Shown in pieces: positions 1 to 64,000 of a DNA stretch of 64,000 bases. A model generated the notes under the pieces. It ran no database searches, had not been told where the DNA came from, and saw only the letters and a program-made list of their open reading frames with translations. Position 1 is the stretch's first letter. Every line of letters starts with the position of its first letter. Position numbers and translations under genes: made by a program. This DNA comes from Eledone cirrhosa. Taxonomy: Eukaryota. The stretch covers positions 431,830,001-431,894,000 of the forward strand of contig OZ024740.1 of assembly GCA_964016885.1 (NCBI GenBank), read 5' to 3'.

Positions 1-308
1 TCATTCTCAAAATAAATAATATCAAAATTTCATAGATTCAATATTATGTGAGGTAAAGTGTTTACAATGAAAATACAATAGTATATATAGAATAATGTAG
101 ATGTTAAAGGGTTAAAGATTGTCTGAGCCATATTGCCCTTCATATCAGGGACAAAAAGTTGTCAGAATTAATGTATTATGTTCTGGCATTCCAATTCATA
201 TAATGAATGGCTACCATATTGAATGAGAATTTACAATCTGTTGTAATAACAGAATTGTGCTCTTGGATAAGAAACTTAATTCTGTCACAGTTGAGAAATG
301 ACGAGAAA

Positions 309-355
309 CTAATTCGAGACATGTGACAACAAACATTTTAATGCCATTTCCTCAG
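309..355 (-). CDS. Candidate terminal coding exon of an unidentified minus-strand gene: (A)EEMALKCLLSHVSN*
   Basis: Minus strand reads ggCTAACctgttttAG|ct gag gaa atg ... aat TAG. This gives a branch-point-like CTAAC and an AG acceptor. Phase 1 matches the phase-1 end of the 1866-2054 exon. The exon is short, so chance cannot be excluded. Confidence 0.35.
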
Positions 356-488
356 CTAAAACAGGTTAGCCTTGTGGGTCCTATATAACAGTCTTTTTTT
401 TATTTTGATTAATTCTCTACATCATCCCTTCTCCTCCTTTCCTTTTCCATCACCCTCCGAAGCGTCTTTCTTCATCTTCCTCAATTTC

Positions 489-895
489 CAAGGGCGATGA
501 CACACGACCGTGACCTCGGGCGTCACGCAGTAATACAGAAGACCCGACCCGCCCACAGATACAAGCTAAAGCTGAAGCATATAGACAATATGCCCCCACC
601 CCCTCCCACTGCAAAAAAATCCCCCAGCCCACACTGTAAAGTGGTTGTGAGGTGCCACGGTAAAAAATCACCCAGCCTACACTGTAAAGTGGACATGTAG
701 GTGCCACGGAAAAAAAACACCCACCACTCACTGTAAATGAGGTTGGTGTTAGGAAGGGCATCCAGCTGTAGAAATCAAGCCCAAATCAGTTCACGTATGA
801 GCAAGACAAGGTCAGCCAACTGGACACTACCTACAACAGGACAACCCATCTAACCCATGTTATTGTGGAAAAACAGACGTAAAACGGTAATGATT
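489..895 (+). mobile_element. 5'-truncated RTE-clade LINE 3' end (ORF C-terminus plus 3' UTR with internal ~49-bp tandem units)
   Basis: Encodes MTHDRDLGRHAVIQKTR, resembling the RTE C-terminal MTxDRDLWRxAVxxKTR. It ends in aacccatg...gacgtaaaacggtaatgat, a (GAT)n-type tail. It is homologous to 2186-2532. Confidence 0.7.
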
Positions 896-1548
896 TATTT
901 CCTTTCATCCAGTCACTTTCATCTTCAACACACAACCCATCTCGTTCCATTTCACATCACAACATCACTAACTCTATTCCCACCATCTTCTGTAATTTAC
1001 TCTTATTTCTAATCTTACTTATCCACCAAACTATTATTTCCTGTCTTCTCTGTAGCTCCATCTTCAGAACCTATGTCACACACTCATAAATCATGACATT
1101 TCTAACACAGCAAACACTTTTCCCTACAGTTTCAGTAACACTCTGCTGCTCCTCATTGGCAAACCATTTACTTCCCAGAACATCTTTTATTCTAGCTACT
1201 GTCACTGATCTAACCCCACCCCCACTTCTTCAGTCAATATGTCTCTTATGTAAAAATGACAATGAGTACACTGTATTTAGTTGCCAGTACATTTTATATA
1301 TGTATATATATATACACATATATATACGTATGTGGTTGTCGGCCAAGAGAAAGGAGTACTCAATATCAAATCGAAGTAGAATTTAAATATTCATTTTATT
1401 AAGGCTAAAAAAGTGTTTTGCTATTCTGGAGTTTCACCTGTTTATCATAGGGTCATCAGACTGAGCTAATGTTTCCATAGCAGACACAGTATAAGGAAGA
1501 TTTGAGGTGGAGGAGGGGATTTAATTGAGAAGGGGTAATTAAGATGGG

Positions 1549-1563
1549 ATGTGTGTGTGTGTG
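1549..1563. repeat. Short (GT)n microsatellite
   Basis: gtgtgtgtgtgtg run. Confidence 0.6.
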
Positions 1564-1661
1564 ACAGCTCACACCTATGCAGGTTTAGCTGGCCTCCTCC
1601 AAGGTTTATCTCGTTGGAGGTGTCTTGGGTAATTTAATGATAAGGACCCCAGTCCTATCAT

Positions 1662-1806
1662 CTCATTTCTACAGCTGAGTAAACTGGAGCAACATGAAAT
1701 AAAGTGTCTTGCTCAAGGACACAACACATCACCTGGTCTGAGAATTGAACTCACAACCTTTCGATTGCAAGCCCAATGCTCTAACCACTAAGCCATGCGC
1801 CTTCAC
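1662..1806 (-). mobile_element. tRNA-derived SINE, 5' part
   Basis: Minus strand reads gtgaaggcgcaTGGCTTAGTGGttagagc...GAGTTCAATTCtc. The Pol III A box is at 1785-1795 and the B box at 1742-1752. It continues as gtgtccttgagcaagacactttatttca...actcagctg. Confidence 0.8.
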
Positions 1807-1865
1807 AATTAAGATAGGATGAGTATCAATAGAAATGATAATACTAAATAAGTGATAAGACAAAC

Positions 1866-2054
1866 CTCCAACAAAACCAACTGGGTTAAACTTATTATCT
1901 GTAGAATCTGTAAAACAATGTAAAGTTGGTCTGAAGGTGGGTGGTAAACTTCCTCCATTACAGGTACTTAACACAAGTTGTTTCTCCAACTCAAACCATT
2001 TCTCATTTGCAGTATCTTCCTCAGACATACAAACACCAACAACAATTGGATTTA
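1866..2054 (-). CDS. Probable internal coding exon (189 bp, phase 1-1) of an unidentified gene: xNPIVVGVCMSEEDTANEKWFELEKQLVLSTCNGGSLPPTFRPTLHCFTDSTDNKFNPVGFVG
   Basis: Acceptor tattttattctatttctAG|ta at 2056-2055 and donor gag|GTttgt at 1865. The frame is stop-free (ORF 1729..2028) with protein-like composition. The length is a multiple of 3. Confidence 0.6.
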
Positions 2055-2185
2055 CTAGAAATAGAATAAAATACTTTTATATAATATAGAATAAATAATA
2101 TAAAATCAAATACTTTTATATAATATAGAATATAGAATATGTAATAAATAATATAAAATCAAATATTTTTATATAATATATAATA

Positions 2186-2532
2186 CCCAATTGCACCTCT
2201 CAAGGCCGATGACACACGACCGTGATCTCTGGCGTCACGCAGTAATACAGAAGACCCAACTTCCCACAGGAACAAGCCGAAGCTGATTCATATAGACAAT
2301 ATGCCCCCACCCCTCCCACTGTAAAGTAGTTATGGAAGTGCCATGGGAAAAAAGCACCCAACACACTGTAAATGAGGTTGGTGTTAGGAAAGACATCCAG
2401 CTGTAGAAATCAAGCCAGAATCAGTTCACGTATGAGCAAGACAAGGACAGCCAACTGGACACTGCCCACAACAGGACAACCCGTCTAACCCATGCTATCG
2501 TGGAAGAACGGACGTAAAACGGTGATGATGAT
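2186..2532 (+). mobile_element. 5'-truncated RTE-clade LINE 3' end inserted in satellite A
   Basis: Encodes QLHLSRPMTHDRDLWRHAVIQKTQLPTGTSRS*. The 3' UTR contains ggttggtgttaggaaagacatccagctgtagaaa and the tail cggacgtaaaacggtgatgatgat. It is a direct-orientation paralogue of 489-895. Confidence 0.75.
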
Positions 2533-3796
2533 AAAATACTTTTATATAATATAGAATAAAATACTTTTATATAATATAGAATAAAATACTTTTATATAAT
2601 ATAGAATAAAATACTTTTATATAATATATAATATAGAATAAAATACTTTTATATAATATAGAATAAAATACTTTTATATAATATAGAATAAAATACTTTT
2701 ATATAATATAGAATAAAATACTTTTATATAATATAGAATAAAATACTTTTATATAATATAGAATAAAATACTTTTATATAATATAGAATAAAATACTTTT
2801 ATATAATATAGAATAAAATACTTTTATATAATATAGAATAAAATACTTTTATATAATATATAATATATAATATAGAATAAAATACTTTTATATAATATAT
2901 AATATATAATATAGAATAAAATACTTTTATATAATATATAATATATAATATAGAATAAAATACTTTTATATAATATAGAATAAAATACTTTTATATAATA
3001 TAGAATAAAATACTTTTATATAATATATAATAAAATACTTTTATATAATATAGAATAAAATACTTTTATATAATATATAATATAGAATAAAATACTTTTA
3101 TATAATATAGAACAAAATACTTTTATATAATATAGAATAAAATACTTTTATATAATATATAATATATAATATATAATAAAATACTTTTATATAATATATA
3201 ATATAGAATAAAATACTTTTATATAATATATAATATAGAATAAAATACTTTTATATAATATATAATATATAATATAGAATAAAATACTTTTATATAATAT
3301 AGAACAAAATACTTTTATATAATATAGAATAAAATACTTTTATATAATATATAATATATAATATAGAATAAAATACTTTTATATAATATATAATATATAA
3401 TATAGAATAAAATACTTTTATATAATATAGAATAAAATACTTTTATATAATATAGAATATAGAATAAAATACTTTTATATAATATATAATATATAATAAA
3501 ATACTTTTATATAATATATAATATAGAATAAAATACTTTTATATAATATATAATATATAATAAAATACTTTTATGTAATATATAATATATAATAAAATAC
3601 TTTTATATAATATATAATATAGAACAAAATACTTTTATATAATATATAATATATAATATAGAACAAAATACTTTTATATAATATATAATATAGAACAAAA
3701 TACTTTTATATAATATATAATATAGAATAAAATACTTTTATATAATATATAATATATAATATAGAATAAAATACTTTTATATAATATATAATATAT

Positions 3797-3983
3797 AATT
3801 GTTTCTACTTTAGGCACAAGGCCAGCAATTACCCAGTGCATTACTGGTACTTTATTTTATCGACCCCGTAAGGATGAAAGGCAAAGTCAACCTCGGCGGG
3901 ATTTGAACTCAGATCGTAAAGGGACGTAACTATGCTGGAAAGCATGGCGTCCGACCCTCTACCGATACTGCCAATCCACCGCC
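3797..3983 (-). mobile_element. Near full-length tRNA-derived SINE inserted in satellite A
   Basis: Minus strand reads ggcggtggatTGGCAGTATCGGtag...ctGAGTTCAAATCCcgccgaggttgactttgcctttcatcc...gccttgtgcctaaagtagaaacaatt, with A/B boxes. The 3' end is shared with 30712-30764. Confidence 0.85.
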
Positions 3984-4017
3984 CTGGTGGATTGGCAGTA
4001 TCGGTAGAGGGTCGGAC
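3949..4017. repeat. Perfect 32-bp inverted repeat with a 5-nt loop
   Basis: gtccgaccctctaccgatactgccaatccacc (3949-3980), loop gccct, then ggtggattggcagtatcggtagagggtcggac (3986-4017). Confidence 0.95.
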
Positions 4018-5897
4018 CTATTCTATATTATATATTATATAATATATAATATATAATATAGAATAAAATACTTTTATATAATATATAATATATAATATAG
4101 AATAAAATACTTTTATATAATATATAATATATAATATAGAATAAAATACTTTTATATAATATATAATATATAATATAGAATAAAATACTTTTATATAATA
4201 TATAATATATAATATAGAATAAAATACTTTTATATAATATATAATATATAATATAGAATAAAATACTTTTATATAATATATAATATAGAATAAAATACTT
4301 TTATATAATATATAATAAAATACTTTTATATAATATATAATATATAATATAGAATAAAATACTTTTATATAATATATAATATAGAATATAGAACAAAATA
4401 CTTTTATATAATATATAATATAGAATAAAATACTTTTATATAATATATAATATATAATATAGAATAAAATACTTTTATATAATATATAATATATAATATA
4501 GAATAAAATACTTTTATATAATATATAATATATAATATAGAATAAAATACTTTTATATAATATATAATATATAATATAGAATAAAATACTCTTATATAAT
4601 ATATAATATAGAATATAGAATAAAATACTTTTATATAATATATAATATATAATATAGAATAAAATACTCTTATATAATATATAATATAGAATATAGAATA
4701 AAATACTTTTATATAATATATAATATATAATATAGAATAAAATACTTTTATATAATATATAATATATAATATAGAATAAAATACTTTTATATAATATATA
4801 ATATATAATATAGAATAAAATACTCTTATATAATATATAATATATAATATAGAATAAAATACTTTTATATAATATATAATATAGAATAAAATACTTTTAT
4901 ATAATATATAATATAGAATAAAATACTTTTATATAATATATAATATATAATAAAATACTTTTATATAATATATAATATATAATATAGAATAAAATACTTT
5001 TATATAATATATAATATATAATATAGAATAAAATACTCATATAATATATAATATATAATATAGAATAAAATACTTTTATATAATATATAATATATAATAT
5101 AGAATAAAATACTTTTATATAATATATAATATAGAATAAAATATTTTTATATAATATAGAATATAGAATAAAATACTCTTATATAATATATAATATAGAA
5201 TATAGAATAAAATACTTTTATATAATATATAATATATAATATAGAATAAAATACTCTTATATAATATATAATATATAATATAGAATAAAATACTTTTATA
5301 TAATATATAATATATAATATAGAATAAAATACTTTTATATAATATAGAATAAAATACTTTTATATAATATATAATATAGAATAAAATACTCTTATATAAT
5401 ATATAATATAGAATATAGAATAAAATACTTTTATATAATATATAATATATAATATAGAATAAAATACTTTTATATAATATATAATATATAATATAGAATA
5501 AAATACTTTTATATAATATAGAATAAAATACTTTTATATAATATATAATATAGAATAAAATACTCTTATATAATATATAATATAGAATATAGAATAAAAT
5601 ACTTTTATATAATATATAATATATAATATAGAATAAAATACTCTTATATAATATATAATATATAATATAGAATAAAATACTTTTATATAATATATAATAT
5701 ATAATATAGAATAAAATACTTTTATATAATATAGAATAAAATACTTTTATATAATATATAATATAGAATAAAATACTCTTATATAATATATAATATAGAA
5801 TATAGAATAAAATACTTTTATATAATATATAATATATAATATAGAATAAAATACTTTTATATAATATATAATATATAATATAGAACAAAATACTTTT

Positions 5898-5946
5898 GAA
5901 AGAAATAAACAAAACAAACTGATACCTACATAATATAAAGAAAGCT
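5898..5946 (+). repeat. Unique 49-bp linker between satellites A and B (left arm of the large inverted repeat)
   Basis: gaaagaaataaacaaaacaaactgatacctacataatataaagaaagct, with an exact reverse complement at 14085-14133. Confidence 0.95.
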
Positions 5947-7131
5947 TAATAGATACTAGTGGTGATACTACTAATAGATACTAGTGATGATACTACTAAT
6001 AGATACTAGTGGTGATACTACTAATAGATACTAGTGGTGATACTACTAATAGATACTAGTGATGGATACTACTAATAGATACTAGTGATGGATACTACTA
6101 ATAGATACTAGTGATGATACTAATAGATACTAGTGATGATACTACTAATAGATACTAGTGATGGATACTACTAATAGATACTAGTGATGATACTACTAAT
6201 AGATACTAGTGGTGATACTACTAATAGATACTAGTGGTGATACTACTAATAGATACTAGTGGTGATACTACTAATAGATACTAGTGATAGATACTACTAA
6301 TAGATACTAGTGATAGATACTACTAATAGATACTAGTGATGGATACTACTAATAGATACTAGTGATGATACTAATAGATACTAGTGGTGATACTACTAAT
6401 AGATACTAGTGGTGATACTACTAATAGATACTAGTGATGATACTACTAATAGATACTAGTGATGGATACTACTAATAGATACTAGTGATGGATACTACTA
6501 ATAGATACTAGTGGTGATACTACTAATAGATACTAATGATGGATACTACTAATAGATACTAGTGATGGATACTACTAATAGATACTAATGATGGATACTA
6601 CTAATAGATACTAGTGATGGATACTACTAATAGATACTAGTGGTGATACTAATAGATACTAGTGGTGATACTAATAGATACTAGTGGTGATACTAATAGA
6701 TACTAGTGATGATACTACTAATAGATACTAGTGGTGATACTACTAATAGATACTAGTGATGATACTACTAATAGATACTAGTGGTGATACTACTAATAGA
6801 TACTAGTGATGATACTACTAATAGATACTAGTGATGATACTACTAATAGATACTAGTGGTGATACTACTAATAGATACTAGTGATATATACTACTAATAG
6901 ATACTACTAATAGATACTAGTGATAGATACTACTAATAGATACTACTAATAGATACTAGTGATGATACTACTAATAGATACTAGTGATGATACTACTGAT
7001 ACTAGTGATGGATACTACTAATAGATACTAGTGATGGATACTACTAATAGATACTAGTGATGGATACTACTAATAGATACTAGTGGTGATACTACTAATA
7101 GATACTAGTGATAGATACTATTAATAGATAC
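5947..7131 (+). repeat. Satellite B, forward orientation: 25/26-bp unit gatactactaatagatactagtg(gt/at/atg/ata)
   Basis: Tandem array of roughly 47 units, with ACTAGT in nearly every unit. Confidence 0.95.
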
Positions 7132-10100
7132 GAGTAGTATCCATCACTAGTATCTATTAGTAGTATCCATCACTAGTATCTATTAGTAGTATCCATCACT
7201 AGTATCTATTAGTAGTATCACCACTAGTATCTATTAGTAGTATCTATCACTAGTATCTATTAGTATCACCACTAGTATCTATTAGTAGTATCCATCACTA
7301 GTATCTATTAGTAGTATCCATCACTAGTATCTATTAGTAGTATCTATCACTAGTATCTATTAGTAGTATCATCACTAGTATCTATTAGTAGTATCCATCA
7401 CTAGTATCTATTAGTAGTATCATCACTAGTATCTATTAGTAGTATCTATCACTAGTATCTATTAGTAGTATCACCACTAGTATCTATTAGTAGTATCTAT
7501 CACTAGTATCTATTAGTAGTATCACCACTAGTATCTATTAGTAGTATCTATCACTAGTATCTATTAGTAGTATCATCACTAGTATCTATTAGTAGTATCA
7601 TCACTAGTATCTATTAGTAGTATCATCACTAGTATCTATTAGTAGTATCATCACTAGTATCTATTAGTAGTATCTATCACTAGTATCTATTAGTAGTATC
7701 ACCACTAGTATCTATTAGTAGTATCACCACTAGTATCTATTAGTAGTATCATCACTAGTATCTATTAGTAGTATCCATCACTAGTATCTATTAGTAGTAT
7801 CACCACTAGTATCTATTAGTAGTATCATCACTAGTATCTATTAGTAGTATCATCACTAGTATCTATTAGTAGTATCACCACTAGTATCTATTAGTAGTAT
7901 CATCACTAGTATCTATTAGTAGTATCACCACTAGTATCTATTAGTAGTATCACCACTAGTATCTATTAGTAGTATCTATCACTAGTATCTATTAGTAGTA
8001 TCTATCACTAGTATCTATTAGTAGTATCACCACTAGTATCTATTAGTAGTATCACCACTAGTATCTATTAGTAGTATCATCACTAGTATCTATTAGTAGT
8101 ATCATCACTAGTATCTATTAGTAGTATCATCACTAGTATCTATTAGTAGTATCACCACTAGTATCTATTAGTAGTATCATCACTAGTATCTATTAGTAGT
8201 ATCCATCACTAGTATCTATTAGTAGTATCCATCACTAGTATCTATTAGTAGTATCACCACTAGTATCTATTAGTATCATCACTACTATCTATTAGTAGTA
8301 TCTATCACTAGTATCTATTAGTATCATCACTAGTATCTATTAGTAGTATCATCACTAGTATCTATAAGTAGTATCCATCACTAGTATCTATTAGTAGTAT
8401 CCATCACTAGTATCTATTAGTATCATCACTAGTATCTATTAGTAGTATCTATCACTAGTATCTATTAGTAGTATCACCACTAGTATCTATTAGTAGTATC
8501 TATCACTAGTATCTATTAGTAGTATCACCACTAGTATCTATTAGTAGTATCTATCACTAGTATCTATTAGTATCATCACTAGTATCTATTAGTAGTATCC
8601 ATCACTAGTATCTATTAGTAGTATCTATCACTAGTATCTATTAGTATCGATCACTAGTATCTATTAGTAGTATCCATCACTAGTATCTATTAGTAGTATC
8701 TATCACTAGTATCTATTAGTATCATCACTAGTATCTATTAGTAGTATCCATCACTAGTATCTATTAGTAGTATCCATCACTAGTATCTATTAGTATCGAT
8801 CACTAGTATCTATTAGTAGTATCATCACTAGTATCTATAAGTAGTATCCATCACTAGTATCTATTAGTAGTATCACCACTAGTATCTATTAGTAGTATCC
8901 ATCACTAGTATCTATTAGTATCATCACTAGTATCTATTAGTAGTATCCATCACTAGTATCTATTAGTATCATCACTAGTATCTATTAGTAGTATCCATCA
9001 CTAGTATCTATTAGTATCACCACTAGTATCTATTAGTAGTATCATCACTAGTATCTATTAGTAGTATCTATCACTAGTATCTATTAGTAGTATCTATCAC
9101 TAGTATCTATTAGTAGTATCATCACTAGTATCTATTAGTAGTATCTATCACTAGTATCTATTAGTAGTATCCATCACTAGTATCTATTAGTAGTATCCAT
9201 CACTAGTATCTATTAGTATCCATCACTAGTATCTATTAGTAGTATCCATCACTAGTATCTATTAGTAGTATCATCACTAGTATCTATTAGTAGTATCTAT
9301 CACTAGTATCTATTAGTATCCATCACTAGTATCTATTAGTAGTATCATCACTAGTATCTATTAGTAGTATCTATCACTAGTATCTATTAGTAGTATCCAT
9401 CACTAGTATCTATTAGTAGTATCATCACTAGTATCTATTAGTAGTATCTATCACTAGTATCTATTAGTATCCATCACTAGTATCTATTAGTAGTATCTAT
9501 CACTAGTATCTATTAGTAGTATCCATCACTAGTATCTATTAGTATCCATCACTAGTATCTATTAGTAGTATCCATCACTAGTATCTATTAGTAGTATCTA
9601 TCACTAGTATCTATTAGTAGTATCCATCACTAGTATCTATTAGTAGTATCCATCACTAGTATCTATTAGTAGTATCCATCACTAGTATCTATTAGTAGTA
9701 TCGATCACTAGTATCTATTAGTAGTATCCATCACTAGTATCTATTAGTAGTATCATCACTAGTATCTATTAGTATCCATCACTAGTATCTATTAGTAGTA
9801 TCATCACTAGTATCTATTAGTAGTATCTATCACTAGTATCTATTAGTATCCATCACTAGTATCTATTAGTAGTATCATCACTAGTATCTATTAGTAGTAT
9901 CTATCACTAGTATCTATTAGTAGTATCCATCACTAGTATCTATTAGTAGTATCTATCACTAGTATCTATTAGTAGTATCCATCACTAGTATCTATTAGTA
10001 GTATCCATCACTAGTATCTATTAGTAGTATTCATCACTAGTATCTATTAGTAGTATCCATCACTAGTATCTATTAGTAGTATCCATCACTAGTATCTATT

Positions 10101-11438
10101 AGTAGTATCCATCACTAGTATCTATTAGTAGTATCCATCACTAGTATCTATTAGTAGTATCCATCACTAGTATCTATTAGTAGTATCCATCACTAGTATC
10201 TATTAGTAGTATCTATCACTAGTATCTATTAGTAGTATCTATCACTAGTATCTATTAGTAGTATCCATCACTAGTATCTATTAGTAGTATCCATCACTAG
10301 TATCTATTAGTAGTATCTATCACTAGTATCTATTAGTAGTATCCATCACTAGTATCTATTAGTAGTATCACCACTAGTATCTATTAGTAGTATCTATCAC
10401 TAGTATCTATTAGTATCATCACTAGTATCTATTAGTAGTATCCATCACTAGTATCTATTAGTAGTATCTATCACTAGTATCTATTAGTATCATCACTAGT
10501 ATCTATTAGTAGTATCCATCACTAGTATCTATTAGTAGTATCTATCACTAGTATCTATTAGTATCATCACTAGTATCTATTAGTAGTATCCATCACTAGT
10601 ATCTATTAGTATCATCACTAGTATCTATTAGTAGTATCCATCACTAGTATCTATTAGTAGTATCTATCACTAGTATCTATTAGTAGTATCTATCACTAGT
10701 ATCTATTAGTAGTTTCACCACTAGTATCTATTAGTATCACCACTAGTATCTATTAGTAGTATCCATCACTAGTATCTATTAGTAGTATCCATCACTAGTA
10801 TCTATTAGTATCATCACTAGTATCTATTAGTAGTATCCATCACTAGTATCTATTAGTAGTATCCATCACTAGTATCTATTAGTAGTATCGATCACTAGTA
10901 TCTATTAGTATCATCACTAGTATCTATTAGTAGTATCCATCACTAGTATCTATTAGTAGTATCTATCACTAGTATCTATTAGTAGTATCCATCACTAGTA
11001 TCTATTAGTAGTATCTATCACTAGTATCTATTAGTAGTATCATCACTAGTATCTATTAGTATCATCACTAGTATCTATTAGTAGTATCCATCACTAGTAT
11101 CTATTAGTAGTATCCATCACTAGTATCTATTAGTAGTATCCATCACTAGTATCTATTAGTAGTATCACCACTAGTATCTATTAGTAGTATCACCACTAGT
11201 ATCTATTAGTAGTATCACCACTAGTATCTATTAGTAGTATCCATCACTAGTATCTATTAGTAGTATCCATCACTAGTATCTATTAGTAGTATCACCACTA
11301 GTATCTATTAGTAGTATCACCACTAGTATCTATTAGTAGTATCCATCACTAGTATCTATTAGTAGTATCCATCACTAGTATCTATTAGTAGTATCCATCA
11401 CTAGTATCTATTAGTAGTATCACCACTAGTATCTATTA
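7132..11438 (-). repeat. Satellite B, reverse orientation (cactagtatctattagtagtatc...)
   Basis: Reverse complement of the 5947-7131 unit. The orientation flips at ttaatagatac|gagtagtatc (7131/7132). Roughly 170 units. Confidence 0.95.
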
Positions 11439-13672
11439 TAGAATTCCCTGTACTGTGACCAAGGGCGTAGTCACGCTAGTGAGGAAGGACGAGAACAAGG
11501 GGGACGAAATAAGTAACTTCAGGCCCATAACACTGCTAAATACAGAGTTACAGATTTTGGCCAAGGTGCTAGCAAAGAGGTTGGCGCTTGTCGTGGGCAA
11601 CCTGGTGGGAGATGCGCAGACATGCGCTATCCCGTCCAGGTCCATCCATGACAACCTCCACCTCATGCGATACATCATAGAGAGGGTTGGGAACGAACCC
11701 GGCTTTGGTGGGGCTCTGATCAACTTGGATCAATCTAAGGCGTTCGATAGGGTCGACCATGGTTACCTGGATGCGGTGCTAGCGGCGGCAGGCTTCGGAC
11801 CCGTTTTCAGGGGCTGGATCACTGCTATGCACAGCAGCCGCATCTGCTCTAGGGTCAAGGTGAACGGCTACCTCTCGGAGCCGTTCAAAATCGCGCGGTC
11901 CATCCGACAAGGGTGCCCTCTCTCCTCCCTTCTGTATGTGTTGACTCTCGAGCCACTACTGCGGAAGTTGGAGTTGTTGCAGGGCATCCCTTTGGAACCG
12001 GGATTGCGGAAAGCGGTGTCGGCCTACGCCGATGACGTGACAGTAATGGTGTCGACGGCCTCCGAAATCGAGGCGGTCGGCACCTTACTGGAGGAGTACG
12101 AAAAGTTCACAGGGGCTAAGCTGAACCGGGACAAGTCGATCGGTTTGCAACTCGGCACGTGGAGGGGGCAGACCGATGCCCTCCGATGGCGTCGTCGGAC
12201 GCTGGACGGAGGGCCCGGTGAAGTTACTCGGGGTCTGGTTCGGACCGGACCTCCAGGTGGAGAAAAACTGGGCGGAGGTTACGAACAGGGTGTTTGCACT
12301 GACCCAGAAGTGGGCCAGTTGCAAACTATCCCTGAAAGGTCGGGCGGAGGTGGCGAACACCTACATAGCGTCCGTCATCTACTACCGCCTGACCGTAGTG
12401 CCCTGCCCAAGGGAAACCCTCACCAAGATGGAGCGCGCGCTCTTCCAATTCCTTTGGAAGAGGCGGGCTCCTATGGTGAGGAGATCCATCTGCTGTCAAC
12501 ACCCTTCGAAAGGAGGGCTGGGGATGCCGTGGCTAATGATGCGTAAACACGCATTAAGGCTACGGCACCTCTACGTATTCCTCACCGGACAACCGGTGTG
12601 GGCCTCGTTTGTGAGACGAACCTTTCCCAGACTCGTCTCACTCACCGAGCTGCAATCCTGGGTCAAGCAAAGACCGAGAAAACTGGGCGCTTGGCACACT
12701 GAGTGTGCCCAGGCGCTCACCGCCCTCTGGCAGGCGGATCCGGTTATCAGTGGAGACTCCACCGCAACATTCTATAGAGGGCTGGTACGCAGCAGGTGCG
12801 ACGACGCCCTCGGAGAAGCCCTAGACATGGAGGAGGACGAACTGGCCAGCCTGTTCGGTAGGACATTCAGCCCGGGACCTATGGACAACTTCCAGAAGTC
12901 CCTGGCCTGGCAGTGCTACCGAGGGGCTTTACCCGTTCGAGAAAGGCTCTACAGACACGGGCGCCCGGGTAGGGACCCCGCCAAAAAGATCTGTCCCAGA
13001 TGCGTGTGCGACGAGGAAACCGTTGCACACGCATTGGTACACTGCTCGGGCGTAGCCGATCTGTGGGGCTATGTCGAACAACTGCTGTCAAGGGTGGGAC
13101 CGATCCGGTTGACCACCGAGTCTATTGAAATGATCAAGCCGCCTCCCCCCTTCAAAGATGAAGCAGAGGCGGTGTTTCTGTGCGTAATAGCCATGGCGAA
13201 AGAGGTTGTATGGTGGACGCGTCTGAAAGGACTGAGGTCAGACACCTTTCTCTCTGGCCAACAACTGGTCCGTTTCTTCCGATATCATTTCGGAAGAAGG
13301 ATCAGGATGGAGAGAGAGGTGCTGCACCCCAGCCGTTTCTATGAAAGATGGGTGAAAGTGGCGAGAATGGCCCGTGTGAATGGGCCTTCACTCTACATCA
13401 GACTATAGGTGAGGAAGATGAAAGACCAAGGGAGCACCCCTTCTCTGTGCTCCTGAGGAGAAGGGTTGCACACTTTTTTCGGGGGTGTGTGCGACCCCCC
13501 AAGGCGCCTCCTCTCTATTGAGGATTTTGTTAAAAATTTTATTTTTTGTTATATCTTATTTTATTTTTATATTTTGTTATTGCCTCCTCCTTATTGAGGA
13601 CGCCTTTTTGTGTAAACTCCCCCCTTTGTACTTGTCCCACTTTTGATGCCCTAGTGGCAAATAAAAGAAACT
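11439..13672 (+). mobile_element. 5'-truncated non-LTR retrotransposon, L1/Tx1 clade, with 9-bp TSD tatctatta
   Basis: Contains an RT and C-terminal zinc knuckle ORF and a ~260-bp 3' UTR ending aataaaagaaac. tatctatta is duplicated at 11430-11438 and 13673-13681 in phase with the satellite. ORF1 and the endonuclease are missing because the element begins at the start of the RT domain. Confidence 0.92.
11440..13408 (+). pseudogene. LINE ORF2 fragment (reverse transcriptase plus zf-RVT-like CCHC knuckle), split by one +1 frameshift
   Basis: Motifs FRPITLLNT, LDQSKAFDRVDH, RQGCPLSSLLY, YADD, LSLKGR and CPRC-x8-H-x4-C are present. Removing one G from the G5 run at 12164-12168 joins ORFs 11455..12546 and 12176..13408 (LGTWRGRPMPSDG). 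Confidence 0.92.
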
Positions 13673-14084
13673 TATCTATTAGTAGTATCACCACTAGTAT
13701 CTATTAGTAGTATCACCACTAGTATCTATTAGTAGTATCACCACTAGTATCTATTAGTAGTATCACCACTAGTATCTATTAGTAGTATCACCACTAGTAT
13801 CTATTAGTAGTATCCATCACTAGTATCTATTAGTAGTATCCATCACTAGTATCTATTAGTAGTATCCATCACTAGTATCTATTAGTAGTATCACCACTAG
13901 TATCTATTAGTAGTATCACCACTAGTATCTATTAGTAGTATTACCACTAGTATCTATTAGTAGTATCACCACTAGTATCTATTAGTAGTATCACCACTAG
14001 TATCTATTAGTAGTATCACCACTAGTATCTATTAGTAGTATCACCACTAGTATCTATTAGTAGTATCACCACTAGTATCTATTA
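13673..14084 (-). repeat. Satellite B, reverse orientation, resumed after the LINE
   Basis: About 16 units, mostly the caccactagtatctattagtagtat variant. Confidence 0.95.
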
Positions 14085-14192
14085 AGCTTTCTTTATATTA
14101 TGTAGGTATCAGTTTGTTTTGTTTATTTCTTTCAAAAGTATTTTATTCTATATTCTATATTCTATATTATATATTATATAAGAGTATTTTAT
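14085..14192 (-). repeat. Inverted 49-bp linker plus the start of inverted satellite A (right arm of the fold-back)
   Basis: 14085-14133 is the reverse complement of 5898-5946. It is followed by aaaagtattttattctatatt... up to the gap. Confidence 0.95.
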
Positions 14193-14392
14193 NNNNNNNN
14201 NNNNNNNNNNNNNNNNNNNNNNNNNNNNNNNNNNNNNNNNNNNNNNNNNNNNNNNNNNNNNNNNNNNNNNNNNNNNNNNNNNNNNNNNNNNNNNNNNNNN
14301 NNNNNNNNNNNNNNNNNNNNNNNNNNNNNNNNNNNNNNNNNNNNNNNNNNNNNNNNNNNNNNNNNNNNNNNNNNNNNNNNNNNNNNNNNNNN
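14193..14392. other. Assembly gap (200 N, true size unknown)
   Basis: Run of N with a round length typical of scaffolding joins. Confidence 0.99.
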
Positions 14393-17300
14393 GCCACTGC
14401 TACACTACACTACACTACTACATAGCCACTGCTACACTACACTACTACATAGCCACTGTCTACACTACACTACTACATAGCCACTGCTACACTACACTAC
14501 ACTACTACATAGCCACTGCTACACTACACTACACTACTACATAGCCACTGCTACACTACACTACTACATAGCCACTGCTACACTACACTACTACATAGCC
14601 ACTGCTACACTACACTACTACATAGCCACTGCTACACTACACTACACTACTACATAGCCACTGCTACACTACACTACACTACTACATAGCCACTGCTACA
14701 CTACACTACTACATAGCCACTGTTACACTACACTACTACATAGCCACTGCTACACTACACTACACTACTACATAGCCACTGCTACACTACACTACACTAC
14801 TACATAGCCACTGCTACACTACACTACTACATAGCCACTGCTACACTACACTACTACATAGCTACTGCTACACTACACTACTACATAGCCACTGCTACAC
14901 TACACTACTACATAGCCACTGCTACACTACACTACACTACTACATAGCCACTGCTACACTACACTACTACATAGCACTGTTACACTACACTACTACATAG
15001 CCACTGCTACACTACACTACACTACTACATAGCCACTGCTACACTACACTACACTACTACATAGCCACTGCTACACTACACTACTACATAGCCACTGCTA
15101 CACTACACTACTACATAGCCACTGCTACACTACACTACTACATAGCCACTGCTACACTACACTACTACATAGCCACTGCTACACTACACTACTACATAGC
15201 CACTGCTACACTACACTACACTACTACATAGCCACTGCTACACTACACTAGTACATAGCCACTGCTACACTACACTACTACATAGCCACTGTTACACTAC
15301 ACTACTACATAGCCACTGCTACACTACACTACACTACTACATAGCCACTGCTACACTACACTACTACATAGCCACTGCTACACTACACTACACTACTACA
15401 TAGCCACTGCTACACTACACTACTACATAGCCACTGCTACACTACACTACTACATAGCCACTGCTACACTACACTACACTACTACATAGCCACTGATACA
15501 CTACACTACACTACTACATAGCCACTGCTACACTACACTACACTACTACATAGCCACTGCTACACTACACTACACTACTACATAGCCACTGCTACACTAC
15601 ACTACTACATAGCCACTGCTACACTACACTACACTACTACATAGCCACTGCTACACTACACTACTACATAGCCACTGCTACACTACACTACTACATAGCC
15701 ACTGCTACACTACACTACTACATAGCCACTGCTACACTACACTACTACTACATAGCCACTGCTACACTACACTACTACTACATAGCCACTGCTACACTAC
15801 ACTACTACATAGCCACTGCTACACTACACTACTAGTACATAGCCACTGCTACACTACACTACTACATAGCCACTGCTACACTACACTACTACATAGCCAC
15901 TGCTACACTACACTACTACTACATAGCCACTGCTACACTACACTACTACTACATAGCCACTGCTACACTACACTACTACATAGCCACTGCTACACTACAC
16001 TACTAGTACATAGCCACTGCTACACTACACTACTACATAGCCACTGCTACACTACACTACTACATAGCCACTGCTACACTACACTACTACATAGCCACTG
16101 TTACACTACACTAGTACATAGCCACTGCTACACTACACTACTACATAGCCACTGTTACACTACACTACTACATAGCCACTGCTACACTACACTACTACAT
16201 AGCCACTGCTACACTACACTACTACATAGCCACTGCTACACTACACTACTACATAGCCACTGCTACACTACACTACTAGTACATAGCCACTGCTACACTA
16301 CACTACTACATAGCTACTGCTACACTACACTACTACATAGCCACTGCTACACTACACTACTACATAGCCACTGCTACACTACACTACTAGTACATAGCCA
16401 CTGCTACACTACACTACTACATAGCCACTGCTACACTACACTACTACATAGCCACTGCTACACTACACTACACTACTACATAGCCACTGCTACACTACAC
16501 TACTACATAGCCACTGCTACACTACACTACTACATAGCCACTGCTACACTACACTACACTACTACATAGCCACTGCTACACTACACTACACTACTACATA
16601 GCCACTGCTACACTACACTACTACATAGCCACTGCTTCACTACACTACTACATAGCCACTGCTACACTACACTACACTACTACATAGCCACTGCTACACT
16701 ACACTACACTACTACATAGCCACTGCTACATAGCCACTGCTACACTACACTACACTACTACATAGCCACTGCTACACTACACTACTACATAGCCACTGCT
16801 ACACTACACTACTACATAGCCACTGCTACACTACACTACTACATAGCCACTGCTACACTACACTACTACATAGCCACTGCTACACTACACTACTAGTACA
16901 TAGCCACTGCTACACTACACTACTACATAGCTACTGCTACACTACACTACTACATAGCCACTGCTACACTACACTACTACATAGCCACTGCTACACTACA
17001 CTACTAGTACATAGCCACTGCTACACTACACTAACTACATAGCCACTGCTACACTACACTACTACATAGCCACTGCTACACTACACTACACATCTACATA
17101 GCCCTGCTACCTACACTAGCCACTGCTACACTACACTACTACATAGCCACTGCTACACTACACTACTACATAGCCACTGCTACACTACACTACACTACTA
17201 CATAGCCACTGCTACACTACACTACACTACTACATAGCCACTGCTACACTACACTACTACATAGCCACTGCTACACTACACTACTACATAGCCACTGCTA

Positions 17301-20300
17301 CACTACACTACACTACTACATAGCCACTGCTACACTACACTACACTACTACATAGCCACTGCTACACTACACTACTACATAGCCACTGCTACACTACACT
17401 ACACTACTACATAGCCACTGCTACACTACACTACTACATAGCCACTGCTACACTACACTACTACATAGCCACTGCTACACTACACTACTACATAGCCACT
17501 GCTACACTACACTACTACATAGCCACTGCTAACAACTACACTACTACATAGCCACTGCTACACTACACTACTAGTACATAGCCACTGCTACACTACACTA
17601 CTACATAGCTACTGCTACACTACACTACTACATAGCTACTGCTACACTACACTACTACATAGCCACTGCTACACTACACTACTACATAGCCACTGCTACA
17701 CTACACTACTAGTACATAGCCACTGCTACACTACACTACTACATAGCTACTGCTACACTACACTACTACATAGCCACTGCTACACTACACTACTACATAG
17801 CTACTGCTACACTACACTACTACATAGCCACTGCTACACTACACTACTACATAGCCACTGCTACACTACACTACTACATAGCCACTGCTACACTACACTA
17901 CTAGTACATAGCCACTGCTACACTACACTACTACATAGCCACTGCTACACTACACTACTACATAGCCACTGCTACACTACACTACACTACTACATAGCCA
18001 CTGCTACACTACACTACACTACTACATAGCCACTGCTACACTACACTACTACATAGCCACTGCTACACTACACTACTACATAGCCACTGCTACACTACAC
18101 TACTACATAGCCACTGCTACACTACACTACTACATAGCCACTGCTACACTACACTACTAGTACATAGCCACTGCTACACTACACTACTACATAGCCACTG
18201 CTACACTACACTACTACATAGCCACTGCTACATAGCCACTGCTACACTACACTACACTACTACATAGCCACTGCTACACTACACTACTACATAGCCACTG
18301 CTACACTACACTACTACATAGCCACTGCTACACTACACTACTACATAGCCACTGTTACACTACACTACTACATAGCCACTGCTACACTACACTACTACAT
18401 AGCCACTGCTACACTACACTACTACATAGCCACTGCTACACTACACTACTACATAGCCACTGCTACACTACACTACTACATAGCCACTGCTACACTACAC
18501 TACTACATAGCCACTGCTATACTACACTACTAGTACATAGCCACTGCTACACTACACTACTACATAGCCACTGCTACACTACACTACTAGTACATAGCCA
18601 CTGCTACACTACACTACTACATAGCCACTGCTACACTACACTACTACATAGCCACTGCTACATAGCCACTGCTACACTACACTACACTACTACATAGCCA
18701 CTGCTACACTACACTACTACATAGCCACTGCTACACTACACTACTACATAGCCACTGCTACACTACACTACTACATAGCCACTGTTACACTACACTACTA
18801 CATAGCCACTGCTACACTACACTACTACATAGCCACTGCTACACTACACTACTACATAGCCACTGCTACACTACACTACTACATAGCCACTGCTACACTA
18901 CACTACTACATAGCCACTGCTACACTACACTACTACATAGCCACTGCTACACTACACTCCACTACTACATAGCCACTGCTACACTACACTACTACATAGC
19001 CACTGCTACACTACACTACACTACTACATAGCCACTGCTACACTACACTACTACATAGCCACTGCTACACTACACTACACTACTACATAGCCACTGCTAC
19101 ACTACACTACACTACTACATAGCCACTGCTACACTACACTCCACTACTACATAGCCACTGCTACACTACACTACACTACTACATAGCCACTGCTACACTA
19201 CACTCCACTACTACATAGCCACTGCTACACTACACTACACTACTACATAGCCACTGCTACACTACACTACACTACTACATAGCCACTGCTACACTACACT
19301 CCACTACTACATAGCCACTGCTACACTACACTACACTACTACATAGCCACTGCTACACTACACTACACTACTACATAGCCACTGCTACACTACACTACAC
19401 TACTACATAGCCACTGCTACACTACACTCCACTACTACATAGCCACTGCTACACTACACTACACTACTACATAGCCACTGCTACACTACACTCCACTACT
19501 ACATAGCCACTGCTACACTACACTACTACATAGCCACTGCTACACTACACTACACTACTACATAGCCACTACACTACTACATAGCCACTGCTACACTACA
19601 CTCCACTACTACATAGCCACTGCTACACTACACTACTACATAGCCACTGCTACACTACACTCCACTACTACATAGCCACTGCTACACTACACTACTACAT
19701 AGCCACTGCTACACTACACTACACTACTACATAGCCACTGCTACACTACACTACACTACTACATAGCCACTGCTACACTACACTACACTACTACATAGCC
19801 ACTGCTACACTACACTACTACATAGCCACTGCTACACTACACTACACTACTACATAGCCACTGCTACACTACACTACTACATAGCCACTGCTACACTACA
19901 CTACTACATAGCCACTGCTACACTACACTACTACATAGCCACTGCTACACTACACTACTACATAGCCACTGCTACACTACACTACTACATAGCCACTGCT
20001 ACACTACACTACTACATAGCCACTGCTACACTACACTACTACATAGCCACTGCTACACTACACTACTACATAGCCACTGCTACACTACACTACTACATAG
20101 CCACTGCTACACTACACTACTACATAGCCACTGCTACACTTCACTACTACATAGCCACTGCTACACTACACTCCACTACTACATAGCTACTGCTACACTA
20201 CACTACTACATAGCCACTGTTACACTACACTACTACATAGCCACTGCTACACTACACTACACTACTACATAGCCACTGCTACACTACACTACTACATAGC

Positions 20301-23300
20301 CACTGCTACACTACACTACTACATAGCCACTGTTACACTACACTACTACATAGCCACTGCTACACTACACTACACTACTACATAGCCACTGCTACACTAC
20401 ACTACTACATAGCCACTGCTACACTACACTACTACATAGCCACTGCTACACTACACTACACTACTACATAGCCACTGCTACACTACACTACACTACTACA
20501 TAGCCACTGCTACACTACACTACTACATAGACACTGCTACACTTCACTACTACATAGCCACTGCTACACTACACTACTACATAGCCACTGCTACACTACA
20601 CTACACTACTACATAGCCACTGCTACACTACACTACACTACTACATAGCCACTGTTACACTACACTACACTACTACATAGCCACTGTTACACTACACTAC
20701 TACATAGCCACTGCTACACTACACTACACTACTACATAGCCACTGCTACACTACACTACTACATAGCCACTGCTACACTACACTACTACATAGCCACTGC
20801 TACACTACACTACTACATAGCTACTGCTACACTACACTACTACATAGCCACTGCTACACTACACTACTACATAGCCAATGCTACACTACACTACACTACT
20901 ACATAGCCACTGCTACACTACACTACACTACTACATAGCCACTGCTACACTACACTACTACATAGCCACTGTTACACTACACTACTACATAGCCACTGCT
21001 ACACTACACTACACTACTACATAGCCACTGCTACACTACACTACACTACTACATAGCCACTGCTACACTACACTACTACATAGCCACTGCTACACTACAC
21101 TACTACATAGCCACTGCTACACTACACTACTACATAGCCACTGCTACACTACACTACTACATAGCCACTGCTACACTACACTACTACATAGCCACTGCTA
21201 CACTACACTACACTACTACATAGCCACTGCTACACTACACTACTACATAGCCACTGCTACACTACACTACTACATAGCCACTGCTACACTACACTACACT
21301 ACTACATAGCCACTGCTACACTACACTACTACATAGCCACTGTTACACTACACTACTACATAGCCACTGCTACACTACACTACACTACTACATAGCCACT
21401 GCTACACTACACTACTACATAGCCACTGCTACACTACACTACTACATAGCCACTGCTACACTACACTACTACATAGCCACTGTTACACTACACTACTACA
21501 TAGCCACTGCTACACTACACTACACTACTACATAGCCACTGCTACACTACACTACACTACTACATAGCCACTGCTACACTACACTACTACATAGCCACTG
21601 TTACACTACACTACTACATAGCCACTGCTACACTACACTACACTACTACATAGCCACTGCTACACTACACTACACTACTACATAGCCACTGCTACACTAC
21701 ACTACTACATAGCCACTGCTACACTACACTACTACATAGCTACTGCTACACTACACTACTACATAGCCACTGCTACACTACACTACTACATAGCCACTGC
21801 TACACTACACTACACTACTACATAGCCACTGCTACACTACACTACACTACTACATAGCCACTGCTACACTACACTACTACATAGCCACTGCTACACTACA
21901 CTACTACATAGCCACTGCTACACTACACTACTACATAGCCACTGCTACACTACACTACTACATAGCCACTGCTACACTACACTACTACATAGCCACTGCT
22001 ACACTACACTACACTACTACATAGCCACTGCTACACTACACTACACTACTACATAGCCACTGCTACACTACACTACACTAGTACATAGCCACTGCTACAC
22101 TACACTACTACATAGCCACTGTTACACTACACTACTACATAGCCACTGCTACACTACACTACACTACTACATAGCCACTGCTACACTACACTACTACATA
22201 GCCACTGCTACACTACACTACACTACTACATAGCCACTGCTACACTACACTACTACATAGCCACTGCTACACTACACTACTACATAGCCACTGCTACACT
22301 ACACTACTACATAGCCACTGTTACACTACACTACTACATAGCCACTGCTACACTACACTACACTACTACATAGCCACTGCTACACTACACTACACTACTA
22401 CATAGCCACTGCTACACTACACTACTACATAGCCACTGCTACACTACACTACACTACTACATAGCCACTGCTACACTACACTACACTACTACATAGCCAC
22501 TGCTACACTACACTACTACATAGCCACTGCTACACTACACTACTACATAGCCACTGCTACACTACACTACTACATAGCCACTGCTACACTACACTACTAC
22601 TACATAGCCACTGCTACACTACACTACTACTACATAGCCACTGCTACACTACACTACTACATAGCCACTGCTACACTACACTACTAGTACATAGCCACTG
22701 CTACACTACACTACTACATAGCCACTGCTACACTACACTACTACATAGCCACTGCTACACTACACTACTACTACATAGCCACTGCTACACTACACTACTA
22801 CTACATAGCCACTGCTACACTACACTACTACATAGCCACTGCTACACTACACTACTAGTACATAGCCACTGCTACACTACACTACTACATAGCCACTGCT
22901 ACACTACACTACTACATAGCCACTGTTACACTACACTACTACATAGCCACTGCTACACTACACTACTACATAGCCACTGCTACACTACACTACTACATAG
23001 CCACTGCTACACTACACTACTACATAGCCACTGCTACACTACACTAGTACATAGCCACTGCTACACTACACTACTACATAGCCACTGCTACACTACGCTA
23101 CTACATAGCCACTGCTACACTACACTACTACATAGCCACTGCTACACTACACTACTACATAGCCACTGCTACACTACACTACTACATAGCCACTGCTCCA
23201 CTACACTACACTACTACATAGCCACTGCTACACTACACTACACTACTACATAGCCACTGCTACACTGCACTACTACATAGCCACTGCTACACTACACTAG

Positions 23301-24814
23301 TACATAGCCACTGCTACACTACACTACTACATTGCCACTGCTACACTACACTACTAGTACATAGCCACTGCTACACTACACTAGTACATAGCCACTGCTA
23401 CACTACACTACTACATAGCTACTGCTACACTACTACTACATAGCCACTGCTACACTACACTACTACATAGCCACTGCTACACTACACTACTACATAGCCA
23501 CTGCTACACTACACTAGTACATAGCCACTGCTACACTACACTACTACATAGCCACTGCTACACTACACTACTACATAGCCACTGCTACACTACACTACTA
23601 CATAGCCACTGCTACACTACACTACTACATAGCCACTGCTACACTACACTACTACATAGCCACTGCTACACTACACTACTACATAGCCACTGCTACACTA
23701 CACTACTACATAGCCACTGCTCCACTACACTACACTACTACATAGCCACTGCTACACTACACTACACTACTACATAGCCACTGCTACACTGCACTACTAC
23801 ATAGCCACTGCTACACTACACTAGTACATAGCCACTGCTACACTACACTACTACATTGCCACTGCTACACTACACTACTAGTACATAGCCACTGCTACAC
23901 TACACTAGTACATAGCCACTGCTACACTACACTACTACATAGCTACTGCTACACTACTACTACATAGCCACTGCTACACTACACTACTACATAGCCACTG
24001 CTACACTACACTACTACATAGCCACTGCTACACTACACTAGTACATAGCCACTGCTACACTACACTACTACATAGCCACTGCTACACTACACTACTACAT
24101 AGCCACTGCTACACTACACTACTACATAGCCACTGCTACACTACACTACTACATAGCCACTGCTACACTACACTACTACATAGCCACTGCTACACTACAC
24201 TACTACATAGCCACTGCTCCACTACACTACACTACTACATAGCCACTGCTACACTACACTACACTACTACATAGCCACTGCTACACTGCACTACTACATA
24301 GCCACTGCTACACTACACTAGTACATAGCCACTGCTACACTACACTACTACATTGCCACTGCTACACTACACTACTAGTACATAGCCACTGCTACACTAC
24401 ACTAGTACATAGCCACTGCTACACTACACTACTACATAGCTACTGCTACACTACTACTACATAGCCACTGCTACACTACACTACTACATAGCCACTGCTA
24501 CACTACACTACTACATAGCCACTGCTACACTACACTAGTACATAGCCACTGCTACACTACACTACTACATAGCCACTGCTACACTACACTACTACATAGC
24601 CACTGCTACACTACACTACTACATAGCCACTGCTACACTTCACTACTACATAGCCACTGCTACACTACACTACTACATAGCCATTGCTACACTACACTAC
24701 TACATAGCCACTGCTACACTACACTACTACATAGCCACTGCTACACGACACTACTACACTACTACATAGACACTACTACTTAGACACTACTACACTACTA
24801 CTTAGATACTACTA
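14393..24814 (+). repeat. Satellite C: 27-bp unit gccactgctacactacactactacata, with a 32-bp variant carrying an extra ctaca
   Basis: About 10.4-kb tandem array with a strongly C/A-rich + strand. It degenerates at 24745-24814. Confidence 0.97.
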
Positions 24815-24900
24815 GGGTAAATTTGGAAATTAAATGAGACAGAAGTTTAAAGAAGTTTCAATATATATTTAGAACATATGTTCTTAACTTTCTCTATATC

Positions 24901-25020
24901 CAGCTTATGTGACCAAATGGTTAAAAAGTTTGATGTGCAATCATAAGGTCTTGCATGTAATCCCATTATTTGGTGCCTTGGGCATTGGTTATTTATTTAC
25001 TATAGCTTCAGGTCAACCCA
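24901..25020 (+). mobile_element. Degenerate tRNA-derived SINE head
   Basis: gtgaccaaatggttaaaaagtttg...taatcccatt...gccttgggca...tactatagcttcaggtcaacc. It resembles the inverted copy at 26110-26207. The boxes are decayed. Confidence 0.4.
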
Positions 25021-25086
25021 AACTGTTTAGAAGCTCATCAAATAGATGATTCCAGTAATTCAATGGGCCACACATGTCACACTAAC

Positions 25087-25325
25087 ATCATTATTATCAT
25101 CTAATGTCTGCTCTCTCTCTCCTAGCAAGGATTGGATGAGTTTACATAGACCAAGTGAGTAATGAAGCAGGGCTATTGACCTCCCTGATAGGCTGAAGGA
25201 TGTCTATATTTTGCTTACATATGGTCATATATTTGGACAAGGTTGTGTCTTTGACACAACTGAGGATCCTCACAACCCTTTCGCCAACTCTCTGGATGTC
25301 CTTCACCAACCACTTTACAGTGTAT
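25087..25325 (-). mobile_element. Degenerate RTE-tail-type repeat (LINE 3' UTR or SINE tail)
   Basis: catcattattatcatctaatgtctgc is the reverse complement of a decayed (GAT)n tail. tggatgtccttcaccaaccactttacagtgt matches the reverse complement of the acactgtaaagtggttgg...aagggcatcca motif. Confidence 0.4.
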
Positions 25326-25422
25326 TTATTGTATAGATAGCTAACACTAGGGAGGTTGTCATGTCTTTGACATGACATAAGGATCTTGTTGGATCTCAGA
25401 GATTCAACATTCAGAGTACACA

Positions 25423-25484
25423 CATCTGTGGAATGGTCAGTTCCTCTATTCCATCCATCTCTGGAATGGTCAGTTCCTCTATTC
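25423..25484. repeat. 33-bp-period tandem duplication
   Basis: catct(g/c)tggaatggtcagttcctctattc at 25423 and 25456. Confidence 0.85.
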
Positions 25485-25554
25485 TACACACCTGTGGTAA
25501 CCCAGGTATATTTGACACAGTTTTCTAATCTATCATTTTATCTTTTATTACTAG

Positions 25555-25691
25555 AAACAAATCCAAGCTCTTCAGAAAGAAAATCAAATGTTAGAATCTG
25601 GAGATTTAGGTACGACATATCTAAAACAGAAGACATTTACTGCTTCTGAGCAACTAGCAACAGTGGCGGCATCTGCTGAACAGTCTTTGAG
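25555..25691 (+). CDS. ENTR1: Penultimate coding exon of an ENTR1/SDCCAG3 homologue (endosome-associated trafficking regulator 1): KQIQALQKENQMLESGDLGTTYLKQKTFTASEQLATVAASAEQSLR
   Basis: Acceptor ttttatcttttattactAG and donor gag|GTGAGT. The 137-bp exon is phase 0 to phase 2 and encodes a coiled coil. It resembles recalled human ENTR1 QVSNFQRENEALRCG...VVKQNADVALQNLRVVMNSAQASI. Confidence 0.8.
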
Positions 25692-25825
25692 GTGAGTCTT
25701 ATTTATAACTTGGGAATAAACCAACATACCTCAGACATGTGCTTTTGAGGTAAGTCCTATATATTCATATATTTATGTCTCTTAACTTTTATTTAGGATG
25801 AAATAAACTAAACCAACATACTACA

Positions 25826-25899
25826 GACATGTGGTTAGAATGTCTCGGGAAAGAATTGCTGGACAGATTTTACAGGCAAAACCAAGCGACAAGAGACCC
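25826..25899 (+). mobile_element. Short RTE-LINE ORF fragment (HVVRMSRERIAGQILQAKPSDKRP)
   Basis: Inverted paralogue of 26374-26447. Confidence 0.7.
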
Positions 25900-26109
25900 T
25901 TCTACTTATTCCTGAGAATAGGTAGAACAACATAGTTTTAGATGAACACTTCTAGATTATAGGTTCAAACTCAACTCCATATTATTATATATTCTTCTTC
26001 TGTGCCTACTTATCCCTACATGTCTGTTAGGGTGTATTTTAAAGATTGAAGTATTCACATATTTGTATCAGTCTAGTGTAAAGTAAACATCATCTTTTAC
26101 TCACAAAGA

Positions 26110-26207
26110 TATAATAGAAGACACTTATCCAAGATATCAGACAGGGGGATCAAACCCATCACCTCATGAATACAAAGCAAGCATTTTAACCATTCAGATA
26201 TGTCTGC
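26110..26207 (-). mobile_element. Degenerate tRNA-derived SINE head
   Basis: Minus strand reads gcagacatatctgaatggttaaaatgcttgc...gggtttgatcccc...cttggataagtgtcttctattata. Confidence 0.45.
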
Positions 26208-26239
26208 TGTCTTATTTTATATATGTTTATTTAAGCATC

Positions 26240-26535
26240 TCTTCTTTGCCCACTTATTCTTGAGAGGGTCATAGGAGCAGAGTCCTCAAACACTCCTTCC
26301 AGCATGTCCTCTTAGAAGCTACCATCTCCAATTGATCTGGCGAGATCAGCCATCTTGCTCGGAGTCTACCCCTGGGTCTCCTGCCAGTTGGTTTTGCCCA
26401 TAAAATCTGTCCAGTGATTCTTTCCTGAGACATTCTAACCACATGTCCATAGTATCGGAGTTGTGATCTCTCAATTTGGATAAGTACAACCAGGAGCAAC
26501 TCTCTGAACTCCGAGCTAAGCACTCTATTAAGTCA
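26240..26535 (-). mobile_element. RTE-clade LINE 3' fragment
   Basis: ORF 26269..26523 contains IERSQLRYYGHVVRM...TGRRPRGRLRARW, the RTE C-terminal LRWxGHVxRM...GxRxRGRPxxRW signature. Confidence 0.8.
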
Positions 26536-27005
26536 TGTTACTCTAAAGACTCTTTGAAGGAACCCATTTCATCCACTTTCTCTTCTGAAAATTACACCAT
26601 TGTAATTCAAAAGATATTGTCTCTCCACTCCTCAACTGTATCATTAGGTCAACTCCAACCTTTATTCAACTGACCTATAATTAAAGGCACTCTAGCCATG
26701 ACCATACCATCATTTTATTGGTATATAAAGCTGCATAATGTAATGTCCTTTTCCTTTTCAAGACAGTAGGATGTAATTTGAGGGAAATTTAGTTAATAAC
26801 TCTACTCAATAATAGATATGGAATAGTTCTGTATTTTAACTATAGAATTATTTACAAGACTTTATCAAGATATTTAATATCGAAACTAAGATAGTTTAGA
26901 TATTAAAACATAGAACCAAATCTTCAACCATTCTTTCTAACCTAATTATTTTTGGATTTTATTATTTACTAGCAACTCTTTTTTTTCATTTTTTCACAAA
27001 CTGCA

Positions 27006-27230
27006 ATCATCATCATCATCATCATTTTACGTCCGCTTTTCCCTGCTTGCAAGGATGGAACGCGTCTTATTAAGCACGGCATATCTCCATTCGTCACATC
27101 CTCCGTGAACTTCAGCAATCTGAGGTCTGCTCTCACCACCTCCGCCCATGTTTTTCCTGGTCTTCCTCGACTGCGACTTCCTTCCACTGACACTTCTCTA
27201 CCCACCGGTCATCCTCCATGCGCATCACAT
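27006..27230 (-). mobile_element. RTE-clade LINE 3' end with a short UTR and (GAT)n tail
   Basis: Reads VMRMEDDR / VEGSRSRGRPGKTWAEVVRADL / WRYAVLNKTR across frameshifts, then gcggacgtaaaatgatgatgatgat. Confidence 0.85.
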
Positions 27231-27364
27231 TGTCAATACCAATCTATTACTTTTCTCATTAATATTGACTATTTAAAAATATAGATTCTTAAACATTGTT
27301 GGAGAGGGGTATTTAATTAGACATATTCAATGTTTGTAATATATATTTGTTTTTATTATACCAG

Positions 27365-27470
27365 ACAATTGCTGAGTGGTGTTGATTCTTTGAGATTGCT
27401 GTCGGCAGTTTTAGCATCAGCAGATAAAGTTGAAGAAGGTAGTTGTGATAACCAGAAAGGAAATAGCTGA
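27365..27470 (+). CDS. ENTR1: Last coding exon of the ENTR1/SDCCAG3 homologue: (R)QLLSGVDSLRLLSAVLASADKVEEGSCDNQKGNS*
   Basis: Acceptor tttgtttttattataccAG. Phase 2 joins the 25555-25691 exon in frame, with TGA at 27468-27470. It resembles the recalled ENTR1 C-terminus QLVSGAETLNLVAEILKSIDRISEV. Confidence 0.8.
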
Positions 27471-28020
27471 AAGACAGATGAAGATAGGAAAGAAGAATAT
27501 TTGCTAAGTTGCTCTCGTGACAAACTTGTTTCCCAGGCTGATGTCTTAAAACAAAATTGTGGAAAACCATTTTCAAATCATTTGAATTTAGTTTGAAAGA
27601 AAGACAAGAAAAAACAAATAAGAAGAAGCAATTGTTTGAAAAAAAAGAAAAAGTTGCAATAAGTGAAAGGCTGTGAGGGTTGTGTCTCAGACTGATGCTT
27701 AAAGGATTTTGTCCAAATGGTTTTGTAATTCCATCCTGTCAAACTGATTCATTTCATTTTTTCAAACCCCTTTCCCACTTTTATTTTTGTTAAATTATTT
27801 TCAACTGTATGAATTATACAACATATGTATATTTTCTTTTTTATTACATATTACATAATTATTGTATATTAATTTTTGGGTTTTTTTGTTTTGCTTAAAG
27901 TACCTTTTTTCTAAAGGGCTTACTATCTCTTAGCAGCAGAACTCCAAAGTATTCCATCAAAAGAATTGAACAAAGAACTATTATAGATTATTGAATTAAT
28001 GAAATTAGATTCCTGCATTT

Positions 28021-28026
28021 AATAAA
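28021..28026 (+). promoter_or_regulatory. Possible polyadenylation signal of ENTR1
   Basis: AATAAA about 550 nt after the stop codon, following a T-rich UTR-like stretch. The motif is common in AT-rich DNA. Confidence 0.3.
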
Positions 28027-28888
28027 ATTAACTGATATGGCATATTAACGGAAAGTGAGCCATGTCTTTCTCCTTTTGCTGTTGCTCCTATGAACAGTTG
28101 TCTATATATGCTTGTTGCAGCCCTTAAATAGCTCTATTTTAAGCAAGAGAGCCTCTAAATTTTCTTAAGTTATGCTCTACTATTATCTTAAGGGAAGAAC
28201 ATATTAGCCAATATAGTCCTGGATACACAAAAGATGTGGTGGTGGTTGTCCAGGCTGGAATAACTTTCATTATAGGTTTTAGAACTGGTCTAAAGCTTGA
28301 CTTGAGTTACTCAGAAAACAAATGCTAGATCAGATATTGAAAAAGTAAGATTTTTATTTCTGTAGTTATTCATTTTTGTTTATATAAAATGTCCTTTTAT
28401 AATTTTGGGGATAATATTAGACCATACTTGGACTTCATTCAAGCTGGATCTTTGGTCTTTACCAAAACACTTGAACACTTCATTAAATGTAAAGTGAGAA
28501 ACCTGAAATGGAGAATTTTGTATTATAGCTTTTCCTATTAAAAAAAAAAAAACATAATTCTGCTCATTTTCGTTTCACTAATAATGTTTAACCCTTTCAT
28601 GACAATTTCCAGAAACTCTGTTTAAACTTTAATTAACTAAAGGTTTTTACATTATGATGTATGGTGCCATAATAACATGGCACTTGTTGGTGGAGCCCAT
28701 CTCTCCAGGAAAATGATGTAAATTTGACCATATTAAAACCAAGAGGTGGTCGTGGATGGATTGGTATGAGAAGGATGAAGCCAATATGATGTCAGGGATG
28801 TAATGTCTCATAGTAAAATAAGAGATAACCAGTCAAAACATGACAAGAGATCTCAACAATATCCTATTTTTGCTTCATAATTTAAGAA

Positions 28889-28954
28889 CTATTCTATTTC
28901 TTGATGTTCTACTGGTACAGTCACTCTTGTTACTGTACCAGCTGTACATGTCTG
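28889..28954 (-). CDS. Weak candidate terminal exon: QTCTAGTVTRVTVPVEHQEIE*
   Basis: Acceptor ttttccAG|cag. Phase 0 is compatible with the 29671-29738 candidate exon. No homology was recognised. Confidence 0.2.
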   Translation of the reverse strand, partial: QTCTAGTVTRVTVPVEHQEIE

Positions 28955-29045
28955 CTGGAAAATATCTTCAAAATTTAAAGGAAAGTATTAAAACATTCTA
29001 TCTTCCTTAATGATTGGATATCATTTGCTATAGAAGCAAACATAC

Positions 29046-29106
29046 TGAATGCTTTCCTAATGCCAACCACTTTACAGCGTGGGTTGAGTGTATTTTATCG
29101 TGCCAC
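29046..29106 (-). mobile_element. Degenerate fragment of the RTE-3'UTR/SINE body
   Basis: atgctttcctaatgccaaccactttacagcgtgggttgagtg...cgtgccac is the reverse complement of the motif seen at 700-760. Confidence 0.5.
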
Positions 29107-29234
29107 ATACACTTTTAAATGCACCCAAAAGCTAATTATTCATGGAACATGGATGCCTTCCTCAATACCACTTCTTGAAATTATCTTCATTCTTATAAGG
29201 TGTATTAATAATTCAAAACAAAAATAAAGCATTG

Positions 29235-29482
29235 CATATTCTCACATCTATCAACAAGCCATAACCACCATATTCCCACATCTATCAACAAGCCATAACC
29301 ACCATATTCCCACATCTATCAACAAGACATTATAACCACCATATTCCCACATCTATCAACAAGACATTATAACCACCATATTCCCACATCTATCAACAAG
29401 CCATAACCACCATATTCCCACATCTATCAACAAACCATAACCACCATATTCCCACATCTATCAACAAGACATTATAACCACC
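29235..29482. repeat. Minisatellite with a 34/37-bp unit cacatctatcaacaag(cc/acatt)ataaccaccatattcc, about 7 copies
   Basis: Directly visible tandem repeat. Confidence 0.95.
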
Positions 29483-29670
29483 TTTTATATAAACTGACCA
29501 ATAGGAATTTTTGAGCAGATTATAGGTGACATCCTTGTGACTATCTGCTGGATCAAGAGAGAGCTGCACCAACATTGGGCTGTTACTTTATTGACCTTAA
29601 GGATGAAAGGCAGGTTTTCAATACAGCCCATACTTTAACATTACAATACATTGTTTAGATTATTTCTTAC

Positions 29671-29738
29671 CTGCATTGCTAAAGTCAATGTGTTATCGGA
29701 AGCTTCCTCCCAGGAATGCACATGGAATATCACATGAC
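29671..29738 (-). CDS. Weak candidate internal exon: (G)HVIFHVHSWEEASDNTLTLAMQ
   Basis: Acceptor ttctattttattttcaAG and a strong donor CAG|GTAAGA. One of the three frames is open. Confidence 0.3.
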
Positions 29739-30083
29739 CTTGAAAATAAAATAGAAGGATCTGTCTGTTAATCAAGGAAAAATTGAAAAGTTTCTTTGAA
29801 ATAGACTTTAGTGGCATCACAATTTATCTAACATTTAGGATTCTTTTGTGCAAACATCCTTGACAAATAAAATATCTCTCTCTCATGAATTTAAATCAGG
29901 ACTTTTCTGCCAGATATGGAGAATGCATTGATTCTGTTGAAGTGGTAGTAGGAGAAGAGAGGAAGAAAACAGTGCAACTATGTAGTATGCTGGGGTTGAA
30001 GGGTGAGATATCTCTTCTTCATTAGATAACACTAGCAGAAAACCACCCTCCAGGTGTAGTGTGTATATTGATATTATACGCAA

Positions 30084-30242
30084 ATGTGGTTGGTGTTAGG
30101 AAGGGCATCCAATTGTAGAAAACCTGCCAGACAGTCCTATGCGAGCAAGACAATCACTCTTGCCTCAAGTGGGACTACCCCCGTCCAAACCCATGCAAGC
30201 GTGGAACACGGACGTTAAACGTTGATGATGATGATGATGATG
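30084..30242 (+). mobile_element. RTE-type 3' UTR / SINE tail fragment with a (GAT)n tail
   Basis: ggttggtgttaggaagggcatcca...aacccatgcaagcgtggaacacggacgttaaacgttgatgatgat, homologous to 740-895 and 2375-2532. Confidence 0.8.
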
Positions 30243-30489
30243 AAATATATATGCATGTAGATATGATACATCAAATAAAATTGAAATTGACAATATGCAC
30301 ACAAATTGAAGAGAGACTGTGTTACACTCTCTTCTGTAATCAGTAAAGTAATCCATGATACATTAAAAAAGACGATATTATATATAAACTGCATTATGGC
30401 AAAATGTTGTATAACGGTGCAAATATATGATCGTTTATATAAGCGATGTAATATAGTGTATGGTGAAGTGTTATGATATAACGGACACT

Positions 30490-30500
30490 AACCGGAAGTG
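30490..30500 (+). promoter_or_regulatory. ETS/GABP-type motif ACCGGAAGTG in a locally CpG-containing stretch; possible housekeeping promoter
   Basis: Consensus CCGGAAGTG at 30492-30500. Several CpGs occur in 30370-30500 in otherwise CpG-poor DNA. Confidence 0.35.
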
Positions 30501-30711
30501 TTGACATTTGAAAATATTAAAAGTGAATCTTGAAATAAGCAATCATTATATATAAGAATATTTATATTTAATCAAGAGCTACGAAATTTAGATGAATTAA
30601 ATAATATTCATTCATGATTTATTCAAAGTAATCTAACTTATTTTAATAACGTGATAAAAAATAAAGAGGACACAGTCCCAAGGTTCTCCAATCATTATAT
30701 ATAATATAAGA

Positions 30712-30764
30712 ACCAGTAATACACTGGGTAATTGCCGGCCTTGTGCCAAAAGTAGAAACAATTA
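30712..30764 (+). mobile_element. 3' fragment of the same SINE family as 3797-3983
   Basis: accagtaatacactgggtaattgccggccttgtgccaaaagtagaaacaatt, with 3 differences seen from the reverse complement of 3797-3848. Confidence 0.8.
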
Positions 30765-31035
30765 TATATAATATGTTAGTTTATTGTGTGTTGGCTGTGT
30801 ATACAAAACAAATATGACAGTCACAGTTTCTTATGATGGAGTGTTAGTCTAGCAGTTTAAGCCCTCTAGCTAATATCCCATTATCAAAGCTATATATCCA
30901 CTTAGTAGTAAAATATACATCATGTCTGAACGCAGCCGTAGCGCTGTAAATAATAAGACTATGATTAGCTTGGACTAGTGATTTCAAATGTTATAACTGG
31001 AAGAATAAATGAATGTGGTCAAGATGACTAGTTTT

Positions 31036-34000
31036 AGATATACTAGTTAAAGATGAACGCCTGATAGTACCACAGATATACGAGTTAAAGATGGACACCT
31101 GATAGTACCACAGATATACTAGTTAAAGATGAACACCTGATAGTACCACAGATATACTAGTTAAAGATAAACACCTGATAGTACCACAGATATACTAGTT
31201 AAAGATAAACACGTGATAGTACCACAGATATACTAGTTAAAGATGAACACCTGATAGTACCACAGATATACTAGTTAAAGATAAACACGTGATAGTACCA
31301 CAGATATACTAGTTAAAGATGAATACCTGATATACTAGTTAAAAATAAACACCTGATAGTACCACAGATATAGTAGTTAAAGATGAACACATGATAGTAC
31401 CACAGATATACTAGTTAAAGATGAACACCTAATAGTACCACAGATATACTAGTTAAAGATGAACACCTGATAGTACCACAGATATACTAGTTAAAAATGA
31501 ACACCTGATATTACCACAGATATACTAGTTAAAGATGAACCCCAGATATACTAGTTAAAGATGGACACCTGATAGTACCACAGATATACTAGTTAAAGAT
31601 AAACACCTGATAGTACCACAGATATACTAGTTAAAGATGAACACCTGATAGTACCACATATACTAGTTAAAAATGAACACCTGATATTACCACAGATATA
31701 CTAGTTAAAGATGAACCCCAGATATACTAGTTAAATATGAACACCTGATAGTACCACATATACTAGTTAAAGATAAACACCTGATAGTACCACATATACT
31801 AGTTAAAGATAAACACCTGATAGTACCACATATACTAGTTAAAGATGAACACCTGATAGTACGACAGATATACTAGTTAAAGATGAATCCCAGATATACT
31901 AGTTAAAGATGGACACCTGATAGTAGCACAGATATACTAGTTAAAGATGAACACCTGATAGTACGACAGATATACTAGTTAAAGATAAACACCTGATAGT
32001 CCCAGATATACTAGTTAAATATCAAAACCTGATAGTACCACAGATATACTAGTTAAAGATGAACACCTGATAGTACCACATATACTAGTTAAAGATAAAC
32101 ACCTGATAGTACCACAGATATACTAGTTAAAGATGAACACCTCATATACTAGTTAAAGATAAACACCTGATAGTACCACAGATATACTAGTTAATGATGA
32201 ACACCTGATAGTACCACAGATATACTAGTTAAAGATAAACACGTGATAGTACCACAGATATACTAGTTAAAGATGAATGCCTGATAGTACCACAGATTTA
32301 CTAGTTAAAGATGAACGCCTGATAGTACCATAGATATACTAGTTAAAGATGTACCACAGATATACTAGTTAAAGATGAACACCTGACAGTACCACAGATA
32401 TACTAGTTAAAGATGAACACCTCATATACTAGTTAAAGATGAACACCTGACAGTACCACAGATATACTGGTTAAAGATAAACACGTGATAGCACCAGAGA
32501 TATACTAGTTAAAGATAAACACCTGATAGTAGCACAGATATACTAGTTAAAGATAAAAACCTGATAGTACGACAGATATACTAGTTAAAGATAAACACCT
32601 GATAGTACGACAGATATACTAGTTAAAGATAAACACCTGATAGTACCACAGATATACTAGTTAAAGATAAACACCTGATAGTACGACATATACTAGTTAA
32701 AGATAAACACCTGATAGTACCACAGATATACTAGTTAAAGATGAAAACCTGATAGTACCACAGATATACTAGTTAAAGATAAACACCTGATAGTACGACG
32801 TATACTAGTTAAAGATAAACACCTGATAGTACCACAGATATACTAGTTAAAGATAAACACGTGATAGTACCACAGATATACTAGTTAAAGATGAATACCT
32901 GATATACTAGTTAAAAATAAACACCTGATAGTACCACAGATATAGTAGTTAAAGATGAACACCTGATAGTACCACAGATATACTAGTTAAAGATGAACAC
33001 CTAATAGTACCACAGATATACTAGTTAAAGATGAACACCTGATAGTACCACAGATATACTAGTTAAAAATGAACACCTGATATTACCACAGATATACTAG
33101 TTAAAGATGAACCCCAGATATACTAGTTAAAGATGGACACCTGATAGTACCACAGATATACTAGTTAAAGATAAACACCTGATAGTACCACAGATATACT
33201 AGTTAAAGATGAACACCTGATAGTACCACATATACTAGTTAAAAATGAACACCTGATATTACCACAGATATACTAGTTAAAGATGAACCCCAGATATACT
33301 AGTTAAATATGAACACCTGATAGTACCACATATACTAGTTAAAGATAAACACCTGATAGTACCACATATACTAGTTAAAGATAAACACCTGATAGTACCA
33401 CATATACTAGTTAAAGATGAACACCTGATAGTACGACAGATATACTAGTTAAAGATGAATCCCAGATATACTAGTTAAAGATGGACACCTGATAGTAGCA
33501 CAGATATACTAGTTAAAGATGAACACCTGATAGTACGACAGATATACTAGTTAAAGATAAACACCTGATAGTCCCAGATATACTAGTTAAATATCAAAAC
33601 CTGATAGTACCACAGATATACTAGTTAAAGATGAACACCTGATAGTACCACATATACTAGTTAAAGATAAACACCTGATAGTACCACAGATATACTAGTT
33701 AAAGATGAACACCTCATATACTAGTTAAAGATAAACACCTGATAGTACCACAGATATACTAGTTAATGATGAACACCTGATAGTACCACAGATATACTAG
33801 TTAAAGATAAACACGTGATAGTACCACAGATATACTAGTTAAAGATGAATGCCTGATAGTACCACAGATTTACTAGTTAAAGATGAACACCTCATATCCT
33901 AGTTAAAGATGAACGCCTGATAGTACCATAGATATACTAGTTAAAGATGTACCACAGATATACTAGTTAATGATGAACACCTGACAGTACCACAGATATA

Positions 34001-37000
34001 CTAGTTAAAGATGAACACCTCATATACTAGTTAAAGATGAACACCTGACAGTACCACAGATATACTGGTTAAAGATAAACACGTGATAGCACCAGAGATA
34101 TACTAGTTAAAGATAAACACCTGATAGTAGCACAGATATACTAGTTAAAGATAAAAACCTGATAGTACTACAGATATACTAGTTAAAGATAAACACCTGA
34201 TAGTACGACAGATATACTAGTTAAAGATAAACACCTGATAGTACCACAGATATACTAGTTAAAGATAAACACCTGATAGTACGACATATACTAGTTAAAG
34301 ATAAACACCTGATAGTACCACAGATATACTAGTTAAAGATGAAAACCTGATAGTACCACAGATATACTAGTTAAAGATAAACACCTGATAGTACCACAGA
34401 TATACTAGTTAGAGATGAAAACCTGATAGTACCACATATACTAGTTAAAGATAAACACCTGATAGTCCCACAGATATACTAGTTAAAGATGAACACCTCA
34501 TATACTAGTTAAAGATAAACACCTGATAGTACCACAGATATACTAGTTAAAGATAAACACGTGATAGTACCACAGATATACTAGTTAGAGATGAAAACCT
34601 GATAGTACCACATATACTAGTTAAAGATAAACACCTGATAGTCCCACAGATATACTAGTTAAAGATGAACACCTCATATACTAGTTAAAGATAAACACCT
34701 GATAGTACCACAGATATACTAGTTAAAGATGAATGCCTGATAGTACCACAGATTTACTAGTTAAAGATGAACACCTCATATCCTAGTTAAAGATGAACAT
34801 CTGATAGTACCACAGATATACTAGTTAAAGATGAACACCTGATAGTAATCACAGATATACTAGTTAAAGATGAACACCTGATAGTATCACAGATATACTA
34901 GTTAAAGATGAACACCTGCTAGTATCACAGAGATACTAGTTAAAGATGAACACCTGATACTACCACAGAGATACTAGTTAAAGATGAACACCAGATAAAC
35001 AAGTTAAAGATAAACGCCTGATAGTACCACAGATATACTAGTTAAAGATGAACACCAGATAAACTAGTTAAAGATGAACACCTGATAATACCACAGATAT
35101 ACTAGTTAAAGATGAACACCTGATAGTACCACAGATATATTAGTTAAAGATGAACACCAGATAAACTAGTTAAAGATGAACACCTGATAATACCACAGAT
35201 ATACTAGTTAAAGATGAACACCTGATAGTACCACAGATATACTAGTTAAAGATGAAAACCTGATAGTACCACAGATATACTAGTTAAAGATGAACACCAG
35301 ATAAACTAGTTAAAGATGAACACCTGATAATACCACAGATATACTAGTTAAAGATGAACACCTGATAGTACCACAGATATACTAGTTAAAGATGAAAACC
35401 TGATAGTACGACAGATATACTAGTTAAAGATAAACACGTGATAGTACCACAGATATACTAGTTAGAAATGAAAACCTGATAGTACCACATATACTAGTTA
35501 AAGATAAACACCTGATAGTCCCACAGATATACTAGTTAAAGATGAACACCTCATATACTAGTTAAAGATAAACACCTGATAGTACCACAGATATACTAGT
35601 TAAAGATGAACACCTCATATCCTAGTTAAAGATGAACATCTGATAGTACCACAGATATACTAGTTAAAGATGAACACCTGATAGTAATCACAGATATACT
35701 AGTTAAAGATGAACACCTCATATACTAGTTAAAGATAAACACCTGATAGTCCCACAGATATACTAGTTAAAGATGAACACCTCATATACTAGTTAAAGAT
35801 AAACACCTGATAGTACCACAGATATACTAGTTAAAGATAAACACATGATAGTACCACAGATATACTAGTTAGAGATGAAAACCTGATAGTACCACATATA
35901 CTAGTTAAAGATAAACACCTGATAGTCCCACAGATATACTAGTTAAAGATGAACACCTCATATACTAGTTAAAGATAAACACCTGATAGTACCACAGATA
36001 TACTAGTTAAAGATGAATGCCTCATATCCTAGTTAAAGATGAACACCTGATAGTACCACAGATATACTAGTTAGAGATGAAAACCTGATAGTACCACATA
36101 TACTAGTTAAAGATAAACACCTGATAGTCCCACAGATATACTAGTTAAAGATGAACACCTCATATACTAGTTAAAGATGAACACCTGATAGTACCACAGA
36201 TATACTAGTTAAAGATGAACGCCTGATAGTACCACAGATATACTAGTTAAAGATAAACACCTGATAGTACCACAGATATACTAGTTAAAGATAAACACGT
36301 GATAGTACCAGAGATATACTAGTTAAAGATGGACACCTGATAGTAGCACATATATACTAGTTAAAGATGAACACCTCATATACTAGTTAAATATGAAAAC
36401 CAGATAGTACCACAAATATACTAGTTAAAAATGAACACCGGATATTACCACAGATATACTAGTTAAAGATGTACCACAGATATACTAGTTAAAGATGAAC
36501 ACCTGACAGTACCACAGATATACTAGTTAAAGATGAACACCTGATAGGACCAGAGATATACTGGTTAAAGATGAACACCTGATGGTACGACAGATATACT
36601 AGTTAAAGATGAACACCTGATAGTACCACAGATATACTAGTTAAAGATGAACACCTGATAGTACCACAGATATACTAGTTAAAGATGAACGCCTGATAGT
36701 ATCACAGATATACTAGTTAAAGATGAACACCTGATAGTACGACAGATATACTAGTTAAAGATAAACACCTGATAGTACCACAGATATACTAGTTAAAGAT
36801 GAACACCTCATATACTAGTTAAAGATAAACACCTGATAGTCCCAGATATACTAGTTAAATATCAAAATCTGATAGTACCACAGATATACTAGTTAAAGAT
36901 AAACACCTGATAGTACCACATATACTAGTTAAAGATAAACACCTGATAGTACCACAGATATACTAGTTAAAGATGAACACCTCATATACTAGTTAATGAT

Positions 37001-40000
37001 AAACACCTGATAGTACCACAGATATACTAGTTAATGATGAACACCTGATAGTACCACAGATATACTAATTAAAGATAAACACCTCATATCCTAGTTAAAG
37101 ATGAACGCCTGATAGTACCACAGATATACTAGTTAAAGATAAACACGTGATAGTACCACAGATATACTAGTTAAAGATGAATGCCTGATAGTACCACAGA
37201 TATACTAGTTAAAGATAAACACCTGATAGTACGACATATACTAGTTAAAGATAAACACCTGATAGTACCACAGATATACTAGTTAAAGATGAAAACCTGA
37301 TAGTACGACAGATATACTAGTTAAAGATAAACACGTGATAGTACCACAGATATACTAGTTAGAGATGAAAACCTGATAGTACCACATATACTAGTTAAAG
37401 ATGAACACCTCATATACTAGTTAAAGATGAACATCTGATAGTACCACAGATATACTAGTTAAAGATGAACACCTGATAGTAATCACAGATATACTAGTTA
37501 CAGATGAACACCTCATATACTAGTTAAAGATAAACACCTGATAGTCCCACAGATATACTAGTTAAAGATGAACACCTCATATACTAGTTAAAGATAAACA
37601 CCTGATAGTACCACAGATATACTAGTTAAAGATAAACACGTGATAGTACCACAGATATACTAGTTAGAGATGAAAACCTGATAGTACCACATATACTAGT
37701 TAAAGATAAACACCTGATAGTCCCACAGATATACTAGTTAAAGATGAACACCTCATATACTAGTTAAAGATGAACACCTGATAATACCACAGATATACTA
37801 GTTAAAGATGAACACCTGATAGTACCACAGATATACTAGTTAAAGATGAACGCCTGATAGTACCACAGATATACTAGTTAAAGATGAACACCTGATAGTA
37901 CCATAGATATACTAGTTAAAGATGAACACCTGATAGTACCACAGATATACTAGTTAAAGATAAACACCTGATAGTACCACAGATATACTAGTTAAAGATA
38001 AACACGTGATAGTACCAGAGATATACTAGTTAAAGATGGACACCTGATAGTAGCACATATATACTAGTTAAAGATGAACACCTCATATACTAGTTAAATA
38101 TGAAAACCTGATAGTACCACAAATATACTAGTTAAAAATGAACACCGGATATTACCACAGATATACTAGTTAAAGATGTACCACAGATATACTAGTTAAA
38201 GATGAACACCTGACAGTACCACAGATATACTAGTTAAAGATGAACACCTGATAGGACCACAGATATACTGGTTAAAGATGAACACCTGATGGTACCACAG
38301 ATATACTAGTTAAAGATGAACACCTGATAGTACCACAGATATACTAGTTAAAGATGAACGCCTGATAGTATCACAGATATACTAGTTAAAGATGAACACC
38401 TGATAGTACCACATATACTAGTTAAAGATAAACAGCTGATAGTACCACAAATATACTAGTTAAAGATGAACACCTCATATACTAGTTAAAGATAAACACC
38501 TGATAGTACCACAGATATACTAGTTAAAGATAAACACCTCATATCCTAGTTAAAGATGAACGCCTGATAGTACCACAGATATACTAGTTAAAGATAAACA
38601 CGTGATAGTACCACAGATATACTAGTTAAAGATGAATGCCTGATAGTACCACAGATATACTAGTTAAAGATAAACACCTGATAGTACCACAGATATACTA
38701 GTTAAAGATGAAAACCTGATAGTACGACATATATACTAGTTAAAGATAAACACGTGATAGTACCACAGATATACTAGTTAAAGATGAACACCTCATATAC
38801 TAGTTAAAGATAAACACCTGATAGTACCACAGATATACTAGTTAAAGATAAACACATGATAGTACCACAGATATACTAGTTAGAGATGAAAACCTGATAG
38901 TACCACATATACTAGTTAAAGATAAACACCTGATAGTCCCACAGATATACTAGTTAAAGATGAACACCTCATATACTAGTTAAAGATAAACACCTGATAG
39001 TACCACAGATATACTAGTTAAAGATGAATGCCTGATAGTACCACAGATTTACTAGTTAAAGATGAACACCTCATATCCTAGTTAAAGATGAACATCTGAT
39101 AGTACCACAGATATACTAGTTAAAGATGAACACCTGATAGTAATCACAGATATACTAGTTAAAGATGAACACCTGATAGTATCACAGATATACTAGTTAA
39201 AGATGAACACCTGATACTACCACAGAGATACTAGTTAAAGATGAACACCAGATAAACAAGTTAAAGATAAACGCCTGATAGTACCACAGATATACTAGTT
39301 AAAGATCAACACCTGATAGTACCACACATACTAGTTAAAGATGAACACCTGATAGTACCACAGATATACTAGTTAAAGATGAACACCAGATAAACTAGTT
39401 AAAGATGAACACCTGATAATACGACAGATATACTAGTTAAAGATGAACACCTGATAGTACCACAGATATACTAGTTAAAGATGAACGCCTGATAGTACCA
39501 CAGATATACTAGTTAAAGATGAACACCTGATAGTACCATAGATATACTAGTTAAAGATGAACACCGGATAGTACCACAGATATACTAGTTAAAGATAAAC
39601 ACGTGATAGTACCAGAGATATACTAGTTAAAGATGGACACCTGATAGTAGCACATATATACTAGTTAAAGATGAACACCTCATATACTAGTTAAATATGA
39701 AAACCTGATAGTACCACAAATATACTAGTTAAAAATGAACACCGGATATTACCACAGATATACTAGTTAAAGATGTACCACAGATATACTAGTTAAAGAT
39801 GAACACCTGACAGTACCACAGATATACTAGTTAAAGATGAACACCTGATAGGACCACAGATATACTGGTTAAAGATGAACACCTGATGGTACGACAGATA
39901 TACTAGTTAAAGATAAAAACCTGATATACTAGTTAAAGATGAACACCTGATAGTACCACAGATATACTAGTTAAAGATGAACGCCTGATAGTATCACAGA

Positions 40001-43000
40001 TATACTAGTTAAAGATGAACACCTGATAGTACGACAGATATACTAGTTAAAGATAAACACCTGATAGTCCCAGATATACTAGTTAAATATCAAAACCTGA
40101 TAGTACCACAGATATACTAGTTAAAGATGAACACCTGATAGTACCACATATACTAGTTAAAGATAAACACCTGATAGTACCACAGATATACTAGTTAAAG
40201 ATGAACACCTCATATACTAGTTAAAGATAAACACCTGATAGTACCACAGATATACTAGTTAATGATGAACACCTGATAGTACCACAGATATACTAGTTAA
40301 AGATAAACACCTCATATCCTAGTTAAAGATGAACGCCTGATAGTACCACAGATATACTAGTTAAAGATGAACACCAGATAAACTAGTTAAAGATGAACAC
40401 CTGATAATACCACAGATATACTAGTTAAAGATGAACACCTGATAGTACCACAGATATACTAGTTAAAGATGAACGCCTGATAGTACCACAGATATACTAG
40501 TTAAAGATAAACACCTGATAGTACCACAGATATACTAGTTAAAGATAAACACGTGATAGTACCAGAGATATACTAGTTAAAGATGGACACCTGATAGTAG
40601 CACATATATACTAGTTAAAGATGAACACCTCATATACTAGTTAAATATGAAAACCAGATAGTACCACAAATATACTAGTTAAAAATGAACACCGGATATT
40701 ACCACAGATATACTAGTTAAAGATGTACCACAGATATACTAGTTAAAGATGAACACCTGACAGTACCACAGATATACTAGTTAAAGATGAACACCTGATA
40801 GGACCAGAGATATACTGGTTAAAGATGAACACCTGATGGTACGACAGATATACTAGTTAAAGATGAACACCTGATAGTACCACAGATATACTAGTTAAAG
40901 ATGAACACCTGATAGTACCACAGATATACTAGTTAAAGATGAACGCCTGATAGTATCACAGATATACTAGTTAAAGATGAACACCTGATAGTACGACAGA
41001 TATACTAGTTAAAGATAAACACCTGATAGTACCACAGATATACTAGTTAAAGATGAACACCTCATATACTAGTTAAGGATAAACACCTGATAGTCCCAGA
41101 TATACTAGTTAAATATCAAAATCTGATAGTACCACAGATATACTAGTTAAAGATAAACACCTGATAGTACCACATATACTAGTTAAAGAGAAACACCTGA
41201 TAGTACCACAGATATACTAGTTAAAGATGAACACCTCATATACTAGTTAAAGATAAACACCTGATAGTACCACAGATATACTAGTTAATGATGAACACCT
41301 GATAGTACCACAGATATACTAATTAAAGATAAACACCTCATATCCTAGTTAAAGATGAACGCCTGATAGTACCACAGATATACTAGTTAAAGATAAACAC
41401 GTGATAGTACCACAGATATACTAGTTAAAGATGAATGCCTGATAGTACCACAGATATACTAGTTAAAGATAAACACCTGATAGTACGACATATACTAGTT
41501 AAAGATAAACACCTGATAGTACCACAGATATACTAGTTAAAGATGAAAACCTGATAGTACGACAGATATACTAGTTAAAGATAAACACGTGATAGTACCA
41601 CAGATATACTAGTTAGAGATGAAAACCTGATAGTACCACATATACTAGTTAAAGATGAACACCTCATATACTAGTTAAAGATGAACATCTGATAGTACCA
41701 CAGATATACTAGTTAAAGATGAACACCTGATAGTAATCACAGATATACTAGTTACAGATGAACACCTCATATACTAGTTAAAGATAAACACCTGATAGTC
41801 CCACAGATATACTAGTTAAAGATGAACACCTCATATACTAGTTAAAGATAAACACCTGATAGTACCACAGATATACTAGTTAAAGATAAGCACGTGATAG
41901 TACCACAGATATACTAGTTAGAGATGAAAACCTGATAGTACCACATATACTAGTTAAAGATAAACACCTGATAGTCCCACAGATATACTAGTTAAAGATG
42001 AACACCTCATATACTAGTTAAAGATGAACACCTGATAATACCACAGATATACTAGTTAAAGATGAACACCTGATAGTACCACAGATATACTAGTTAAAGA
42101 TGAACGCCTGATAGTACCACAGATATACTAGTTAAAGATGAACACCTGATAGTACCATAGATATACTAGTTAAAGATGAACACCTGATAGTACCACAGAT
42201 ATACTAGTTAAAGATAAACACCTGATAGTACCACAGATATACTAGTTAAAGATAAACACGTGATAGTACCAGAGATATACTAGTTAAAGATGGACACCTG
42301 ATAGTAGCACATATATACTAGTTAAAGATGAACACCTCATATACTAGTTAAATATGAAAACCTGATAGTACCACAAATATACTAGTTAAAAATGAACACC
42401 GGATATTACCACAGATATACTAGTTAAAGATGTACCACAGATATACTAGTTAAAGATGAACACCTGACAGTACCACAGATATACTAGTTAAAGATGAACA
42501 CCTGATAGGACCACAGATATACTGGTTAAAGATGAACACCTGATGGTACCACAGATATACTAGTTAAAGATGAACGCCTGATAGTATCACAGATATACTA
42601 GTTAAAGATGAACACCTGATAGTACCACATATACTAGTTAAAGATAAACACCTGATAGTACCACAAATATACTAGTTAAAGATGAACACCTCATATACTA
42701 GTTAAAGATAAACACCTGATAGTACCACAGATATACTAGTTAAAGATAAACACCTCATATCCTAGTTAAAGATGAACGCCTGATAGTACCACAGATATAC
42801 TAGTTAAAGATAAACACGTGATAGTACCACAGATATACTAGTTAAAGATGAATGCCTGATAGTACCACAGATATACTAGTTAAAGATAAACACCTGATAG
42901 TACCACAGATATACTAGTTAAAGATGAAAACCTGATAGTACGACATATATACTAGTTAAAGATAAACACGTGATAGTACCACAGATATACTAGTTAGAGA

Positions 43001-46000
43001 TGAAAACCTGATAGTACCACATATACTAGTTAAAGATAAACACCTGATAGTCCCACAGATATACTAGTTAAAGATGAACACCTCATATACTAGTTAAAGA
43101 TAAACACCTGATAGTACCACAGATATACTAGTTAAAGATGAACACCTCATATACTAGTTAAAGATAAACACCTGATAGTACCACAGATATACTAGTTAAA
43201 GATAAACACGTGATAGTACCACAGATATACTAGTTAAAGATGAATGCCTGATAGTACCACAGATTTACTAGTTAAAGATGAACACCTCATATCCTAGTTA
43301 AAGATGAACATCTGATAGTACCACAGATATACTAGTTAAAGATGAACACCTGATAGTAATCACAGATATACTAGTTAAAGATGAACACCTCATATACTAG
43401 TTAAAGATAAACACCTGATAGTCCCACAGATATACTAGTTAAAGATGAACACCTCATATACTAGTTAAAGATAAACACCTGATAGTACCACAGATATACT
43501 AGTTAAAGATAAACACATGATAGTACCACAGATATACTAGTTAGAGATGAAAACCTGATAGTACCACATATACTAGTTAAAGATAAACACCTGATAGTCC
43601 CACAGATATACTAGTTAAAGATGAACACCTCATATACTAGTTAAAGATAAACACCTGATAGTACCACAGATATACTAGTTAAAGATGAATGCCTGATAGT
43701 ACCACAGATTTACTAGTTAAAGATGAACACCTCATATCCTAGTTAAAGATGAACATCTGATAGTACCACAGATATACTAGTTAAAGATGAACACCTGATA
43801 GTATCACAGATATACTAGTTAAAGATGAACACCTGATACTACCACAGAGATACTAGTTAAAGATGAACACCAGATAAACAAGTTCAAGATAAACGCCTGA
43901 TAGTACCACAGATATACTAGTTAAAGATCAACACCTGATAGTACCACACATACTAGTTAAAGATGAACACCTGATAGTACCACAGATATACTAGTTAAAG
44001 ATGAACACCAGATAAACTAGTTAAAGATGAACACCTGATAATACCACAGATATACTAGTTAAAGATGAACACCTGATAGTAATCACAGATATACTAGTTA
44101 CAGATGAACACCTCATATACTAGTTAAAGATAAACACCTGATAGTCCCACAGATATACTAGTTAAAGATGAACACCTCATATACTAGTTAAAGATAAACA
44201 CCTGATAGTACCACAGATATACTAGTTAAAGATAAACACGTGATAGTACCACAGATATACTAGTTAGAGATGAAAACCTGATAGTACCACATATACTAGT
44301 TAAAGATAAACACCTGATAGTCCCACAGATATACTAGTTAAAGATGAACACCTCATATACTAGTTAAAGATGAACACCTGATAATACCACAGATATACTA
44401 GTTAAAGATGAACACCTGATAGTACCACAGATATACTAGTTAAAGATGAACGCCTGATAGTACCACAGATATACTAGTTAAAGATGAACACCTGATAGTA
44501 CCATAGATATACTAGTTAAAGATGAACACCTGATAGTACCACAGATATACTAGTTAAAGATAAACACCTGATAGTACCACAGATATACTAGTTAAAGATA
44601 AACACGTGATAGTACCAGAGATATACTAGTTAAAGATGGACACCTGATAGTAGCACATATATACTAGTTAAAGATGAACACCTCATATACTAGTTAAATA
44701 TGAAAACCTGATAGTACCACAAATATACTAGTTAAAAATGAACACCGGATATTACCACAGATATACTAGTTAAAGATGTACCACAGATATACTAGTTAAA
44801 GATGAACACCTGACAGTACCACAGATATACTAGTTAAAGATGAACACCTGATAGGACCACAGATATACTGGTTAAAGATGAACACCTGATGGTACCACAG
44901 ATATACTAGTTAAAGATGAACACCTGATAGTACCACAGATATACTAGTTAAAGATGAACGCCTGATAGTATCACAGATATACTAGTTAAAGATGAACACC
45001 TGATAGTACCACATATACTAGTTAAAGATAAACAGCTGATAGTACCACAAATATACTAGTTAAAGATGAACACCTCATATACTAGTTAAAGATAAACACC
45101 TGATAGTACCACAGATATACTAGTTAAAGATAAACACCTCATATCCTAGTTAAAGATGAACGCCTGATAGTACCACAGATATACTAGTTAAAGATAAACA
45201 CGTGATAGTACCACAGATATACTAGTTAAAGATGAATGCCTGATAGTACCACAGATATACTAGTTAAAGATAAACACCTGATAGTACCACAGATATACTA
45301 GTTAAAGATGAAAACCTGATAGTACGACATATATACTAGTTAAAGATAAACACGTGATAGTACCACAGATATACTAGTTAGAGATGAAAACCTGATAGTA
45401 CCACATATACTAGTTAAAGATAAACACCTGATAGTCCCACAGATATACTAGTTAAAGATGAACACCTCATATACTAGTTAAAGATAAACACCTGATAGTA
45501 CCACAGATATACTAGTTAAAGATAAACACATGATAGTACCACAGATATACTAGTTAGAGATGAAAACCTGATAGTACCACATATACTAGTTAAAGATAAA
45601 CACCTGATAGTCCCACAGATATACTAGTTAAAGATGAACACCTCATATACTAGTTAAAGATAAACACCTGATAGTACCACAGATATACTAGTTAAAGATG
45701 AATGCCTGATAGTACCACAGATTTACTAGTTAAAGATGAACACCTCATATCCTAGTTAAAGATGAACATCTGATAGTACCACAGATATACTAGTTAAAGA
45801 TGAACACCTGATAGTAATCACAGATATACTAGTTAAAGATGAACACCTGATAGTATCACAGATATACTAGTTAAAGATGAACACCTGATACTACCACAGA
45901 GATACTAGTTAAAGATGAACACCAGATAAACAAGTTAAAGATAAACGCCTGATAGTACCACAGATATACTAGTTAAAGATCAACACCTGATAGTACCACA

Positions 46001-49000
46001 CATACTAGTTAAAGATGAACACCTGATAGTACCACAGATATACTAGTTAAAGATGAACACCAGATAAACTAGTTAAAGATGAACACCTGATAATACGACA
46101 GATATACTAGTTAAAGATGAACACCTGATAGTACCACAGATATACTAGTTAAAGATGAACGCCTGATAGTACCACAGATATACTAGTTAAAGATGAACAC
46201 CTGATAGTACCATAGATATACTAGTTAAAGATGAACACCGGATAGTACCACAGATATACTAGTTAAAGATAAACACGTGATAGTACCAGAGATATACTAG
46301 TTAAAGATGGACACCTGATAGTAGCACATATATACTAGTTAAAGATGAACACCTCATATACTAGTTAAATATGAAAACCTGATAGTACCACAAATATACT
46401 AGTTAAAAATGAACACCGGATATTACCACAGATATACTAGTTAAAGATGTACCACAGATATACTAGTTAAAGATGAACACCTGACAGTACCACAGATATA
46501 CTAGTTAAAGATGAACACCTGATAGGACCACAGATATACTGGTTAAAGATGAACACCTGATGGTACGACAGATATACTAGTTAAAGATAAAAACCTGATA
46601 TACTAGTTAAAGATGAACACCTGATAGTACCACAGATATACTAGTTAAAGATGAACGCCTGATAGTATCACAGATATACTAGTTAAAGATGAACACCTGA
46701 TAGTACGACAGATATACTAGTTAAAGATAAACACCTGATAGTCCCAGATATACTAGTTAAATATCAAAACCTGATAGTACCACAGATATACTAGTTAAAG
46801 ATGAACACCTGATAGTACCACATATACTAGTTAAAGATAAACACCTGATAGTACCACAGATATACTAGTTAAAGATGAACACCTCATATACTAGTTAAAG
46901 ATAAACACCTGATAGTACCACAGATATACTAGTTAATGATGAACACCTGATAGTACCACAGATATACTAGTTAAAGATAAACACCTCATATCCTAGTTAA
47001 AGATGAACGCCTGATAGTACCACAGATATACTAGTTAAAGATGAACACCAGATAAACTAGTTAAAGATGAACACCTGATAATACCACAGATATACTAGTT
47101 AAAGATGAACACCTGATAGTACCACAGATATACTAGTTAAAGATGAACGCCTGATAGTACCACAGATATACTAGTTAAAGATAAACACCTGATAGTACCA
47201 CAGATATACTAGTTAAAGATAAACACGTGATAGTACCAGAGATATACTAGTTAAAGATGGACACCTGATAGTAGCACATATATACTAGTTAAAGATGAAC
47301 ACCTCATATACTAGTTAAATATGAAAACCAGATAGTACCACAAATATACTAGTTAAAAATGAACACCGGATATTACCACAGATATACTAGTTAAAGATGT
47401 ACCACAGATATACTAGTTAAAGATGAACACCTGACAGTACCACAGATATACTAGTTAAAGATGAACACCTGATAGGACCAGAGATATACTGGTTAAAGAT
47501 GAACACCTGATGGTACGACAGATATACTAGTTAAAGATGAACACCTGATAGTACCACAGATATACTAGTTAAAGATGAACACCTGATAGTACCACAGATA
47601 TACTAGTTAAAGATGAACGCCTGATAGTATCACAGATATACTAGTTAAAGATGAACACCTGATAGTACGACAGATATACTAGTTAAAGAAAAACACCTGA
47701 TAGTACCACAGATATACTAGTTAAAGATGAACACCTCATATACTAGTTAAGGATAAACACCTGATAGTCCCAGATATACTAGTTAAATATCAAAATCTGA
47801 TAGTACCACAGATATACTAGTTAAAGATAAACACCTGATAGTACCACATATACTAGTTAAAGAGAAACACCTGATAGTACCACAGATATACTAGTTAAAG
47901 ATGAACACCTCATATACTAGTTAAAGATAAACACCTGATAGTACCACAGATATACTAGTTAATGATGAACACCTGATAGTACCACAGATATACTAATTAA
48001 AGATAAACACCTCATATCCTAGTTAAAGATGAACGCCTGATAGTACCACAGATATACTAGTTAAAGATAAACACGTGATAGTACCACAGATATACTAGTT
48101 AAAGATGAATGCCTGATAGTACCACAGATATACTAGTTAAAGATAAACACCTGATAGTACGACATATACTAGTTAAAGATAAACACCTGATAGTACCACA
48201 GATATACTAGTTAAAGATGAAAACCTGATAGTACGACAGATATACTAGTTAAAGATAAACACGTGATAGTACCACAGATATACTAGTTAGAGATGAAAAC
48301 CTGATAGTACCACATATACTAGTTAAAGATGAACACCTCATATACTAGTTAAAGATGAACATCTGATAGTACCACAGATATACTAGTTAAAGATGAACAC
48401 CTGATAGTAATCACAGATATACTAGTTACAGATGAACACCTCATATACTAGTTAAAGATAAACACCTGATAGTCCCACAGATATACTAGTTAAAGATGAA
48501 CACCTCATATACTAGTTAAAGATAAACACCTGATAGTACCACAGATATACTAGTTAAAGATAAGCACGTGATAGTACCACAGATATACTAGTTAGAGATG
48601 AAAACCTGATAGTACCACATATACTAGTTAAAGATAAACACCTGATAGTCCCACAGATATACTAGTTAAAGATGAACACCTCATATACTAGTTAAAGATG
48701 AACACCTGATAATACCACAGATATACTAGTTAAAGATGAACACCTGATAGTACCACAGATATACTAGTTAAAGATGAACGCCTGATAGTACCACAGATAT
48801 ACTAGTTAAAGATGAACACCTGATAGTACCATAGATATACTAGTTAAAGATGAACACCTGATAGTACCACAGATATACTAGTTAAAGATAAACACCTGAT
48901 AGTACCACAGATATACTAGTTAAAGATAAACACGTGATAGTACCAGAGATATACTAGTTAAAGATGGACACCTGATAGTAGCACATATATACTAGTTAAA

Positions 49001-52000
49001 GATGAACACCTCATATACTAGTTAAATATGAAAACCTGATAGTACCACAAATATACTAGTTAAAAATGAACACCGGATATTACCACAGATATACTAGTTA
49101 AAGATGTACCACAGATATACTAGTTAAAGATGAACACCTGACAGTACCACAGATATACTAGTTAAAGATGAACACCTGATAGGACCACAGATATACTGGT
49201 TAAAGATGAACACCTGATGGTACCACAGATATACTAGTTAAAGATGAACGCCTGATAGTATCACAGATATACTAGTTAAAGATGAACACCTGATAGTACC
49301 ACATATACTAGTTAAAGATAAACACCTGATAGTACCACAAATATACTAGTTAAAGATGAACACCTCATATACTAGTTAAAGATAAACACCTGATAGTACC
49401 ACAGATATACTAGTTAAAGATAAACACCTCATATCCTAGTTAAAGATGAACGCCTGATAGTACCACAGATATACTAGTTAAAGATAAACACGTGATAGTA
49501 CCACAGATATACTAGTTAAAGATGAATGCCTGATAGTACCACAGATATACTAGTTAAAGATAAACACCTGATAGTACCACAGATATACTAGTTAAAGATG
49601 AAAACCTGATAGTACGACATATATACTAGTTAAAGATAAACACGTGATAGTACCACAGATATACTAGTTAGAGATGAAAACCTGATAGTACCACATATAC
49701 TAGTTAAAGATAAACACCTGATAGTCCCACAGATATACTAGTTAAAGATGAACACCTCATATACTAGTTAAAGATAAACACCTGATAGTACCACAGATAT
49801 ACTAGTTAAAGATGAACACCTCATATACTAGTTAAAGATAAACACCTGATAGTACCACAGATATACTAGTTAAAGATAAACACGTGATAGTACCACAGAT
49901 ATACTAGTTAAAGATGAATGCCTGATAGTACCACAGATTTACTAGTTAAAGATGAACACCTCATATCCTAGTTAAAGATGAACATCTGATAGTACCACAG
50001 ATATACTAGTTAAAGATGAACACCTGATAGTAATCACAGATATACTAGTTAAAGATGAACACCTCATATACTAGTTAAAGATAAACACCTGATAGTCCCA
50101 CAGATATACTAGTTAAAGATGAACACCTCATATACTAGTTAAAGATAAACACCTGATAGTACCACAGATATACTAGTTAAAGATAAACACATGATAGTAC
50201 CACAGATATACTAGTTAGAGATGAAAACCTGATAGTACCACATATACTAGTTAAAGATAAACACCTGATAGTCCCACAGATATACTAGTTAAAGATGAAC
50301 ACCTCATATACTAGTTAAAGATAAACACCTGATAGTACCACAGATATACTAGTTAAAGATGAATGCCTGATAGTACCACAGATTTACTAGTTAAAGATGA
50401 ACACCTCATATCCTAGTTAAAGATGAACATCTGATAGTACCACAGATATACTAGTTAAAGATGAACACCTGATAGTATCACAGATATACTAGTTAAAGAT
50501 GAACACCTGATACTACCACAGAGATACTAGTTAAAGATGAACACCAGATAAACAAGTTCAAGATAAACGCCTGATAGTACCACAGATATACTAGTTAAAG
50601 ATCAACACCTGATAGTACCACACATACTAGTTAAAGATGAACACCTGATAGTACCACAGATATACTAGTTAAAGATGAACACCAGATAAACTAGTTAAAG
50701 ATGAACACCTGATAATACCACAGATATACTAGTTAAAGATGAACACCTGATAGTACCACAGATATACTAGTTAAAGATGAACGCCTGATAGTACCACAGA
50801 TATACTAGTTAAAGATGAACACCTGATAGTACCATAGATATACTAGTTAAAGATGAACACCTGATAGTACCACAGATATACTAGTTAAAGATAAACACCT
50901 GATAGTACCACAGATATACTAGTTAAAGATAAACACGTGATAGTACCAGAGATATACTAGTTAAAGATGGACACCTGATAGTAGCACATATATACTAGTT
51001 AAAGATGAACACCTCATATACTAGTTAAATATGAAAACCTGATAGTACCACAAATATACTAGTTAAAAATGAACACCGGATATTACCACAGATATACTAG
51101 TTAAAGATGTACCACAGATATACTAGTTAAAGATGAACACCTGATAGGACCACAGATATACTGGTTAAAGATGAACACCTGATGGTACGACAGATATACT
51201 AGTTAAAGATAAAAACCTGATATACTAGTTAAAGATGAACACCTGATAGTACCACAGATATACTAGTTAAAGATGAACGCCTTATAGTATCACAGATATA
51301 CTAGTTAAAGATGAACACCTGATAGTACGACAGATATACTAGTTAAAGATAAACACCTGATAGTCCCAGATATACTAGTTAAATATCAAAACCTGATAGT
51401 ACCACAGATATACTAGTTAAAGATGAACACCTGATAGTACCACATATACTAGTTAAAGATAAACACCTGATAGTACCACAGATATACTAGTTAAAGATGA
51501 ACACCTCATATACTAGTTAAAGATAAACACCTGATAGTACCACAGATATACTAGTTAATGATGAACACCTGATAGTACCACAGATATACTAGTTAAAGAT
51601 AAACACCTCATATCCTAGTTAAAGATGAACGCCTGATAGTACCACAGATATACTAGTTAAAGATAAACACGTGATAGTACCACAGATATACTAGTTAAAG
51701 ATGAATGCCTGATAGTACCACAGATATACTAGTTAAAGATGAACACCTGATAGTACCACAGATATACTAGTTAAAGATAAACACCTGATAATACCATAGA
51801 TATACTAGTTAAAGATGAACACCTGATAGTACCACAGATATACTAGTTAAAGATAAACACGTGATAGTACCAGAGATATACTAGTTAAAGATGAACACCT
51901 CATATACTAGTTAAACATGAAAACCTGATAGTACCACAAATATACTAGTTAAAAATGAACACCGGATATTACCATAGATATACTGGTTAAAGATGTACCA

Positions 52001-55000
52001 CAGATATACTAGTTAAAGATGAACACCTGACAGTACCACAGATATACTAGTTAAAGATGAACACCTGATATACTAGTTAAAGATGAACACCTGACAGTAC
52101 CACAGATATACTGGTTAAAGATAAACACGTGATAGCACCAGAGATATACTAGTTAAAGATAAACACCTGATAGTAGCACAGATATACTAGTTAAAGATGA
52201 ACACCTGATAGTACGACAGATATACTAGTTAAAGATGAACACCTGATAGTACGACAGATATACTAGTTAAAGATAAACACCTGATAGTACGACAGATATA
52301 CTAGTTAAAGATAAACACCTGATAGTACGACAGATATACTAGTTAAAGATAAACACCTGATAGTCCCACAGATATACTAGTTAGAGATGAAAACCTGATA
52401 GTAACACAGATATACTAGTTAAAGATAAACACCTGATAGTACCACAGATATACTAGTTAAAGATAAACACCTGATAGTATGACATATACTAGTTAAAGAT
52501 AAACACCTGATAGTCCCACAGATATACTAGTTAAAGATGAACACCTCATATACTAGTTAAAGATAAACACCTGATAGTACCACATATACTAGTTAAAGAT
52601 AAACACCTGATAGTACGACAGATATACTAGTTAAAGATAAACACCTGATAGTCCCACAGATATACTAGTTAAAGATAAACACGTGATAGTACCAGAGATA
52701 TACTAGTTAAAGATGAATGCCTGATAGTACCACAGATATACTAGTTAAAGATGAACACCTCATATCCTAGTTAAAGATGAACGCCTGATAGTACCACAGA
52801 TATACTAGTTAAAGATGAACACCTGATAGTACCACAGATATACTAGTTAAAGATAAACACCTGATAATACCATAGATATACTAGTTAAAGATGAACACCT
52901 GATAGTACCACAGATATACTAGTTAAAGATAAACACGTGATAGTACCAGAGATATACTAGTTAAAGATGAACACCTCATATACTAGTTAAACATGAAAAC
53001 CTGATAGTACCACAAATATACTAGTTAAAAATGAACACCGGATATTACCATAGATATACTGGTTAAAGATGTACCACAGATATACTAGTTAAAGATGAAC
53101 ACCTGACAGTACCACAGATATACTAGTTAAAGATGAACACCTGATATACTAGTTAAAGATGAACACCTGACAGTACCACAGATATACTGGTTAAAGATAA
53201 ACACGTGATAGCACCAGAGATATACTAGTTAAAGATAAACACCTGATAGTAGCACAGATATACTAGTTAAAGATGAACACCTGATAGTACGACAGATATA
53301 CTAGTTAAAGATGAACACCTGATAGTACGACAGATATACTAGTTAAAGATAAACACCTGATAGTACGACAGATATACTAGTTAAAGATAAACACCTGATA
53401 GTACGACAGATATACTAGTTAAAGATAAACACCTGATAGTCCCACAGATATACTAGTTAGAGATGAAAACCTGATAGTAACACAGATATACTAGTTAAAG
53501 ATAAACACCTGATAGTACCACAGATATACTAGTTAAAGATAAACACCTGATAGTATGACATATACTAGTTAAAGATAAACACCTGATAGTCCCACAGATA
53601 TACTAGTTAAAGATGAACACCTCATATACTAGTTAAAGATAAACACCTGATAGTACCACATATACTAGTTAAAGATAAACACCTGATAGTACGACAGATA
53701 TACTAGTTAAAGATAAACACCTGATAGTCCCACAGATATACTAGTTAAAGATAAACACGTGATAGTACCAGAGATATACTAGTTAAAGATGAATGCCTGA
53801 TAGTACCACAGATATACTAGTTAAAGATGAACACCTCATATCCTAGTTAAAGATGAACGCCTGATAGTACCACAGATATACTAGTTAAAGATGAACACCT
53901 GATAGTACCACAGATATACTAGTTAAAGATAAACACCTGATAATACCATAGATATACTAGTTAAAGATGAACACCTGATAGTACCACAGATATACTAGTT
54001 AAAGATAAACACGTGATAGTACCAGAGATATACTAGTTAAAGATGAACACCTCATATACTAGTTAAACATGAAAACCTGATAGTACCACAAATATACTAG
54101 TTAAAAATGAACACCGGATATTACCATAGATATACTGGTTAAAGATGTACCACAGATATACTAGTTAAAGATGAACACCTGACAGTACCACAGATATACT
54201 AGTTAAAGATGAACACCTGATATACTAGTTAAAGATGAACACCTGACAGTACCACAGATATACTGGTTAAAGATAAACACGTGATAGCACCAGAGATATA
54301 CTAGTTAAAGATAAACACCTGATAGTAGCACAGATATACTAGTTAAAGATGAACACCTGATAGTACGACAGATATACTAGTTAAAGATGAACACCTGATA
54401 GTACGACAGATATACTAGTTAAAGATAAACACCTGATAGTACGACAGATATACTAGTTAAAGATAAACACCTGATAGTACGACAGATATACTAGTTAAAG
54501 ATAAACACCTGATAGTACGACAGATATACTAGTTAAAGATAAACACCTGATAGTCCCACAGATATACTAGTTAGAGATGAAAACCTGATAGTAACACAGA
54601 TATACTAGTTAAAGATAAACACCTGATAGTACCACAGATATACTAGTTAAAGATAAACACCTGATAGTATGACATATACTAGTTAAAGATAAACACCTGA
54701 TAGTCCCACAGATATACTAGTTAAAGATGAACACCTCATATACTAGTTAAAGATAAACACCTGATAGTACCACATATACTAGTTAAAGATAAACACCTGA
54801 TAGTACGACAGATATACTAGTTAAAGATAAACACCTGATAGTCCCACAGATATACTAGTTAAAGATAAACACGTGATAGTACCAGAGATATACTAGTTAA
54901 AGATGGACACCTGATAGTAGCACATATATACTAGTTAAAGATGAACACCTCATATACTAGTTAAAGATAACCACCTGATAGTACCACAGATATACTAGTT

Positions 55001-58000
55001 AAAGATAAACACGTGATAGTACCAGAGATATACTAGTTAAAGATGGACACCTGATAGTAGCACATATATACTAGTTAAAGATGAACACCTCATATACTAG
55101 TTAAATATGAAAACCTGATAGTACCACAAATATACTAGTTAAAAATGAACACCGGATATTACCACAGATATACTAGTTAAAGATGTACCACAGATATACT
55201 AGTTAAAGATGTACACCTGACAGTACCACAGATATACTAGTTAAAGATGAACACCTGATAGGACCACAGATATACTGGTTAAAGATGAACACCTGATGGT
55301 ACGACAGATATACTAGTTAAAGATAAAAACCTGATATACTAGTTAAAGATGAACACCTGATAGTACCACAGATATACTAGTTAAAGATGAACGCCTGATA
55401 GTATCACAGATATACTAGTTAAAGATGAACACCTGATAGTACGAGAGATATACTAGTTAAAGATAAACACCTGATAGTCCCAGATATACTAGTTAAATAT
55501 CAAAACCTGATAGTACCACAGATATACTAGTTAAAGATGAACACCTGATAGTACCACATATACTAGTTAAAGATAAACACCTGATAGTACCACAGATATA
55601 CTAGTTAAAGATGAACACTTCATATACTAGTTAAAGATAAACACCTGATAGTACCACAGATATACTAGTTAATGATGAACACCTGATAGTACCACAGATA
55701 TACTAGTTAAAGATAAACACCTCATATCCTAGTTAAAGATGAACGCCTGATAGTACCACAGATATACTAGTTAAAGATAAACACGTGATAGTACCACAGA
55801 TATACTAGTTAAAGATGAATGCCTGATAGTACCACAGATATACTAGTTAAAGATGAACACCTCATATCCTAGTTAAAGATGAACGCCTGATAGTACCACA
55901 GATATACTAGTTAAAGATGAACACCTGATAGTACCACAGATATACTAGTTAAAGATAAACACCTGATAATACCATAGATATACTAGTTAAAGATGAACAC
56001 CTGATAGTACCACAGATATACTAGTTAAAGATGAACACCTCATATACTAGTTAAACATGAAAACCTGATAGTACCACAAATATACTAGTTAAAAATGAAC
56101 ACCGGATATTACCATAGATATACTGGTTAAAGATGTACCACAGATATACTAGTTAAAGATGAACACCTGACAGTACCACAGATATACTAGTTAAAGACGA
56201 ACACCTGATATACTAGTTAAAGATGAACACCTGACAGTACCACAGATATACTGGTTAAAGATAAACACGTGATAGCACCAGAGATATACTAGTTAAAGAT
56301 AAACACCTGATAGTAGCACAGATATACTAGTTAAAGATGAACACCTGATAGTACGACAGATATACTAGTTAAAGATGAACACCTGATAGTACGACAGATA
56401 TACTAGTTAAAGATAAACACCTGATAGTACGACAGATATACTAGTTAAAGATAAACACCTGATAGTACGACAGATATACTAGTTAAAGATAAACACCTGA
56501 TAGTACGACAGATATACTAGTTAAAGATAAACACCTGATAGTCCCACAGATATACTAGTTAAAGATCAACACCTGATAGTACCACACATACTAGTTAAAG
56601 ATGAACACCTGATAGTACCACAGATATACTAGTTAAAGATGAACACCAGATAAACTAGTTAAAGATGAACACCTGATAATACCACAGATATACTAGTTAA
56701 AGATGAACACCTGATAGTACCACAGATATACTAGTTAAAGATGAACGCCTGATAGTACCACAGATATACTAGTTAAAGATAAACACCTGATAGTACCACA
56801 GATATACTAGTTAAAGATAAACACGTGATAGTACCAGAGATATACTAGTTAAAGATGGACACCTGATAGTAGCACATATATACTAGTTAAAGATGAACAC
56901 CTCATATACTAGTTAAATATGAAAACCAGATAGTACCACAAATATACTAGTTAAAAATGAACACCGGATATTACCACAGATATACTAGTTAAAGATGTAC
57001 CACAGATATACTAGTTAAAGATGAACACCTGACAGTACCACAGATATACTAGTTAAAGATGAACACCTGATAGGACCAGAGATATACTGGTTAAAGATGA
57101 ACACCTGATGGTACGACAGATATACTAGTTAAAGATGAACACCTGATAGTACCACAGATATACTAGTTAAAGATGAACACCTGATAGTACAACAGATATA
57201 CTAGTTAAAGATGAACGCCTGATAGTATCACAGATATACTAGTTAAAGATGAACACCTCATATACTAGTTAAAGATAAACACCTGATAGTCCCAGATATA
57301 CTAGTTAAATATCAAAATCTGATAGTACCACAGATATACTAGTTAAAGATAAACACCTGATAGTACCACATATACTAGTTAAAGATAAACACCTGATAGT
57401 ACCACAGATATACTAGTTAAAGATGAACACCTCATATACTAGTTAAAGATAAACACCTGATAGTACCACAGATATACTAGTTAATGATGAACACCTGATA
57501 GTACCACAGATATACTAGTTAAAGATAAACACCTCATATCCTAGTTAAAGATGAACGCCTGATAGTACCACAGATATACTAGTTAAAGATAAACACGTGA
57601 TAGTACCACAGATATACTAGTTAAAGATGAATGCCTGATAGTACCACAGATATACTAGTTAAAGATAAACACCTGATAGTACGACATATACTAGTTAAAG
57701 ATAAACACCTGATAGTACCACAGATATACTAGTTAAAGATGAAAACCTGATAGTACGACAGATATACTAGTTAAAGATAAACACGTGATAGTACCACAGA
57801 TATACTAGTTAGAGATGAAAACCTGATAGTACCACATATACTAGTTAAAGATGAACACCTCATATACTAGTTAAAGATGAACATCTGATAGTACCACAGA
57901 TATACTAGTTAAAGATGAACACCTGATAGTAATCACAGATATACTAGTTACAGATGAACACCTCATATACTAGTTAAAGATAAACACCTGATAGTCCCAC

Positions 58001-61000
58001 AGATATACTAGTTAAAGATGAACACCTCATATACTAGTTAAAGATAAACACCTGATAGTACCACAGATATACTAGTTAAAGATAAACACGTGATAGTACC
58101 ACAGATATACTAGTTAGAGATGAAAACCTGATAGTACCACATATACTAGTTAAAGATAAACACCTGATAGTCCCACAGATATACTAGTTAAAGATGAACA
58201 CCTCATATACTAGTTAAAGATGAACACCTGATAATACCACAGATATACTAGTTAAAGATGAACACCTGATAGTACCACAGATATACTAGTTAAAGATGAA
58301 CGCCTGATAGTACCACAGATATACTAGTTAAAGATGAACACCTGATAGTACCATAGATATACTAGTTAAAGATGAACACCTGATAGTACCACAGATATAC
58401 TAGTTAAAGATAAACACCTGATAGTACCACAGATATACTAGTTAAAGATAAACACGTGATAGTACCAGAGATATACTAGTTAAAGATGGACACCTGATAG
58501 TAGCACATATATACTAGTTAAAGATGAACACCTCATATACTAGTTAAATATGAAAACCTGATAGTACCACAAATATACTAGTTAAAAATGAACACCGGAT
58601 ATTACCACAGATATACTAGTTAAAGATGTACCACAGATATACTAGTTAAAGATGAACACCTGACAGTACCACAGATATACTAGTTAAAGATGAACACCTG
58701 ATAGGACCACAGATATACTGGTTAAAGATGAACACCTGATGGTACCACAGATATACTAGTTAAAGATGAACACCTGATAGTACCACAGATATACTAGTTA
58801 AAGATGAACGCCTGATAGTATCACAGATATACTAGTTAAAGATGAACACCTGATAGTACCACATATACTAGTTAAAGATAAACACCTGATAGTACCACAA
58901 ATATACTAGTTAAAGATGAACACCTCATATACTAGTTAAAAATAAACACCTGATAGTACCACAGATATACTAGTTAAAGATAAACACCTCATATCCTAGT
59001 TAAAGATGAACGCCTGATAGTACCACAGATATACTAGTTAAAGATAAACACGTGATAGTACCACAGATATACTAGTTAAAGATGAATGCCTGATAGTACC
59101 ACAGATATACTAGTTAAAGATAAACACCTGATAGTACCACAGATATACTAGTTAAAGATGAAAACCTGATAGTACGACATATATACTAGTTAAAGATAAA
59201 CACGTGATAGTACCACAGATATACTAGTTAGAGATGAAAACCTGATAGTACCACATATACTAGTTAAAGATAAACACCTGATAGTCCCACAGATATACTA
59301 GTTAAAGATGAACACCTCATATACTAGTTAAAGATAAACACCTGATAGTACCACAGATATACTAGTTAAAGATAAACACATGATAGTACCACAGATATAC
59401 TAGTTAGAGATGAAAACCTGATAGTACCACATATACTAGTTAAAGATAAACACCTGATAGTCCCACAGATATACTAGTTAAAGATGAACACCTCATATAC
59501 TAGTTAAAGATAAACACCTGATAGTACCACAGATATACTAGTTAAAGATGAATGCCTGATAGTACCACAGATTTACTAGTTAAAGATGAACACCTCATAT
59601 CCTAGTTAAAGATGAACATCTGATAGTACCACAGATATACTAGTTAAAGATGAACACCTGATAGTAATCACAGATATACTAGTTAAAGATGAACACCTGA
59701 TAGTATCACAGATATACTAGTTAAAGATGAACACCTGATACTACCACAGAGATACTAGTTAAAGATGAACACCAGATAAACAAGTTAAAGATAAACGCCT
59801 GATAGTACCACAGATATACTAGTTAAAGATCAACACCTGATAGTACCACACATACTAGTTAAAGATGAACACCTGATAGTACCACAGATATACTAGTTAA
59901 AGATGAACACCAGATAAACTAGTTAAAGATGAACACCTGATAATACGACAGATATACTAGTTAAAGATGAACACCTGATAGTACCACAGATATACTAGTT
60001 AAAGATGAACGCCTGATAGTACCACAGATATACTAGTTAAAGATGAACACCTGATAGTACCATAGATATACTAGTTAAAGATGAACACCGGATAGTACCA
60101 CAGATATACTAGTTAAAGATAAACACGTGATAGTACCAGAGATATACTAGTTAAAGATGGACACCTGATAGTAGCACATATATACTAGTTAAAGATGAAC
60201 ACCTCATATACTAGTTAAATATGAAAACCTGATAGTACCACAAATATACTAGTTAAAAATGAACACCGGATATTACCACAGATATACTAGTTAAAGATGT
60301 ACCACAGATATACTAGTTAAAGATGAACACCTGACAGTACCACAGATATACTAGTTAAAGATGAACACCTGATAGGACCACAGATATACTGGTTAAAGAT
60401 GAACACCTGATGGTACGACAGATATACTAGTTAAAGATAAAAACCTGATATACTAGTTAAAGATGAACACCTGATAGTACCACAGATATACTAGTTAAAG
60501 ATGAACGCCTGATAGTATCACAGATATACTAGTTAAAGATGAACACCTGATAGTACGACAGATATACTAGTTAAAGATAAACACCTGATAGTCCCAGATA
60601 TACTAGTTAAATATCAAAACCTGATAGTACCACAGATATACTAGTTAAAGATGAACACCTGATAGTCCCACATATACTAGTTAAAGATAAACACCTGATA
60701 GTACCACAGATATACTAGTTAAAGATGAACACCTCATATACTAGTTAAAGATAAACACCTGATAGTACCACAGATATACTAGTTAATGATGAACACCTGA
60801 TAGTACCACAGATATACTAGTTAAAGATAAACACCTCATATCCTAGTTAAAGATGAACGCCTGATAGTACCACAGATATACTAGTTAAAGATGAACACCA
60901 GATAAACTAGTTAAAGATGAACACCTGATAATACCACAGATATACTAGTTAAAGATGAACACCTGATAGTACCACAGATATACTAGTTAAAGATGAACGC

Positions 61001-64000
61001 CTGATAGTACCACAGATATACTAGTTAAAGATAAACACCTGATAGTACCACAGATATACTAGTTAAAGATAAACACGTGATAGTACCAGAGATATACTAG
61101 TTAAAGATGGACACCTGATAGTAGCACATATATACTAGTTAAAGATGAACACCTCATATACTAGTTAAATATGAAAACCAGATAGTACCACAAATATACT
61201 AGTTAAAAATGAACACCGGATATTACCACAGATATACTAGTTAAAGATGTACCACAGATATACTAGTTAAAGATGAACACCTGACAGTACCACAGATATA
61301 CTAGTTAAAGATGAACACCTGATAGGACCAGAGATATACTGGTTAAAGATGAACACCTGATGGTACGACAGATATACTAGTTAAAGATGAACACCTGATA
61401 GTACCACAGATATACTAGTTAAAGATGAACACCTGATAGTACCACAGATATACTAGTTAAAGATGAACGCCTGATAGTATCACAGATATACTAGTTAAAG
61501 ATGAACACCTGATAGTACGACAGATATACTAGTTAAAGATAAACACCTGATAGTACCACAGATATACTAGTTAAAGATGAACACCTCATATACTAGTTAA
61601 AGATAAACACCTGATAGTCCCAGATATACTAGTTAAATATCAAAATCTGATAGTACCACAGATATACTAGTTAAAGATAAACACCTGATAGTACCACATA
61701 TACTAGTTAAAGATAAACACCTGATAGTACCACAGATATACTAGTTAAAGATGAACACCTCATATACTAGTTAAAGATAAACACCTGATAGTACCACAGA
61801 TATACTAGTTAATGATGAACACCTGATAGTACCACAGATATACTAATTAAAGATAAACACCTCATATCCTAGTTAAAGATGAACGCCTGATAGTACCACA
61901 GATATACTAGTTAAAGATAAACACGTGATAGTACCACAGATATACTAGTTAAAGATGAATGCCTGATAGTACCACAGATATACTAGTTAAAGATAAACAC
62001 CTGATAGTACGACATATACTAGTTAAAGATAAACACCTGATAGTACCACAGATATACTAGTTAAAGATGAAAACCTGATAGTACGACAGATATACTAGTT
62101 AAAGATAAACACGTGATAGTACCACAGATATACTAGTTAGAGATGAAAACCTGATAGTACCACATATACTAGTTAAAGATGAACACCTCATATACTAGTT
62201 AAAGATGAACATCTGATAGTACCACAGATATACTAGTTAAAGATGAACACCTGATAGTAATCACAGATATACTAGTTACAGATGAACACCTCATATACTA
62301 GTTAAAGATAAACACCTGATAGTCCCACAGATATACTAGTTAAAGATGAACACCTCTTATACTAGTTAAAGATAAACACCTGATAGTACCACAGATATAC
62401 TAGTTAAAGATAAACACGTGATAGTACCACAGATATACTAGTTAGAGATGAAAACCTGATAGTACCACATATACTAGTTAAAGATAAACACCTGATAGTC
62501 CCACAGATATACTAGTTAAAGATGAACACCTCATATACTAGTTAAAGATGAACACCTGATAATACCACAGATATACTAGTTAAAGATGAACACCTGATAG
62601 TACCACAGATATACTAGTTAAAGATGAACGCCTGATAGTACCACAGATATACTAGTTAAAGATGAACACCTGATAGTACCATAGATATACTAGTTAAAGA
62701 TGAACACCTGATAGTACCACAGATATACTAGTTAAAGATAAACACCTGATAGTACCACAGATATACTAGTTAAAGATAAACACGTGATAGTACCAGAGAT
62801 ATACTAGTTAAAGATGGACACCTGATAGTAGCACATATATACTAGTTAAAGATGAACACCTCATATACTAGTTAAATATGAAAACCTGATAGTACCACAA
62901 ATATACTAGTTAAAAATGAACACCGGATATTACCACAGATATACTAGTTAAAGATGTACCACAGATATACTAGTTAAAGATGAACACCTGACAGTACCAC
63001 AGATATACTAGTTAAAGATGAACACCTGATAGGACCACAGATATACTGGTTAAAGATGAACACCTGATGGTACCACAGATATACTAGTTAAAGATGAACA
63101 CCTGATAGTACCACAGATATACTAGTTAAAGATGAACGCCTGATAGTATCACAGATATACTAGTTAAAGATGAACACCTGATAGTACCACATATACTAGT
63201 TAAAGATAAACACCTGATAGTACCACAAATATACTAGTTAAAGATGAACACCTCATATACTAGTTAAAGATAAACACCTGATAGTACCACAGATATACTA
63301 GTTAAAGATAAACACCTCATATCCTAGTTAAAGATGAACGCCTGATAGTACCACAGATATACTAGTTAAAGATAAACACGTGATAGTACCACAGATATAC
63401 TAGTTAAAGATGAATGCCTGATAGTACCACAGATATACTAGTTAAAGATAAACACCTGATAGTACCACAGATATACTAGTTAAAGATGAAAACCTGATAG
63501 TACGACATATATACTAGTTAAAGATAAACACGTGATAGTACCACAGATATACTAGTTAGAGATGAAAACCTGATAGTACCACATATACTAGTTAAAGATA
63601 AACACCTGATAGTCCCACAGATATACTAGTTAAAGATGAACACCTCATATACTAGTTAAAGATAAACACCTGATAGTACCACAGATATACTAGTTAAAGA
63701 TGAACACCTCATATACTAGTTAAAGATAAACACCTGATAGTACCACAGATATACTAGTTAAAGATAAACACGTGATAGTACCACAGATATACTAGTTAAA
63801 GATGAATGCCTGATAGTACCACAGATTTACTAGTTAAAGATGAACACCTCATATCCTAGTTAAAGATGAACATCTGATAGTACCACAGATATACTAGTTA
63901 AAGATGAACACCTGATAGTAATCACAGATATACTAGTTAAAGATGAACACCTCATATACTAGTTAAAGATAAACACCTGATAGTCCCACAGATATACTAG
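31036..64000 (+). repeat. Satellite D: 38-bp unit tactagttaaagatgaacacctgatagtaccacagata with 26-39-bp variants and higher-order repeats; continues past the window end
   Basis: At least 33-kb uninterrupted array of roughly 900 units, with a near-invariant core atactagttaaagat. Confidence 0.98.

What the first reader, a model, noticed from the sequence alone, without database searches (positions are those of the whole stretch)
5898..14192. Multi-kilobase fold-back built from two satellites and a unique linker
Seen: the order is satA(+), 49-bp linker, satB(+), a flip at 7131/7132, satB(-) carrying the LINE, the exact inverted linker, then satA(-) running into the gap. The arms are not copies of each other. 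Satellite B is 1.2 kb on the left and about 4.7 kb on the right, the variant order differs, the flank reads gaacaaaa versus gaataaaa, and only the right arm has the LINE. This argues against a simple fold-back read artefact. Inference: it is either an inverted duplication (fold-back or breakage-fusion-bridge type) whose arms then expanded independently, or a Foldback-like transposon with modular tandem-repeat inverted termini, comparable in layout to Drosophila FB elements.
Basis: partly seen in the sequence, partly recalled or inferred. Interest (0 to 1): 0.75.

Follow-up and report, generated by a model that had tools for sequence, protein, structure and literature searches.

The report
Inverted minisatellite duplication in TRAPPC8 intron
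Two repeat arrays and a short unique spacer appear twice, back to back, inside an intron of an octopus trafficking gene at a broken spot of the genome assembly; they are not a jumping gene and are likely an ordinary one-off DNA-copying accident, though an assembly stitching error is not excluded.

Summary
The layout is confirmed. It is not a Foldback transposon: the 49-bp linker occurs exactly twice in the 3.0-Gb assembly and satellite B only here. It lies in an intron of TRAPPC8 (91% identical to the Octopus vulgaris protein), at a damaged spot of the assembly: exons for residues ~267-764 were not found, and the next ~760 kb is flipped. The only other satellite-A match is a contig end on C2 (79 bp behind a 3.75-kb Helitron) that abuts the window's end in register, so the contig was likely mis-joined to C2 through a Helitron and cut here. 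Arms that differ in unit order, a young LINE and irregular units at the flip rule out a simple mirror-read artefact. Best reading (0.6): a real local inverted duplication by template switching, later made asymmetric. Main rival (0.2): two alleles stitched head to head. No independent read over the flip was found. The scan has noted satellite fold-backs elsewhere in this genome. Ordinary kind; low interest.

The parts
1864..2055 (-). TRAPPC8 exon (residues 765-828 of the O. vulgaris protein P0001); the structure lies in the intron 5' of it
   Evidence: (PF24545)
2531..5897 (+). Satellite A, left array (AT-rich, 25-39-bp units), interrupted by a SINE near 3797-4017
5898..5946 (+). 49-bp unique linker, left copy
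5947..7131 (+). Satellite B, left arm (about 47 units of 22-26 bp); irregular units cluster in the last ~250 bp before the flip
7120..7136 (.). Flip junction: no spacer and no adapter; one base at 7132 fits neither arm (a 4-nt TAGT microhomology with one mismatch), and a point change 12 bp upstream
7133..11438 (-). Satellite B, right arm, inner part (about 168 units)
11439..13672 (+). Young 5'-truncated L1/Tx1-type LINE (RVT_1 and zf-RVT, one frameshift), 9-bp target duplication TATCTATTA; 3' end 97-100% identical to 39 other scored copies
13673..14084 (-). Satellite B, right arm, outer part (16 units)
14085..14133 (-). 49-bp linker, exact inverted copy
14134..14192 (-). Satellite A, right copy, 59 bp up to the contig end; likely continues as 79 bp of satA plus a 3,751-bp Helitron now at a contig end on C2 (C2:391311682-391315509)
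14193..14392 (.). 200-N scaffold gap; the sequence right of it is not the true neighbour
14393..24794 (+). Satellite C, start of the ~760-kb block that is mis-oriented in the scaffold (not part of the fold-back)

Best explanation
The structure is a single-locus mirror arrangement of two minisatellites and a linker in a TRAPPC8 intron, likely a real local inverted duplication that arose once by template switching. Inferred steps: a nascent strand near the end of the satB array switched to the opposite strand at the short TAGT/ACTAGT symmetry present in every unit, copied back through satB, the linker and into satA, and rejoined the intron further on (that second junction is not in the assembly). 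The arms then drifted apart by ordinary minisatellite slippage, small deletions next to the centre, and two young insertions in the right arm (a LINE at its preferred TATCT target and likely a Helitron in satA), which would make the hairpin less perfect and more stable. It would be spliced out with the intron and has no sign of a function. The contig ends here likely because the assembler ran from that Helitron into another copy on C2 and the scaffolder cut the false join.
For: Single locus. Intron of TRAPPC8. Arms are homologous but not copies. No adapter or spacer at the flip, and irregular units next to it (13-bp half units, a 4-bp deletion, point changes; 5 of the last 10 full left units, counted by eye, no test run) look like real mutation, not read error. 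The LINE is young and sits at the motif that follows 20 of 24 other copies. The C2 tip is the only other satA match in the genome, lies at a gap, points the right way and abuts the window tip in register (4-7% of random satA joins do). That Helitron (A|TC...CTAG|T, 3,751 bp) has satA on one side and a TA-type run on the other, whereas copy L166 has matching flanks: the false join is therefore best placed at the Helitron, which needs only one assembly error. With reads ending inside the Helitron, 7-11 kb from the flip, a typical long read would span the flip and both arms (inference). Terminal fold-backs are not a general habit of this assembly: 0 of 20 unplaced contig starts, one TA-rich case unclear.
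Against: No independent read or contig over the flip has been seen, so the junction rests on the assembly alone. The site is a demonstrated trouble spot: exons for residues ~267-764 not found by three queries, neighbouring block flipped, and a likely inter-chromosome mis-join. The differences between the arms (unit order, one young LINE, one young Helitron, identical 49-bp linker) are also what two alleles of a minisatellite would show. The return junction is unseen. The register test is only p about 0.05.
Confidence: 0.6

Rival explanations
1. Assembly chimera of two alleles: the left arm is one haplotype, the right arm (with LINE and Helitron) is the other, joined head to head at or just after the flip where reads of both haplotypes die out.
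For: Both arms begin at an identical linker and differ as minisatellite alleles do; both insertions are young enough to be polymorphic; the place is a coverage and scaffolding failure; satB units differ by only 1-3 bases, so inexact overlaps are possible.
Against: Needs two false joins (at satB and at the Helitron) and still needs a molecule with a flip, since two same-sense array ends cannot overlap; reads of the second allele should have crossed the 3.75-kb Helitron into the shared left flank.
Confidence: 0.2
2. The right arm is a real dispersed copy on C2 (Helitron, satA tail, linker, satB) and the false join is in satB, tying the C1 and C2 arrays together.
For: The C2 contig runs at least 394 kb without a gap or a TRAPPC8 exon up to the Helitron and satA; a 3.75-kb repeat is normally spanned by long reads.
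Against: satA abuts the Helitron's 5'-TC end, while flank capture is by read-through of the 3' end (PMC4778049, passages); none of 14 sampled copies shares a flank with another; it too needs a flip-bearing molecule.
Confidence: 0.08
3. A real complex rearrangement in the sequenced animal: fold-back in TRAPPC8, junction to C2 by ectopic recombination between Helitron copies, and loss of the middle exons on that haplotype.
For: It would explain the in-register C1/C2 continuity, the mismatched Helitron flanks and the missing exons in one event chain.
Against: It would fuse 432 Mb of C1 with 391 Mb of C2 and break a conserved single-copy gene; the scaffolding placed the two contigs on different chromosomes; the diverged arms imply an old haplotype.
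Confidence: 0.05
4. A single chimeric or fold-back sequencing read.
Against: A folded-back molecule gives identical arms; these differ from the second unit on and by a 2.2-kb LINE. No adapter at the centre. Fold-back reads were virtually absent from HiFi data in PMC12338684 (passages; three PacBio samples).
Confidence: 0.05
5. A Foldback-like transposon with modular tandem-repeat inverted termini.
For: Layout of inverted modular repeats resembles Tetris/FB (PMC4079207, passages).
Against: No dispersed copies of linker or satB; no terminal domain, no middle domain, no flanking target duplication seen.
Confidence: 0.02

Closest known systems
Template-switch inverted duplications / eroded inverted triplications (ODIRA, FoSTeS/MMBIR; PMC10766186 passages; small inverted triplications, PMC13334657 abstract and outline)
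   Same: Local back-to-back copy with a junction at a few bases of inverted microhomology; palindromic junction later made asymmetric.
   Different: Only two linker copies are in the assembly (a third could hide in the missing sequence); kilobase arms made of minisatellites, against ~150-bp segments with a ~30-bp spacer in SITs; second junction unseen.
Tribolium macro-dyad satellite symmetries (PMC13081366, passages)
   Same: Kilobase satellite sub-arrays of unequal length meeting head to head, with degenerate units at the inversion site.
   Different: Those sites are conserved in thousands of copies in pericentromeric arrays; this is one site in one intron and includes a unique linker.
Foldback transposons (FB, Tetris, Galileo; PMC4079207 passages)
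   Same: Inverted arms built of tandem-repeat modules of unequal length.
   Different: Not dispersed, no shared terminal domain, no middle domain, no 8-10-bp target duplication shown.
Fold-back read artefacts (PMC12338684 passages) and repeat-induced contig mis-joins cut by Hi-C scaffolders (PMC9848053 passages)
   Same: Sits at a contig end next to a 200-N gap; the end looks like a scaffolder's cut of a mis-join through a young Helitron.
   Different: Arms are not copies of one molecule and there is no adapter, so the flip itself is not the classic read artefact.

Membership tests
Foldback transposon (FB/Tetris type) | Long inverted arms containing tandem-repeat modules | tested here: met
Foldback transposon (FB/Tetris type) | Dispersed family of copies sharing the terminal sequences | tested here: not met
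   Linker 2 matches, both here; satB 70 of 70 here; satA 46 of 48 here, the other 2 at one C2 contig tip
Foldback transposon (FB/Tetris type) | 8-10-bp target-site duplication outside the arms | not testable with these tools
   The right outer end is not in the assembly (gap at 14193; likely Helitron after 138 bp of satA)
Foldback transposon (FB/Tetris type) | Middle domain between the arms | tested here: not met
   Arms abut with one odd base at 7132
Inverted triplication (ODIRA / SIT) | Three copies, direct-inverted-direct | tested here: inconclusive
   Two linker copies in the assembly; the sequence where a third would lie is missing
Inverted triplication (ODIRA / SIT) | Junction at short inverted microhomology | tested here: inconclusive
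   4-nt TAGT overlap with one mismatch, read from the sequence; too short to be telling
Breakage-fusion-bridge fold-back | Long inverted duplication of flanking unique DNA with loss of the distal arm | tested here: not met
   Left flank 880-2075 full-length once in the assembly (40 of 4410 candidates scored); distal 11 Mb of C1 present; a collapsed copy cannot be excluded without read depth
Fold-back read artefact | Arms are copies of one molecule, often with adapter at the centre | tested here: not met
   Arms differ in unit order and by a LINE; no insert at the centre
Tribolium-type macro-dyad satellite | Same inversion site repeated many times in long arrays | tested here: not met
   One flip; satB confined to this locus
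Real genomic junction (any kind) | Independent reads across the flip; doubled depth over the linker | tested here: inconclusive
   Only contigs of public runs could be laid; raw long reads and depth not available
Helitron (element at the C2 tip) | 5'-TC and CTRR-3' ends between A and T, no target duplication (PMC4778049 passages) | tested here: met
   C2 copy and 5 of 6 fetched copies read A|TC...CTAG|T, 3,741-3,787 bp; the sixth was not resolved

The most novel reading that the evidence does not exclude
The assembly caught a real rearranged haplotype: a minisatellite fold-back inside TRAPPC8 that is fused to chromosome C2 by recombination between two young Helitron copies, with the middle ~500 codons of the gene lost, making intronic minisatellite hairpins plus Helitrons a source of chromosome-scale rearrangement in octopods.
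Probability: 0.05. Interest if true: 0.6.

Novelty: new member of a known kind. Interest (0 to 1): 0.2.

Why it matters
If real, it is one more example of a local inverted duplication surviving in an intron after its arms became asymmetric, with the order of events unusually readable (flip, repeat turnover, LINE, Helitron). Its practical value is for the assembly: TRAPPC8 is split and incomplete here, a ~760-kb block is inverted, and a contig appears to have been mis-joined to C2 through a Helitron. It does not point to a new element or mechanism.

Tried and rejected
Public runs: shares of 0.4-0.64 cannot be read as holding the fold-back, since the multi-copy LINE supplies 2,204 of 3,142 distinct 31-mers. 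Laying 4 of the 17 listed runs (3 from one sample, all contigs) on 7060-7210: satB words were covered on both sides, no contig covered 7120-7137 although 42 31-mers are unique to the flip; the tool states that such a hole proves nothing, and the sample may be another animal. Depth of satB words was about 7-14 per assembled copy against 8.5-9.3 for two longer contigs; this leans to both arms per haplotype, but contig depth is no copy number, so it is not counted. I first took the perfect 203-bp palindrome at the facing contig end as a sign of artefactual fold-backs at both ends; rejected: its centre occurs at 273 places, and 10 of 10 inspected copies lie away from gaps, most with a 221-bp short arm. 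Rfam gave no hammerhead match there, only sub-threshold hairpin families. Missing TRAPPC8 exons are not on the C2 contig within 394 kb nor in 432.586-432.770 Mb of C1. Pfam had no match for two plus-strand exon peptides right of the gap. No previous gap was found on C1 back to 431.61 Mb, so the cut position could not be tested against round contig lengths. A planned unit-order alignment of the arms and a significance test on irregular units were not run; polarity along the arms and the clustering of irregular units therefore remain untested impressions. Literature searches for false inverted duplications at hifiasm contig ends gave one unrelated paper. The stretch 431.974-432.570 Mb was not read, so further gaps inside the flipped block are possible.

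Full report
Observation. The perfect mirror is short: the linker plus 11 bp outward and 40 bp inward. The arms use the same six common unit types but in different order; the longest shared run, 6 units, is reached by 32 of 500 shuffles. The flip has no spacer and no adapter; one base fits neither arm, within a possible 4-nt TAGT overlap, and half units, a 4-bp deletion and point changes cluster in the last ten left units (5 of 10, counted by eye; not tested).

Not a transposon. In the 3.0-Gb own genome the linker has two matches, both here; a 28-base satB motif has 70 matches, all here; a 36-base satA word has 48, of which 46 are here and 2 at one place on C2. The left flank is found full-length once. 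Foldback elements as described for Tetris (PMC4079207, passages) are dispersed and have a terminal domain, a middle domain and 8-10-bp target duplications; none is shown here.

Context. The flanking exons belong to TRAPPC8 (Pfam; 91% identity to an Octopus vulgaris protein), so the animal is an octopod and the structure is intronic. Residues 765-1454 map to the minus strand left of the gap, residues 1-266 to the plus strand 640-750 kb to the right. Residues ~267-764 were not found by the whole protein (stricter first look), by residues 405-763 alone or by family PF12739 (it covers residues 12-583). At the next gap found (C1:432604120) satellite C resumes in the opposite orientation. Turning the ~760-kb block round restores both the gene order and satellite C, so the block is mis-oriented and the DNA right of the window's gap is not the true neighbour.

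Why the contig ends here. The two C2 matches are 79 bp of satA running into another 200-N gap. That tip points the right way and abuts the reverse complement of the window's tip in register, which 4-7% of random satA joins do. Behind it lies a 3,751-bp element with Helitron ends, A|TC...CTAG|T (criteria from PMC4778049, passages), whose end has 123 exact matches and which is 98-99% identical to six fetched copies. Its flanks do not match each other (satA against a TA-type run), and 394 kb of C2 upstream hold no gap and no TRAPPC8 exon. The simplest account, inferred, is that a Helitron sits in the right satA 138 bp from the linker, that the assembler crossed from it into a copy on C2, and that the scaffolder cut the false join (such cuts are described in PMC9848053, passages; 3 of 20 sampled unplaced contigs are exactly 1,000 or 2,000 bp). 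Because satA abuts the 5' end, capture by 3' read-through does not explain it.

The LINE. It is 5'-truncated, has RVT_1 and zf-RVT matches, one frameshift and a 9-bp target duplication. Its 3' end is 97-100% identical in all 40 scored places, and 20 of 24 other copies are followed by TATCT, a motif in every reversed satB unit. It is a young passenger at a preferred target. The Tx1 label rests on recall of the clade's features; microsatellite-targeting Tx1 families are described in PMC4494074 (passages), which list other repeat units.

Real or stitched. A mirror read cannot give arms that differ by a LINE, and such reads were virtually absent from HiFi data in PMC12338684 (passages). Terminal fold-backs were seen in 0 of 20 unplaced contig starts, one TA-rich case unclear, and 1 of 64 non-TA arrays in 703 kb flips, this one. 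The perfect palindrome at the facing contig end turned out to belong to a 273-copy family found away from gaps and is no evidence of artefact. A real duplication needs one assembly error (at the Helitron); two stitched alleles need two, and still a molecule with a flip. Against the real reading: no independent read over the flip was seen, the arms differ as alleles would, and the second junction is missing.

Mechanism and comparison. Most likely (0.6) a one-off template switch near the end of satB copied back through the linker into satA and rejoined the intron; slippage, small central deletions and two insertions then eroded the symmetry, as proposed for palindromic junctions of inverted copy-number variants (PMC10766186, passages). 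It works like a template-switch inverted duplication; membership as an inverted triplication (PMC13334657, abstract and outline) is open because a third linker could lie in the missing DNA. It resembles Tribolium macro-dyads (PMC13081366, passages) in form but is a single site. Earlier notes of this scan report other satellite flips in this genome; they are unchecked leads. Supplements were not consulted.

Verdict. Observation confirmed; transposon reading rejected; likely an ordinary local inverted duplication at a flawed spot of the assembly. Interest 0.2.

Noticed in passing
G000 C1:431844393-432604119 (window 14393 onward): A ~760-kb block is mis-oriented: TRAPPC8 5' exons are on the plus strand while 3' exons are on the minus strand, and satellite C resumes reversed after the next gap; TRAPPC8 residues ~267-764 were not found in the assembly.
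   Followed up: yes
L106:682-4510 (C2:391311682-391315509): 3,751-bp non-autonomous Helitron-type element with a mirrored copy of its CTAG end about 0.9 kb inside and an internal SINE; at least 123 copies of its 5' end; here it joins a TA-type flank to satellite A at a contig end.
   Followed up: partly
L030:3714-4119 (C1:432603714-432604119) and L092-L101: A dispersed spacer-less palindrome family: centre at 273 places, usually a ~405-bp element plus a 221-bp inverted copy in TA runs, folded at a natural 8-bp palindrome. A hammerhead-like motif is read from recall; Rfam gave no hammerhead match. Probably a Penelope-related retrozyme type (PMC8557442 seen as search listing only).
   Followed up: partly
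window 11439-13672 and L068-L091: Young LINE family whose 3' ends are followed by TATCT in 20 of 24 other copies (3 in TA runs, 1 in a TACC run); a possible (TATC)n-targeting Tx1-type family. Only 3' flanks were seen, so target and element tail are not separated except here, where the target duplication shows the motif comes from the target.
   Followed up: partly
window 3949-4065: The SINE in satellite A ends in a perfect 32-bp hairpin with a 5-base loop (3949-4017), followed at once by a 23-bp inverted piece of satA (4019-4065): a miniature fold-back in the same array.
   Followed up: partly
window 25555-25692 and 27363-27467 (+): Two likely 3' exons of another gene whose 5' part should lie beyond satellite C; resemble the end of ENTR1/SDCCAG3 from recall only, no Pfam match.
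   Followed up: no
window 31036-64000 and L011-L018; L003-L008: Very large locus arrays nearby: a 38-bp array of at least 113 kb, and 71-, 62- and 52-bp arrays of 21, 6 and 27 kb inside TRAPPC8 introns.
   Followed up: no
L009:676-3963 (+) and L009:8939-L010:2235 (+): An apparently intact 1,096-codon LINE ORF and a 1,024-codon gypsy-type ORF with ~223-bp direct repeats in TRAPPC8 introns.
   Followed up: no
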